This document shows positions 1 through 40,348 of a stretch of 40,348 bases of DNA, piece by piece. This stretch comes from a virus. Taxonomy: Duplodnaviria; Caudoviricetes. The DNA lies in the IMG/VR virus record IMGVR_UViG_3300020044_004040, positions 1 through 40,348 of that record; one strand, given 5' to 3'. A program made the position numbers and the translations under genes. Below the pieces are notes generated by a model. The model ran no database searches. It saw only the letters and a program-made list of their open reading frames with translations, and was not told where the DNA came from. How positions within the stretch are numbered: the stretch's first letter is position 1; each line of letters starts with the position of its first letter.

Positions 1-36
1 TTCAACACGGGGGGTTGCGGTTGGGTTGCGGTTTCT

Positions 37-85
37 TGGCCTGTGGATAACCCCCTGTGGACAACTTTGCTGGCCTGTGGATAAC
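37..85 (-). promoter_or_regulatory. Cluster of three co-oriented DnaA boxes
   Basis: TGTGGATAA at 42-50 and 76-84 (= TTATCCACA) and TGTGGACAA at 56-64 (= TTGTCCACA, Streptomyces-type box); 15-bp direct repeat TGGCCTGTGGATAAC at 37-51 and 71-85. Confidence 0.7.
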
Positions 86-221
86 TGTTTGCCGTAGAAA
101 ACGGTGAAGGGCGCACTCACCCCCCGGCATCCCTAACCCTCTCTCGATCCTGGCAGGGCTGAGCCGGAGATCTATACCCGCCGCACTGGTTTACATAATT
201 AAAAAATACGGCGATTGATAA

Positions 222-291
222 TTACCGGTAAGTAAGTTACCCGCTAGTAAGTTACCGGGGCGACCTGGCTAGTAACTTACCGGACAGTAAC
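222..291. repeat. Iterated palindromic TTAC-N6-GTAA sites (iteron/operator array)
   Basis: TTACcggtaaGTAA 222-235, TTACccgctaGTAA 237-250, half site TTAC 252-255, degenerate copy 262-275, TTACcggacaGTAA 277-290; paired copies have a 15-bp period. Confidence 0.75.
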
Positions 292-309
292 CTTGTCGCC
301 CTAAGATAG

Positions 310-321
310 TTGAAAGTTCAA
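310..321. promoter_or_regulatory. Palindromic operator-like site TTGAA-AG-TTCAA
   Basis: Perfect 5-2-5 inverted repeat upstream of the first promoter. Confidence 0.35.
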
Positions 322-392
322 TCACTTTTAATTGTCGACATATCGCTATTTAATTCACAGGAAATCGTTATCTAATCGTTATCAAAATATCC

Positions 393-420
393 TTGATCGC
401 CTGTCGCTTTCGGGTATTCT
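393..420 (+). promoter_or_regulatory. Putative sigma-A-type early promoter
   Basis: TTGATC (393-398), 16-nt spacer, TATTCT (415-420), upstream of the first + strand gene. Confidence 0.45.
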
Positions 421-488
421 CCTCCTCATAAGCAGGACAGTCCGGCTTATACCCCCCGCCAGGCGGGGGCCGACAGGAAGGCGAAAAG

Positions 489-746
489 ATGAATATCAAC
501 CTCTCTTTCGAGGAGATCGAGATCGTGCGACAGGCTCTCGACTCAGCTCGAGCAAGCGCAAGAGTAAAGCGCGACGAGTTACTAGATGCCCCGGAGGTCC
601 GCCAGGGCGTCGAAAGCGACGAGCTGATATTGGCAGGGCAGAAATACCGCGCAATCGGCGCGACACTCGCCAAGGTCGAGGAGGAGGTAGGAAAGCACTA
701 CTCAACTGAAATGCTGATCCACTGGCGACGCGCCTGCATCGCGTAA
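489..746 (+). CDS. Hypothetical early protein
   Basis: 85 aa, ATG with GGAAGG RBS, helical composition, followed by hairpins. Confidence 0.75.
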   Translation: MNINLSFEEIEIVRQALDSARASARVKRDELLDAPEVRQGVESDELILAGQKYRAIGATLAKVEEEVGKHYSTEMLIHWRRACIA

Positions 747-753
747 CCGATCC

Positions 754-824
754 GCCTCGACCCTAGGAGGGCGCCCGGGATCACGACCCGGCGAGGCACA
801 AGGTAGGCCGTAGATCACGGCCAC
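754..824 (+). other. Intergenic RNA structure: tRNA-like minihelix plus hairpin
   Basis: GCCTCG 754-759 pairs with CGAGGC 792-797 followed by ACAA; CCGGG-7nt loop-CCCGG arm 775-791; CCCT/AGGG arm; second hairpin GGCCGT/ACGGCC within 802-824. Confidence 0.5.
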
Positions 825-843
825 CGATCAAGGGAGGCAAGAG

Positions 844-987
844 ATGTGCGGAATATGCGACAAGAGGGTGGCAAGGGCCACCGCGATCACCTATCGGGTG
901 AGAGTCAGCGGATCTAAGGGATATGCACACCCTGAGTGTTGGGAATCGATCTCAACCGATACAAGAGTGATCAGGGAGGGCGAATAA
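844..987 (+). CDS. Small CxxC...HxxC putative zinc-binding protein (47 aa)
   Basis: MCGICDKR...HPECWES; RBS GGGAGG; stop abuts next ATG; below ORF-track cutoff. Confidence 0.7.
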   Translation: MCGICDKRVARATAITYRVRVSGSKGYAHPECWESISTDTRVIREGE

Positions 988-1182
988 ATGGTGGTCGCTG
1001 AGATCAAGATCAAGAGTTGCGCCCCTTATGCTAAGGGCTGGCAGGTAAACGCCTTTATCGATGGCGTGGAAAGCGAGATGACCTTCTACGGATACACCCG
1101 AAAGGATGCTGAGATCGAGGCCCGTCGCCGGATCGCAAGAGATGGTCGCCTGCCTCACGATCCTTACAAGGGGGGCAATTAG
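988..1182 (+). CDS. Hypothetical protein (GYT-x-K-D/E-A family)
   Basis: 64 aa, RBS GGAGGG; shares motif with 2280..2414. Confidence 0.75.
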   Translation: MVVAEIKIKSCAPYAKGWQVNAFIDGVESEMTFYGYTRKDAEIEARRRIARDGRLPHDPYKGGN

Positions 1183-1302
1183 ATGCCAAAGTGTCCGAAA
1201 TGCGAGAGCGAGATGCACATAAATACCGTGATCGTACTAGGTGGCAAGAATAAGCACTATCAAGAGTGTGGATCGTGTAATTACAGATCGGAGGCAAAGT
1301 GA
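1183..1302 (+). CDS. Small zinc-ribbon protein (39 aa)
   Basis: MPKCPKCESEM...ECGSCNYR; coupled start and stop. Confidence 0.75.
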   Translation: MPKCPKCESEMHINTVIVLGGKNKHYQECGSCNYRSEAK

Positions 1303-1439
1303 TGGATCACTGTGGAGGCGTAATGACGCAAGAGAGAGCGACCCAATATCGGGAAACCCGCTATGAGTGCGGGTCGTGTCGGTACTTGATCGCGGTTGAT
1401 GATCACGGCAACATTGAGTTACTGAGAGAGGGCAGGTAG
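1302..1439 (+). CDS. Small zinc-ribbon-like protein (45 aa)
   Basis: MDHCGGVM...YECGSCRY; TGATG coupling, RBS GGAGG. Confidence 0.7.
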   Translation: MDHCGGVMTQERATQYRETRYECGSCRYLIAVDDHGNIELLREGR

Positions 1440-1541
1440 ATGCGAAAGCGAGAGTATTGGCAGATCGAGGCGATCCTTATCGGGATCGTACTGTTAGGCA
1501 TAGTCGGGCTATGGATCACAAGAGGCACACCGGACTATTAA
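1440..1541 (+). CDS. Small single-pass membrane peptide (33 aa)
   Basis: MRKREYWQIEAILIGIVLLGIVGLWITRGTPDY; RBS GAGGG. Confidence 0.65.
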   Translation: MRKREYWQIEAILIGIVLLGIVGLWITRGTPDY

Positions 1542-1549
1542 CAGGCGTG

Positions 1550-1626
1550 GAGATTCCCTATCGGTGAGCGTGAGCCGCATTAAGCGATTTACGCTCACTG
1601 GTAGAGGATAGCTAGGCGGTTATCCT
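1550..1626 (+). repeat. Conserved structured intergenic element, copy 1
   Basis: GAGATTCCCTATC - long hairpin - GGTAGAGGATAGCTA - GGTTATCCT; same flanks as 2419-2481. Confidence 0.8.
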
Positions 1627-1659
1627 TTCAATACCTAGGCAAGAGAAAGAGGGCAAGAG

Positions 1660-2280
1660 ATGCAACACAAGAGAACACAAGAGATCGCGGGCACCTATTT
1701 ACAGGGCTACACCGTACCGATCACCCGCCGACAGATCTCCGCCGTGTTCGGTGATCCAACCGAATACGAGGAAGGCGAGAAAGTATCTATTGAGTGGGGG
1801 ATCCTATTCGATGACGGCACCCTGGCAACTGTTTACGATTGGAAACGATACGAACTAGGCACGCCGGGGCTTGATGAGGAGATGATCTACAATATCGGAG
1901 GCCTCACCCCGGAGGCGGTGGCAAGGGTCGCGGATGCCTTGAAAGGGGCAGACAAGGCACCGATCACCCGCTCTTTATTTATTGAGGGGCGCGAGTGGTT
2001 CGACAAGGTAAACGGAAACTCTTATTTTAGCGCCCGAATATGGGTCGACGGTGGACAGGTGGCGATCCTACCTTTCCAATATGGTTACGGAGATCAATAT
2101 CTGTACGAGGCACAAAATAAGTTGATTGAGTTAGGCTACCTGCCACAAGAGAGCAAGAACCAAAGCCTGTATACAGTGGCGAGAGAAACCGGCATCGATC
2201 TTTATGCCGTCAAGAGCAACACAAAGAAGGCGGATATGTTTAAGATCTATGAGAGCTACAAAGAAAGGGCGGTGGCGTAA
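1660..2280 (+). CDS. Hypothetical protein, apparent two-domain fusion
   Basis: 206 aa, strong RBS; N-half LQGY..FGDP..EW..ATVYDWK, C-half EWFDKVNGNSYFS..FQYGYG. Confidence 0.85.
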   Translation: MQHKRTQEIAGTYLQGYTVPITRRQISAVFGDPTEYEEGEKVSIEWGILFDDGTLATVYDWKRYELGTPGLDEEMIYNIGGLTPEAVARVADALKGADKAPITRSLFIEGREWFDKVNGNSYFSARIWVDGGQVAILPFQYGYGDQYLYEAQNKLIELGYLPQESKNQSLYTVARETGIDLYAVKSNTKKADMFKIYESYKERAVA

Positions 2281-2414
2281 TGACGATCACAAGGCACCCC
2301 GCAGGGGTTGAGATCTCCGACATAATCGGGGGCTATCGAGTGAGTGAGCTATATATTGGATACACGATCAAAGAGGCGAGAGAGAGATTTCGGGATAAAT
2401 ACCTGATTAAATAG
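2280..2414 (+). CDS. Hypothetical protein (44 aa), paralog-like to 988..1182
   Basis: TAATG coupling; YIGYTIKEAR vs FYGYTRKDAE. Confidence 0.7.
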   Translation: MTITRHPAGVEISDIIGGYRVSELYIGYTIKEARERFRDKYLIK

Positions 2415-2418
2415 GCTA

Positions 2419-2481
2419 GAGATTCCCTATCTTGTAGGGTAGAGTACCCCTGCAAGGTAGAGGATAGCTAACCGGCTACCT
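2419..2481 (+). repeat. Conserved structured intergenic element, copy 2
   Basis: GAGATTCCCTATC - TTGTAGGG/CCCTGCAA hairpin - GGTAGAGGATAGCTA - GGCTACCT. Confidence 0.8.
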
Positions 2482-2511
2482 AATAGATGAATAAGAGAGA
2501 GAGGGCGAGTG

Positions 2512-2673
2512 ATGGATTTACGATTAAGTGAGAGGGAGCTATACGATCTCCTAGGTGCTGTCGAATTGGATTCGGTAGGTAAATGGGGCGATGATCGGAG
2601 CTTACGCCTTGATAAATTAGAGTCAAAGTTAAAGAGAGCAATATCAACCGCAAAGAGAGAGGGAAAGTTATGA
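2512..2673 (+). CDS. Hypothetical protein (53 aa)
   Basis: MDLRLSERELYDLL...; RBS GAGAGGG; ATGA coupling downstream. Confidence 0.7.
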   Translation: MDLRLSERELYDLLGAVELDSVGKWGDDRSLRLDKLESKLKRAISTAKREGKL

Positions 2674-2813
2674 GCTACACAATAGAGGCCACCGGCCTCG
2701 ATGGATGGATGGCCTACCGCTACCAATACAAGATCGGGGCGAGTGAGTGCTTTGGATATGCGGAGAGCGAGAGCGAGGCTCTGGCGATCATAGAGAAAGT
2801 GAGCAAGTTATGA
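2670..2813 (+). CDS. Hypothetical protein (47 aa)
   Basis: MSYTIEATGLDGW...; ATGA overlaps at both ends. Confidence 0.65.
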   Translation: MSYTIEATGLDGWMAYRYQYKIGASECFGYAESESEALAIIEKVSKL

Positions 2814-2947
2814 GCGTTAAGGTGGAGAAGGTAGAGTGTTCAAGGTGCGGGGCTAAGGTGAATCCCTTCACCCTAGTTACTGTCAGCTATCACGAAGATA
2901 TATGTAGAGGGTGCGCAAGCGATATAACAGGGAGGAAATGGAGATGA
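2810..2947 (+). CDS. Small zinc-finger protein (45 aa)
   Basis: CSRC...CRGC; start reassigned from 2747 to the coupled ATG at 2810. Confidence 0.7.
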   Translation: MSVKVEKVECSRCGAKVNPFTLVTVSYHEDICRGCASDITGRKWR

Positions 2948-3084
2948 GTGCAATCGTAAACCCGGTGATCGCGGGAGTCTGCAAGAATTGCGGGGAATCT
3001 ACTCGCGGTTACTATGTAGCGTTAAAAAATGGTAAGTACTCACATATATTTAATTGTAAGAAAGAGGGAGAGGGTGAGCGATGA
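2944..3084 (+). CDS. Small CxxC...H/C protein (46 aa)
   Basis: CKNC...HIFNC; RBS GGGAGG; ATGA coupling. Confidence 0.65.
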   Translation: MSAIVNPVIAGVCKNCGESTRGYYVALKNGKYSHIFNCKKEGEGER

Positions 3085-3137
3085 CTATATGCGGAGATCA
3101 CCTAGTACCGATCAGAGAGTGCGGGTGCAAGATATGA
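3081..3137 (+). CDS. 18-aa Cys/His micropeptide
   Basis: MTICGDHLVPIRECGCKI; strong RBS; ATGA overlap at both ends. Confidence 0.5.
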   Translation: MTICGDHLVPIRECGCKI

Positions 3138-3268
3138 ACGATTGCTTACAATTAGAAGAGGGAGTCATCCCTTGCCTACGTCATCACGGCGGAGCTTGGG
3201 CAGGGTGCAAACTGATTTATTGCCTAGATTGCGGTAAAGATATTAAGAGAGATTGTGAGGATAAGTAG
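3134..3268 (+). CDS. Small Cys-rich protein (44 aa)
   Basis: CLRH...CKLIYCLDC; start reassigned from 3029 to the coupled ATG at 3134. Confidence 0.6.
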   Translation: MNDCLQLEEGVIPCLRHHGGAWAGCKLIYCLDCGKDIKRDCEDK

Positions 3269-3445
3269 ATGAGTATGAGGGAAACTATGGATCAAGAGCT
3301 GGCGGAAGCGCTGGCTATGCTAGAGAAGGCGAACGGTGCGCTTGCGCGTATCTTTGGGATAGAGGAAGAGGGAGATGACGGATCAGGCGTGTGTGATATG
3401 TGCGCTGGTTGCCCTAATTGTGTGGAAGAGGGAGAGAGCGAGTGA
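3269..3445 (+). CDS. Small acidic protein with C-terminal CxxCxxCxxC (58 aa)
   Basis: ...VCDMCAGCPNCVEE; abuts both neighbours. Confidence 0.65.
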   Translation: MSMRETMDQELAEALAMLEKANGALARIFGIEEEGDDGSGVCDMCAGCPNCVEEGESE

Positions 3446-3558
3446 GCTATAACTGTGCTTGGTGCGGAGATTTAAGTGATGAAGTGTTGGAAATAATTAA
3501 CGGACAAAATACCTGCAAACTATGCAGGGAGTTAGCGATAGAAGGAGAGGGAGAGTAA
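3442..3558 (+). CDS. Small zinc-finger protein (38 aa)
   Basis: CAWC...CKLC; GTGA coupling. Confidence 0.65.
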   Translation: MSYNCAWCGDLSDEVLEIINGQNTCKLCRELAIEGEGE

Positions 3559-3692
3559 TGGAGTACGAATATGCAGGAGTGTATGACTGTGGCAAGTGCA
3601 AGGCGAAAGATGTGCAAGTGATCGAGTATTACGTGGGCGGGTTTGAGTGTTTCTCCTGCGCCGGTATTGGGCAAGAGGGAGAGAGTAAATGA
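3558..3692 (+). CDS. Small zinc-ribbon protein (44 aa)
   Basis: CGKC...CFSC; TAATG coupling, RBS GAGGGAG. Confidence 0.7.
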   Translation: MEYEYAGVYDCGKCKAKDVQVIEYYVGGFECFSCAGIGQEGESK

Positions 3693-3943
3693 GCTTTCAC
3701 CCTACACACGAAGCCCTCTTTATATTCTATGAAGTGATAGATAGCGATGGAGTGACCACCTTTGAGGGGGATAAGGCAGGTGAGGCGGTGCAGGCGTTCA
3801 AGGATGCGCCTGCTGGTGCTCGCTTGCTCGTATCTGGCTGGCAGACTGACGACACAGAGCTTACCATTGACGCTCAGATGATAGGGCAGCCGTTAGATGT
3901 AACCGCCCTAGTCGGTGCGGTGAGAGGGGGCTGGGTATGGTAA
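3689..3943 (+). CDS. Hypothetical protein
   Basis: 84 aa, RBS GAGGGAG, ATGA coupling. Confidence 0.75.
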   Translation: MSFHPTHEALFIFYEVIDSDGVTTFEGDKAGEAVQAFKDAPAGARLLVSGWQTDDTELTIDAQMIGQPLDVTALVGAVRGGWVW

Positions 3944-4083
3944 CAGAAGGCTACGCCTATCTGAACGGTACTGATCCTGAGTTCTGGATAGATGAAGATA
4001 TCATCGAGTGTAACGAGTGCGGGGTGGAGTTCGACTACCTGAAGTGGCGATCCTACACCTGCCCTGAATGTGAGTGGAAATAA
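3937..4083 (+). CDS. Small zinc-ribbon protein (48 aa)
   Basis: CNEC...CPEC; RBS GAGGGGG. Confidence 0.7.
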   Translation: MVTEGYAYLNGTDPEFWIDEDIIECNECGVEFDYLKWRSYTCPECEWK

Positions 4084-4151
4084 TGGAATGGTTATTCTTT
4101 ACACTTATTGCGGTATGCTTTGCCGTCTGGATGGAAAGGAATAAATGGTGA
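4083..4151 (+). CDS. 22-aa membrane micropeptide
   Basis: MEWLFFTLIAVCFAVWMERNKW; TAATG coupling. Confidence 0.5.
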   Translation: MEWLFFTLIAVCFAVWMERNKW

Positions 4152-4447
4152 GCGAAAGTAACGAGGCTGGACTTAGCCAAGCGATTCACTACCGTAACTA
4201 TAGAAGGGCCAGAGATAGGGCGAGGACTCGTATAGCTCAACAGTACCCTGAGCTTTACCTAGAATATCTACAAGAGGAGAGAGCAAACGATGAAACTACC
4301 GGTAAAACTTGGGTTGATATTGATCGTAACAGTGGTAGTGCTATCACTATTGAATCATACAAAGACGCTATCGAAGGTAGTACCTATACCGATCCCGATA
4401 ATGACGGAGCGGACGAAGGCAACAATGGAGGAGAAGAGAGAAAATGA
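4145..4447 (+). CDS. Hypothetical protein with Arg-rich helix
   Basis: YRNYRRARDRARTRIAQQYP; RBS GAAAGGA; 3' half overlaps the next gene. Confidence 0.6.
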   Translation: MVSESNEAGLSQAIHYRNYRRARDRARTRIAQQYPELYLEYLQEERANDETTGKTWVDIDRNSGSAITIESYKDAIEGSTYTDPDNDGADEGNNGGEERK

Positions 4448-4730
4448 GAGAATCGTTAGAGAATATAGTCGCGCTCTCGGATATTCGAGAAAGGAAGTTG
4501 CGTGCCTTGTCACCCTATGGACCCGTGAGAGCAGGCTTGACCACTTGGCCCGACCACGCGACTCCAAAGGACGACCCATTAGTTCAGCTTTTGGAATTGC
4601 TCAACTCCTTAGAGAGAGCAGTGGAGAACCTGAACTACAAGTCCTTCACGGCCTACGATACATTGGCCACCGCTACGGAGAATCTGCGTGCCGTGCTCTA
4701 CGACACAGTGATAGGAGAGGGTGGTACTAA
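4290..4730 (+). CDS. Secreted or membrane-anchored lytic transglycosylase-like (SLT/lysozyme-fold) protein
   Basis: N-terminal hydrophobic helix; CLxxLWxRES (catalytic Glu), SSAFGIAQ, GLRYIxxRYG, C-terminal GWY. Confidence 0.8.
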   Translation: MKLPVKLGLILIVTVVVLSLLNHTKTLSKVVPIPIPIMTERTKATMEEKRENERIVREYSRALGYSRKEVACLVTLWTRESRLDHLARPRDSKGRPISSAFGIAQLLRESSGEPELQVLHGLRYIGHRYGESACRALRHSDRRGWY

Positions 4731-5191
4731 TGACTGAGGGATTCTATAAGACAGATACTTTCAAGACATCTAATGATGACACTTGGACAACCCCGCTTGA
4801 CTTCTTTAAGAAGCTAGACAGGGAGTTTAACTTCACCCTGGATGCAGCTGCATTAGCAAGCTCAACCCTGGTGCCTGATAACTGGTTTGGTCCTGATCAC
4901 CCTGAAGAATCAAGGCGTGATGCACTGGTCAATAGGTGGACTACTGACGGCGCAGTCTGGCTCAACCCGCCTTATGGTAGAACCATTAAGGATTGGGTAG
5001 CTAAGGCCGACAGTGAGGCAAAGGCTGGAGCAACAGTGGTATGCCTAGTACCGTCACGCACAGATACAAACTGGTGGTGGGATAGTTGTATTCACCACGA
5101 GGTAAGGTTCATTAAAGGTAGGCTGAAGTTTGGTGATCAAAAGAACGCCGCACCATTTCCGTCAGCCGTTATAGTTATGAAGGGAAAGTAA
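4730..5191 (+). CDS. Phage DNA N6-adenine methyltransferase (Dam-phage family)
   Basis: W-x-TP, LDAAA, WLNPPY, PSRTDTxWW, GRLKF, APFPS motifs; TAATG-coupled start at 4730. Confidence 0.9.
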   Translation: MTEGFYKTDTFKTSNDDTWTTPLDFFKKLDREFNFTLDAAALASSTLVPDNWFGPDHPEESRRDALVNRWTTDGAVWLNPPYGRTIKDWVAKADSEAKAGATVVCLVPSRTDTNWWWDSCIHHEVRFIKGRLKFGDQKNAAPFPSAVIVMKGK

Positions 5192-5376
5192 TGCTTAGAA
5201 TATGGTTAAAGATAGGTATATTGGCAGGATGGGTGAGCGAGCCATACTGCGCTACACACGATGGTAATTACGATTATATGACTGAAGAAGAACAGGAAGA
5301 ATGGGATGATGGAAACGACCCCTGCCACGTGGCCGTGTCTATCTTGATTAAAAACCCATATCAAGGTATAGTTTGA
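5191..5376 (+). CDS. Hypothetical protein
   Basis: 61 aa, GWVSxPYCATHDG...DPC; coupled start. Confidence 0.7.
   Translation: MLRIWLKIGILAGWVSEPYCATHDGNYDYMTEEEQEEWDDGNDPCHVAVSILIKNPYQGIV
5344..5372 (+). promoter_or_regulatory. Sigma-A-type promoter with no downstream ORF
   Basis: TTGATT (5344-5349), 17-nt spacer, TATAGT (5367-5372). Confidence 0.55.
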
Positions 5377-5445
5377 CTTGCCCTCCTAAGTAGCAAAGCC
5401 CTCGCAGGCCTTTACCTCTTTCTCCTGCGGGGGCTATTACTTTTT
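5376..5445 (+). ncRNA. Candidate anti-Shine-Dalgarno small RNA
   Basis: Promoter upstream, terminator hairpin downstream; ACTTGCCCTCCT and loop CCTCTTTCTC are complementary to early-gene RBS motifs. Confidence 0.45.
5397..5445 (+). terminator. Intrinsic terminator between the convergent modules
   Basis: AGCCCTCGCAGG (5397-5408) pairs with CCTGCGGGGGCT (5424-5435), then ATTACTTTTT. Confidence 0.65.
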
Positions 5446-6012
5446 CTTAATCCAGACCTGAGTATTCTTAGCAAGTAATTCGTACTCTCCTTGATGGCGA
5501 TGGAGGAAGAGGTCAATACCTACCATCGGTGCAAGGCGTGGATCACCAGACTCGTGACCCCACGTGTAATCATCAAATGACATAATGCCACCAGACTTGA
5601 GCAGTGGCCAGCTTAGTTCACCATCAAGCAGCACACCAACAGTTGTGTGGTCTGCATCTACATATATGAAGTCAAAGATTGCATCTTTATTAGGGCGATT
5701 AAGAAAGTCCATAGTAGTTGAGGTGACACGCAATACTTGCGGGTAATGATCTGTCTTGTGTCGGTAAGTATCATAGACGCTAACAAAATCCATATCCTTA
5801 TGAGCTATCTCATCGCTACCTTGCCAGGTATCTACATCAGTAAGATAGCAATACTTACCAGTAAGAACGTTATCGCACATCCATACACTAGCGTCACCAG
5901 TAAATGCACCAAGCTGTAAGAAGCGAAGCTTATCTATACCAGCAAGTGGTGTAAGAAACTCTTCAAAGTTAAATTGAGCAGACTTAGCAAACCAGTTAGG
6001 ATAGTCGGTCAC
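5437..6012 (-). CDS. Class I SAM-dependent methyltransferase (Methyltransf_24-like)
   Basis: LQLGAFTGDAS, DVDTW, FDFIYVDADH, LKSGGIMSFDDY. Confidence 0.85.
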   Translation of the reverse strand: MTDYPNWFAKSAQFNFEEFLTPLAGIDKLRFLQLGAFTGDASVWMCDNVLTGKYCYLTDVDTWQGSDEIAHKDMDFVSVYDTYRHKTDHYPQVLRVTSTTMDFLNRPNKDAIFDFIYVDADHTTVGVLLDGELSWPLLKSGGIMSFDDYTWGHESGDPRLAPMVGIDLFLHRHQGEYELLAKNTQVWIKKK

Positions 6013-6185
6013 TTATTATCCGTACTGTAGAAACCAGGGCCATTGAATACAATACTAGGTGTGGACCAGACACGAGTAAGATTACCGTGACAGGTAGTGC
6101 AGATAGGTATTACTTCAGGGTCAGTCATCTTACGCTCGATAGTTACAACAGTCTTATCTGTTGGACATTCATACTCGTAAATCAA
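6009..6185 (-). CDS. FmdB-like zinc-ribbon protein
   Basis: IYEYEC...CTTC...RVW...FNGPGFYSTD; TTG start after GAGGTG. Confidence 0.8.
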   Translation of the reverse strand: MIYEYECPTDKTVVTIERKMTDPEVIPICTTCHGNLTRVWSTPSIVFNGPGFYSTDNK

Positions 6186-6306
6186 GCAACTCACCTCTTA
6201 ACATAAGAAACGTCATCTTACACATAACGCAAACCTTGGCACCGGATTCATCATAGGTGCCGTACTCTTCTAAGTTATTAGGGCATACCCCAACTGCACA
6301 CTTCAT
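6169..6306 (-). CDS. Small Cys-rich protein (45 aa)
   Basis: MKCAVGVC...CVMC; ATGA coupling with the upstream gene. Confidence 0.55.
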   Translation of the reverse strand: MKCAVGVCPNNLEEYGTYDESGAKVCVMCKMTFLMLRGELLDLRV

Positions 6307-6686
6307 AACTTGACTGCCTCCGATATATCTAAGTAACCTACTAACTTATCTACCTTGTAACGATTAGAGAACTCACTGGTAGCAGGCATACGATGTGTTA
6401 CCCACTCAGGTTCAGGTACATCCATCAGATCAAAGGAGTAGATTCCCTGCGGTGTACTGTTAATATAAAAGGGTAAGAGGTTACGCTCAGCTGATTGCGT
6501 GATGAGCTTCTTGTACTTCATTTCTTCTATAAGTAGCGTATCATAATGGGTATAGCGACATTTCAATTCGATGTAGTGACCAGCCTTCTCGCTGATACAG
6601 TCGAAGGCATCATAGATGCCAGGTGATTTAATCAGGTCAGGGTATAGAGTTTCACGTAGCTTATCGAAGAGGTCCTGTTCTTTCAT
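6303..6686 (-). CDS. PD-(D/E)XK-type nuclease-like protein
   Basis: E...FDC...YIELKCR motif. Confidence 0.65.
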   Translation of the reverse strand: MKEQDLFDKLRETLYPDLIKSPGIYDAFDCISEKAGHYIELKCRYTHYDTLLIEEMKYKKLITQSAERNLLPFYINSTPQGIYSFDLMDVPEPEWVTHRMPATSEFSNRYKVDKLVGYLDISEAVKL

Positions 6687-7315
6687 ACCCAGGGCGACCT
6701 TCCACCTAGTAAATCATTTAACTCACGCAGAGCGTGGTCACATCTACGATCAGCTGTGGTAGCGTGGCAACCCAATACATTACCTATCTGTGCAAGGGTC
6801 ATCTGTTCGTGATAGCGCAAGGTAAGTACCTGCCTATCTTCAGCGTCAAGCTCAGTAAACTGTTTCTTAATATCCATCAAGGTAGCAAGTAAGTTGCCAC
6901 CCTCAGCAGGTGAAGAGGAACCTTTAGGTTGTCCATCTAGGATCATCTCTTGTGCTGGTTCAAGGACTGTGCCATCTATGACTGATGCAATAACAAAGGG
7001 TAATAACTTAGCAAGCGTTGCACCTTGGTAGAAAGCTTCATCACCTGGCTGATAGCCAGAGCGTATAGCCTTCTCTCTGCGACAGTAACGCTCAGCTGCA
7101 CGTGTCATCTGCCACGCTAACTTCTGTTCGTTATGCTTACGCTGTTCAAGGTCAGGTTCATCAAGCTGTTCTTTAACCCAGCCTGCTCTGTTCATAGCCC
7201 AGAGTATGCACTCCTGTTTAATATCATCACGATCTACCCACTTATTGTACTTACTATGCACAGCCCGAGATACACTAGGCAGTAACTCAAGTACAAAGGG
7301 ATGGACTTTACTCAT
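6683..7315 (-). CDS. RNA polymerase sigma-70-family (ECF-like) factor
   Basis: Region-2-like DDIKQE..LW; C-terminal region-4 HTH LDAEDRQVLTLRYHEQMTLAQIGNVLG. Confidence 0.8.
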   Translation of the reverse strand: MSKVHPFVLELLPSVSRAVHSKYNKWVDRDDIKQECILWAMNRAGWVKEQLDEPDLEQRKHNEQKLAWQMTRAAERYCRREKAIRSGYQPGDEAFYQGATLAKLLPFVIASVIDGTVLEPAQEMILDGQPKGSSSPAEGGNLLATLMDIKKQFTELDAEDRQVLTLRYHEQMTLAQIGNVLGCHATTADRRCDHALRELNDLLGGRSPWV

Positions 7316-7449
7316 CTATGCTCCTGCCATTCATCGTTGATTTGTACTGCGCCACAGTCGTTGCACCAGATGTGCATTACTCCGTGAGGTTCGCAGTAAC
7401 AGGGAGCTGTGTCTAATACCCAAGGACCGTGAGGACAGTCATCATTCAC
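7312..7449 (-). CDS. Small Cys/His protein (45 aa)
   Basis: MNDDCPHGPW...CYC..H...CNDCG; fills the gap, coupled to the sigma gene. Confidence 0.6.
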   Translation of the reverse strand: MNDDCPHGPWVLDTAPCYCEPHGVMHIWCNDCGAVQINDEWQEHR

Positions 7450-7723
7450 GAGGCCAGTTCCCATCGAGTACCATCAGTGCAATAGCTGAGTAGTTCAGTA
7501 AGTCTATGAAGGAGTCGCGTAAGCTTTCGTTCTCAGGTGTTGCACCCGAGTCAATGAGGTGGTTGATACGCGCTGTCTTGTCGTGCATACGCACACGCAA
7601 TCCGTTGAGTGGACCACCTGGTGATAGGCTGATGTTTGTCGGACCGTAATCTCTGTGCTTACTGAGGAGTAAGTTACCTGCTGAGTCGAGGACTTCCCAC
7701 ATATCTGCGGCAAACTGATTCAC
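7442..7723 (-). CDS. DUF1599 / nucleotide-modification-associated domain protein
   Basis: KHRDYG..N, RMHDKxxR, ESLRDSFIDLLNY; start either GTG 7723 (coupled) or TTG 7822. Confidence 0.75.
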   Translation of the reverse strand: MNQFAADMWEVLDSAGNLLLSKHRDYGPTNISLSPGGPLNGLRVRMHDKTARINHLIDSGATPENESLRDSFIDLLNYSAIALMVLDGNWPRE

Positions 7724-7836
7724 CGTACCGGTATCGGCTGGACTGTGAGAACTAGGTTCGTACGGTCTATTGAGATGATCAAAAAGCCCATTTGTGTCAG
7801 TTTGTTTACCATATTTAGACAATCTTCTTCACTCAC
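7720..7836 (-). CDS. Hypothetical protein (38 aa)
   Basis: MSEEDCLNMVNKLTQMGFLIISIDRTNLVLTVQPIPVR; GTGA coupling at both ends. Confidence 0.5.
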   Translation of the reverse strand: MSEEDCLNMVNKLTQMGFLIISIDRTNLVLTVQPIPVR

Positions 7837-8480
7837 TCTCTCTCACCTATTAGTAATGCCTTCGTTGCCTCAGCACCGTGTGCCAAGTAGTAATCATTTA
7901 TATCCATACCAGGTGGTAGTGTAACAATAGTTGAGTTCAATATCTCGTTAGCCACACGCTTGGCAAAGTCCATTCCTGGATTCGATCCATCTTCTTTAAT
8001 ATCGTTATCACCTACCACATATACCGTGTCGTAGCCATTGAATAGCTTGGCAAAGTGTGGCTTCCAAGCCTGCACTCCAGGTACACCAACAGCTGGTATA
8101 CCTACCATACCGCTGGTGATAACAGTATCTAGCTCACCCTCACAGACCACAATATATGGAGATAGGGTCAACACATCTGTCACGTTATACAGGTGTGCCT
8201 TCTGTCCTGTAGGGCTACCATACTTAGGCTTACCGTCATCTATCCTGCGGAACTTAAAGCCTACGCAATGGTTCATAGCTGTTATGTATGGAATAGAAAT
8301 CCATCCTTCGTACATCTCGTGACCATTGATAGGTTCAACGATAGTACCCAGCTGAAACCTCGCTGCTACCTGTTCAGAGATCCCACGTTCTGCTAGGGCG
8401 ACGATTGCCTCGGGAGTTATTTCCTGAGCGTAGCGTTGCGCCGCTTCCAGTTGCAATTTCGATTGCGCGTTTGAGGCCAT
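7833..8480 (-). CDS. DNA primase, Toprim/catalytic part
   Basis: ISIPY, KFRR, KY, CEGELD, GDND, DIND motifs. Confidence 0.9.
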   Translation of the reverse strand: MASNAQSKLQLEAAQRYAQEITPEAIVALAERGISEQVAARFQLGTIVEPINGHEMYEGWISIPYITAMNHCVGFKFRRIDDGKPKYGSPTGQKAHLYNVTDVLTLSPYIVVCEGELDTVITSGMVGIPAVGVPGVQAWKPHFAKLFNGYDTVYVVGDNDIKEDGSNPGMDFAKRVANEILNSTIVTLPPGMDINDYYLAHGAEATKALLIGERE

Positions 8481-8757
8481 CCTTAAACTCCAAGTTCTCT
8501 AGTATGCAGACAATGTTGGCCGCATTCCCGCCTTTACCGCAGGTAAAACAAAAGTACAGATTGTCGTAGGTATTCATAGAAGCAGAAGCCCTACTGTCGT
8601 TGTGCATAATGCACTTCACGGATACGTCTTTGCCTTCCCTGACTTGACCTCCGTAGTGCCTGACTATGGCTCCTATTGGGATGTCGTTTGCGTCGACATC
8701 GCCTTTAAAGCCTTTAGATTTATGTGACCTGGACCAGTCTGATGTTGACACGGACAC
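8374..8757 (-). CDS. DNA primase, CHC2 zinc-binding part
   Basis: CIMHNDSRAS...YFCFTCGKGG. Confidence 0.85.
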   Translation of the reverse strand: MSVSTSDWSRSHKSKGFKGDVDANDIPIGAIVRHYGGQVREGKDVSVKCIMHNDSRASASMNTYDNLYFCFTCGKGGNAANIVCILENLEFKDGLKRAIEIATGSGATLRSGNNSRGNRRPSRTWDL

Positions 8758-8804
8758 CCCTTACAATCTTTGTGGTCTTTATTACTACAGCTCTGGCAAA
8801 TCAT
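8673..8804 (-). CDS. Small Cys/His protein (43 aa)
   Basis: MICQSCSNKDHKDCKGCPCQH; overlaps both neighbours. Confidence 0.55.
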   Translation of the reverse strand: MICQSCSNKDHKDCKGCPCQHQTGPGHINLKALKAMSTQTTSQ

Positions 8805-8928
8805 CTGCTTCATCCTCGGGTAGTTCTTCTTCGACCAGCTCTTCAACGACTGGTACGACTTCTTGTACAGGTTCTTCGGGATCTACCGGACCTGTTGATG
8901 TACTGATTACTCCTTGTGGTACTGGCAT
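8785..8928 (-). CDS. Very acidic small protein (47 aa)
   Basis: RBS AAGGAG; 15 Asp/Glu, no Lys/Arg. Confidence 0.65.
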   Translation of the reverse strand: MPVPQGVISTSTGPVDPEEPVQEVVPVVEELVEEELPEDEADDLPEL

Positions 8929-9066
8929 TTACTTCTCCTTAGTTTTAAGAGTTTTATTAAGTTGTTTTAGTTCTTTGAGGATAGCAAACAAAGCTATCGT
9001 AGTACCTTCTTCAGTGCCTTCAAAGTCATAGTATTCACTAAGTGTGTATATATCTTCACGCTTCAT
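8929..9066 (-). CDS. Hypothetical protein (45 aa)
   Basis: MKREDIYTLSEYY...; RBS AGGAG; ATGA coupling. Confidence 0.6.
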   Translation of the reverse strand: MKREDIYTLSEYYDFEGTEEGTTIALFAILKELKQLNKTLKTKEK

Positions 9067-9419
9067 TGCTTCTCTCCTATCCATTGTTCAAGTGAGCAGA
9101 TTACCCACGCTTTACTTATGCTGGAGTTGCGACGCTTCACTATGACGTAAGCCGGTGGCACTTCCCCAATACCCCGTGCCTTCGCATAGTTCTGCGCCTC
9201 AACTTCAGCCTCAGCCCAGAACTCTGGTAAGTTCAAGGACTTTCTGTTCTTTAACTCTAGTATGTAGGTCTTTCCCGCGACCATAACTACTAGGTCCCCT
9301 TCATCCTTAGCGCCAGCTTTAGTCAGGCGTTCCGCCAGGACACCCGGTATGCCGCGTAAGAATTTCATTACGTCGGTTTCAAAGACAGCGCCCTTGACCC
9401 GATCATATTTACTTGCCAT
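9063..9419 (-). CDS. Holliday junction resolvase (Hjc-like PD-(D/E)XK)
   Basis: KGAVFE, DEGDL, ILELKN, VIVKRR; start MASKY. Confidence 0.8.
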   Translation of the reverse strand: MASKYDRVKGAVFETDVMKFLRGIPGVLAERLTKAGAKDEGDLVVMVAGKTYILELKNRKSLNLPEFWAEAEVEAQNYAKARGIGEVPPAYVIVKRRNSSISKAWVICSLEQWIGEKQ

Positions 9420-9567
9420 CTTTACCTGTATCGTAGACAGCGTTGCCGTCCTCATCAATCTTTATCTTAAAGACTTTGAGTTCAATCAACGCCATTACAA
9501 GGTTAGCCATATCAGCCTTGAGTTGCTTGATTTCTTTTCTTAGATGTTGCATCTCGGTATTAGCCAT
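9409..9567 (-). CDS. Hypothetical coiled-coil protein (52 aa)
   Basis: MANTEMQHLRKEIKQLKADM...; TAATG coupling. Confidence 0.65.
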   Translation of the reverse strand: MANTEMQHLRKEIKQLKADMANLVMALIELKVFKIKIDEDGNAVYDTGKDGK

Positions 9568-10445
9568 TAGTCAATCTCATTTCCATACTCGTCTTGCTCA
9601 ACAATATAATTACCAGTATACCCATACCGAGCATCCCTTTGTAGCATTGCACCAAAGGCATTCTTGTCTGTGATTTGGCAGGCTCCGTAATTAACAGATA
9701 GTCCTGCATAGTCTGAGGCATCAGCTGTGTGTGGACCAAAGCGGTTCTTCACAGCTGCTATGTTCAGTTCTGCATTGAACGGATCGTAACCTAGAGTAAG
9801 GATGAGTGCCGGTAATTGGCTCACCTTGCCGTGAATAGCACGGCGTGCAGGTGGCTTCGTCGGTGATCCATACTCTGACTGTTCTGATACGTGGTGCAAT
9901 ACCAGTACGCAGGCTTCAGTCTTACGTGCCATATCGTGAAGCTCCATCATAATAGCTCGCAGTCCAGCCCACTCGTTATCTGTTTCTGCGGCTACGTTCA
10001 TCAAGTTATCTATGACGATTAACTCAGGTGCCTGTCCGTATAGTTCTACGTAGGCTTTGATCTCTAACTCAATATCATCTAGCGATGGTGATGAATCAAA
10101 GACCCACTTGATGTGCTTCAGTTTGTCAAAGTGCTTATCGTAATAGTGGCTATCGATAGATAGGTTCTGCTCAACTGCTGTCTGGTTATGACCAGATGAG
10201 TGAGCCGCAGCTCGCATCATCACGGTAGTAGTATCAGTATCAGCTGAGAAGAATAAGGTAGGTACGTTAGCCTTGATTGAATATATCAAAGCAAACATAG
10301 ACTTACCCGCGTTAGGTGCGGCTGCAACCATACAGACTTGTCCTCTCCGGAACTTTATCTGCTTGGCTGCAAGCCCTTCCCATACATCAGGTAGAGGTGT
10401 GGCTTTCGTGAGGACTGTACCCCACGCCCGTTGCAAAGTCAGCAA
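9567..10445 (-). CDS. dnaB: DnaB-like (SF4) replicative helicase, ATPase domain
   Basis: Walker A AAPNAGKS, Walker B LIVIDNL, VLVLHH, VKNRFG. Confidence 0.88.
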   Translation of the reverse strand: MLTLQRAWGTVLTKATPLPDVWEGLAAKQIKFRRGQVCMVAAAPNAGKSMFALIYSIKANVPTLFFSADTDTTTVMMRAAAHSSGHNQTAVEQNLSIDSHYYDKHFDKLKHIKWVFDSSPSLDDIELEIKAYVELYGQAPELIVIDNLMNVAAETDNEWAGLRAIMMELHDMARKTEACVLVLHHVSEQSEYGSPTKPPARRAIHGKVSQLPALILTLGYDPFNAELNIAAVKNRFGPHTADASDYAGLSVNYGACQITDKNAFGAMLQRDARYGYTGNYIVEQDEYGNEID

Positions 10446-10725
10446 CGCCCACCTCCTCTACAATTATGTTGAGTCGTCTGCGGATAGGGTTACGATCTGT
10501 TTCAGTAAGACCGCCCCATATCCCAAATCTCTCGTGCTCTAGCCCCCATCGTTGACATTCAATTTTATGAATGCAACTTTTACAAATGCTCTTTGCTACT
10601 TGTGCTTCTAGTCTTTTACCGTCTGCTCCAGAAGGGTGAATTACACCCCTCTCTATTTCAGGAAACCAGAAGTCGCCACCTACTGAAGCGCAGCTTGGGT
10701 CTTCATACTCCCAAGGACCGCGCAT
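10387..10725 (-). CDS. whiB: WhiB-family Fe-S transcription regulator
   Basis: C...FWFP...AKSICKSC...C...GIWGGL; start reassigned to ATG 10725. Confidence 0.92.
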   Translation of the reverse strand: MRGPWEYEDPSCASVGGDFWFPEIERGVIHPSGADGKRLEAQVAKSICKSCIHKIECQRWGLEHERFGIWGGLTETDRNPIRRRLNIIVEEVGVADFATGVGYSPHESHTST

Positions 10726-10729
10726 ACAA

Positions 10730-11122
10730 TTAGCGTACCCAGATAGTGTCGCACTTATCTGTTGCACCCTTTGGAGATGCACACATCCAACCCTGCCAAG
10801 GACCCTTAGCTGAGGTACCTGTCTTGTAAGACATAGCTCCGTGCTTACACATCTTGCCACCTTCTGTTGGTGGAAGGTTAGGTTGCTGAGATGGAGCTAC
10901 TGTTGTAGCACCTGGAAACACTTGTGCTACATTTGCAACAGCTGTAGCTAATGCGCTACCACCACCGAGTTCAGCACCTGTTGACTTGATAAGAGATGCA
11001 ACCATACCTAGATCGGCAAGGCCACTCTCTAGCTCACGTACATCTGTTGCATAAAGATTGATAAGTGTTCCGTCAGATAACTTGTAGTTAATCTGGAACT
11101 TTGTTGAATCTGGTGCAGCCAT
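10730..11122 (-). CDS. Hypothetical protein with C-terminal CxHG...WxC...C zinc-ribbon-like domain
   Basis: 130 aa; lies between the exonuclease and whiB. Confidence 0.75.
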   Translation of the reverse strand: MAAPDSTKFQINYKLSDGTLINLYATDVRELESGLADLGMVASLIKSTGAELGGGSALATAVANVAQVFPGATTVAPSQQPNLPPTEGGKMCKHGAMSYKTGTSAKGPWQGWMCASPKGATDKCDTIWVR

Positions 11123-12082
11123 TTACTTTCCTCCATTAGATTTGATATTTAGTCTTACTGATTCACTACCGACAACCTTCGGTACGAACCCTAGAAGTTT
11201 CTCAACTTCCTTAGAGTCAACGGTTTCACGACCTTTGACTGTTGTCCAGCTAATCTCGATACCACTTTTGGTGACACCGGTATTGCCTTCGAGCGAAGCC
11301 TTAAAGGAATCCCGTTCCTTTTCTAGCTCTTTGATCTTGCTGTCTAACTGTAAGTAGTGCAGTGCATTCTTGTCAACTTCATCGTCCTCTATCACTACTT
11401 CACTAAGGACGATACGTTCTTTTTTTAGACCACCACAACCCATTGTTTCTGTTGCGTCATAGTACTGACAGTAATCCTTACAGAATGATTGATCCTTTTC
11501 AGGTTCAGGTAGGGTTGTTGAAGTCTTAACCTCATTCAACCACGCAAAGGCTTCTAGTGCAACAGCTTCATCGTAAGGTTCTGTATGTACCTTGACATCC
11601 TTCTCAGCACCATCGCGTGCAATAGCTACCAAGTTAACTGTCTTGACTTCGTGACCATTCTTGGATAGAAGATAACCGTAGACCTGCACCTGCCAACGCT
11701 GTTGCTTTGATGGGAAGTAGCTAAGGTTCTTAACCTTGCTAGTCTTCCAGTCAATGACAGCACCAGTACTTGGTACGAATAGGTCAACGTGTGCCTTCAT
11801 ATCACCATAGGCAACTTCAGTTTCAACTAAGTATTCTTTACCTTCAGGATCTATATGACCAATAGCATCTTCAATAGCTGCGTGGATAGCAGTACCCATA
11901 ATTGCAGCCAGCTTAGATTGGTTATCGTTAGTTTCAGGTTGCGCGTTCAATCGGTACCAGACCTTACGACGGCAACCACCAATCTCTGATGGACCTACCT
12001 GTGTCTGTGTACTACGAGAACGACTAGCATCTTTGCTATGTAGTACGTGTAATAGTAATTCCTTTGGATCTTCAATCGCCAC
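11123..12082 (-). CDS. Cas4/RecB-like PD-(D/E)XK exonuclease
   Basis: PSEIGGCRRK, GTAIH, HVD...IDWKT, QVQVYG, CKDYCQYY...C (probable Fe-S ligands). Confidence 0.88.
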   Translation of the reverse strand: MAIEDPKELLLHVLHSKDASRSRSTQTQVGPSEIGGCRRKVWYRLNAQPETNDNQSKLAAIMGTAIHAAIEDAIGHIDPEGKEYLVETEVAYGDMKAHVDLFVPSTGAVIDWKTSKVKNLSYFPSKQQRWQVQVYGYLLSKNGHEVKTVNLVAIARDGAEKDVKVHTEPYDEAVALEAFAWLNEVKTSTTLPEPEKDQSFCKDYCQYYDATETMGCGGLKKERIVLSEVVIEDDEVDKNALHYLQLDSKIKELEKERDSFKASLEGNTGVTKSGIEISWTTVKGRETVDSKEVEKLLGFVPKVVGSESVRLNIKSNGGK

Positions 12083-12242
12083 CGTTTAACACCTCATCAA
12101 TCTTATCTAAGTATTTCATAGTGTTTTGTCCAATAAGTTCAATTATCTTATTGCCACATTCCCAGCAAATAATTTCATCGGCCCACTCAAAATCCTCGTG
12201 GACTTTTCTCATTTCATTATGGTTACGACAGATACCCCTCAC
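12072..12242 (-). CDS. Small C/H...CxxC protein (56 aa)
   Basis: MRGICRNH...ICWECG; RBS AAGGAG; GTGA coupling. Confidence 0.6.
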   Translation of the reverse strand: MRGICRNHNEMRKVHEDFEWADEIICWECGNKIIELIGQNTMKYLDKIDEVLNGGD

Positions 12243-12454
12243 GCTAACTCCTTCTCAATAGCCTGAATAGTTGGGCAGGGATAGGCAATCCAAAATCCTG
12301 TTTTTGAACAATGAATACAAACGGCTTCATTTGTTCTTGGCTTATGCAATTCCACTACTGAACGAAGGGCAAAGGAGTGTTTAACAATATTTCCTCTTTG
12401 TCCGTGTTCTATTAATTCTTCATCTATTTTTGCCAATAATTCATCGTATGTCAT
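12239..12454 (-). CDS. Hypothetical protein (LHxP...CxxC...YPCPT family)
   Basis: ALRSVVELHKP...CIHC...YPCPTIQAI; start 12454 or 12460. Confidence 0.75.
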   Translation of the reverse strand: MTYDELLAKIDEELIEHGQRGNIVKHSFALRSVVELHKPRTNEAVCIHCSKTGFWIAYPCPTIQAIEKELA

Positions 12455-12546
12455 TGCCATTTTCTATTGTCCCTCCAGACAAGCCACGTATCGAATCCGT
12501 ATGCTGCGACAAAGCCTAGCAATAAACCAAATAGAAAAGCAACCAT
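12451..12546 (-). CDS. Small membrane peptide (31 aa)
   Basis: MVAFLFGLLLGFVAAYGFDTWLVWRDNRKWQ; RBS AAGGAG. Confidence 0.6.
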   Translation of the reverse strand: MVAFLFGLLLGFVAAYGFDTWLVWRDNRKWQ

Positions 12547-12888
12547 TTATTCCAACTCCTTTTTAGTATCATCTTCAGATTCTTTTGTACCGAAGAGCCA
12601 TTCTACCAACGCGGGATTATCCTTAAGAGTGTCCACGATGTGGTATCCCACCAAGTCGCACACCTCTTCTGCATCGAAGCGCTTGCGATTAGCAAGTAGC
12701 GATTCGTGGATAACAGCGTGCGTCACCTCGTGCATTAGCACGTGGATCATTTTATCTTCTGGCAAGTTATGCCTAAGAGATATGCGATTGTTACCCGATA
12801 TGGTCACACCGTAACTATCTTCGTCGTGGTGTTTGTAATCAATCTTATACTTCTGACCGAAGATTTTTACCGAATAGATTCTAGGCAT
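12547..12888 (-). CDS. HEXXH zinc metallopeptidase-like protein (ImmA/IrrE-like)
   Basis: VLMHEVTHA plus downstream EEVCD; likely leaderless start at 12888. Confidence 0.8.
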   Translation of the reverse strand: MPRIYSVKIFGQKYKIDYKHHDEDSYGVTISGNNRISLRHNLPEDKMIHVLMHEVTHAVIHESLLANRKRFDAEEVCDLVGYHIVDTLKDNPALVEWLFGTKESEDDTKKELE

Positions 12889-12893
12889 AGCTA

Positions 12894-12911
12894 AGGATAG
12901 CACGGCGTGTC
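12894..12911 (-). promoter_or_regulatory. Leaderless promoter of the replication operon with GACAC motif
   Basis: Minus strand GACAC-gccg-TGc-TATCCT-tagct-ATG. Confidence 0.55.
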
Positions 12912-13001
12912 TAAGTTCCTATACCAAGCTGAGTATGTCTATAATACGAGCCGTAGGCGAGTTACAGTATGGCCCTCACGGGCCGACAGAATGGAGGCCC
13001 A

Positions 13002-13259
13002 GTGAGCCGGTTCCGTCTACTCACCCTGCCAAGAATGCGGGGCAGACGTCGCCTCTATGATGTCCTTCCTGAGCCTTACGGGGCCGATCTGAGGGACTTT
13101 GGCCCCCTTCACGTATGTTCCTGTGGGTCACAGGTCTTTAACGTGTCAGCTTCCTTTGAAGATTACGAGCTGGTCTGGTATGCCCTCGATGCTACCTGCT
13201 TCAGCTGCGGTGCTCTGGTCATAGTTCCTTGCCCAGTTGACAACCCAGATAACATCTGA
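13002..13259 (+). CDS. Hypothetical zinc-binding protein
   Basis: DLRxxGPxHVCSCG...CFSCG...PCP; GGAGG RBS before GTG 13002; TATAAT at 12940-12945. Confidence 0.7.
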   Translation: MSRFRLLTLPRMRGRRRLYDVLPEPYGADLRDFGPLHVCSCGSQVFNVSASFEDYELVWYALDATCFSCGALVIVPCPVDNPDNI

Positions 13260-13391
13260 TTATCATTCAGGTACTAACAGTTAGTTGGACTGAGATTCAC
13301 TCGCTGTGAGTGCTGGACATACCCACCTTGACGGCTTTATCTGATTGGTTTCAGATGAAGAAGATAGAGTGGGTTTTGTTCTTTCAGGCAT

Positions 13392-13428
13392 AAAAAAAGA
13401 GGCCCCCCACCCCGAAGGGCGGAGGGCC
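13392..13428 (-). terminator. Intrinsic terminator of the late/lysis operon
   Basis: GGCCCTCCGCCC-TTCG-GGGTGGGGGGCC followed by TCTTTTTTT. Confidence 0.9.
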
Positions 13429-13447
13429 GTAGCCTCGCAGTCAAACC

Positions 13448-13642
13448 TTACTTAGCTGATTTCTTACCAAACTCTGTAGCCTTTGGATCTAGTGCCTTAA
13501 GCAATGGACCCGCAACAGCAGCAACTCCTGCTGATAGCAAAGCCTTTGGATCTGTAACACCAGCAAGGTATAGTGCAATTACTGATGCGATTGCTGCACG
13601 AAGATATGTTGAGGCGATAGCCTCTAGCTTCTTCTTATTCAT
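13448..13642 (-). CDS. Holin
   Basis: 64 aa, two hydrophobic helices, basic ends, directly after the endolysin. Confidence 0.75.
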   Translation of the reverse strand: MNKKKLEAIASTYLRAAIASVIALYLAGVTDPKALLSAGVAAVAGPLLKALDPKATEFGKKSAK

Positions 13643-14091
13643 TTGCTCTCCTTCTTTTTAGGCAAAGGCTTGATAGCTGCCTTTACTTTGTTGACCTTTG
13701 TTACTTCACCAAGCCAAGGAAACCAAGGCGAGGTGTCGTCCCCACAAGTTTCCTTAATGGAAATGTGAAGATGCTTAGTGTGCTTATTAGGACCGGTGTA
13801 CTCACGGTTACCCTTTTCCTTAGACCAAATCTTGCCGTTAAATATTAGGTACTTAACACGTGGGTCTTGCTGTAGCTTGATAAAAGCAAAGGCGCAATCA
13901 ATACCAAATACTGGATCGTGGGTAACGTCTACTGCATAACCAGAGTTATGGTCAGAGTTTGGGTTCTGATGTACGTGTGCCTTAGATGGGAGTAACCCAT
14001 CGCTTGCCTTCTTGCGCTTAGGCTTAAGAGCTGTAGCTTGACGTAGTGCTGCGATAGCAGCAGGTGCTGCTCTCTTTGCTAATGGAATCAT
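13639..14091 (-). CDS. Putative endolysin, M15/LAS-type zinc peptidase
   Basis: SDHNxGxAVD, YLIFN, HxxHLHIS motifs; lysis-cassette position. Confidence 0.7.
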   Translation of the reverse strand: MIPLAKRAAPAAIAALRQATALKPKRKKASDGLLPSKAHVHQNPNSDHNSGYAVDVTHDPVFGIDCAFAFIKLQQDPRVKYLIFNGKIWSKEKGNREYTGPNKHTKHLHISIKETCGDDTSPWFPWLGEVTKVNKVKAAIKPLPKKKESK

Positions 14092-14291
14092 TTGATACCT
14101 CGTTCTATGAGTATGTTGTACAGATTGTCGACTTTTTGTTCTAGCCTATTGACCGAATCTCTGAGCGATGATCCTGAGTTGGGTTTAAGTTCATTGAGGT
14201 AATGCTTTACTAACCAGCGTACCGCTGCTCCAAAGCCACCGATGATTGTGCATACTGCAACAGCTACTGTTGCGTAATCTTGTGGTGTCAT
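14088..14291 (-). CDS. Small membrane protein of the lysis cassette
   Basis: N-terminal TM helix, LKPNSGSSLRD, coiled coil. Confidence 0.7.
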   Translation of the reverse strand: MTPQDYATVAVAVCTIIGGFGAAVRWLVKHYLNELKPNSGSSLRDSVNRLEQKVDNLYNILIERGIK

Positions 14292-16474
14292 TACGCTGTC
14301 CTTATGGTAACTAGGAGCAATCCTCCAAAGCCGGAGTATCGCTTATCGGTAGGTGTCTTGTTGATGAAGTCCATCTCTTCGATAAGGCCAAGGTAGGACT
14401 CACCTGTACGGAAGTCTTCGACCTTAATCAAGTCACCGATGTCTTCAATGTTTTGCATTACTTGTAGGCGGTCAAAGGTGTAACCCTCATAGCCTGTCTG
14501 GTTGCCGAACTTATCCATCTCGTGGTCATACATTGAGATTGGGTACTGGATAAGGCGCTGACGTGGGATAGATGCCAGAGTGTTGACCTGGTATCCAGTA
14601 AAGATTGGACCCTTAGTACTGTCCAAAGATGATCGTGTGAACGCAAACTCAAATCCAAGGAACTGCTGTGCTCCGTTAGGATATGAGATACCCACTTGGC
14701 CAAGGTCTGATCCTTGTGAGAAGACACCAAGGTTATAGCTGACATTGTTCTGGTCGATAGACCTAATGCTGATACCACCGTTGAGTGTGTTAAAGCGTGG
14801 TGTCAGTAGCTTAAAGATTTTATTCTCAAGTGTGTTGTAACGGATATAACCGGTACGGATAGTTGCCTCTGGTACCAAGGTTGTCGCTGACTCGATATAG
14901 ACGGTTCCATCTGCGGTTCCGTTGTTAGCTGTACAAAACGCTAGACGGTTGGTATTGCCCAAGAAGGAACAGGATGTTGTTGTGTATCCAGTTGTAGTTG
15001 GGTCATATAAATCCCAAGCATAGGCAAAGACTAGGTTGCCACCGATAGGTGCAGATAGGTCAACACGGCTTACGCCAGGGCTACCATCGACTCCTGTAGT
15101 ACACCATAGGTACTTATCAAATCCTGCTACATCATAGACAGGTTGGGTTGATTCAAAGAGTAACGGACCATATGCAATAGATCCGTCTTGGTCTGATACT
15201 TGAGCAATACGTAGGCCAAGGCTAGTACCGATAGCCATATACCCAAGGTAGTAATAGATTCTAAATACAATCTCACCGACAGGTAGCTCAGCTGCTGTGA
15301 TAGCACTGGTTAAGGTAGGCATAGCACCTGATGTGTTCAGTGTGAACTTCTGGATAGTTGATTGGATGCCTGTATAGCCAGCTAGGTAGATAGCAGCACC
15401 GCTTGATGTGATGCTGGTATAGACAAAGTTATCTGTTGGGTGTGTGTAGACAGCAGAAGGTAATGTTGTTGCTGATGTAGCAAACTCATAAATTTTATTG
15501 TTTGCAGCTAGGACCAGACGCTCTTTAGTAAACTCGATGACTGCATTTGTCACGACAATACCTGTAGCGTCAAACATCAAGGTCGGTGATACTGAAGCAT
15601 CATCCTTGAGGTTCTTCTTGTAGACGTGCATCTTGTTAGCGCCACCGGAAGTCTTATTAGTTACCCAGTAAGCAAATTGTCCGTCATCACAGATGGCATA
15701 GACGCGATCATCTACACCTGCGTTATAGTCTATAAAGTGTGTTACCTGACCGCCAATATCAATTCTATCTACATCGTACTCATCCCAGAAAAGAATGCAG
15801 TCCTGTGTTACCAAGCCTGTGGCAGCTACTGATGTGACGTTGGCTGCTGTCTTGGTATAGCTAATAGTAGTTGCAGCTACAGCTGTGAGGACATAGGTAC
15901 CGTCAAAGGTATCGTCAATGCCATTGATGTTGACTGTGGCACCAGCTGTAAGCTTATGGCTACCAATAGTAAGTGTTGCTACATTAGATGTCAGAGCCTT
16001 GTTAGTAACTGTCCAGCTTGGTCGTACTGATCGTTCAATCTGGAACGGACGCTTGTTAGCTTGGAGCTTACCTGTAGTAACGTGTGTAGTAGTTACATCT
16101 TTGAGTAGGGTTACCTGTCCCTTATCCCAGACGTTGCAACCCTTGCTGAAGGTGTACTGAAAGCGTAGCGATTCATCCTGTGCTGGCTCAAAGAACTTGA
16201 TGCCTTGACCTAGATGGAATGTAGACTGTGATCGTAGCCACCAACCAGTAAGTGTCTGCTCACCAGGTTCACGTGTAGTATCAAGCTGTTGCTTGCGATA
16301 CTGAGCTGTGACTCTACGATAAGGTGTTTCGTCGGTATTGTTAAGGAAGAATGGTTGTGCTGCAAGAGCTATGTCAAATGAAACACCACTGGCAGCATAA
16401 GACTGATTGCCACTAGGGTTAGACAGTGGTACGGGAATTCTCTCGGTGATGTCACTGCCATATGGTGGGACCAT
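14291..16474 (-). CDS. Large tail structural protein (nozzle/tail-tubular-B-like, beta-rich)
   Basis: 727 aa, beta-propeller-like composition, position in the tail module; family assignment is inference. Confidence 0.6.
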   Translation of the reverse strand: MVPPYGSDITERIPVPLSNPSGNQSYAASGVSFDIALAAQPFFLNNTDETPYRRVTAQYRKQQLDTTREPGEQTLTGWWLRSQSTFHLGQGIKFFEPAQDESLRFQYTFSKGCNVWDKGQVTLLKDVTTTHVTTGKLQANKRPFQIERSVRPSWTVTNKALTSNVATLTIGSHKLTAGATVNINGIDDTFDGTYVLTAVAATTISYTKTAANVTSVAATGLVTQDCILFWDEYDVDRIDIGGQVTHFIDYNAGVDDRVYAICDDGQFAYWVTNKTSGGANKMHVYKKNLKDDASVSPTLMFDATGIVVTNAVIEFTKERLVLAANNKIYEFATSATTLPSAVYTHPTDNFVYTSITSSGAAIYLAGYTGIQSTIQKFTLNTSGAMPTLTSAITAAELPVGEIVFRIYYYLGYMAIGTSLGLRIAQVSDQDGSIAYGPLLFESTQPVYDVAGFDKYLWCTTGVDGSPGVSRVDLSAPIGGNLVFAYAWDLYDPTTTGYTTTSCSFLGNTNRLAFCTANNGTADGTVYIESATTLVPEATIRTGYIRYNTLENKIFKLLTPRFNTLNGGISIRSIDQNNVSYNLGVFSQGSDLGQVGISYPNGAQQFLGFEFAFTRSSLDSTKGPIFTGYQVNTLASIPRQRLIQYPISMYDHEMDKFGNQTGYEGYTFDRLQVMQNIEDIGDLIKVEDFRTGESYLGLIEEMDFINKTPTDKRYSGFGGLLLVTIRTA

Positions 16475-16504
16475 TATTGCTCCTTAAGATAGACATAAAA
16501 ATAA

Positions 16505-16534
16505 GAGCAGTTTACCCTCGTACTCAGGAGGTAA
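16505..16534 (-). other. Putative H-type RNA pseudoknot in intergenic leader
   Basis: TTACCTC-ctGAGTAc-GAGGGTAA-ac-TGCTC-TTATTTTT; loop GAGTA pairs with TGCTC. Confidence 0.45.
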
Positions 16535-16546
16535 TGCGGTTACTTA

Positions 16547-16774
16547 CTATTCAGTAAGAGCTGCTACTTCTTCGCCTGTTAGACCAAGAGCTGCAAGCTT
16601 TGCTTGTGCAGATAGCTTGGCATCAGCCTTAGCTTGCTCTGCAGCTTCACGCTCTGCCTTCTCAATAGCAGCATTCTGTGCATCAACTGCACGCTGTTCA
16701 ATCTCTTCAGGTGTTAAATCCACATAGGACTGGGTACCTTTAGCAAGATCTACGATGAGTTTCTTATCAGCCAT
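16547..16774 (-). CDS. Small fibre-associated protein (chaperone-like)
   Basis: MADKKLIVD...LTPEEI...AKLAALGLTGEE; RBS AAGGAG; TAATG coupling. Confidence 0.7.
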   Translation of the reverse strand: MADKKLIVDLAKGTQSYVDLTPEEIEQRAVDAQNAAIEKAEREAAEQAKADAKLSAQAKLAALGLTGEEVAALTE

Positions 16775-17079
16775 TATTCTTCTCCTTGGATAATTACGTG
16801 TGAAGCATCTGAACAGTTCCAACGACAGGTATCTTCATCAAGTGTTACCTTATCTGGGTGGCACTCAGGCTTTGGTGCGATGAACGCATCACGTGCCTCG
16901 TCATATGTATATCCGATACCTGCATAATTCTTACGGATGTTCCCGTTGTAGCTAGTCTTGACCCAGGTACCACCAAGGTTTTCAATTAGCCAGTCGTAAC
17001 CCTCGTTAGGATCACTGTTGTTTCCAACCAGTACCCGAAGTACTGTGTTGTTGCTATCTACTTCTGCCCAATGTGACAT
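16774..17079 (-). CDS. Fibre-associated hypothetical protein
   Basis: MSHWAEVD..N.VLRV...WVKTSYN..IRKNYAGIGYTYD. Confidence 0.8.
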   Translation of the reverse strand: MSHWAEVDSNNTVLRVLVGNNSDPNEGYDWLIENLGGTWVKTSYNGNIRKNYAGIGYTYDEARDAFIAPKPECHPDKVTLDEDTCRWNCSDASHVIIQGEE

Positions 17080-17091
17080 TCTGTTTCTCCC

Positions 17092-18459
17092 TTACGCTAC
17101 TAAATATCTAATAATAACAATACCTGAACCACCATTACCACTAGCACGGTAGAATCCACTACCACCACCGCCGCCACCGGTATTAGGTGTTCCGCTAGTT
17201 CCTTGTTGTTGGTTCTGGTCGTTTACTGTATATCCACCAGCACCGCCACCGCCTGAACCACCGGATGCAGGTGATCCACCGCCACCAAATCCAGCACCAC
17301 CGCCAGCATAGAATCCGCTAACGCCTGTACCTGTTGCTGTTGCCCACGATGAGAATGAGTTAGAACCAGCTCCACCATTACCGCCGGTTCCACCTGAAGC
17401 GTTGCCACCAACTGCTGTAGCTCCACCGCCACCACCAGTTGCTCGTGCAGTATTTGTTCCTGAGAAGCTACCAGTTCCGCCGTTGTTACCCTGTGATGGT
17501 GAAGTGCTTGGTGTATTACCAGCACCACCAGTTAATGTGGTTGAAACGTTAAACTGTCCACCACCGCCACCTGATCCGCCAGCAGTACCAATAGCGTTAG
17601 AACCGTATCCAGCAGACTTTCCACCGCCAGTTGCGGTGAATGAATTGAATGTGCTATCAATACCATTTGTTTCACCAGGTCCACCATTAGCTACGCCACC
17701 AGCCCCACCAGCTCCAACAGTAACTGCAAAGTTACCAATAGCTAATGGTACTGATGTTGCGCTTCTAAAACCACCAGCTCCGCCACCACCTCCAGCGTTT
17801 GCTGCACCGCCACCACCACCGATTACAAGGTAGTCACAGGTAAGTCCTGTCTGTGGTGTAAAGGTTCCATTGCTAAGGAATGCGTGGTACCAGTAAGTGC
17901 CATCAGTTCCAATCACATTACCGCCGTCAGCCTTTGGTGCAATGGTAGGTGTCGTACCTACCTGAGCTAGTCCGTAGAGTGAGAAGGTTGATCCTGCTGC
18001 AAGGTTTCCACCTGTTGATGTTAAGGTGATTGAAGTTATCGGAGCAGTGTTACTCCATAACTGAGCATTAATCTCAGCATAAGCAATAGTAGTATTAGCT
18101 TCACCGGCTGTATCTATTGAATATGATTTAAAGTTTGAACTTCTATAGTTTGGAATATAAACATCTGAAGATGAAAATACATTTGCAGTTGAACCAGTTT
18201 GATTGTTAATTAAAGCAAATTGATAATCAGATGTGGTAAAAGAAACCGCAGATGAACCAGTTCCTTGTAAGTGCCTTTGGGTATATCCAGTTGTGGATCC
18301 GTTAAAAGATATACCTACCCAGTCAGCTGTTGATGTAGACCGTGCAGACACCGTTAGTTTGAGATCGGTGTAACCACTTGTAGGTAAGTTATCAAAGACA
18401 ACTGAGGCTGCAGCGTTATTAAGTTCTACGCGTTCCAAGAGGACATAATTATTTGGCAT
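17092..18459 (-). CDS. Glycine-rich tail fibre/tip protein, paralog 3
   Basis: N-terminal beta domain (VxF..P.GYTDL...FSLYG) plus polyglycine domain ending GGSGIVIIRY. Confidence 0.8.
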   Translation of the reverse strand: MPNNYVLLERVELNNAAASVVFDNLPTSGYTDLKLTVSARSTSTADWVGISFNGSTTGYTQRHLQGTGSSAVSFTTSDYQFALINNQTGSTANVFSSSDVYIPNYRSSNFKSYSIDTAGEANTTIAYAEINAQLWSNTAPITSITLTSTGGNLAAGSTFSLYGLAQVGTTPTIAPKADGGNVIGTDGTYWYHAFLSNGTFTPQTGLTCDYLVIGGGGGAANAGGGGGAGGFRSATSVPLAIGNFAVTVGAGGAGGVANGGPGETNGIDSTFNSFTATGGGKSAGYGSNAIGTAGGSGGGGGQFNVSTTLTGGAGNTPSTSPSQGNNGGTGSFSGTNTARATGGGGGATAVGGNASGGTGGNGGAGSNSFSSWATATGTGVSGFYAGGGAGFGGGGSPASGGSGGGGAGGYTVNDQNQQQGTSGTPNTGGGGGGSGFYRASGNGGSGIVIIRYLVA

Positions 18460-18469
18460 TTACTTCTCC

Positions 18470-19825
18470 TTATTTCGCGTATCTAACAATTACTACACCT
18501 GAGCCACCGTTACCTGAGCCTGACCCAGCGTTAAAGTAGGCACCACCGCCACCACCACCTGTATTGGATAAACCAGAAACTCCGGTTGTGGCAGTACCTT
18601 CTGCTCCACGACCACCACCACCTAGTCCACCAGCACCAGCAGGTGTATCGTAAACAAATGCTCCACCACCACCACCTGCAAGGTAGTAAGTTCCTGAAAC
18701 ATTTTGACCAATACCTGTTGCTGCACCCCACGATGAATAAGTTGCAACACCTACTCCGCCATTACCACCAGTTAAAGTTGTTGCGTTAGCACCTGCAGCT
18801 CCTGCTCCACCACCGCCACCGCCAACCCAAGGACTTGGACCTCTACCACTTCCGCCTGCATTTCCTTGACCAGATACACCAGAACCACCAGCGCGAGTAA
18901 CGTTATCGTCAGCGGCACCGCCACCGCCCGAGCCACCATTTACGCCAACGCTTCCCGATCCAGATACTAGATAGAATCCACCGCCACCGCCACCTTTAAC
19001 AAGTGTGAGTGCTGCAAATTGTGAATCTACTCCATTGCTTCCAGGTGCATCGGCAATACTTCCACCTGCACCGCCACCGCCTACAGTAACTGAATAATTA
19101 GTTGCAGTTAATGATTGATTAGTAAATGCAAGCAAACCACCAGCTCCACCACCGCCACCGATTCTACGACCACCGCCACCACCACCAGCTACAACTAGCA
19201 CATCTGCGCTGATTGACTGTGTTGGTGTGAAGGTACCGTTACCTGCAAAGACGTGATAGTAGTATTGGCTATCTGTGTAGATAGTTCCACCAGTTGCCTT
19301 GGCTCCGACTGAAGCAGCTGCGATGCCATAGATTGTGAAGGTTGATCCGACTGCAAAGTTTTGAATACCGCCGTTAAGGAACAAGGTTATAGTATTAATT
19401 GCTGCAGTCGAGCGCCAAGTGTTAACCAAAGCATCAGTTCCAACAGGCGCATTACTTGAGCGACTAAGAATTGTTTTGAAGGTTGTTGTATTGCTATAAT
19501 TTTGAAAATGAATAATCTTGGTGCTATTACCAAGTGTTGTCTGCATATACCCGTCGTAATCCGACAAGATAGAAGTTTGGTTAGAGCCACGATCTGATAA
19601 AGCTCTTGTGCCATTGCCTGTTAGCGCAGTCCAAGAATAGTTGCTACCAGAATCAACAGAGCCATTGCCTACTCTGATTCGCATATTGTCGTTTCCTGAA
19701 GTAATTGCAGGAGATGCAACCAATACTAAATCTGTATAACCTTGTGGAATAGATGTGAAGGTTACGGTTGGTACTGCTGTACCAAGTGTCTTTGTATCAA
19801 GAGCTACGTATGTATTAGTTGGAAT
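18470..19825 (-). CDS. Glycine-rich tail fibre/tip protein, paralog 2 (apparent ATT start)
   Basis: Homology to the paralogs extends upstream to ATT-CCA-ACT-AAT at 19825, 7 nt after GGGGGT; ends GGSGVVIVRY. Confidence 0.75.
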   Translation of the reverse strand: MPTNTYVALDTKTLGTAVPTVTFTSIPQGYTDLVLVASPAITSGNDNMRIRVGNGSVDSGSNYSWTALTGNGTRALSDRGSNQTSILSDYDGYMQTTLGNSTKIIHFQNYSNTTTFKTILSRSSNAPVGTDALVNTWRSTAAINTITLFLNGGIQNFAVGSTFTIYGIAAASVGAKATGGTIYTDSQYYYHVFAGNGTFTPTQSISADVLVVAGGGGGGRRIGGGGGAGGLLAFTNQSLTATNYSVTVGGGGAGGSIADAPGSNGVDSQFAALTLVKGGGGGGFYLVSGSGSVGVNGGSGGGGAADDNVTRAGGSGVSGQGNAGGSGRGPSPWVGGGGGGAGAAGANATTLTGGNGGVGVATYSSWGAATGIGQNVSGTYYLAGGGGGAFVYDTPAGAGGLGGGGRGAEGTATTGVSGLSNTGGGGGGAYFNAGSGSGNGGSGVVIVRYAK

Positions 19826-19840
19826 TTTATTTACCCCCGT

Positions 19841-20401
19841 TTATTTCACGCCGTACAAGGCGAAACTGCTATTAGCGGAAAAATTAGAACTATCATTTAA
19901 CTGAAATGATAGCGAGTTGATAGCATTTGCATTAATCCACAAACTGCTCTCAAGCGATACCTCACCAGAACCATTATTATCAGATCCAGATAAAGCACGC
20001 ATAGTTTTATTTTTAGCAGTGTTTGCATAGTCAAGTACATCAATAACAGATACTGATGGGTTTGTTGTATTCGTTCCTATGTTCTGTCCAAAAAATCTTG
20101 CATAAGTTTGTCCTGTTGCATTTCCCGCACTTGCGATAGATCCCTGACCATTAAGGTAATGCCAAGTGTAAGAAGCAGAGGAATCTCCATTAAATCTCAT
20201 AGTCATTACTTTGCCGCTTGCAGCAGTTAGAGCCATAACTCGAACCTGTAAATGCTTATATCCAGATGGGATACCAGCAAAGGTAACACTAGCTGCACCA
20301 CCCGATGGGACCGTTACGGTAGCCAGTGCATCATATGCACCAGCTGGTTCCCATAGACGGCCAGAAATCTGGGATGCCCAGATACCTAGAATTGGGGCCA
20401 T
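19841..20401 (-). CDS. Tail fibre tip protein, paralog 1 (no Gly-rich extension)
   Basis: MAPILGIWASQ...VTFAGIPSGYKHLQVR...FALYG; TAATG coupling. Confidence 0.8.
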   Translation of the reverse strand: MAPILGIWASQISGRLWEPAGAYDALATVTVPSGGAASVTFAGIPSGYKHLQVRVMALTAASGKVMTMRFNGDSSASYTWHYLNGQGSIASAGNATGQTYARFFGQNIGTNTTNPSVSVIDVLDYANTAKNKTMRALSGSDNNGSGEVSLESSLWINANAINSLSFQLNDSSNFSANSSFALYGVK

Positions 20402-21252
20402 TACGCTAGATCTCCAATCACGGTAAACGTGTTGGTTGCTGTACAAATAATAGTTGCAGCTGAGTACTGAGTGCGTAGCTTGGTACCAATACCTGTAAAG
20501 GTGGTTGTTCCATCACTTGCGATAGTGACCTGTCCTGCACCGATTTGCTGGATATTGACCTGCTGGCCTACAGTAAAGACACCGTTAGGAATAGTTAAGG
20601 TAATTGCTGACGCGTTGCTGAGTGTAACCAGCTTGTTCAGATCAGATGCCTGAATGGTATATGTAGTACCAGTCTGAGCGTTAAGAGTAAGGTTGAGCGT
20701 TGGTACTGCGTTCTGCCACGATACTGCAGTGCCGTTAGTCTGGAGATACTTACCGCTGTTACCAGTCTGTGATGGGTATGTGGTAGGTGTAGCCCACTTA
20801 ACTCCCTTAGCCTGAGCAGAGTCAGCTGTAAGAACTTGTCCATCTGTACCAACTGCTAGGTTAGTTGGTGTGCTTGCAGCTGTTGCTGTAATCAAGTCAC
20901 CCTTAGCTGTCACGATGTTAGGTTGGATAGCTGAGTTAAAGTAATCTAAGTCTGATGCTGTCAGTACGTGCCGTACTACTGCACCTGCTGAGTGTGTAAT
21001 AGCAGTTGACTGAGCTTGGCCACGCATTACCGTAAAGGTATCGCCTGAGTTAGCAGTAGCAAAGACAATCTCTTCGTTAGCTGTATCAGGATCAATGGCT
21101 AGTGTGAACTGATATGTTCCTGCTGGAGATAGTGTCACACCACCAAGGAGTGCAGCACCTGTACCCGCTGCTACGTTGAGCGTTGTCTGGATACTGGTCA
21201 TCTGTGCAGATAGGGTCGTTTCTACAGAGATCGAACTGTATTCTCTTATCAT
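20401..21252 (-). CDS. Tail fibre (proximal) protein
   Basis: AKGDL...LAVGTDGQVLTADS fibre repeat; C-terminal NAQTGTTYT...GDLA domain. Confidence 0.8.
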   Translation of the reverse strand: MIREYSSISVETTLSAQMTSIQTTLNVAAGTGAALLGGVTLSPAGTYQFTLAIDPDTANEEIVFATANSGDTFTVMRGQAQSTAITHSAGAVVRHVLTASDLDYFNSAIQPNIVTAKGDLITATAASTPTNLAVGTDGQVLTADSAQAKGVKWATPTTYPSQTGNSGKYLQTNGTAVSWQNAVPTLNLTLNAQTGTTYTIQASDLNKLVTLSNASAITLTIPNGVFTVGQQVNIQQIGAGQVTIASDGTTTFTGIGTKLRTQYSAATIICTATNTFTVIGDLA

Positions 21253-21267
21253 TATGCTGCCTTCTCT

Positions 21268-22170
21268 TTATCGGGAGTAATGGACGCGTATCGGGAAACG
21301 GTCCTGAAGCTTGGTTGATTCTTCGGAAAGACGTTGTTGGTACAGTGCGAAGATGTACTTGGATGCTGTAGCACCAGCTGTTGATGGAAGCTTTGTATCG
21401 GCATTATCTGCCTCAGCTGACATTAAGTTGATACGGCCCGTATCGATATACGATAGGAGTCTGTACGCAGCTCCAAGGGTAACAACATCACGTGAGGATT
21501 CCGGCAAACCTGTAACAGTAGCAAAGTCATCATTGCTGTTAGTGAGGCCATTTGGGATAACGGAATAGTAGACTTGTACTGTACGGCCAGGGACAACCTT
21601 GTCATAGATATTGACCACCTTGTTAGTATTAAAAGCACTTGTGTTGGCCATACGATCTAGCCCCCAGCGGTTAACAGGTAGCCATTCCTTAGAAGGGCCA
21701 GGTGTCTGCCACGAGATATACAATACATCACGTGCATCATCTGGTAGCGCGTATGCAATCTGAGCCGCGTTATATGGGAATGTAACTGAAGATACACCGA
21801 ACAACTTTGGATATAACGAGTTGATAGTGTCGTTCAAAGCTTGTGCAATCGTTACCTTTGGGAAGGTTGGAGTCAGAGTAACCTGTGCGTTCTCTGCGTG
21901 TGGGCTTGGTGTTGTACCCATAAAGCCACGTCCGAAACCAGGTATTACATTTAGCGATAGGTTCTGCTTATCAAAGCTAGATACAAAGATTAGCTCGTCA
22001 TCAATCTGGACAATACCTTTAGCAAGGTTATCTGCCTGACCAATCTTAAAGGATAGGTCGGTTGCAGTGATGCCACCAGGTGTCGCTAAGTTGGTGATGC
22101 GATCCTGACGTAGAGAGTAACCCTGTAGGTTAGTCTGTACCTCGGAGATCAGTTGACTCAGATTCGGCAT
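21268..22170 (-). CDS. Putative head-tail adaptor (tail-tubular-A-like)
   Basis: 300 aa; helical termini around a beta insertion; position; inference. Confidence 0.55.
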   Translation of the reverse strand: MPNLSQLISEVQTNLQGYSLRQDRITNLATPGGITATDLSFKIGQADNLAKGIVQIDDELIFVSSFDKQNLSLNVIPGFGRGFMGTTPSPHAENAQVTLTPTFPKVTIAQALNDTINSLYPKLFGVSSVTFPYNAAQIAYALPDDARDVLYISWQTPGPSKEWLPVNRWGLDRMANTSAFNTNKVVNIYDKVVPGRTVQVYYSVIPNGLTNSNDDFATVTGLPESSRDVVTLGAAYRLLSYIDTGRINLMSAEADNADTKLPSTAGATASKYIFALYQQRLSEESTKLQDRFPIRVHYSR

Positions 22171-23215
22171 TTAGTTTCCCTTGATAGTACTTGAGATTGC
22201 TTTGTAAACGTTCATCATCTGGTGATATAGCTAATGCTCTCTCACCGTGTATTAGTGCTGTTCGGTAGTCACCAAGTTGCCACGCACTAACTGCAACAAG
22301 ATCATCTGCCATATGTGTCCAGGCCCATCCTTCTGCCAGGAACTCCATAGGTTTTTCTGTGAACTGCAGGGCTTGCTTTGCTACTAGGTAGCATTCTTCC
22401 CACTGCTTTTCTAGGTAGTAATAGTTGGCTAAAGCCAGCATTGACTCTCGGCACTGATACTCTTCAGTTGCTTTGAGGAACCACTCTTCTGCATTAGCAG
22501 GATCTGTCTTACCTAGTATCCGGCAAGCTGCACTTCGCTCTTGAGGAAAGATAGACTTCTCTAGGTATTGCTTGAGAAGCGTTGTGGCTTCCTCGAAGCG
22601 TTCATAATATGTATATTCTCTACCTAGGTAATACAAGTTTCTAGCGTCAGGGTTTTCCTTGACTGCCATCTCTAGTAGCGGTAGATACTGCGTCCTAGAT
22701 GTTTCCTTGTTCTGGTGATGGTGTATCTCAAAGCCGTCAATACGTTCTTTGACTTCTTCACCTTCGCCATACCACTGCGGTACTTCGTGGATAGGATAGT
22801 TCCACCTGATACCAAACCTGCGGTGTACCTTGAACCCGTCGAACTCAGCATCAGGTGTACCGTCTTCCTTGAAGGATTCGATACGGCGATATGTTGGTCT
22901 ATCTATACCTGCTATGAAAGCTTCATTCAAAGCCTCACGCCAACCTGGTGCTAGGACTTCATCAACATCAAGTGCGATGCAATAGTCCACATCATCGGGT
23001 ACTACTAGAAGCGACGCATTCCTTGCGTCATCAAACCTAAACGGATTGAGAGTAATTTGATGTACCGTAATTCCAAGACTTCTGGCAAGCTCAACCGTGT
23101 TATCGGTTGAACCGGTATCTGTGAGGATGTGGTAGTTGGCGTCCTTACTGGACTCGTACCACTGTCTAACATACTTTTCCTCATTCTTGCATATGGTATA
23201 TACGGCTATTTTCAA
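22130..23215 (-). CDS. Glycosyltransferase family 2 with C-terminal TPR repeats
   Basis: ICKNEE, DTGSTD, FRFDDARN, LDVDE (DxD), PIHE; TPR-like helices. Confidence 0.9.
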   Translation of the reverse strand: MKIAVYTICKNEEKYVRQWYESSKDANYHILTDTGSTDNTVELARSLGITVHQITLNPFRFDDARNASLLVVPDDVDYCIALDVDEVLAPGWREALNEAFIAGIDRPTYRRIESFKEDGTPDAEFDGFKVHRRFGIRWNYPIHEVPQWYGEGEEVKERIDGFEIHHHQNKETSRTQYLPLLEMAVKENPDARNLYYLGREYTYYERFEEATTLLKQYLEKSIFPQERSAACRILGKTDPANAEEWFLKATEEYQCRESMLALANYYYLEKQWEECYLVAKQALQFTEKPMEFLAEGWAWTHMADDLVAVSAWQLGDYRTALIHGERALAISPDDERLQSNLKYYQGKLNAESESTDLRGTD

Positions 23216-23796
23216 AAGTCATCTACCTCTTCTTCTCTAAGATCAGAGTACGAAGGGAACTGTGTGACCAAGTTCGGCTGTGTAACAAAACAGTTACTGT
23301 CTACATTTTCAAGACGTAACCCAATATCTATGTACCACTCGTATCCATCTAACTTGCGGATAAAGTAATCCATCTTATCTGGCCTTAGACAATAAGCCTG
23401 AGTACCTGTGCTCATTACTTGCTTAAACCAATACGGGTTATTGATACTAGCTACCCGACCTGTGTTCTTAGGAAGTAATACTCCCAAGTAGAATATGTCC
23501 CACCCATTAGGCAGGTGCTGCATTACGTGTTCAAACTTGTCATTAAAGTTATCACAGAACAAAGCATCATCTTCTAGTACTAAAACCTTTTGGCCTTTGT
23601 ACTTCTTCCAGACTGCTACGTGACTCATAGTTCCAGCCACGTAAGGCTTAACGTCTAGCTCTTTAGCATCTATCGCACTGAATCGTTCATACTCGATACC
23701 CAACTCTTCAAGCTGAGGTACAAGCTTTTCCATACGATCTGGCCTGCGGTCTAAGTTAATGACCACTACTCTGTCAAAGTAATCGTTTACTTTCAT
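23212..23796 (-). CDS. Glycosyltransferase family 25
   Basis: VINLDRRPDR, FSAID, SH..VW, VLEDD, WDIFYLG, T.AY. Confidence 0.88.
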   Translation of the reverse strand: MKVNDYFDRVVVINLDRRPDRMEKLVPQLEELGIEYERFSAIDAKELDVKPYVAGTMSHVAVWKKYKGQKVLVLEDDALFCDNFNDKFEHVMQHLPNGWDIFYLGVLLPKNTGRVASINNPYWFKQVMSTGTQAYCLRPDKMDYFIRKLDGYEWYIDIGLRLENVDSNCFVTQPNLVTQFPSYSDLREEEVDDF

Positions 23797-23802
23797 ATTG
23801 AC

Positions 23803-23808
23803 AGTATA
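23803..23808 (-). promoter_or_regulatory. -10 element of a leaderless promoter for the glycosyltransferase pair
   Basis: TATACT, 6 nt, then ATG at 23796; no SD in the 19-nt intergenic gap. Confidence 0.55.
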
Positions 23809-23815
23809 GCTTAAG

Positions 23816-25196
<1,381 letters not shown>

Positions 25197-25197
<1 letters not shown>

Positions 25198-25487
25198 TAT
25201 GAAAGCACCTGACGCAGAGCTGCCGCTGGCTCAAGCTGGGTAGTACCAGCGATAGCGTTGCAGACTCCTGCTATATCTAACCATTGGCTTCTATCTGTTA
25301 CACCGTTGATAAGGTTAAGTACACCTACCAAGTCTGTGATACCGTCTAACGATACTGACTTAGCTGCAGCCCAAGCCTGTGCTGCTCCTGCCTGATCCAG
25401 ATAATCTTGGCGAGCAGGATAGGTGCCACCGTTTGCTAGACGATTTAATTCGTCATTGAGTGTTGACCCGTATGTTCCTAATGGCAC
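25197..25487 (-). CDS. Hypothetical structural-region protein
   Basis: 96 aa, RBS GGAG, coupled. Confidence 0.75.
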
Positions 25488-25497
25488 CTACTCCACC

Positions 25498-25659
25498 TCA
25501 CTTCTTCTTATTTGATACTGCTGCGTTGTCTACTAAGTTCGGGTACTTTCTACCGTTTGCCTTAGCTCTAGCTTTGGCTGCTTTAATTTGTTCTGGGGTT
25601 AACTTTTTTGAAGTCTTCTTAGGATTCTTTGTATCCCAAAATGCAACTTTCTTCTTCAT
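25498..25659 (-). CDS. Small basic protein (53 aa)
   Basis: MKKKVAFWD...AKARAKANGRKYPNLVDN; TAATG coupling. Confidence 0.7.
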   Translation of the reverse strand: MKKKVAFWDTKNPKKTSKKLTPEQIKAAKARAKANGRKYPNLVDNAAVSNKKK

Positions 25660-25919
25660 TAACAATCCCACTTTCGTAGTGCAAGGGCCTTGCGTGTTGG
25701 CTTACCCTTTTCATCTTTTAGCGGACCTTTAGATCCGCCCATACGAGCACAAAATGATTTGCGTCGTGCGGCAGCTTTAGGTGAATCCTTTGCCTGCTTA
25801 GCAGACACAGGTGGCTTAAGGTTACTGCCTTGTGCTTTAGCACTGGCGCGCCCCTTAGCGTTTAATCCACCCTTTGGGTCTTGACCCTCTTTGCGTTGCC
25901 ACGCTGGAGTCTTTGGCAT
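25659..25919 (-). CDS. Small basic protein (DUF6321-like)
   Basis: AWQRKEG..PKGGLNAKGR...RRKSFCARM...LRKWDC. Confidence 0.75.
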   Translation of the reverse strand: MPKTPAWQRKEGQDPKGGLNAKGRASAKAQGSNLKPPVSAKQAKDSPKAAARRKSFCARMGGSKGPLKDEKGKPTRKALALRKWDC

Positions 25920-26030
25920 TTAGGCCTCAGACTTCTCGGTAAGCTCGTTCTTGTAAGTCATCTCGCCCTTACCAGCACCTGTTTCAATATCATCATATGT
26001 TGCATAACCGCAACCGCATACAGCACACAT
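25920..26030 (-). CDS. Small CxxCGC protein (36 aa)
   Basis: MCAVCGCGYATYDD; coupled to neighbours. Confidence 0.6.
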   Translation of the reverse strand: MCAVCGCGYATYDDIETGAGKGEMTYKNELTEKSEA

Positions 26031-26194
26031 TACTTGCTCACCGATTTCTTTCCACCACTGAAGGTTGCCTTAGATCCTGACTTAACTACTGGCTCTCCAC
26101 CGATAGGCATAGAAGCAGGAATACCAGCGGTAGATCCCATTCCGTAGCCTTTGTCATTAGTAGACTCAGCGGCATTTCCTTTATCTGTATTCAT
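26030..26194 (-). CDS. Small low-complexity protein
   Basis: MNTDKGNAAES...; RBS AAGGAG before ATG 26194. Confidence 0.65.
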   Translation of the reverse strand: MNTDKGNAAESTNDKGYGMGSTAGIPASMPIGGEPVVKSGSKATFSGGKKSVSK

Positions 26195-26207
26195 ATTTGC
26201 TCCTTGT

Positions 26208-26468
26208 TTATAGTGCATTGCCATTGAACGCAACACCGGTATCATTTGATAAACGGACTGCTGCATCAATATCTTTTGTCTTTGTAGATATTGGTTCTAC
26301 TCCTTGACGTATGGCGTCATAGTAAGAACCTAATTCTTTGTCGTGCTGTCTAGCACTCATCACTCCATCGTGGCGAGCATCTCCTCTAGACAGCTGAAGT
26401 GTTCCTAGCTTGCACCCGAAGCAACCTTCTACTTCTACTGGGTGTACCTGCTTACGATGTAATGTCAT
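26208..26468 (-). CDS. Hypothetical protein
   Basis: H...HP...GCFGCK motif; ATGA coupling. Confidence 0.75.
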   Translation of the reverse strand: MTLHRKQVHPVEVEGCFGCKLGTLQLSRGDARHDGVMSARQHDKELGSYYDAIRQGVEPISTKTKDIDAAVRLSNDTGVAFNGNAL

Positions 26469-26791
26469 ATGATTGGCTCCACGTAATCTCCATAGCCTGC
26501 TGCAATAAGAACTGCAGCTTGCTCATCTGTTATCTCTTGTGTATGCCCACCCAAGACGTACCAGTCTGCGTCAGCTAAATCATTCTGATATGGATACAGT
26601 GTTGTAGTAACTGTAGATCCGTTAACGATGAAGGTAACACCACGAGCTATATCGGTAAGGTAAGGGTTGATCTCACCTTCGTATGTACCACCTACAATGG
26701 GACGACCTGATAGACGTGAGTACTTATCTGGCCAGGGCTTGCCTGCTCCCCAGGTCTGATACTCCCAAGGTGTTGTTGCTTGATATGCCAT
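26465..26791 (-). CDS. Hypothetical protein downstream of the capsid gene
   Basis: 108 aa, RBS AAGGAG, ends LIAAGYG. Confidence 0.8.
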   Translation of the reverse strand: MAYQATTPWEYQTWGAGKPWPDKYSRLSGRPIVGGTYEGEINPYLTDIARGVTFIVNGSTVTTTLYPYQNDLADADWYVLGGHTQEITDEQAAVLIAAGYGDYVEPII

Positions 26792-26816
26792 TAGTTCTCC
26801 TTAGTGAACTTACCCA

Positions 26817-26840
26817 GTGACAGGGGTTGCCCCCTGCCAC
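26817..26840 (-). terminator. Stable hairpin after the capsid gene (terminator or mRNA stabiliser)
   Basis: GTGGCAGGGG-GCAA-CCCCTGTCAC; GNRA loop, no U-tract. Confidence 0.6.
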
Positions 26841-26858
26841 CGTGTCAATCAACTACGA

Positions 26859-27794
26859 TTAACCGTTTGTTGCTGCAGTTTCAATGCGGTAGAGTGCTGC
26901 CTGACGGAGAAGGTTGAATCCTCCGAAGTAGTACCAACCGATTGTGTGGTAGCGACGCAATGCGTCAATCTGAGGACCGACAACTGTTGAGATGTCTTGT
27001 CCCTGAGCTTCTGCAAGAGCTTCACGACCAGCGATAACAGCCTTGTAGACGTTAACTGCTGGTGATGCAGCGTTAGCTGCGAACGGTACACGTGGTGTTT
27101 CGACGACGAATGCGCCTTCGATAACGCCGACTGCGCCAGCCACGAATGGTGTGCGGTCTGTGAACTTTGAGAGGTCCTGGAATCCACCTGTACCTGTTTC
27201 AGCGCGGAGATCCGCAGTCTGACGTGGGTGTAGGTATGCTGCGTAGAGTTCGCCAATGCGTGGAAGCGCCTTGTTTGTGCGAAGTTCTGTAACAGCCTCA
27301 CGGATGTCCTGAACAGTCATCTTCATTGCTGAAGTGATTGTGTTAGTTGTTGTTGCTGTGCCTGCATAGATTACGTTTGAACCTGATGTAAGTACAGAAG
27401 CAACTACAGCGTCAATAGAATCTGCTGCGTTGTAAGCGATGATGTCAGCAAGAGCTGCGTCAACATCGTTGAAAGAAGTCATATTGAGCTTCTTAGTTGT
27501 TGTTACGGCTGAGCCGTACTCGTTGAGTGTTACAGTAATCTGGTTTGGATTACCGAGTGCGATTGAAGATACATCTGATGCTTCTGTCAAAGTCGTTGTC
27601 GCCTGAGCGAGGTCTGAATAGATCGAGAATACAACTGATGAACCTGGCATCGCCTGCTGTACTGGCTTAACATCTGCAAGAGCGCGCATTACTGGAATGC
27701 TACGAAGTGCCATACGAACGTACTGATCATACGCTGTTTGGACGAGATTGCTAATTGCGGATGTGCCGGTCAGCGTACCTTGTGGAATTGCCAT
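26859..27794 (-). CDS. Major capsid protein (N4-gp56-like, HK97 fold)
   Basis: 311 aa; LxEYG, YxAxxHP...DL, GVIEGAFVVET, IGWY; follows scaffold; highly biased codons. Confidence 0.9.
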   Translation of the reverse strand: MAIPQGTLTGTSAISNLVQTAYDQYVRMALRSIPVMRALADVKPVQQAMPGSSVVFSIYSDLAQATTTLTEASDVSSIALGNPNQITVTLNEYGSAVTTTKKLNMTSFNDVDAALADIIAYNAADSIDAVVASVLTSGSNVIYAGTATTTNTITSAMKMTVQDIREAVTELRTNKALPRIGELYAAYLHPRQTADLRAETGTGGFQDLSKFTDRTPFVAGAVGVIEGAFVVETPRVPFAANAASPAVNVYKAVIAGREALAEAQGQDISTVVGPQIDALRRYHTIGWYYFGGFNLLRQAALYRIETAATNG

Positions 27795-27817
27795 TTAGGT
27801 TGTTGCCTTTCGGTTAG

Positions 27818-28291
27818 TTAGAGTCCAGATTGGCGAATTACTTCGTCAAGCTCTTCTTTCGAATTTGCAGACATAAGGCGACGCATAATGTCATCTGAAG
27901 CATCAGGGGTTAGCCCTTGCTCAGTAACACTGTTCATCTTCTTATATGCTGCTGCTTGCGCCGGATCAACGCTTGCCTGGTTGGATTCAGTGGTAGAGAA
28001 GCCGAAGACATCTCCGTTTTCATCTAGCCACTTAGACAATGACTCCTCAGTTGGGTCAATGTCCGTCGGAATAAATTTAGCAATTTTGCTATTTACTCCA
28101 CGAGATTCGAGGGCGTCTTTAATGGCTCGCTCTCTGTTAGCTTTGGATATAGATTCAAACTGGGAACGTAGTTCCTGTAGTTCCTTATCCTTTTGCTTTG
28201 CTGCTTTACGCAGTTGTTTGACGAGATCATTTCCTTCATTTACCGGTGTGGTAAAATCGTCTTCGTCGTCCTCGTACTCGAAATTGGACAT
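27818..28291 (-). CDS. Capsid scaffolding protein
   Basis: Acidic N-terminus, coiled coil, immediately upstream of the capsid gene. Confidence 0.75.
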   Translation of the reverse strand: MSNFEYEDDEDDFTTPVNEGNDLVKQLRKAAKQKDKELQELRSQFESISKANRERAIKDALESRGVNSKIAKFIPTDIDPTEESLSKWLDENGDVFGFSTTESNQASVDPAQAAAYKKMNSVTEQGLTPDASDDIMRRLMSANSKEELDEVIRQSGL

Positions 28292-28297
28292 AGTCCA

Positions 28298-28405
28298 TCT
28301 CCCATTCGTTTAGTTGAATCGCAGACCTCATATAGCTTTGGGGATTACTATGTGGCTTCTGCTACCGGTGTTGTTGTCGCTCCACTAGGCCGGTGGTTCT
28401 AGTGG
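28298..28405 (-). promoter_or_regulatory. Structured 5' leader of the scaffold/capsid genes
   Basis: CCACTAG/CTAGTGG hairpin whose loop ACCGG can pair with downstream CCGGT; second long hairpin with ATCCCC loop; SD GGGAGA. Confidence 0.55.
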
Positions 28406-28415
28406 CAGGTTTAGT

Positions 28416-29597
28416 TTAGTAAGCCCCAGCTCCTGTTTGGCTGTTGGCTCTATCGCGGCTCAAGGCCCCGACTCCTGAAGAACCGCTAAATGCTGCGGTT
28501 TCCAATCCTGTTAATTTTCTGCGCTTCTTGGCAGCTTCTGCTGCTCCTGCTGTACCAAAGACTTCGGCTTCAGCTGTCTGCTGTGTGTAAGGTTGTTCAC
28601 CATAAATATCAGCAAGTTGTGAGCCACGTGGAAGCATCTCTGCTACGTTGGTGTACCCAGCTTGAGCCTGAGCCTTGGTAATACCTTGGCCAGCTAATGA
28701 CTCAGCTGTACCGCCAAGGGCTTGTAGACCCTGAGCAAGTGCTGCTCCACCAATCTCAGCTGCAGTAACCTTACGGTTAATATCTTGGATAGCATTCTTA
28801 GGATCAAGAGTGTATGCAAGAATGTCTGCGTTGCTAATATCAGGATAGAACTGACGAAGAGCCTTGAGGACTTCTGGGTTTGTGTTGAGCACACGCTTCT
28901 GAGCTGTTGCTACTCTGTCTTCTAACTCAGCGTCATCAACGTCAGAAGCTATAAGCTTGTCAAAACCAGATTGCTTACCTGTAGGGTCTTTTGTGTAGTA
29001 AGAAGCTGGTAGTCCATATTGACGCATAATGTTCTGGTAGGCGTTTTCTTTAGAAATATATTCAGCCGGAGTAAGAGCACGCAAGCCAGCCTTGATACGA
29101 TCTTGGTTTGCAGAAAAACGTTTTTGATAAGCTTCTGTATTTGCAAGAGCTAATTTCATTTGACTAACAGGAGTCTTATTAATAAGAAGGTCACGTGCAT
29201 CTGTTATTAAGGATTCTAGTCCATACTTAGCAAACTCTTCACGAAGAATGTCGAAGGCGCTAATGCGTTCTTTCATCTCATTGTCGTCAGTATCACTACC
29301 ACCACCACCGCCACCGCCACCACCGCTTGGCATAGCTTCAACCTTTAGACCTGCAATAAGCTCGTCTGACTCTGCTTTGCTTTTAGCAGACTCTTCTTTA
29401 AGTTTTGAAAGTGCGTCTTCGTTAACGCTTCTTCCTTCAAGAATGCCAAGTAACTTATTGATTTCAGCTTCATCAAAATTAGAAGTTGTTTTTTTAGGGA
29501 CGACTGGCTTAGATGCAGGCTTTTTTACCACTGGTGGTTTCTTAACTACCGGTGGCTTCTTAGCCTTTGACATACCTTCTTCTGGTGCTATAGCCAT
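28416..29597 (-). CDS. Putative internal virion/ejection protein
   Basis: 393 aa, Ala/Gly/Gln-rich helical; KKPPVV repeats and poly-Gly; position. Confidence 0.55.
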   Translation of the reverse strand: MAIAPEEGMSKAKKPPVVKKPPVVKKPASKPVVPKKTTSNFDEAEINKLLGILEGRSVNEDALSKLKEESAKSKAESDELIAGLKVEAMPSGGGGGGGGGSDTDDNEMKERISAFDILREEFAKYGLESLITDARDLLINKTPVSQMKLALANTEAYQKRFSANQDRIKAGLRALTPAEYISKENAYQNIMRQYGLPASYYTKDPTGKQSGFDKLIASDVDDAELEDRVATAQKRVLNTNPEVLKALRQFYPDISNADILAYTLDPKNAIQDINRKVTAAEIGGAALAQGLQALGGTAESLAGQGITKAQAQAGYTNVAEMLPRGSQLADIYGEQPYTQQTAEAEVFGTAGAAEAAKKRRKLTGLETAAFSGSSGVGALSRDRANSQTGAGAY

Positions 29598-29599
29598 AG

Positions 29600-31147
29600 T
29601 TACCCCATAAATCCAAAGTCTTGTAAGACTTTAGTAGCAATAGTGGCCGCTTCAGAGCGAGCCTGGTCTGTGTACTGCCAACGATCATCTCGTCGTAGCG
29701 TTTTTTCAAAGTCGTAGGTAGACATTTCTTTATCGGGTCCAATAGCTTGACGTAGCGTTGGGTCGTTAAGTTTGATTGACTCAACTGGAAGTTCCAATAC
29801 TGCTGCCATTGTGGTTCTGTATGGTGAGTAGATTGTGGCAAGGTCCGTTCCTTCTGCAATCATTTTCTTAATTGATTCAGGCTGACCAACAGATGCTATG
29901 TTTCGGATAGTGCGCTTAACGGCATCTAAACTGCCACCGTTCTCAATCTGTCTTACCCATTCATCTACTTGTTTTGGATCTATGAATAGTCCATTATCAC
30001 CGAGTGACTCAATAATATCTTCACGAGTTCCACCAGCTTTTTCAGCCTTCTTGGTTTTAAACTCTTCTAAAGATTGAGCCTTATCAGTGATCCATTGTCC
30101 TACATCAAGACCTGTTATAGTCTGACGTACACCGTTGACTATCTTCTGCTTGGTAGGGTTTGCAGCCTGCGCTTTAATCAGTTGTGGATATAGTTTTTTG
30201 ATTTCAGCAGGTGTTGCATCACGACCAAGTTCGTTTTGGAAAATTTGGTTAATTGCACTTTTTGCCTGTGACTCAGATGAGATGGTTGCAAAAGCGTCAG
30301 GAGCAGCTGGACCACCAGCTCCCCCAGCTCCGCCAGATATTGCACCAGCACCAGGAGTTGTTAAGAAGGAACGGAAGTCAGATCCACGCCAAGCTTCTGG
30401 CAGGTTAGCACGCGCATCATAAGCGCGTTGTAGTGAAGGAAGGAACAGCGCAGATGGGCTTCCATCTACAGGACCGGTATAACCAAAGTTCTTTTGTAAA
30501 TCCTTTTGAACATCAATAAGTAATTGCTTGTTCTTTGGATCAGTAACAAGAGCAATGAACTCAGTAGGAGTTGGCTCCTTGACTGGCTTGCCATCAGCGC
30601 CAGCTTTTCCAGCCTCAGCTTCAATAACTGGGATTTCAATCTGAGCTGGTGGTAGCGCACTTTTAGGAGTTACGCCAGCGTCTACTGCTGTCTTAAAAGC
30701 TGCTTCAGCTTTGCGGTAAGCTTCGATATATCTCTCTTGGCCCTTGTATCCTTCGATACCCAGCTCAGCCTTGTTAAGTTCTTCAAGAGCTTTATCATAG
30801 ACATTGCCAGCGCCTTTAGCTGTAGCTGCCTTAGTCTTCTTTTCAGTTTCTTCTTTTTTAAGATTTTTAAGCTCTTTGTTTAAAGCGTTCTTCTGATCCT
30901 GAAACTTCTTGTAGGTTACTTCAGCTGCTTTGATTTCATCAGTAAGTCGCTTGATGTCTTCTCTTGCTTCAGCTTTAGCACGATCAAATGAGTTTTTATC
31001 AGCAAGGATTCTTTTAGCTCTAGAAAGCTCGTTATAGAGTCCTTTACCCGCTCCAGCGCCAGCACCGTTAAGAGCATCATAGGCTTCACGTGTTTTCTCA
31101 GAAATAACTTCAAGCTCTTGCTGAAGCTGTTCTTTACTCTTAGCCAT
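29600..31147 (-). CDS. Putative internal virion/ejection protein
   Basis: 515 aa, coiled-coil N-half. Confidence 0.55.
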   Translation of the reverse strand: MAKSKEQLQQELEVISEKTREAYDALNGAGAGAGKGLYNELSRAKRILADKNSFDRAKAEAREDIKRLTDEIKAAEVTYKKFQDQKNALNKELKNLKKEETEKKTKAATAKGAGNVYDKALEELNKAELGIEGYKGQERYIEAYRKAEAAFKTAVDAGVTPKSALPPAQIEIPVIEAEAGKAGADGKPVKEPTPTEFIALVTDPKNKQLLIDVQKDLQKNFGYTGPVDGSPSALFLPSLQRAYDARANLPEAWRGSDFRSFLTTPGAGAISGGAGGAGGPAAPDAFATISSESQAKSAINQIFQNELGRDATPAEIKKLYPQLIKAQAANPTKQKIVNGVRQTITGLDVGQWITDKAQSLEEFKTKKAEKAGGTREDIIESLGDNGLFIDPKQVDEWVRQIENGGSLDAVKRTIRNIASVGQPESIKKMIAEGTDLATIYSPYRTTMAAVLELPVESIKLNDPTLRQAIGPDKEMSTYDFEKTLRRDDRWQYTDQARSEAATIATKVLQDFGFMG

Positions 31148-34100
31148 TTAATCTCCTAGCAATCTTCCAAATAGAACATCGTATGCTGCTTTTGTGTTTT
31201 CGTTGTACTCAGACAACTCTCGTAATTTAACAATAGTTTCCTGCTTAAGCATCTTTTGAAAACTTGAACTACCACCAAATTGCTCGTAGCTGTCCTTGGA
31301 TGTCTTGTAATCTTCATAGACATTCATCATATCTCTAAGAGCTGATTCAGTATTTGGACGCACTCTAATATCTGCATCAAGCATTGCTTTGAGTTCATCG
31401 AGGGTACGAAGGCGGTTGATAGCCTTCTGGCTACCCTCAGATAGTTCTTCTGCTACCAATGGACGTCCAGCAAAGAATGTTGTTTTCCAAGCATCGAACT
31501 CTTTGCGTAGTTGAGTACGCTCAAAGTCAACTGATGAGTTGGTTAGAGCTACTTCGAACTCTTCCTTCTTGGCATAATATTGCTGAAGATCTGATGCAGT
31601 CTGAACGTCACGCAGGTAATCCTCTACGCGCTTGTTCTTTACCAACCCACTGTCCTTGAGTGTCTTGTATGTATCCCAAGAGAACCCTGACTTGTGAGGA
31701 ATAAGGAATGCTCCAGCTGAAGGATAGTCCTTAAAGAGTTCACCGTTCTGGTCTACGAAAGTACCAGCTTCTTCTGAGTAGCGAAGAGGTGCAATACTCT
31801 TACGCTCAGATTCTGTAATTGTAAATGGAATCTGGTTAGGGTAAAGCTCTACCCACTTGGCCATAGCCTTGTCATACTCACCTGGGTACTGATCGAGCAG
31901 GTTGTTAAAGAGTTGCTTGAAGTTAGAACGACCATTATCAGAAATCCACTGTGCCATATCGGACTTAAGTTGCACTTGAGGAGAAGCAGGTGCAAAGAAT
32001 CCAAAGGCAAAGCGCATACCTAGAACCGACAAAGTAGTGTTCTTTACAGCTAAACGATACTCTTCTTGTTCTGCTGGTGTAGGAGGTATTAGGTTGCCTT
32101 CTTCGTCGTACTTCTTAGGAAGTCCATTACCTGATGCTTCTAGGTATGTAACAGCCTTGCGCCAAGCTGAGGCGTACTGAGAGTTACGCTCATCTGTATT
32201 CATAGCCGCGTACAGGCGGTTAATATGGGCAGGAAGGATTGCCGACAGAATCGGTTGATCTACAGAATACTTACCAAGAGCATAGCCCTTGATTGTATCT
32301 GCTGCACCTGGCGACCAGATATTTACTATCTGTGAAAGAGTAGTTACGCTGATACCGGCAAGAGGTCCAGAGAATGTTGGTATTAAAGAGTCTGGGTTCA
32401 GAGATGGTGTAAGCATCTTGACCTGTGCGCCAAATTCTACAGGGAACGGAGTCTTGAACTCAGATCCAATACCAATTCCATTAAGAGCTGTTTGAATAGC
32501 ATTGTAAACCGGAGCGATACCTGGATATACAAAGTAATCGTTACCCTGATCATCCTGCTGAATCCAACCTGAGTGTGTCACACCCTCGTAAGTAAGTGCA
32601 GCTTTAACGAGAGCTTCTGGGTTGTACTTGACTACTCGGTACATACGGCGATAAAAGTCTTCAGTGGCACGATAGAAACGTGCAAAGTTACGCAAAGAAA
32701 ATGCAAGCTGTGTACGAACCAAAGGGTTGTCCACATATGAAAGAGTTTGGCTAAGAGCACGTTCTTCTACAACAAGGGCTAAATCTTTCTTAGCACGTGC
32801 AGTAGCTGCAGCAATGCCACCAGTATTGTCAGGGTTGATACCCTTAGTATAGGAAGCTATCCACGCGTCTTCAAAACCACTCTTCTTAAACTGCTTACGG
32901 ATGTTAACCATTTCTTGAAGAACGATTGGTTGACGTGACATACGTGCGTTAGCAAGACCAAGGAAGGTCCAGTTGTTAGCCATTATGCTAGAAGTGATAC
33001 GTTCAGCTTCAACAGCTGGTACTAATGTTGGGCCAATAATAACAGCAGGAATATCATCTGGGTTTGTTGGCAAATCATCAAGTGTTAGATTGCCAGAAAC
33101 CTTCCAGTTGCCTGCTTCATCTTTAACACGAATCTTGTTAAGAAGTTCTTCATTAAGACTCTTATCGCGCTTTACAAACAAATCTCTAGCACGGTTAAAG
33201 TTAAGCGTTGCTATCTCTTGGGCGCTCATATTGTTAGATAGGCGTGCGTCGTCAAGAAACTTTCTACCAGCTTTAGTGCCTGTCATCCAAGCAACCATAT
33301 TACCAACTGCAAGCTTCTGGTTATCGAGGTTAGCTACAGCCATTGTTGACATTTCATCATTAGCATAGCGGGACATAGAGAACATCCAAGAAACCATAGA
33401 TGCTTCATCAAGCTGGTTAAGAGCTTGATAGTCAAATGCTCGCTCGCCTGGCTTCTTTACAAAAGTCTTGCCAGCTGGTGCTGAGTAAGTCAAAGCGTGA
33501 ACGCTTGTACCTGTCTGACGCTCAAGGTTGGTAGCACGTGTAATATAGTCATTGCCAGTAACCATATTAAGGCCACCTTCTGATGCTACAGAAATAGCGT
33601 TCTCAAGATCTCCGTCAAGAATCTGCTCACGCAAGATTGCTGCTTCTTCTTGGTTCATTGGCTTCATACCAAGCTGAGCACGCCAGCGGTTTAAACGACC
33701 AGATGTAAGCGTTGCAGCAAATATCTCACGAGCTTGAGCTGTGATACCACCCTTGAGGCTCTTTTCAATTTCATCAATCTTAGATGTAATGATGGCTGTA
33801 GAAGCTTCATCTTTAAGACCTTGAGCTGCGCTAAGTTCTTTACGAAGAATAGCAAGCTGTGCCTGTCCTGTGTCAAACTTATTCTTAAGAGCTGTTAGTT
33901 CAGCAGCGGTGGCATCAACTTCTTTCTTGTTTGCCATACGCATTACCATACCGAGTGGGTTATTAAACCAAGTGTTTTTTCCTTCTACCTTGTTTACTGC
34001 CTGAAGGTAGGTGTTGATACGTGTAGAAAGCATACGGTTCTTGGCAATACCCCAAGGTGACATACCAATAGCAAGGTTAACCATAAGGTCTTCGCCTGCG

Positions 34101-35995
34101 TTACGTAGAGCATAACGTGGACCAGCAAGAGTAAGAAATGACCAAGCGCTAACTGTCTTATTTGCAAGATCGCTGTTAGCTAATCCCATCATTTTTTGGA
34201 ACAATGTATTACGAGCTGCGGCCATATCAAGATCTTTGATACCAGGAGCTGCAACTAGGTTGCTAAAGTCTGATGGCATTGAACCTTTTTCACGGAAAGC
34301 ATCGTCAATACCGTGAATAGCTGTATTCTTACCTGTAAGGTAACGAACAAGTTGTTGACCTGGAAGGTTAGTATTGAGGCCACGAATCTCTGAAATAGTA
34401 CCCCAAAGACCGTAGTACATATCTTTGCGCTTACCGACTTCAGTAATAGAATCAAAGGCTGTTGCAAGCATCTTTGCATCACGTGTTGGCAAGACCATAA
34501 CAGCCAAACGATAAATCTTATCGGCTGCATCTTTAGCCGTTACGTCAAAGACGTCTTTTTCAAACATTGGTGCAAGAGTAAGTTTTGCTTTTGCACGGTC
34601 AATTTTGTAGTTGATGTACCTTGTAGAGAATCGAGAGATTCCCTTAAAGTTTGTAGAATCTTTGACTTGCTGAACAATTACGTCCTTGTTATCAATTACA
34701 GTCTTAGCAATACCGTCAGCATCAGTTGATCCGCCAAACCAGTATTCATCGGTTAGCTTAGGGCCAATCTTGGTAAGGTCTTGAATCTTGTTACCAGTAG
34801 TGACGGCAGCAATACGAAGCTTCTGACCTGCGCTCATAGTAGGAAGCAATACGCGCTTGCGACCAATAGCTCCAGTAATCATTTCCTTTGACTGCTTTGC
34901 ATTTTCAAAGAATGCCTTAGCAGTTAGCGGATCTACTATTCCGCCACCAGGTGCTGTCTGGAATACCTTGATTACTTCGTCACCAAACTGTGGGGCAAGT
35001 ACTTCTAAGTTCTTCTTAGCTGCAATAATGTCTTCTGTCTTACCAGACTTTTGCGCCTTGGTTAGATTTTGAAGACCTGCTCCATACTCAGTCCAAAAAC
35101 TTTGTACTGCAGGCTTAGCAAAATACTGGTCGACTTTTTCTCCGCCAAGAACTACATCTAAAGCGTAGTTGCTTACATCATAGAAACGCTTGGCCTTACC
35201 AGCAATAAGTAATGGGTCTGCAAATATACGATATGCAGCATCTACCGCGCCTGATACGGCCTTGTAGAATAATCCTGAACCCTCAAGCTGTTGTGGCGTA
35301 ATAAGGTTTGCGACGAAACGACCAGGTGAGTACTTAGCAGCATTAACTGCATCAAGAGTATCTTGAAAATTTGCACGAGCTGCTTCAACGTCGCCATCCT
35401 TAATACCAGGAATCTTGGTATTGCGAGGATCGGCAAGCATTACATACTTCTGTAATTCCGGCGAAACAGATGCAAGAATCTTCTCTGGGTCTTCTTTAGC
35501 TGCAATACGCATAGCTACATCTACAGCGCCTGGACCAAACATCGCCTTAGCGTTAACGATTCTATCTGGGCTAAATACTTTATCGCCTTTATCGTTTGCT
35601 ATTGTCCAAGCTTCGTCAAGGTTAAGCCCTTGGTCTATTGCAACAGCACCTGTACGATAAACACGTGTAGAGAAATCAGATACATTGCCGAGGCCAGCAA
35701 GGATACCGCTACCTACTGCACCAAGAGCGTTGCCTACAGCACCGCCTGTATAGTGCCAAGCGGTTCCAAAAAAACCACGCTTAGGTTTAATAGCAGGATC
35801 TTCGTTGCCGAAGTTCTTTTGTAAACTGGCTTGCTCTTCTGGTGTAAGTTTATTGTACTTCTGATTGGCTACATCAGCAGGAAGGTTAGAAAGTTGACGG
35901 TGAACAGTTAACGCCTTATTAAAGGCATCAATCTTCTGTTGCTCTTCTGGAGATAACCCCGCAGCAAATGCAGCTGCTTTTAGATTATCCGACAT
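31148..35995 (-). CDS. Large internal virion/ejection-type protein
   Basis: 1615 aa, mostly helical, between portal and scaffold; no tape-measure context. Confidence 0.6.
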   Translation of the reverse strand: MSDNLKAAAFAAGLSPEEQQKIDAFNKALTVHRQLSNLPADVANQKYNKLTPEEQASLQKNFGNEDPAIKPKRGFFGTAWHYTGGAVGNALGAVGSGILAGLGNVSDFSTRVYRTGAVAIDQGLNLDEAWTIANDKGDKVFSPDRIVNAKAMFGPGAVDVAMRIAAKEDPEKILASVSPELQKYVMLADPRNTKIPGIKDGDVEAARANFQDTLDAVNAAKYSPGRFVANLITPQQLEGSGLFYKAVSGAVDAAYRIFADPLLIAGKAKRFYDVSNYALDVVLGGEKVDQYFAKPAVQSFWTEYGAGLQNLTKAQKSGKTEDIIAAKKNLEVLAPQFGDEVIKVFQTAPGGGIVDPLTAKAFFENAKQSKEMITGAIGRKRVLLPTMSAGQKLRIAAVTTGNKIQDLTKIGPKLTDEYWFGGSTDADGIAKTVIDNKDVIVQQVKDSTNFKGISRFSTRYINYKIDRAKAKLTLAPMFEKDVFDVTAKDAADKIYRLAVMVLPTRDAKMLATAFDSITEVGKRKDMYYGLWGTISEIRGLNTNLPGQQLVRYLTGKNTAIHGIDDAFREKGSMPSDFSNLVAAPGIKDLDMAAARNTLFQKMMGLANSDLANKTVSAWSFLTLAGPRYALRNAGEDLMVNLAIGMSPWGIAKNRMLSTRINTYLQAVNKVEGKNTWFNNPLGMVMRMANKKEVDATAAELTALKNKFDTGQAQLAILRKELSAAQGLKDEASTAIITSKIDEIEKSLKGGITAQAREIFAATLTSGRLNRWRAQLGMKPMNQEEAAILREQILDGDLENAISVASEGGLNMVTGNDYITRATNLERQTGTSVHALTYSAPAGKTFVKKPGERAFDYQALNQLDEASMVSWMFSMSRYANDEMSTMAVANLDNQKLAVGNMVAWMTGTKAGRKFLDDARLSNNMSAQEIATLNFNRARDLFVKRDKSLNEELLNKIRVKDEAGNWKVSGNLTLDDLPTNPDDIPAVIIGPTLVPAVEAERITSSIMANNWTFLGLANARMSRQPIVLQEMVNIRKQFKKSGFEDAWIASYTKGINPDNTGGIAAATARAKKDLALVVEERALSQTLSYVDNPLVRTQLAFSLRNFARFYRATEDFYRRMYRVVKYNPEALVKAALTYEGVTHSGWIQQDDQGNDYFVYPGIAPVYNAIQTALNGIGIGSEFKTPFPVEFGAQVKMLTPSLNPDSLIPTFSGPLAGISVTTLSQIVNIWSPGAADTIKGYALGKYSVDQPILSAILPAHINRLYAAMNTDERNSQYASAWRKAVTYLEASGNGLPKKYDEEGNLIPPTPAEQEEYRLAVKNTTLSVLGMRFAFGFFAPASPQVQLKSDMAQWISDNGRSNFKQLFNNLLDQYPGEYDKAMAKWVELYPNQIPFTITESERKSIAPLRYSEEAGTFVDQNGELFKDYPSAGAFLIPHKSGFSWDTYKTLKDSGLVKNKRVEDYLRDVQTASDLQQYYAKKEEFEVALTNSSVDFERTQLRKEFDAWKTTFFAGRPLVAEELSEGSQKAINRLRTLDELKAMLDADIRVRPNTESALRDMMNVYEDYKTSKDSYEQFGGSSSFQKMLKQETIVKLRELSEYNENTKAAYDVLFGRLLGD

Positions 35996-36405
35996 TAGTT
36001 ACCTCGTGCTAGTGCATCTTGATACAAGATAGCGATAGATCCATCTGTATCGAATGGAAGCATCTTAGCTAAAGTATCTGAAAGCTTTTCTACTGGCTTT
36101 GCTCCAGCAAGAATTGAAGCGTCAGGACCTGGGCCAATCTTGTTGCCGTACATAATGTCACGATCTGGGTAAGCAGATGGTGCAAACAAATCTGTTATTG
36201 GTGCCTGTGCTCCACCTGAAACTACTGGTGCTTCTGAAAGCATAGGGTTCTTAGGTGCTCTCTCTAGCGGAGCGCCGCTTTTGGCTGCATCGTATGCAAC
36301 GCCATCACCGTAACCGGTTGACTGGTATTGCAAGTCTGTGCGCTTTGCGAACTTGCCAGGACCTGATACACCCTGCATTGGGTTAGTAGCGTCTTCAAGC
36401 GCCAT
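35995..36405 (-). CDS. Hypothetical protein
   Basis: GVSGPGKFAKRTD; RBS AGGAGG. Confidence 0.8.
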   Translation of the reverse strand: MALEDATNPMQGVSGPGKFAKRTDLQYQSTGYGDGVAYDAAKSGAPLERAPKNPMLSEAPVVSGGAQAPITDLFAPSAYPDRDIMYGNKIGPGPDASILAGAKPVEKLSDTLAKMLPFDTDGSIAILYQDALARGN

Positions 36406-36619
36406 CTGTATCCTCCTGAATAGTTTCTAAATCTTGTGCGAACTCATCCCATATCTTATTAACCTTAGTGGTTCGGTTGGAATGATAAATTGATAATTCG
36501 TATAGTGCTTCAAACAAGCCGGTAAATACCTGGCTTATGTTATAGATAAACTCTGTCAGTATTACTAAAGCATCAGTGGGGCGGACCGGACGCGGTACGT
36601 CTTTATAATCGTGATGCAC
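36395..36619 (-). CDS. Hypothetical protein
   Basis: 74 aa; RBS GGGAGG; GTG start. Confidence 0.7.
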   Translation of the reverse strand: MHHDYKDVPRPVRPTDALVILTEFIYNISQVFTGLFEALYELSIYHSNRTTKVNKIWDEFAQDLETIQEDTDGA

Positions 36620-36643
36620 GTCCGGCCTCCCAACTAAAGTTAT

Positions 36644-36784
36644 TTACTTCTTTACTTTCTTGCCTGGCTTAGCTGCTCCAGCAAAAGGCTGCTTAACATC
36701 TCCGCCTGTTACCTTGGCTCCTGCTCCTGATGTACCGTGAATTGGCTTTGACATTGGAGCTGGTGCTTGTGTTCCTTTTTTCAT
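36644..36784 (-). CDS. Small basic Gly/Lys-rich protein (46 aa)
   Basis: MKKGTQAPAPMSKP...KPGKKVKK; RBS GGGGGTG. Confidence 0.7.
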   Translation of the reverse strand: MKKGTQAPAPMSKPIHGTSGAGAKVTGGDVKQPFAGAAKPGKKVKK

Positions 36785-36801
36785 ATTTCACCCCCTTAGA
36801 G

Positions 36802-38550
36802 TTATGCCGCGCCGCCGATTGATGCGAGCAATGATGCGATGTCTGGTCGTCCTTGTGGTCCGCCAGCAGCAGGGGCTGCACCGCCAGGTTGTTCCATACT
36901 TGGCTGCGAGGCAGAGGCGGGAGCCATACCTGCTACTGGGGATTGAGGGGCCATTGCTGGCATCTCAGGTTGAGGTTCTGGCGTAAACGCCTTCTCCACA
37001 ACCGATTCGATTGTGAGTCCCTTTTGGCGACCCTTGATCATCTCTGCGAAAGAGTTGAGTATCTTGGTTGGATCTTGTCCTTGTGCAACCATCTGTGGGA
37101 TTGCTAGGGCAGTCTGTCCAATAGCTGCACGAAGTGCATCGCGCATCTCTTCAATATCAACCTTTTGCTCTTCCTGAGTTACGTTAATCTCGATAGGAAG
37201 CTCACGGCGTACATAATCGCGTGATACGAGCTTATCGCTACGCATTTGCAATAGTGCGACAGTTGCATTGTTTGGGTTCATACCAGACATAATGCCGTAA
37301 CGGACATCTACTGTGTAGTCACCGTTGATAGCCTTAGCTGGGTTGTACTTAAGTGTGAATGGAGTTCCATCGTCAACACCACGAATCTCTTTAATGGTAT
37401 TGCCGAAGACCTTCTCATCAACCTTAAAGCAAACAGCAATAAGTTCTACGAAGATACGTGCAAAGTGTGCCTGTGCTGCCTTGATCTGTGTATCAAAGCC
37501 TGCCTGAAGTGCCTGTACTCCACGACCTGTAACTACAGATGCGTCAGTATTACCAGAACGTGTTTCTGGGTAACGAGCACCGAGTCGAAGTTCACGCTCA
37601 AGTACCTGTGATTCACCGAATACACCGTTAGGTAGTTCTAGTGGTACACGACGGATAGCTTGTGGGTTAGCAGAACGCATAATAGAGTCTGGACCAAGGG
37701 CCAACTCTTGTACATCTTGCGGAATAGCGATAGGAGCTTGGATAGATTTCTCAGCTGCCTGAATCTGGAGTACTGCAAAGCGTGCTCGTGCAAGCTGAAC
37801 ACCTAATACATCATCATATTGACCACGTGCTTGGCCATCAATAGATGGACGCATAGCAACACGGACCATACACTCACCGATTGGGTTAGGTGTCTTAACT
37901 AAAACTAGGTTCTTACGGTCTGGCAAGTAGATAAGGTCCTGATCCTTGTCGTGATAACGAACTAAGGATAGATATGGGGAACCTGGTGTGAACTGGTTGC
38001 GTCCCATAATCTCTTCAGCAAACTCTGGGTACATTGAAGCTAGGTTTTGTGCATCCATACCCACGATTTGGGTAAGAGATAAGCAACGACCAAAGCGGTC
38101 TACTTCAGGATATGCACCAAATGGGTTGATAACCTGAATGATTGGGTTGTTATCTTCGTAATCTAGCTCTACACGTGCGATTAACTGGCCATATGTGTTA
38201 TACCAGTCAGCGCCGGTGTACATCTGTACGCCTAATTCAGACTTATCTACATAGTAATTAGCGATACGGCCACGAAGATCTGCTGACTTACGTGCTGTAT
38301 CAGATACCATATTAGATGCAGAGCAGTTAAATGATGGTAGCGGAGCCATAGCTTCTGCAAGGTCACGTGCTGATACGTCAATAATATTAGCAACGAGAGG
38401 CTTGGAGTAATCCTCTGAGAACATCGCAGGGTAAACCTTTGAGATGTCGCCCTGACGTACCGAAAGGACGTCACGCATACGCTGATCACGCTGAGCGTAA
38501 TGAGTCTGTAAGCGTGCAACCTTAGCGGTTACCTCTTTAACATTTAACAT
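36802..38550 (-). CDS. Portal protein
   Basis: 582 aa, downstream of terminase; VANIID, helical core, Pro/Gln-rich tail. Confidence 0.85.
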   Translation of the reverse strand: MLNVKEVTAKVARLQTHYAQRDQRMRDVLSVRQGDISKVYPAMFSEDYSKPLVANIIDVSARDLAEAMAPLPSFNCSASNMVSDTARKSADLRGRIANYYVDKSELGVQMYTGADWYNTYGQLIARVELDYEDNNPIIQVINPFGAYPEVDRFGRCLSLTQIVGMDAQNLASMYPEFAEEIMGRNQFTPGSPYLSLVRYHDKDQDLIYLPDRKNLVLVKTPNPIGECMVRVAMRPSIDGQARGQYDDVLGVQLARARFAVLQIQAAEKSIQAPIAIPQDVQELALGPDSIMRSANPQAIRRVPLELPNGVFGESQVLERELRLGARYPETRSGNTDASVVTGRGVQALQAGFDTQIKAAQAHFARIFVELIAVCFKVDEKVFGNTIKEIRGVDDGTPFTLKYNPAKAINGDYTVDVRYGIMSGMNPNNATVALLQMRSDKLVSRDYVRRELPIEINVTQEEQKVDIEEMRDALRAAIGQTALAIPQMVAQGQDPTKILNSFAEMIKGRQKGLTIESVVEKAFTPEPQPEMPAMAPQSPVAGMAPASASQPSMEQPGGAAPAAGGPQGRPDIASLLASIGGAA

Positions 38551-38559
38551 TGTAATCCC

Positions 38560-38739
38560 TTAGTAAGTAAGGCCGTCAACCTTTGTTGGCCATTCGACCT
38601 TATCTGTGGCTGCAGCTTCTGCCTTAGCCTTAGCGTACTTAGCATCAACTGTAGGGTTGTACTGCGGTGTAGTTACCGCACCCTTGTCGATGTAGTAATC
38701 TTCTGTTTCTTCTGGCTTATAGCTTGGTGTGATTGCCAT
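38560..38739 (-). CDS. Hypothetical protein (59 aa)
   Basis: MAITPSYKPEE...; fills the gap exactly. Confidence 0.65.
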   Translation of the reverse strand: MAITPSYKPEETEDYYIDKGAVTTPQYNPTVDAKYAKAKAEAAATDKVEWPTKVDGLTY

Positions 38740-39159
38740 CTACTTCTTCTTTCCCTTGTTAGCTGCCTTAAGAGCTTTTGCATCTGCTGACTTCTTTGCC
38801 GCATCTGCTGACTTTGCTGGTGCTGAGTTAATCTTTACAACTTTGGCTGGCTTCATTTGCTTAACCGCAGCAGATTCACGTCTTGCTGTTGCACCTGATG
38901 CTCTATCGTTTGTTTTGGCAGTAGAAAATTCATTCATTCGCTTTGCTTCAGATGGGTTGGTGCTGGTTCTTACTTTAACGCTTCGGTTGGCAACATAATT
39001 AGTAGACATTGCATCAATAGCTTTTTGACGTTCAGCTTTTTTGCTTTTGTTATTTGATTTAGAAACTGCTTTAACAATAGCCCGACCACCGCGTGATGCT
39101 GCTCCAGCTACTCCGCCCATACGAGCTGGCAAGCCACCTGATTCTCCACGTAATTTCAT
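38740..39159 (-). CDS. Lys/Ala-rich basic protein
   Basis: RBS AAGGAG before ATG 39159; highly basic, low complexity. Confidence 0.7.
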   Translation of the reverse strand: MKLRGESGGLPARMGGVAGAASRGGRAIVKAVSKSNNKSKKAERQKAIDAMSTNYVANRSVKVRTSTNPSEAKRMNEFSTAKTNDRASGATARRESAAVKQMKPAKVVKINSAPAKSADAAKKSADAKALKAANKGKKK

Positions 39160-39169
39160 TGTTATCTCC

Positions 39170-40348
39170 TTAGACGAATGTTTTGTTTTGTTCAAGTAGC
39201 ATCTCGTCAATGTTGACGACAATTCTTCTGCCCTGTTCTGCTCTAGACAGGAACGGGTTCTTCATATGGTGGGTAGCGTACTGGCCGTAGTTGAGCATTT
39301 CGCGTGCTCGGATTTCACAGAACCATAAAGCCATAACCATATCGGTCTTACCCTTAGTGGTTGGGGTCCAGGTAATCAACTGCTCAATAAGAGCCTTGAC
39401 CATCTCTGACTGATCACTGGGTAAATGTATTAAGTTATCTCGGTGGTGCTTTCCATCTGGTTGCTTTGTCCCGAAAAGGGTAGACATTGAAGCAACACCG
39501 AATCCTGAATCCCACTTATTGCTACCGGTATGGTGTTCCTTGAGGATAACGCCACGAGAAGCAAGGTGTTGTTTGATTCCTTCGTCCTGAGTTAAGAACG
39601 CCTGAAAAGCATTCTTCTCAATAATCCACTCTGAAGGACTATAAAGCTGAGTCCAATTAATAATAATGTCACGAATTTGCTGCGGTGACGGACGAGTAAT
39701 TTTAATAGCATCGAGTATGTACCTTTTAGAAGTAGCGCGGTCAATAGCGTAAGCAACAGCGTGTATCTCCTACAATGGCTGGATCCATACCACAGACAAC
39801 TGTAAAGCCTTGTACATTCTGCGGATGGCCTGGGTAGCCTGGCTCTAATCGGCCAGCTTTACGCATACCATCTATAGCACCTTTAACACATACCGGGTCA
39901 AAGGCTGCATTTTCTGATATATCTTGTTGCTGATATACCAAAGCCCAGGTACTTGCATCCATAGCTTGTCGTTCATTAAACAAGTTACGACCAGACCAAC
40001 GAGGATAGAGTCCATTCTCGTCTTGATCTGCTTCGCCTTGTCCATCAAAGGGCATATCTGACTTCGGCCATAAGGTGACCCACTTATCAGGGTCTTCATC
40101 TGGTTCCAGAAGGGCTGGCATAGCCAGATATGTCCAAGGTACTTGACCACCGGGATAGCGGTCTTCGGAGCGAAGCTCACGATAGAGGTCAACGGAGGCG
40201 ACACGTGTTCCAATAATAATCAATTTGCCGGTAGGGTTTAGACGAGATCGCACGTCTTGGGTTAACCAGCGTATCTGCTTCTCAAACTCGTTAGCGTTTT
40301 TGAGAGTTACCGCATCGTCTACGATAATCATATCAGCACGCTTGCCGT
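39170..40348 (-). CDS. terL: Terminase large subunit (5' end outside the window; frameshift at about 39761)
   Basis: GKRADMIIVDD Walker B, IIIGTR, YQQ, GMDPA; continues in another frame AVAYAIDR...IEKNAFQ...TDMVMALWF. Confidence 0.9.

What the first reader, a model, noticed from the sequence alone, without database searches (positions are those of the whole stretch)
1550..2481. Twice-repeated structured RNA element with invariant flanks and a swapped internal hairpin
Seen: both copies (1550-1626, 2419-2481) sit just after a stop codon and about 30 nt before a start codon, and share GAGATTCCCTATC and GGTAGAGGATAGCTA exactly, while the enclosed hairpins differ entirely in sequence and length yet both pair. 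ATTC-C-CTATC can pair with GGTAG-A-GGAT (conserved C.A mismatch); alternatively AGGATAGC pairs with downstream GTTATCCT or GCTACCT, so two folds compete. Inference: a conserved processing site (RNase III-like, as in T7 early RNA), an antitermination element, a switch or an unclassified ribozyme.
Basis: partly seen in the sequence, partly recalled or inferred. Interest (0 to 1): 0.7.

Follow-up and report, generated by a model that had tools for sequence, protein, structure and literature searches.

The report
RNase III-like stems swapping with hammerheads
Two copies of a conserved two-way RNA fold sit between the early genes of an uncultured phage that likely infects actinobacteria; close relatives carry hammerhead (self-cutting RNA) motifs in front of the same gene, so the fold is likely a site where the host enzyme RNase III cuts the long message and leaves each piece with a predicted protective hairpin.

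Summary
Related phage loci hold 47 distinct elements (23 core clusters), almost all just after a stop codon. Each forms a helix of about 24 bp with strong covariation (95% of cells paired, 18 of 19 pairs compensatory). Its lower 3' strand refolds into a second hairpin starting at one fixed base (44 of 47; background 6%). An RNase III cut at that base fits the helix length and proximal-box rules. It also fits the G·G mismatch shared with actinobacterial pre-16S stems and the mapped B. subtilis cut. In relatives, type II hammerheads occupy the junction before the same gene (17 of 35 junctions), and cutting there would leave the same pair of hairpin ends. No Rfam match, no catalytic core, no U-tract. 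Against: the E. coli matrix test was not significant (377/2000), the window's copies lack G·G, and no RNA run was listed. Verdict: a new variant of T7/SP82-type processing signals, untested. Streptomyces cluster BF phages carry similar folds and offer a lab test. This scan noted the same class and the hammerhead swap before on other DNA.

The parts
1440..1541 (+). 33-aa ORF upstream of copy 1; stop TAA 1539-1541
   Evidence: sequence; stop 16 nt before +1
1548..1557 (+). copy 1, 5' strand of the lower stem (register -10..-1; C·A at -1, tandem A·G/G·A at -7/-6)
   Evidence: pair table; covariation
1558..1604 (+). copy 1, upper hairpin (about 20 bp); predicted RNase III cut on the 3' strand between 1604 and 1605
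   Evidence: fold; cut position inferred
1605..1626 (+). copy 1, hairpin 2; its 5' strand is also the 3' strand of the lower stem; predicted 5' end of the downstream mRNA
1641..1653 (+). purine-rich ribosome-binding tract, outside both folds
   Evidence: sequence; repeat families D1-D4
1660..2280 (+). 206-aa two-domain protein, no Pfam family; homologues are often preceded by a type II hammerhead
2280..2414 (+). 44-aa ORF upstream of copy 2; stop TAG 2412-2414
2417..2426 (+). copy 2, 5' strand of the lower stem
2427..2460 (+). copy 2, upper hairpin (13 bp); predicted cut between 2460 and 2461
   Evidence: cut inferred
2461..2481 (+). copy 2, hairpin 2
2493..2505 (+). purine-rich ribosome-binding tract before the 54-aa ORF at 2509

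Best explanation
The two elements are conserved two-way RNA folds at gene junctions of a likely early phage operon, and they likely serve as cutting sites for the host's RNase III that split the long message into pieces with predicted protected ends. Shown: a helix of about 24 bp (register -11 to +13) whose lower 3' strand alternatively forms a hairpin starting at one fixed base. Inferred: RNase III binds the extended helix and cuts the 3' strand between the partners of +1 and -1 (1604/1605 and 2460/2461; uncertain by about 1 nt). Inferred: the released strand folds into hairpin 2 flush with the new 5' end, which shields it from RNase J. Inferred: the upstream piece keeps the upper hairpin at its 3' end. 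A single cut is suggested by a C-G pair at upper proximal-box position 2, a known inhibitory pair, with none at the matching lower position.
For: (1) Covariation on 34 aligned elements: 95.2% of 646 cells paired, 18 of 19 pairs with compensatory change, 0 of 500 shuffles; slid partners 42-54%. Non-circular test with seeds chosen on the upper stem only: 56 on the coding strand vs 3 on the other; lower cells 330 of 392 paired vs 150-197 when slid. (2) Hairpin 2 starts at the first base after the partner of +1 in 44 of 47 elements (background 184 of 3000; 0 of 7 in-gene look-alikes); among 23 cluster representatives 21 at offset 0 vs 2 at offset -1. (3) With the cut there, the helix spans the 24 positions L'..L of the E. 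coli alignment (PMC6212723 Table S4). Pairing drops below -11 (26 of 47 at -12, 13 of 47 at -14), and upper stems have at least 12 pairs. (4) G-C/C-G pairs: 0 of 47 at lower D', 44 of 47 at upper D, 0 of 47 at B. Such pairs at pb2 or pb4 inhibit RNase III (passages of PMC1540722, PMC3074117; mapping pb2 to D is my inference). (5) The commonest Nanopelagicaceae pre-16S stems carry C-G, U·G, U-A, G·G, as the G·G subtype does (G·G at -2 in 18 of 47). The B. subtilis cut (PMC4838370 section 20: a 65-nt fragment starting 2 nt past 16S), counted on a B. subtilis trailer, falls one pair above that species' G·G, where hairpin 2 starts in the phage. (6) 39 distinct type II hammerheads in relatives, all on the coding strand. 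Before N-half homologues of the 1660 gene: hammerhead 17, element 1 (the window), neither 16, truncated 1, of 35. Before stand-alone C-half homologues: element 13, hammerhead 6, neither 34, truncated 4, of 57. (7) Candidate hosts encode RNase III (2 of 2) and RNase J (5 of 5).
Against: No cut has been observed. The E. coli matrix ranks the predicted register first of 14 (-2.54) but negative in absolute terms; it is best in only 10 of 23 representatives, and a column permutation reached it in 377 of 2000. A register higher in the stem (+8) scored better. B' is C-G in 19 of 47, a catalytic antideterminant in E. coli. D' is G·U or U·G in 26 of 47, rare in E. coli sites. The window's own copies lack G·G. 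The subtype with A·C at -2 resembles the host stems in a register shifted by 3 pairs, which I cannot explain. The B. subtilis count assumes where mature 16S ends and uses another strain's trailer (1-2 nt uncertainty). Covariation counts include related phages. Many homologous junctions carry neither device. The host is inferred from WhiB and capsid similarity, not shown.
Confidence: 0.7

Rival explanations
1. Translation-gated version of the same site: a ribosome stopping at the stop codon built into the lower stem melts it and flips the RNA to the two-hairpin fold, so cutting depends on whether the upstream gene is being translated.
For: The -10..-8 triplet is the in-frame stop of the upstream ORF in 32 of 47 elements, 7 nt before the upper stem. 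The folds are close in energy (median -1.6 kcal/mol, extended fold favoured in 35 of 47).
Against: Where the triplet is not the gene's stop it stays U-purine-purine (UGG in 7) and still pairs, so structure alone explains it. In the window's copies the stop is 12 and 16 nt away. Hammerheads at the same junctions need no ribosome.
Confidence: 0.12
2. No cutting: the hairpins act as stabilisers, translation insulators or weak terminators after stop codons.
For: A strong hairpin right after a stop codon, and two adjacent hairpins in one fold.
Against: This does not explain the conserved lower stem with mismatches or the fixed start of hairpin 2. There is no U-tract (at most 3 T in the 8 nt after hairpin 2, 47 of 47), and the SD lies outside hairpin 2 in 37 of 45. 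The same junctions carry hammerheads in relatives.
Confidence: 0.1
3. A new self-cleaving ribozyme class.
For: It occupies the same junctions as type II hammerheads, and has no Rfam match.
Against: Only one column is invariant in 34 sequences, and it is paired. The unpaired positions -7, -6 and -2 vary. There is no junction or pseudoknot; the conserved features are base pairs in a long helix.
Confidence: 0.04
4. Antiterminator of the HK022 put type (two adjacent stems acting on RNA polymerase; recalled, no paper read).
For: One fold is two stems with no spacer.
Against: The elements sit at gene junctions about 1.1 and 2.0 kb from the likely promoter, in several copies. Their sequence is conserved in the other (extended) fold, and hammerheads replace them.
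Confidence: 0.03

Closest known systems
RNase III processing signals of the phage T7 early mRNA (R0.3, R0.5, R1, R1.1, R1.3)
   Same: Imperfect stems between small early genes. A single cut that leaves a 3' stabilising hairpin is described for them (passages of PMC8708148, PMC3867540).
   Different: No sequence relation (model R1 gave no hit in T7 1-8000). The elements have mismatches instead of an asymmetric internal loop and a fixed alternative hairpin at the predicted new 5' end. For T7, 0 of 5 downstream fragments meet that criterion and 2 of 5 have a weak hairpin at offset 1 (R1.1 position from PMC8708148, the other four placed by motif likeness).
B. subtilis phage SP82 early-mRNA RNase III sites
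   Same: Host RNase III processing of an early phage transcript in a host with RNase J (seen only as a passage and reference in PMC4838370).
   Different: Not compared at sequence level; different host phylum.
Pre-16S leader-trailer stems of Nanopelagicaceae and Bacillus
   Same: C-G, U·G, U-A, G·G run in Nanopelagicaceae, shared with the G·G subtype; G·G also in Bacillus, one pair below its mapped cut.
   Different: Long-range stems cut on both strands with no refolding hairpin; the window's subtype has C·A instead of G·G.
Clustered type II hammerheads between phage and prophage genes (Rfam RF02276; Perreault et al. 2011, PMC3088659)
   Same: Same slot, between stop codon and ribosome-binding site; type II cleavage leaves hairpins on both new ends. 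That paper proposes processing into gene-length mRNAs.
   Different: The element has no hammerhead core, and none was found in the window.

Membership tests
RNase III substrate (T7-type processing signal) | Double helix of about 22-24 bp around the cut | tested here: met
   helix -11..+13
RNase III substrate (T7-type processing signal) | Intergenic, on the coding strand of an early polycistronic arm | tested here: met
   'early' inferred from gene order as in cluster BF phages
RNase III substrate (T7-type processing signal) | Proximal-box base-pair preferences | tested here: inconclusive
   no G-C at D' or B, but C-G at B' in 19 of 47; matrix null 377 of 2000
RNase III substrate (T7-type processing signal) | RNase III-dependent cleavage at a defined bond | not testable with these tools
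   needs RNA ends or an assay
RNase III substrate (T7-type processing signal) | Host encodes RNase III | tested here: inconclusive
   present in 2 of 2 candidate host genomes; true host unknown
Hammerhead and other known self-cleaving ribozymes | Catalytic core or Rfam match | tested here: not met
Intrinsic terminator | Hairpin followed by a U-tract | tested here: not met
Stop-codon readthrough signal | Open in-frame path from the stop to the next gene | tested here: not met
   6 of 38 in frame and open
put-type antiterminator | Promoter-proximal position and read-through activity | tested here: inconclusive
   position does not fit; activity untestable here; definition recalled

The most novel reading that the evidence does not exclude
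The fold cuts itself: an unrecognised self-cleaving RNA that phages use interchangeably with type II hammerheads at early-gene junctions.
Probability: 0.04. Interest if true: 0.9.

Novelty: new variant of a known kind. Interest (0 to 1): 0.5.

Why it matters
If true, these phages cut their first transcript into protected pieces by either a host-enzyme site or a ribozyme at the same junction. That would give a concrete, testable job to intergenic phage hammerheads, whose role Perreault et al. left open. The family is also a natural substitution series for actinobacterial RNase III specificity. It suggests a compact part that cuts and re-protects mRNA in hosts with a 5' exonuclease. Cultured Streptomyces cluster BF phages show a similar two-fold layout, so it can be tested now.

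Tried and rejected
Rfam: window 1-8000 gave only a chance snoRNA hit, E 3.3. Eight related loci gave a sub-threshold hammerhead (followed up) and a chance serC hit. Exact-flank scans of viral contigs gave 10 and 6 stretches, with only one true homologous contig (L006/L013). No RNA holder was listed, so no reads were laid. Rows dropped from the 64 profile hits: 7 for strand, score or weak stem, 3 not paired in the minimum-energy fold, and 7 inside a long gene, kept as a control. One row (L120) was moved by hand to its true partner block. My first hammerhead pattern was off by one (2 hits) and was corrected. The pair profile and model R1 do not hit the BF phages or T7, so the BF likeness is in architecture only and judged by eye. 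The S. coelicolor +52 site (PMC4681348) could not be placed on the host stem. The S. aureus 93+M site (PMC3937233) could not be used without the sequence. The B. subtilis 5' cut could not be confirmed from a paper. Look-ups of earlier findings by place and by sequence returned nothing. Ten paper searches listed no description of these elements. That library lacks most subscription papers, and bioRxiv supplements were not seen.

Full report
Context. The window is a 40,348-base virus record with WhiB, an L5 gp49-like protein, a sigma-70 region-4 protein and an SU10 adaptor. Its capsid is 43-46% identical to those of Streptomyces cluster BF phages and two unannotated records (35 of 41 matches are Streptomyces phages). 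Positions about 490-5400 form a run of small + strand ORFs with purine-rich ribosome-binding tracts. I read this as the early operon of an actinobacterial podovirus (inference).

Observation. The two exact blocks occur twice each. The inner hairpins are far more stable than shuffles and favour the + strand. The extended fold and the two-hairpin fold are within 2 kcal/mol in both copies. Rfam has no match.

Family. Exact-flank scans found one more contig. Searching with the protein at 1660-2280 gave 79 viral and 80 metagenome loci; 89 of the loci held, the closest ones with the window, were scanned. Strong hairpins numbered 71 on the coding strand and 13 on the other. A pair profile anchored on the CUAUC block gave 64 rows; 17 were dropped as listed under Tried and rejected, leaving 47 distinct elements in 23 core clusters. 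With +1 the C of CUAUC, the consensus is: pairs at -11..-8 (U-A at -10 in 44 of 47), mostly unpaired -7/-6, pairs at -5..-3, a mismatch at -2 or -1 (42 of 47), then C-G, U·G, A-U, U·G, C-G and a free upper stem of at least 12 pairs. On an alignment of 34 of the 47 elements, 95.2% of cells pair and 18 of 19 pairs change on both sides, above all 500 shuffles and all slid registers. Seeds chosen on the upper stem alone give the same lower stem (330 of 392 vs 150-197 slid). Even the window's subtype covaries there: UAG/CUA, UGG/CUA and UGG/CCA. The 3' arm changes letters completely between subtypes while keeping both of its partners. Hairpin 2 begins at the base after the partner of +1 in 44 of 47 (background 184 of 3000). 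Model R1 finds both window copies and further relatives, and no BF or T7 hit.

Where would a cut fall? A cut at the start of hairpin 2 centres the helix on +1/+2 and makes it span the 24 positions of the E. coli alignment (PMC6212723: passages, section 27 and supplement Table S4 read). In that register G-C/C-G pairs are absent at D' (0 of 47) and B (0 of 47) and nearly fixed at D (44 of 47). Such pairs at proximal-box positions 2 and 4 inhibit RNase III (PMC1540722 and PMC3074117, passages). One set of boxes is enough to specify a cut, so I infer a permissive lower set and a blocked upper set, giving one cut on the 3' strand. The matrix itself is weak support: the register is first of 14 but negative, best in 10 of 23, permutation null 377 of 2000, and +8 scores higher. 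B' is C-G in 19 of 47 and D' is a wobble pair in 26 of 47, both unlike E. coli sites. In 54 Nanopelagicaceae pre-16S stems the commonest forms carry C-G, U·G, U-A, G·G, as does the G·G subtype (18 of 47). In B. subtilis the reported 65-nt fragment (PMC4838370, passages and section 20), counted on a B. subtilis trailer, ends one pair above that stem's G·G, the geometry predicted for the phage. The matrix also ranks that register first in that stem, narrowly (2.5 vs 2.2). This count is uncertain by 1-2 nt. The window's copies have C·A next to the predicted cut instead; an A·C pair next to the 3' cut is tolerated in the Aquifex pre-16S substrate.

Hammerheads in the same slot. A sub-threshold Rfam hit in L024 led to a pattern search: 39 distinct type II hammerheads, all on the coding strand, in 48 of 163 loci, none in the window. 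36 of 161 loci hold both devices. In front of N-half homologues of the gene that follows copy 1, 17 of 35 junctions have a hammerhead and only the window has the element. In front of stand-alone C-half homologues, 13 of 57 have the element and 6 a hammerhead; most of the rest have neither. A type II hammerhead leaves stem III on the upstream piece and stem I at the first base of the downstream piece (required by my pattern), the same pair of ends predicted for the element. Clustered phage hammerheads were proposed to make gene-length mRNAs (PMC3088659, passages). This swap is the strongest reason to think the element marks a cut.

Mechanism. RNase III likely cuts at 1604/1605 and 2460/2461, hairpin 2 closes on the new 5' end, and the upper hairpin stays on the upstream piece. 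Candidate hosts have RNase III and RNase J; S. coelicolor has both (PMC4681348, passages). The stop codon doubles as the bottom of the stem in 32 of 47 elements, which allows ribosome gating, but the triplet stays U-purine-purine and paired where it is not a stop. Terminator, readthrough, ribozyme and put-type readings fail or fit poorly.

Known and new. Host RNase III sites between early phage genes are known for T7 (PMC8708148, PMC3867540, passages) and SP82 (reference and passage only). The fixed refolding hairpin and the swap with hammerheads in this phage group were not found in ten paper searches (listed under Tried and rejected). Other papers opened, as passages: bioRxiv 10.1101/2023.03.12.532304, PMC7509114, PMC3937233, PMC8782170; none describes the element. 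Intergenic regions in the right arm of two BF phages show long imperfect stems after stop codons, several with an alternative 3' hairpin (judged by eye, no profile hit). Earlier notes of this scan describe the same class and the hammerhead swap in other genomes; they are unchecked and not counted as evidence. Verdict: new variant of a known kind, interest 0.5, mechanism inferred and untested.

Noticed in passing
window 749-826 (+): A different structured element after the first early ORF: a three-way junction, ACAA, then a bulged hairpin. Conserved with compensatory changes in L013 and L024; z only -1.74; no Rfam match.
   Followed up: partly
L024:3875 and 4100, and 37 more in related loci: 39 distinct type II hammerheads with complete cores between early genes of these phages; the one scored against Rfam fell below the gathering score.
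   Followed up: yes
L179 (Percastrophe) about 39522-44279 and L180 (Kumquat) about 39265-42955, minus strand: Cultured Streptomyces BF phages have long stems after stop codons, some pairing the stop codon itself, with an alternative 3' hairpin before a CAAGGGGAGAG tract.
   Followed up: partly
window 393-420 (+): Likely host-type promoter at the head of the operon (TTGATC, 16 nt, TATTCT; TTGACC/TATAGT in L006), read by eye; the consensus scan did not list it.
   Followed up: no
window 222-291: Repeated GTAAGTTAC/GTAACTTAC motifs near the genome end, expanded in L006; possibly a packaging or replication signal.
   Followed up: no
window 1641-3700 (+): Nearly every small ORF has a long AG-rich ribosome-binding tract (families D1-D4), possibly also a 5' stabiliser.
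   Followed up: no
L018:1318-1370, L023:4901-4964, L021:5893-5943, L045:2810-2863, L115:408-460: Divergent long stems of similar layout, below or near the model threshold; probably further subtypes.
   Followed up: no
L178:5889 and 1470 (T7): T7 R1.1 and R0.5 have a weak hairpin one base after the cut.
   Followed up: partly

What the first reader, a model, noticed from the sequence alone, without database searches (positions are those of the whole stretch)
5344..5445. Candidate phage sRNA with two anti-Shine-Dalgarno arms matching the early-gene RBS motif
Seen: a TTGATT-N17-TATAGT promoter fires into about 65 nt with no ORF, closed by a 12-bp terminator hairpin. The 5' arm ACUUGCCCUCCU (5376-5387) is complementary to GAGGGCAAG (1649-1657, 9 bp), GAGGGCGAGU (2501-2510), GAGGGCAGGU (1428-1437) and GGAGGGCGA (975-983), the last three with one G.U pair. 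The unusually large 15-nt terminator loop carries CCUCUUUCUC (5415-5424), complementary to GAGAAAGAGG (1643-1652), AGAAAGAGG (3059-3067) and GAGAGAGAGG (2495-2504). Early genes share this GAGAGGG(C/A)RAG motif, whereas many late genes use AAGGAG. Inference: one trans-acting RNA silences the whole early class (and possibly host mRNAs through CCUCCU), an RNA-based early-to-late switch; leaderless phage mRNAs would be immune. The exact start site could trim 2-4 nt from the 5' arm.
Basis: partly seen in the sequence, partly recalled or inferred. Interest (0 to 1): 0.85.

Follow-up and report, generated by a model that had tools for sequence, protein, structure and literature searches.

The report
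Phage sRNA tracking early ribosome sites
A large family of freshwater phages keeps a promoter and a hairpin where its two gene blocks meet, which likely make a ~67-base RNA whose exposed bases match the ribosome-binding sites of the phage's putative early genes and change in step with them across relatives, so it likely switches those genes off by RNA-RNA pairing.

Summary
In 92 distinct copies from related phages an extended -10 box (77 of 92; 3.8% of random windows) precedes a purine-CCCUCCU-type 5' end and a GC stem with compensatory changes, whose loop is C/U-rich (75 of 78 large loops). G.U pairs favour the + strand (199 vs 29). Corrections: the promoter lies inside a real 61-codon gene; the start is probably G5380, so ACUU is not transcribed; the -35 is not conserved. 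The RNA pairs early start sites better than leftward or candidate-host ones, even at similar SD strength. RNA and site co-vary, but mainly at sites behind structured leaders (p<1e-4, 42 phages) and, out of sample, behind hammerhead ribozymes (p=0.01, 16 phages); ordinary early sites show little. In the window the two leader-borne sites (1643, 2495) each pair 10 bp with the loop. No transcript, repression or timing is shown; 'early-to-late switch' competes with superinfection exclusion. No Rfam or literature match. It works like 6C/cuckoo sRNAs and would do T4 RegB's job with RNA. The scan noted similar circuits on other DNA (e1-10040672, e1-8689036).

The parts
5191..5376 (+). Conserved 61-aa gene, last of the rightward block; its final codons carry the sRNA promoter
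   Evidence: 46 related loci; in relatives the end of the gene encodes the extended -10
5344..5372 (+). Promoter: -35-like TTGATT, 17 nt, -10 TATAGT; relatives conserve TGnTAnnnT, not the -35
   Evidence: 77 of 92
5380..5446 (+). Predicted sRNA, ~67 nt; start inferred from spacing
   Evidence: one significant CM hit in the window, at this place
5380..5387 (+). 5' seed GCCCUCCU, predicted single-stranded
5397..5435 (+). 12-bp GC stem, terminator-like; 5 of 12 pairs change on both sides in 17 sequences
5409..5423 (+). 15-nt C/U-rich loop, second seed
   Evidence: 75 of 78 loops of 8 nt or more carry the motif, 82% pyrimidine
5436..5446 (+). U-rich tail; overlaps the stop codon of the convergent leftward gene
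5437..6012 (-). Convergent methyltransferase-like gene, end of the leftward block; read-through would be antisense to the sRNA
1552..1626 (+). Structured double-hairpin leader, copy 1, before gene 1660
1643..1657 (+). Predicted primary target: RBS of the 206-aa gene at 1660; 10 bp with the loop (-12 kcal/mol ungapped, -16 with an internal loop)
2421..2480 (+). Structured double-hairpin leader, copy 2, before gene 2512
2495..2510 (+). Predicted primary target: RBS of gene 2512; 10 bp with the loop, one G.U
974..981 (+). Predicted target of the 5' seed (8 bp), RBS of gene 988/991
1169..1176 (+). Predicted target of the 5' seed (8 bp with G.U), RBS of gene 1183
2654..2662 (+). Predicted target of the loop (9 bp), RBS of gene 2670
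3059..3067 (+). Predicted target of the loop (9 bp), RBS of gene 3074

Best explanation
A conserved promoter and hairpin at the point where the phage's two gene blocks converge likely make a ~67-nt RNA whose 5' end and hairpin loop are predicted to pair with the ribosome-binding sites of the putative early genes, which would shut down their translation as the RNA accumulates. Shown from sequence: conserved -10, covarying stem, + strand polarity, C/U seeds, preferential and co-varying complementarity. Inferred: host RNA polymerase starts at G5380; the hairpin terminates and stabilises the RNA; pairing needs no chaperone, as for 6C. Early RBSs use one-base-off SD variants (AGAGGG in 32% of 573 early starts vs 4% of 75 purine-rich candidate-host starts; GAGGGC 16% vs 1%) that the sRNA reads better than the 16S tail does, while at host and leftward starts the 16S tail does as well or better. 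Primary targets are the RBSs directly behind structured leaders or hammerhead ribozymes, probably the 5' ends of processed, long-lived early mRNA pieces that need active silencing; other early RBSs are secondary targets through the shared motif. As the promoter looks host-type, the simplest timing is a delay by accumulation (a timer), not late induction.
For: Element at the convergence in 136 of 137 oriented loci, duplicates included; the miss (L274) is found by the CM. -10 box kept although the upstream gene differs. Stem: 94.5% of cells paired, 20 double changes vs 6.1 shuffled, slid controls at most 57%. Symmetric wobble count G.U 199 vs A.C 29; 81 elements favour +, none favours -. Window, start 5380: 14 of 19 early, 7 of 88 leftward, 27 of 331 candidate-host starts at -8 kcal/mol or better; strong-SD subsets 12 of 14, 6 of 13, 13 of 49. 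Across phages: early beats host strong-SD in 35 of 35 and own leftward strong-SD in 28 of 29; purine-matched 35 of 36; beats arm-shuffled RNA in 37 of 42. 247 pairings centre at -14 to -7, 134 by the loop and 113 by the arm. Co-variation: beta-clamp-like gene family p=0.0004, the only one of 19 families under 0.05; leader RBSs p<1e-4 in 42, 27 and 18 phages, also without that family (87 starts, p=6e-4); hammerhead RBSs, out of sample, p=0.0095 (16 phages) and 0.006 (14). Single cases: 14-bp loop/RBS matches in L007, L008, L279; the GCCCUC seed has moved into the loop in L193/L296.
Against: No transcript, target or timing data. Early RBSs are strong SD sites anyway: the 16S tail also prefers them (p=4e-6; 32 of 36 purine-matched; the sRNA's advantage exceeds the 16S tail's in only 25 of 36). 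Whole-class co-variation is weak (p=0.006-0.03, 26 of 42; mean -0.08 once 3 outliers are dropped) and absent at 631 weak-leader starts (p=0.56). 9 of 11 motif-by-motif tests were not significant in both sets, some with a wrongly trimmed 5' end. The leader subset was defined after seeing the family result; phages are related and permutations ignore the tree. Starts were called by a purine-richness heuristic (several leftward starts are wrong); the energy model is home-made and ignores target structure. In some phages own pairing is poor (L189, L196, L203). Syntenic cultivated relatives E7/F5 lack the element and still lyse their host. Host and the label 'early' are inferred.
Confidence: 0.62

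Rival explanations
1. Same RNA and pairing, but its job is superinfection exclusion or holding a carrier/plasmid-like state: RNA from the resident genome silences the early genes of incoming kin, or its own, as c4 and CI immunity RNAs do (recalled).
For: Host-type promoter, so expression needs no phage factor; the RBS motif is shared family-wide, so cross-pairing is broad (small cognate advantage overall); three DnaA-like boxes at 42-84 and at least two in 13 of 29 relatives.
Against: No integrase or repressor among the 24 + 26 window proteins scanned (not all ORFs); cultivated relatives lyse; co-variation is with own sites, which fits self-regulation.
Confidence: 0.15
2. A general anti-SD or 16S-tail mimic aimed at the host: it blocks host SD-led mRNAs or titrates a factor that binds the 16S 3' end.
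For: The loop differs little from the 16S tail read from 7 genomes of the candidate host family; some 5' arms (L005-L008, L196) contain CCUCCUUUC exactly.
Against: Candidate-host strong-SD starts pair 2.9 kcal/mol worse on average, in 35 of 35 phages; loops mostly lack the second CC and drift with phage RBSs; it would hit the phage's own early genes first.
Confidence: 0.1
3. Only a bidirectional terminator between convergent blocks; the C/U loop and arm are by-products, and complementarity follows from purine-rich RBSs.
For: Position at the convergence; the - strand also folds (-23.6 kcal/mol); it is one of three terminator-like hairpins in the genome.
Against: A terminator needs no promoter 6-60 nt upstream (77 of 92), no conserved 10-15-nt loop and no co-variation with RBSs; wobbles favour +.
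Confidence: 0.08
4. A cis-antisense RNA or convergent promoter that trims or damps the 3' end of the leftward transcript.
For: The tail overlaps the leftward stop codon here; a conserved promoter points into the leftward block.
Against: The downstream gene varies among relatives; the hairpin would stop the RNA within ~65 nt; does not explain seed conservation or co-variation.
Confidence: 0.05

Closest known systems
6C / B11 sRNA of Actinobacteria (PMC6486639, abstract and outline read; PMC10470900, passages read)
   Same: Single-stranded C-rich segments pair with RBSs of many mRNAs without Hfq/ProQ; two seeds, either can act; same phylum as the inferred host.
   Different: Host-encoded, two loops of C runs, host targets; here phage-encoded, one 5' tail plus one terminator loop with mixed C/U seeds that follow the phage's own RBSs. 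No Rfam match.
Cuckoo / alpha-r14 / RSs0680 sRNAs (PMC4615179, abstract and section 6 read)
   Same: Anti-SD-like CCUCCU displayed single-stranded.
   Different: 2-4 adjacent hairpins each with CCUCCUCCC, Alphaproteobacteria; here one hairpin and variable seeds.
T4 RegB endoribonuclease (PMC3014915, passages read)
   Same: Same proposed job: class-wide inactivation of early mRNAs through a motif in their SD region.
   Different: A protein nuclease cutting GGAG; here an RNA that would mask the site.
P1/P7 c4 and P4 CI RNAs; P22 sar (c4 and CI recalled, search listing only; sar from PMC12197685, parts 1-2 of 6 read)
   Same: Phage RNAs that silence phage genes by pairing; c4 uses two single-stranded segments (recalled).
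   Different: Temperate-phage immunity, one or two targets, c4/CI processed from a precursor; here own promoter and terminator and many RBS targets.
Start Associated Sequences of cluster K mycobacteriophages (PMC3203893, passages read)
   Same: Phage-specific extended RBS motif before non-structural genes, proposed there as a site for an unknown RNA or protein.
   Different: Different motif, no partner known; this family supplies a candidate RNA partner for an analogous motif.
Clustered hammerheads between phage genes (PMC3088659, passages read)
   Same: Type II hammerheads ahead of small genes in relatives (16 of 66).
   Different: No trans-acting partner in the passages read; none in this window, which has the double-hairpin leaders instead.

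Membership tests
Trans-acting base-pairing sRNA (class) | Own promoter and terminator, no ORF | tested here: met
   By conservation only; no + strand ORF of 25 aa or more within 5380-5446 (a 34-codon TTG ORF on the - strand overlaps)
Trans-acting base-pairing sRNA (class) | Accessible seeds complementary to targets elsewhere, co-varying with them | tested here: met
   weak for ordinary early RBSs
Trans-acting base-pairing sRNA (class) | Discrete transcript and seed-dependent regulation in vivo | not testable with these tools
   needs Northern/dRNA-seq and reporters
6C/B11 | Two hairpins with loops of C runs; Rfam model match | tested here: not met
   one hairpin, C/U loop; no Rfam hit at E<=1
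Cuckoo/alpha-r14 | 2-4 adjacent hairpins each with CCUCCUCCC in the loop | tested here: not met
c4 / CI immunity RNAs | Rfam model match; processed from the precursor of the operon it controls (recalled) | tested here: not met
   no Rfam hit; own promoter
c4 / CI immunity RNAs | Confers immunity in a lysogen | not testable with these tools
   no lysogen known; no integrase among proteins scanned
Intrinsic terminator | GC stem followed by U-rich tract | tested here: met
   the 15-nt loop is atypical and the stock scan (loop 3-8) missed it
CsrB/RsmZ-type GGA sponge on the - strand | Transcription and folding on the GGA-bearing strand | tested here: not met
   promoter 77 vs 6 of 92 and wobbles 199 vs 29 favour +

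The most novel reading that the evidence does not exclude
An all-RNA clock for a lytic phage: the early transcript is cut or capped into stable pieces by hammerheads and by an uncatalogued double-hairpin/pseudoknot leader (possibly itself self-cleaving or exonuclease-blocking), each piece starts with a private SD dialect, and one 67-nt RNA that co-evolves with that dialect switches the pieces off. It would replace RegB/RegA-type proteins across a family of about a thousand uncultured phage contigs, likely infecting the most abundant freshwater bacteria, and give Start-Associated-Sequence-type motifs an RNA reader.
Probability: 0.3. Interest if true: 0.87.

Novelty: new variant of a known kind. 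Interest (0 to 1): 0.72.

Why it matters
How lytic phages turn early genes off after host takeover is well explained in few systems, and there by proteins such as T4 RegB. Here a tiny RNA, with natural compensatory changes in dozens of genomes, appears to read a phage-private RBS dialect. That makes testable an open question left by the Start Associated Sequences of mycobacteriophages (is there an RNA reader?) and offers a reason why hammerheads and hairpins sit before early RBSs. The family is large (about 1000 stored stretches in the viral collection hold the anchor gene), and natural orthogonal sRNA/RBS pairs could serve as chaperone-free switches in Actinobacteria.

Tried and rejected
Rfam: nothing in the window at E<=1; in 4 + 7 related loci only hammerheads and a weak Thr-leader hit on a terminator. 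The two-arm pattern scan gave 96 stretches, mostly chance; the well-formed ones were all in this phage family. Larger phages that carry the 61-aa gene (16 printed of L014-L046) have no hairpin behind it. The CM found no match in E7, F5, Streptomyces phage Manuel or 400 kb of candidate-host DNA; type-B variants score weakly; the second L166 hit looks like an ordinary terminator. A - strand reading (RBS plus mini-ORF, or GGA sponge) was rejected: no conserved start codon, polarity on +. I first took window gene 1660 for a member of the co-varying beta-clamp-like family; it is not, and its model (pLDDT 83, pTM 0.54) has no credible fold match; 218 unnamed homologues. Motif-by-motif contingency tests: only TAACCCTT (p=0.002) and, in one set, TTATCCTC (p=0.04) of 11. 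Six of 42 phages were dropped for lack of a TG/TA-defined 5' end. Sequencing runs: no RNA holder listed; the single low-share run laid 7 short contigs, none on the element; no evidence either way. The careful tree did not finish; the quick tree was only inspected, no tree-aware test was run. Literature searches (listings and abstract starts) showed no description of this RNA; subscription papers and supplementary motif tables were not seen and could hold it.

Full report
Context. The window is a whole 40,348-base virus record. Small genes run rightward from 489 to 5376; sigma factor, primase, helicase, exonuclease, tail, capsid, portal and terminase run leftward. It is syntenic with Planktophila phages E7 and F5 (terminase and portal about 51% identity; record titles; PMC10202952, part 1 of 2 read), so a Nanopelagicales host is likely but inferred. 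'Early' for the rightward block is inferred from layout. The anchor sigma gene is in about 1000 stored viral stretches; I used the best 80 of that scan, 80 of the metagenome scan and loci.

Observation. All strings and coordinates are right and the hairpin is strong. The promoter alone is chance-level in this window. It lies in the last codons of a real 61-aa gene, and the tail overlaps the stop of the leftward gene 5437-6012.

Conservation. Of 197 loci with the sigma gene, 137 (duplicates included) also held the last conserved early gene; 136 have a GC stem between the two, giving 92 distinct elements. A stem search will find something in any such interval; what counts is the pattern. TGnTAnnnT precedes the stem in 77 of 92 (random windows 3.8%, mirror 6 of 92); 75 of 78 large loops are C/U-motif loops; the spacer from the -10 to the purine before CCCUCC is 6 nt in 34 of 60, with variable bases before it. 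The -10 stays when the upstream gene changes. In a 17-sequence alignment 94.5% of stem cells pair and 5 of 12 pairs change on both sides (related sequences inflate the shuffle control, but slid controls reach only 39-57%). A symmetric count gives 199 G.U vs 29 A.C. The CM finds one strong copy per genome and none in E7/F5, Manuel, larger phages or host DNA. Variants exist: a 5' hairpin showing AACCCUUUCC with a tetraloop terminator; loss of the arm with GCCCUC moved into the loop; a loop UUACUUGCCUUC. I conclude an RNA gene on +, probably starting at G5380.

Targets. With a home-made duplex-plus-opening-energy model, early starts pair far better than leftward ones (16 of 21 vs 8 of 63 at -8 kcal/mol or better with start 5380, p=3e-7), but a 16S tail does too (p=4e-6). 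With the tail read from fetched genomes and 331 candidate-host starts from 400 kb, strong-SD subsets give medians sRNA/16S of -9.5/-8.2 (early), -8.0/-8.6 (leftward), -6.2/-7.5 (host). Early beats host in 35 of 35 phages and own leftward strong-SD starts in 28 of 29, and in 35 of 36 after purine matching, where the 16S tail also does so in 32 of 36. Real arms beat shuffled arms in 37 of 42. 57 of 205 top-five locus-wide hits fall at early starts against about 2% by area, a figure that ignores purine bias. Pairings cover -14 to -7.

Co-variation. Over all early starts the cognate advantage is modest (p=0.006 and 0.03, 26 and 28 of 42; p=0.01 and 0.007 with corrected 5' ends, the mean-based signal mostly from three phages). 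By gene family, one of 19 stands out (p=0.0004, about 0.008 after Bonferroni; next p=0.06), holds with bulges allowed and with one phage per loop type (p=0.004, 9 of 13), and is a two-domain beta-clamp-like protein absent from the window. Most of these genes follow a strong hairpin leader. Starts behind strong leaders co-vary even outside that family (87 starts, p=6e-4) and 631 weak-leader starts do not (p=0.56). Per phage, leader RBSs give p<1e-4 for 42, 27 and 18 increasingly distinct phages, ordinary RBSs 0.17, 0.04, 0.045. This subset was chosen after the fact. A replicate came unplanned: Rfam flagged type II hammerheads; 16 of 66 phages have one before an early RBS, and these RBSs also match their own sRNA best (p=0.0095; 14 distinct, p=0.006). 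In the window the two leaders precede genes 1660 and 2512, whose RBSs each pair 10 bp with the loop. No test used the tree.

Mechanism. Shown: anatomy, polarity, complementarity, co-variation. Inferred: transcription, chaperone-free pairing as for 6C (PMC6486639, abstract; PMC10470900, passages), ribosome occlusion, processing at leaders, and timing by accumulation. The early promoter (393-421) and the leftward replication promoter (leaderless start near 12888) also look host-type, so the sequence gives no late trigger. Leftward read-through would be antisense and could limit the RNA. E7/F5 manage without this locus, so it is not universal; F5 has a different hairpin whose tip is complementary to its own GACAGGAG early RBS.

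Comparison and verdict. Not a member of 6C, cuckoo (PMC4615179) or c4/CI (recalled); it works like 6C and would do the job of T4 RegB (PMC3014915). The parts of the phage sRNA review that I read (PMC12197685, parts 1-2 of 6) list no class-wide anti-RBS RNA; SviR (abstract) is satellite-encoded; cluster A non-coding RNAs have no known role (PMC5712189, passages); SAS motifs await a reader (PMC3203893). Nine searches showed no report of it; supplements were not seen. Earlier AI notes of this scan describe similar circuits on other DNA and none on this sequence; they are leads, not support. New variant of a known kind, with unusually good comparative evidence and no experiment: interest 0.72.

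Noticed in passing
window 1552-1626 and 2421-2480 (+); 61 leaders in relatives: Repeated, uncatalogued double-hairpin leader before early RBSs: YTAYC, a long stem, GGYRG, then a small hairpin (63 of 103 strong leaders vs 9% background). A 5' strand pairs with the second hairpin's region better than in shuffled pairs (4.4 vs 3.8 bp, 0 of 300): possible pseudoknot. It occupies the same position as hammerheads, so it may be a processing site, ribozyme or exonuclease block.
   Followed up: partly
L005:966-1023; L173:15494-15553(-); 16 of 66 relatives: Type II hammerhead ribozymes directly before early RBSs (L173 passes Rfam's cut-off, L005 is below it); none in the window.
   Followed up: partly
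L311:32689-32727 (-), cultivated phage F5: Long hairpin with tip ACCCUCCUGUC, complementary to the GACAGGAG RBS repeated before F5's early genes and to the RBS just downstream; lies before the replication operon. A testable analogue in a cultivated phage.
   Followed up: partly
L007:3366-3965 and 19 relatives: Early gene for a two-domain beta-sliding-clamp-like protein (TM about 0.7 to DnaN); possible clamp mimic; absent from the window.
   Followed up: partly
window 42-84: Three DnaA-box-like 9-mers at the left end; at least two in 13 of 29 relatives; AT-rich and repeated GTAAGTTAC inverted motifs at 219-291.
   Followed up: no
window 393-430 (+): Early promoter-like TTGATC-N17-TATTCT followed directly by CCUCCUCAU, an anti-SD-like 5' end in the leader of the first gene (489).
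   Followed up: no
window 12888-13400 (-): About 500-nt structured non-coding stretch between the structural-operon terminator (13428) and a leaderless start behind an extended -10.
   Followed up: no
window 4290-4730 and 4444-4737 (+): Two long overlapping ORFs in different frames, both conserved in relatives (57 and 53 of 66).
   Followed up: no
L189: Relative that keeps the terminator but seems to have lost the seed arm; a natural control.
   Followed up: no
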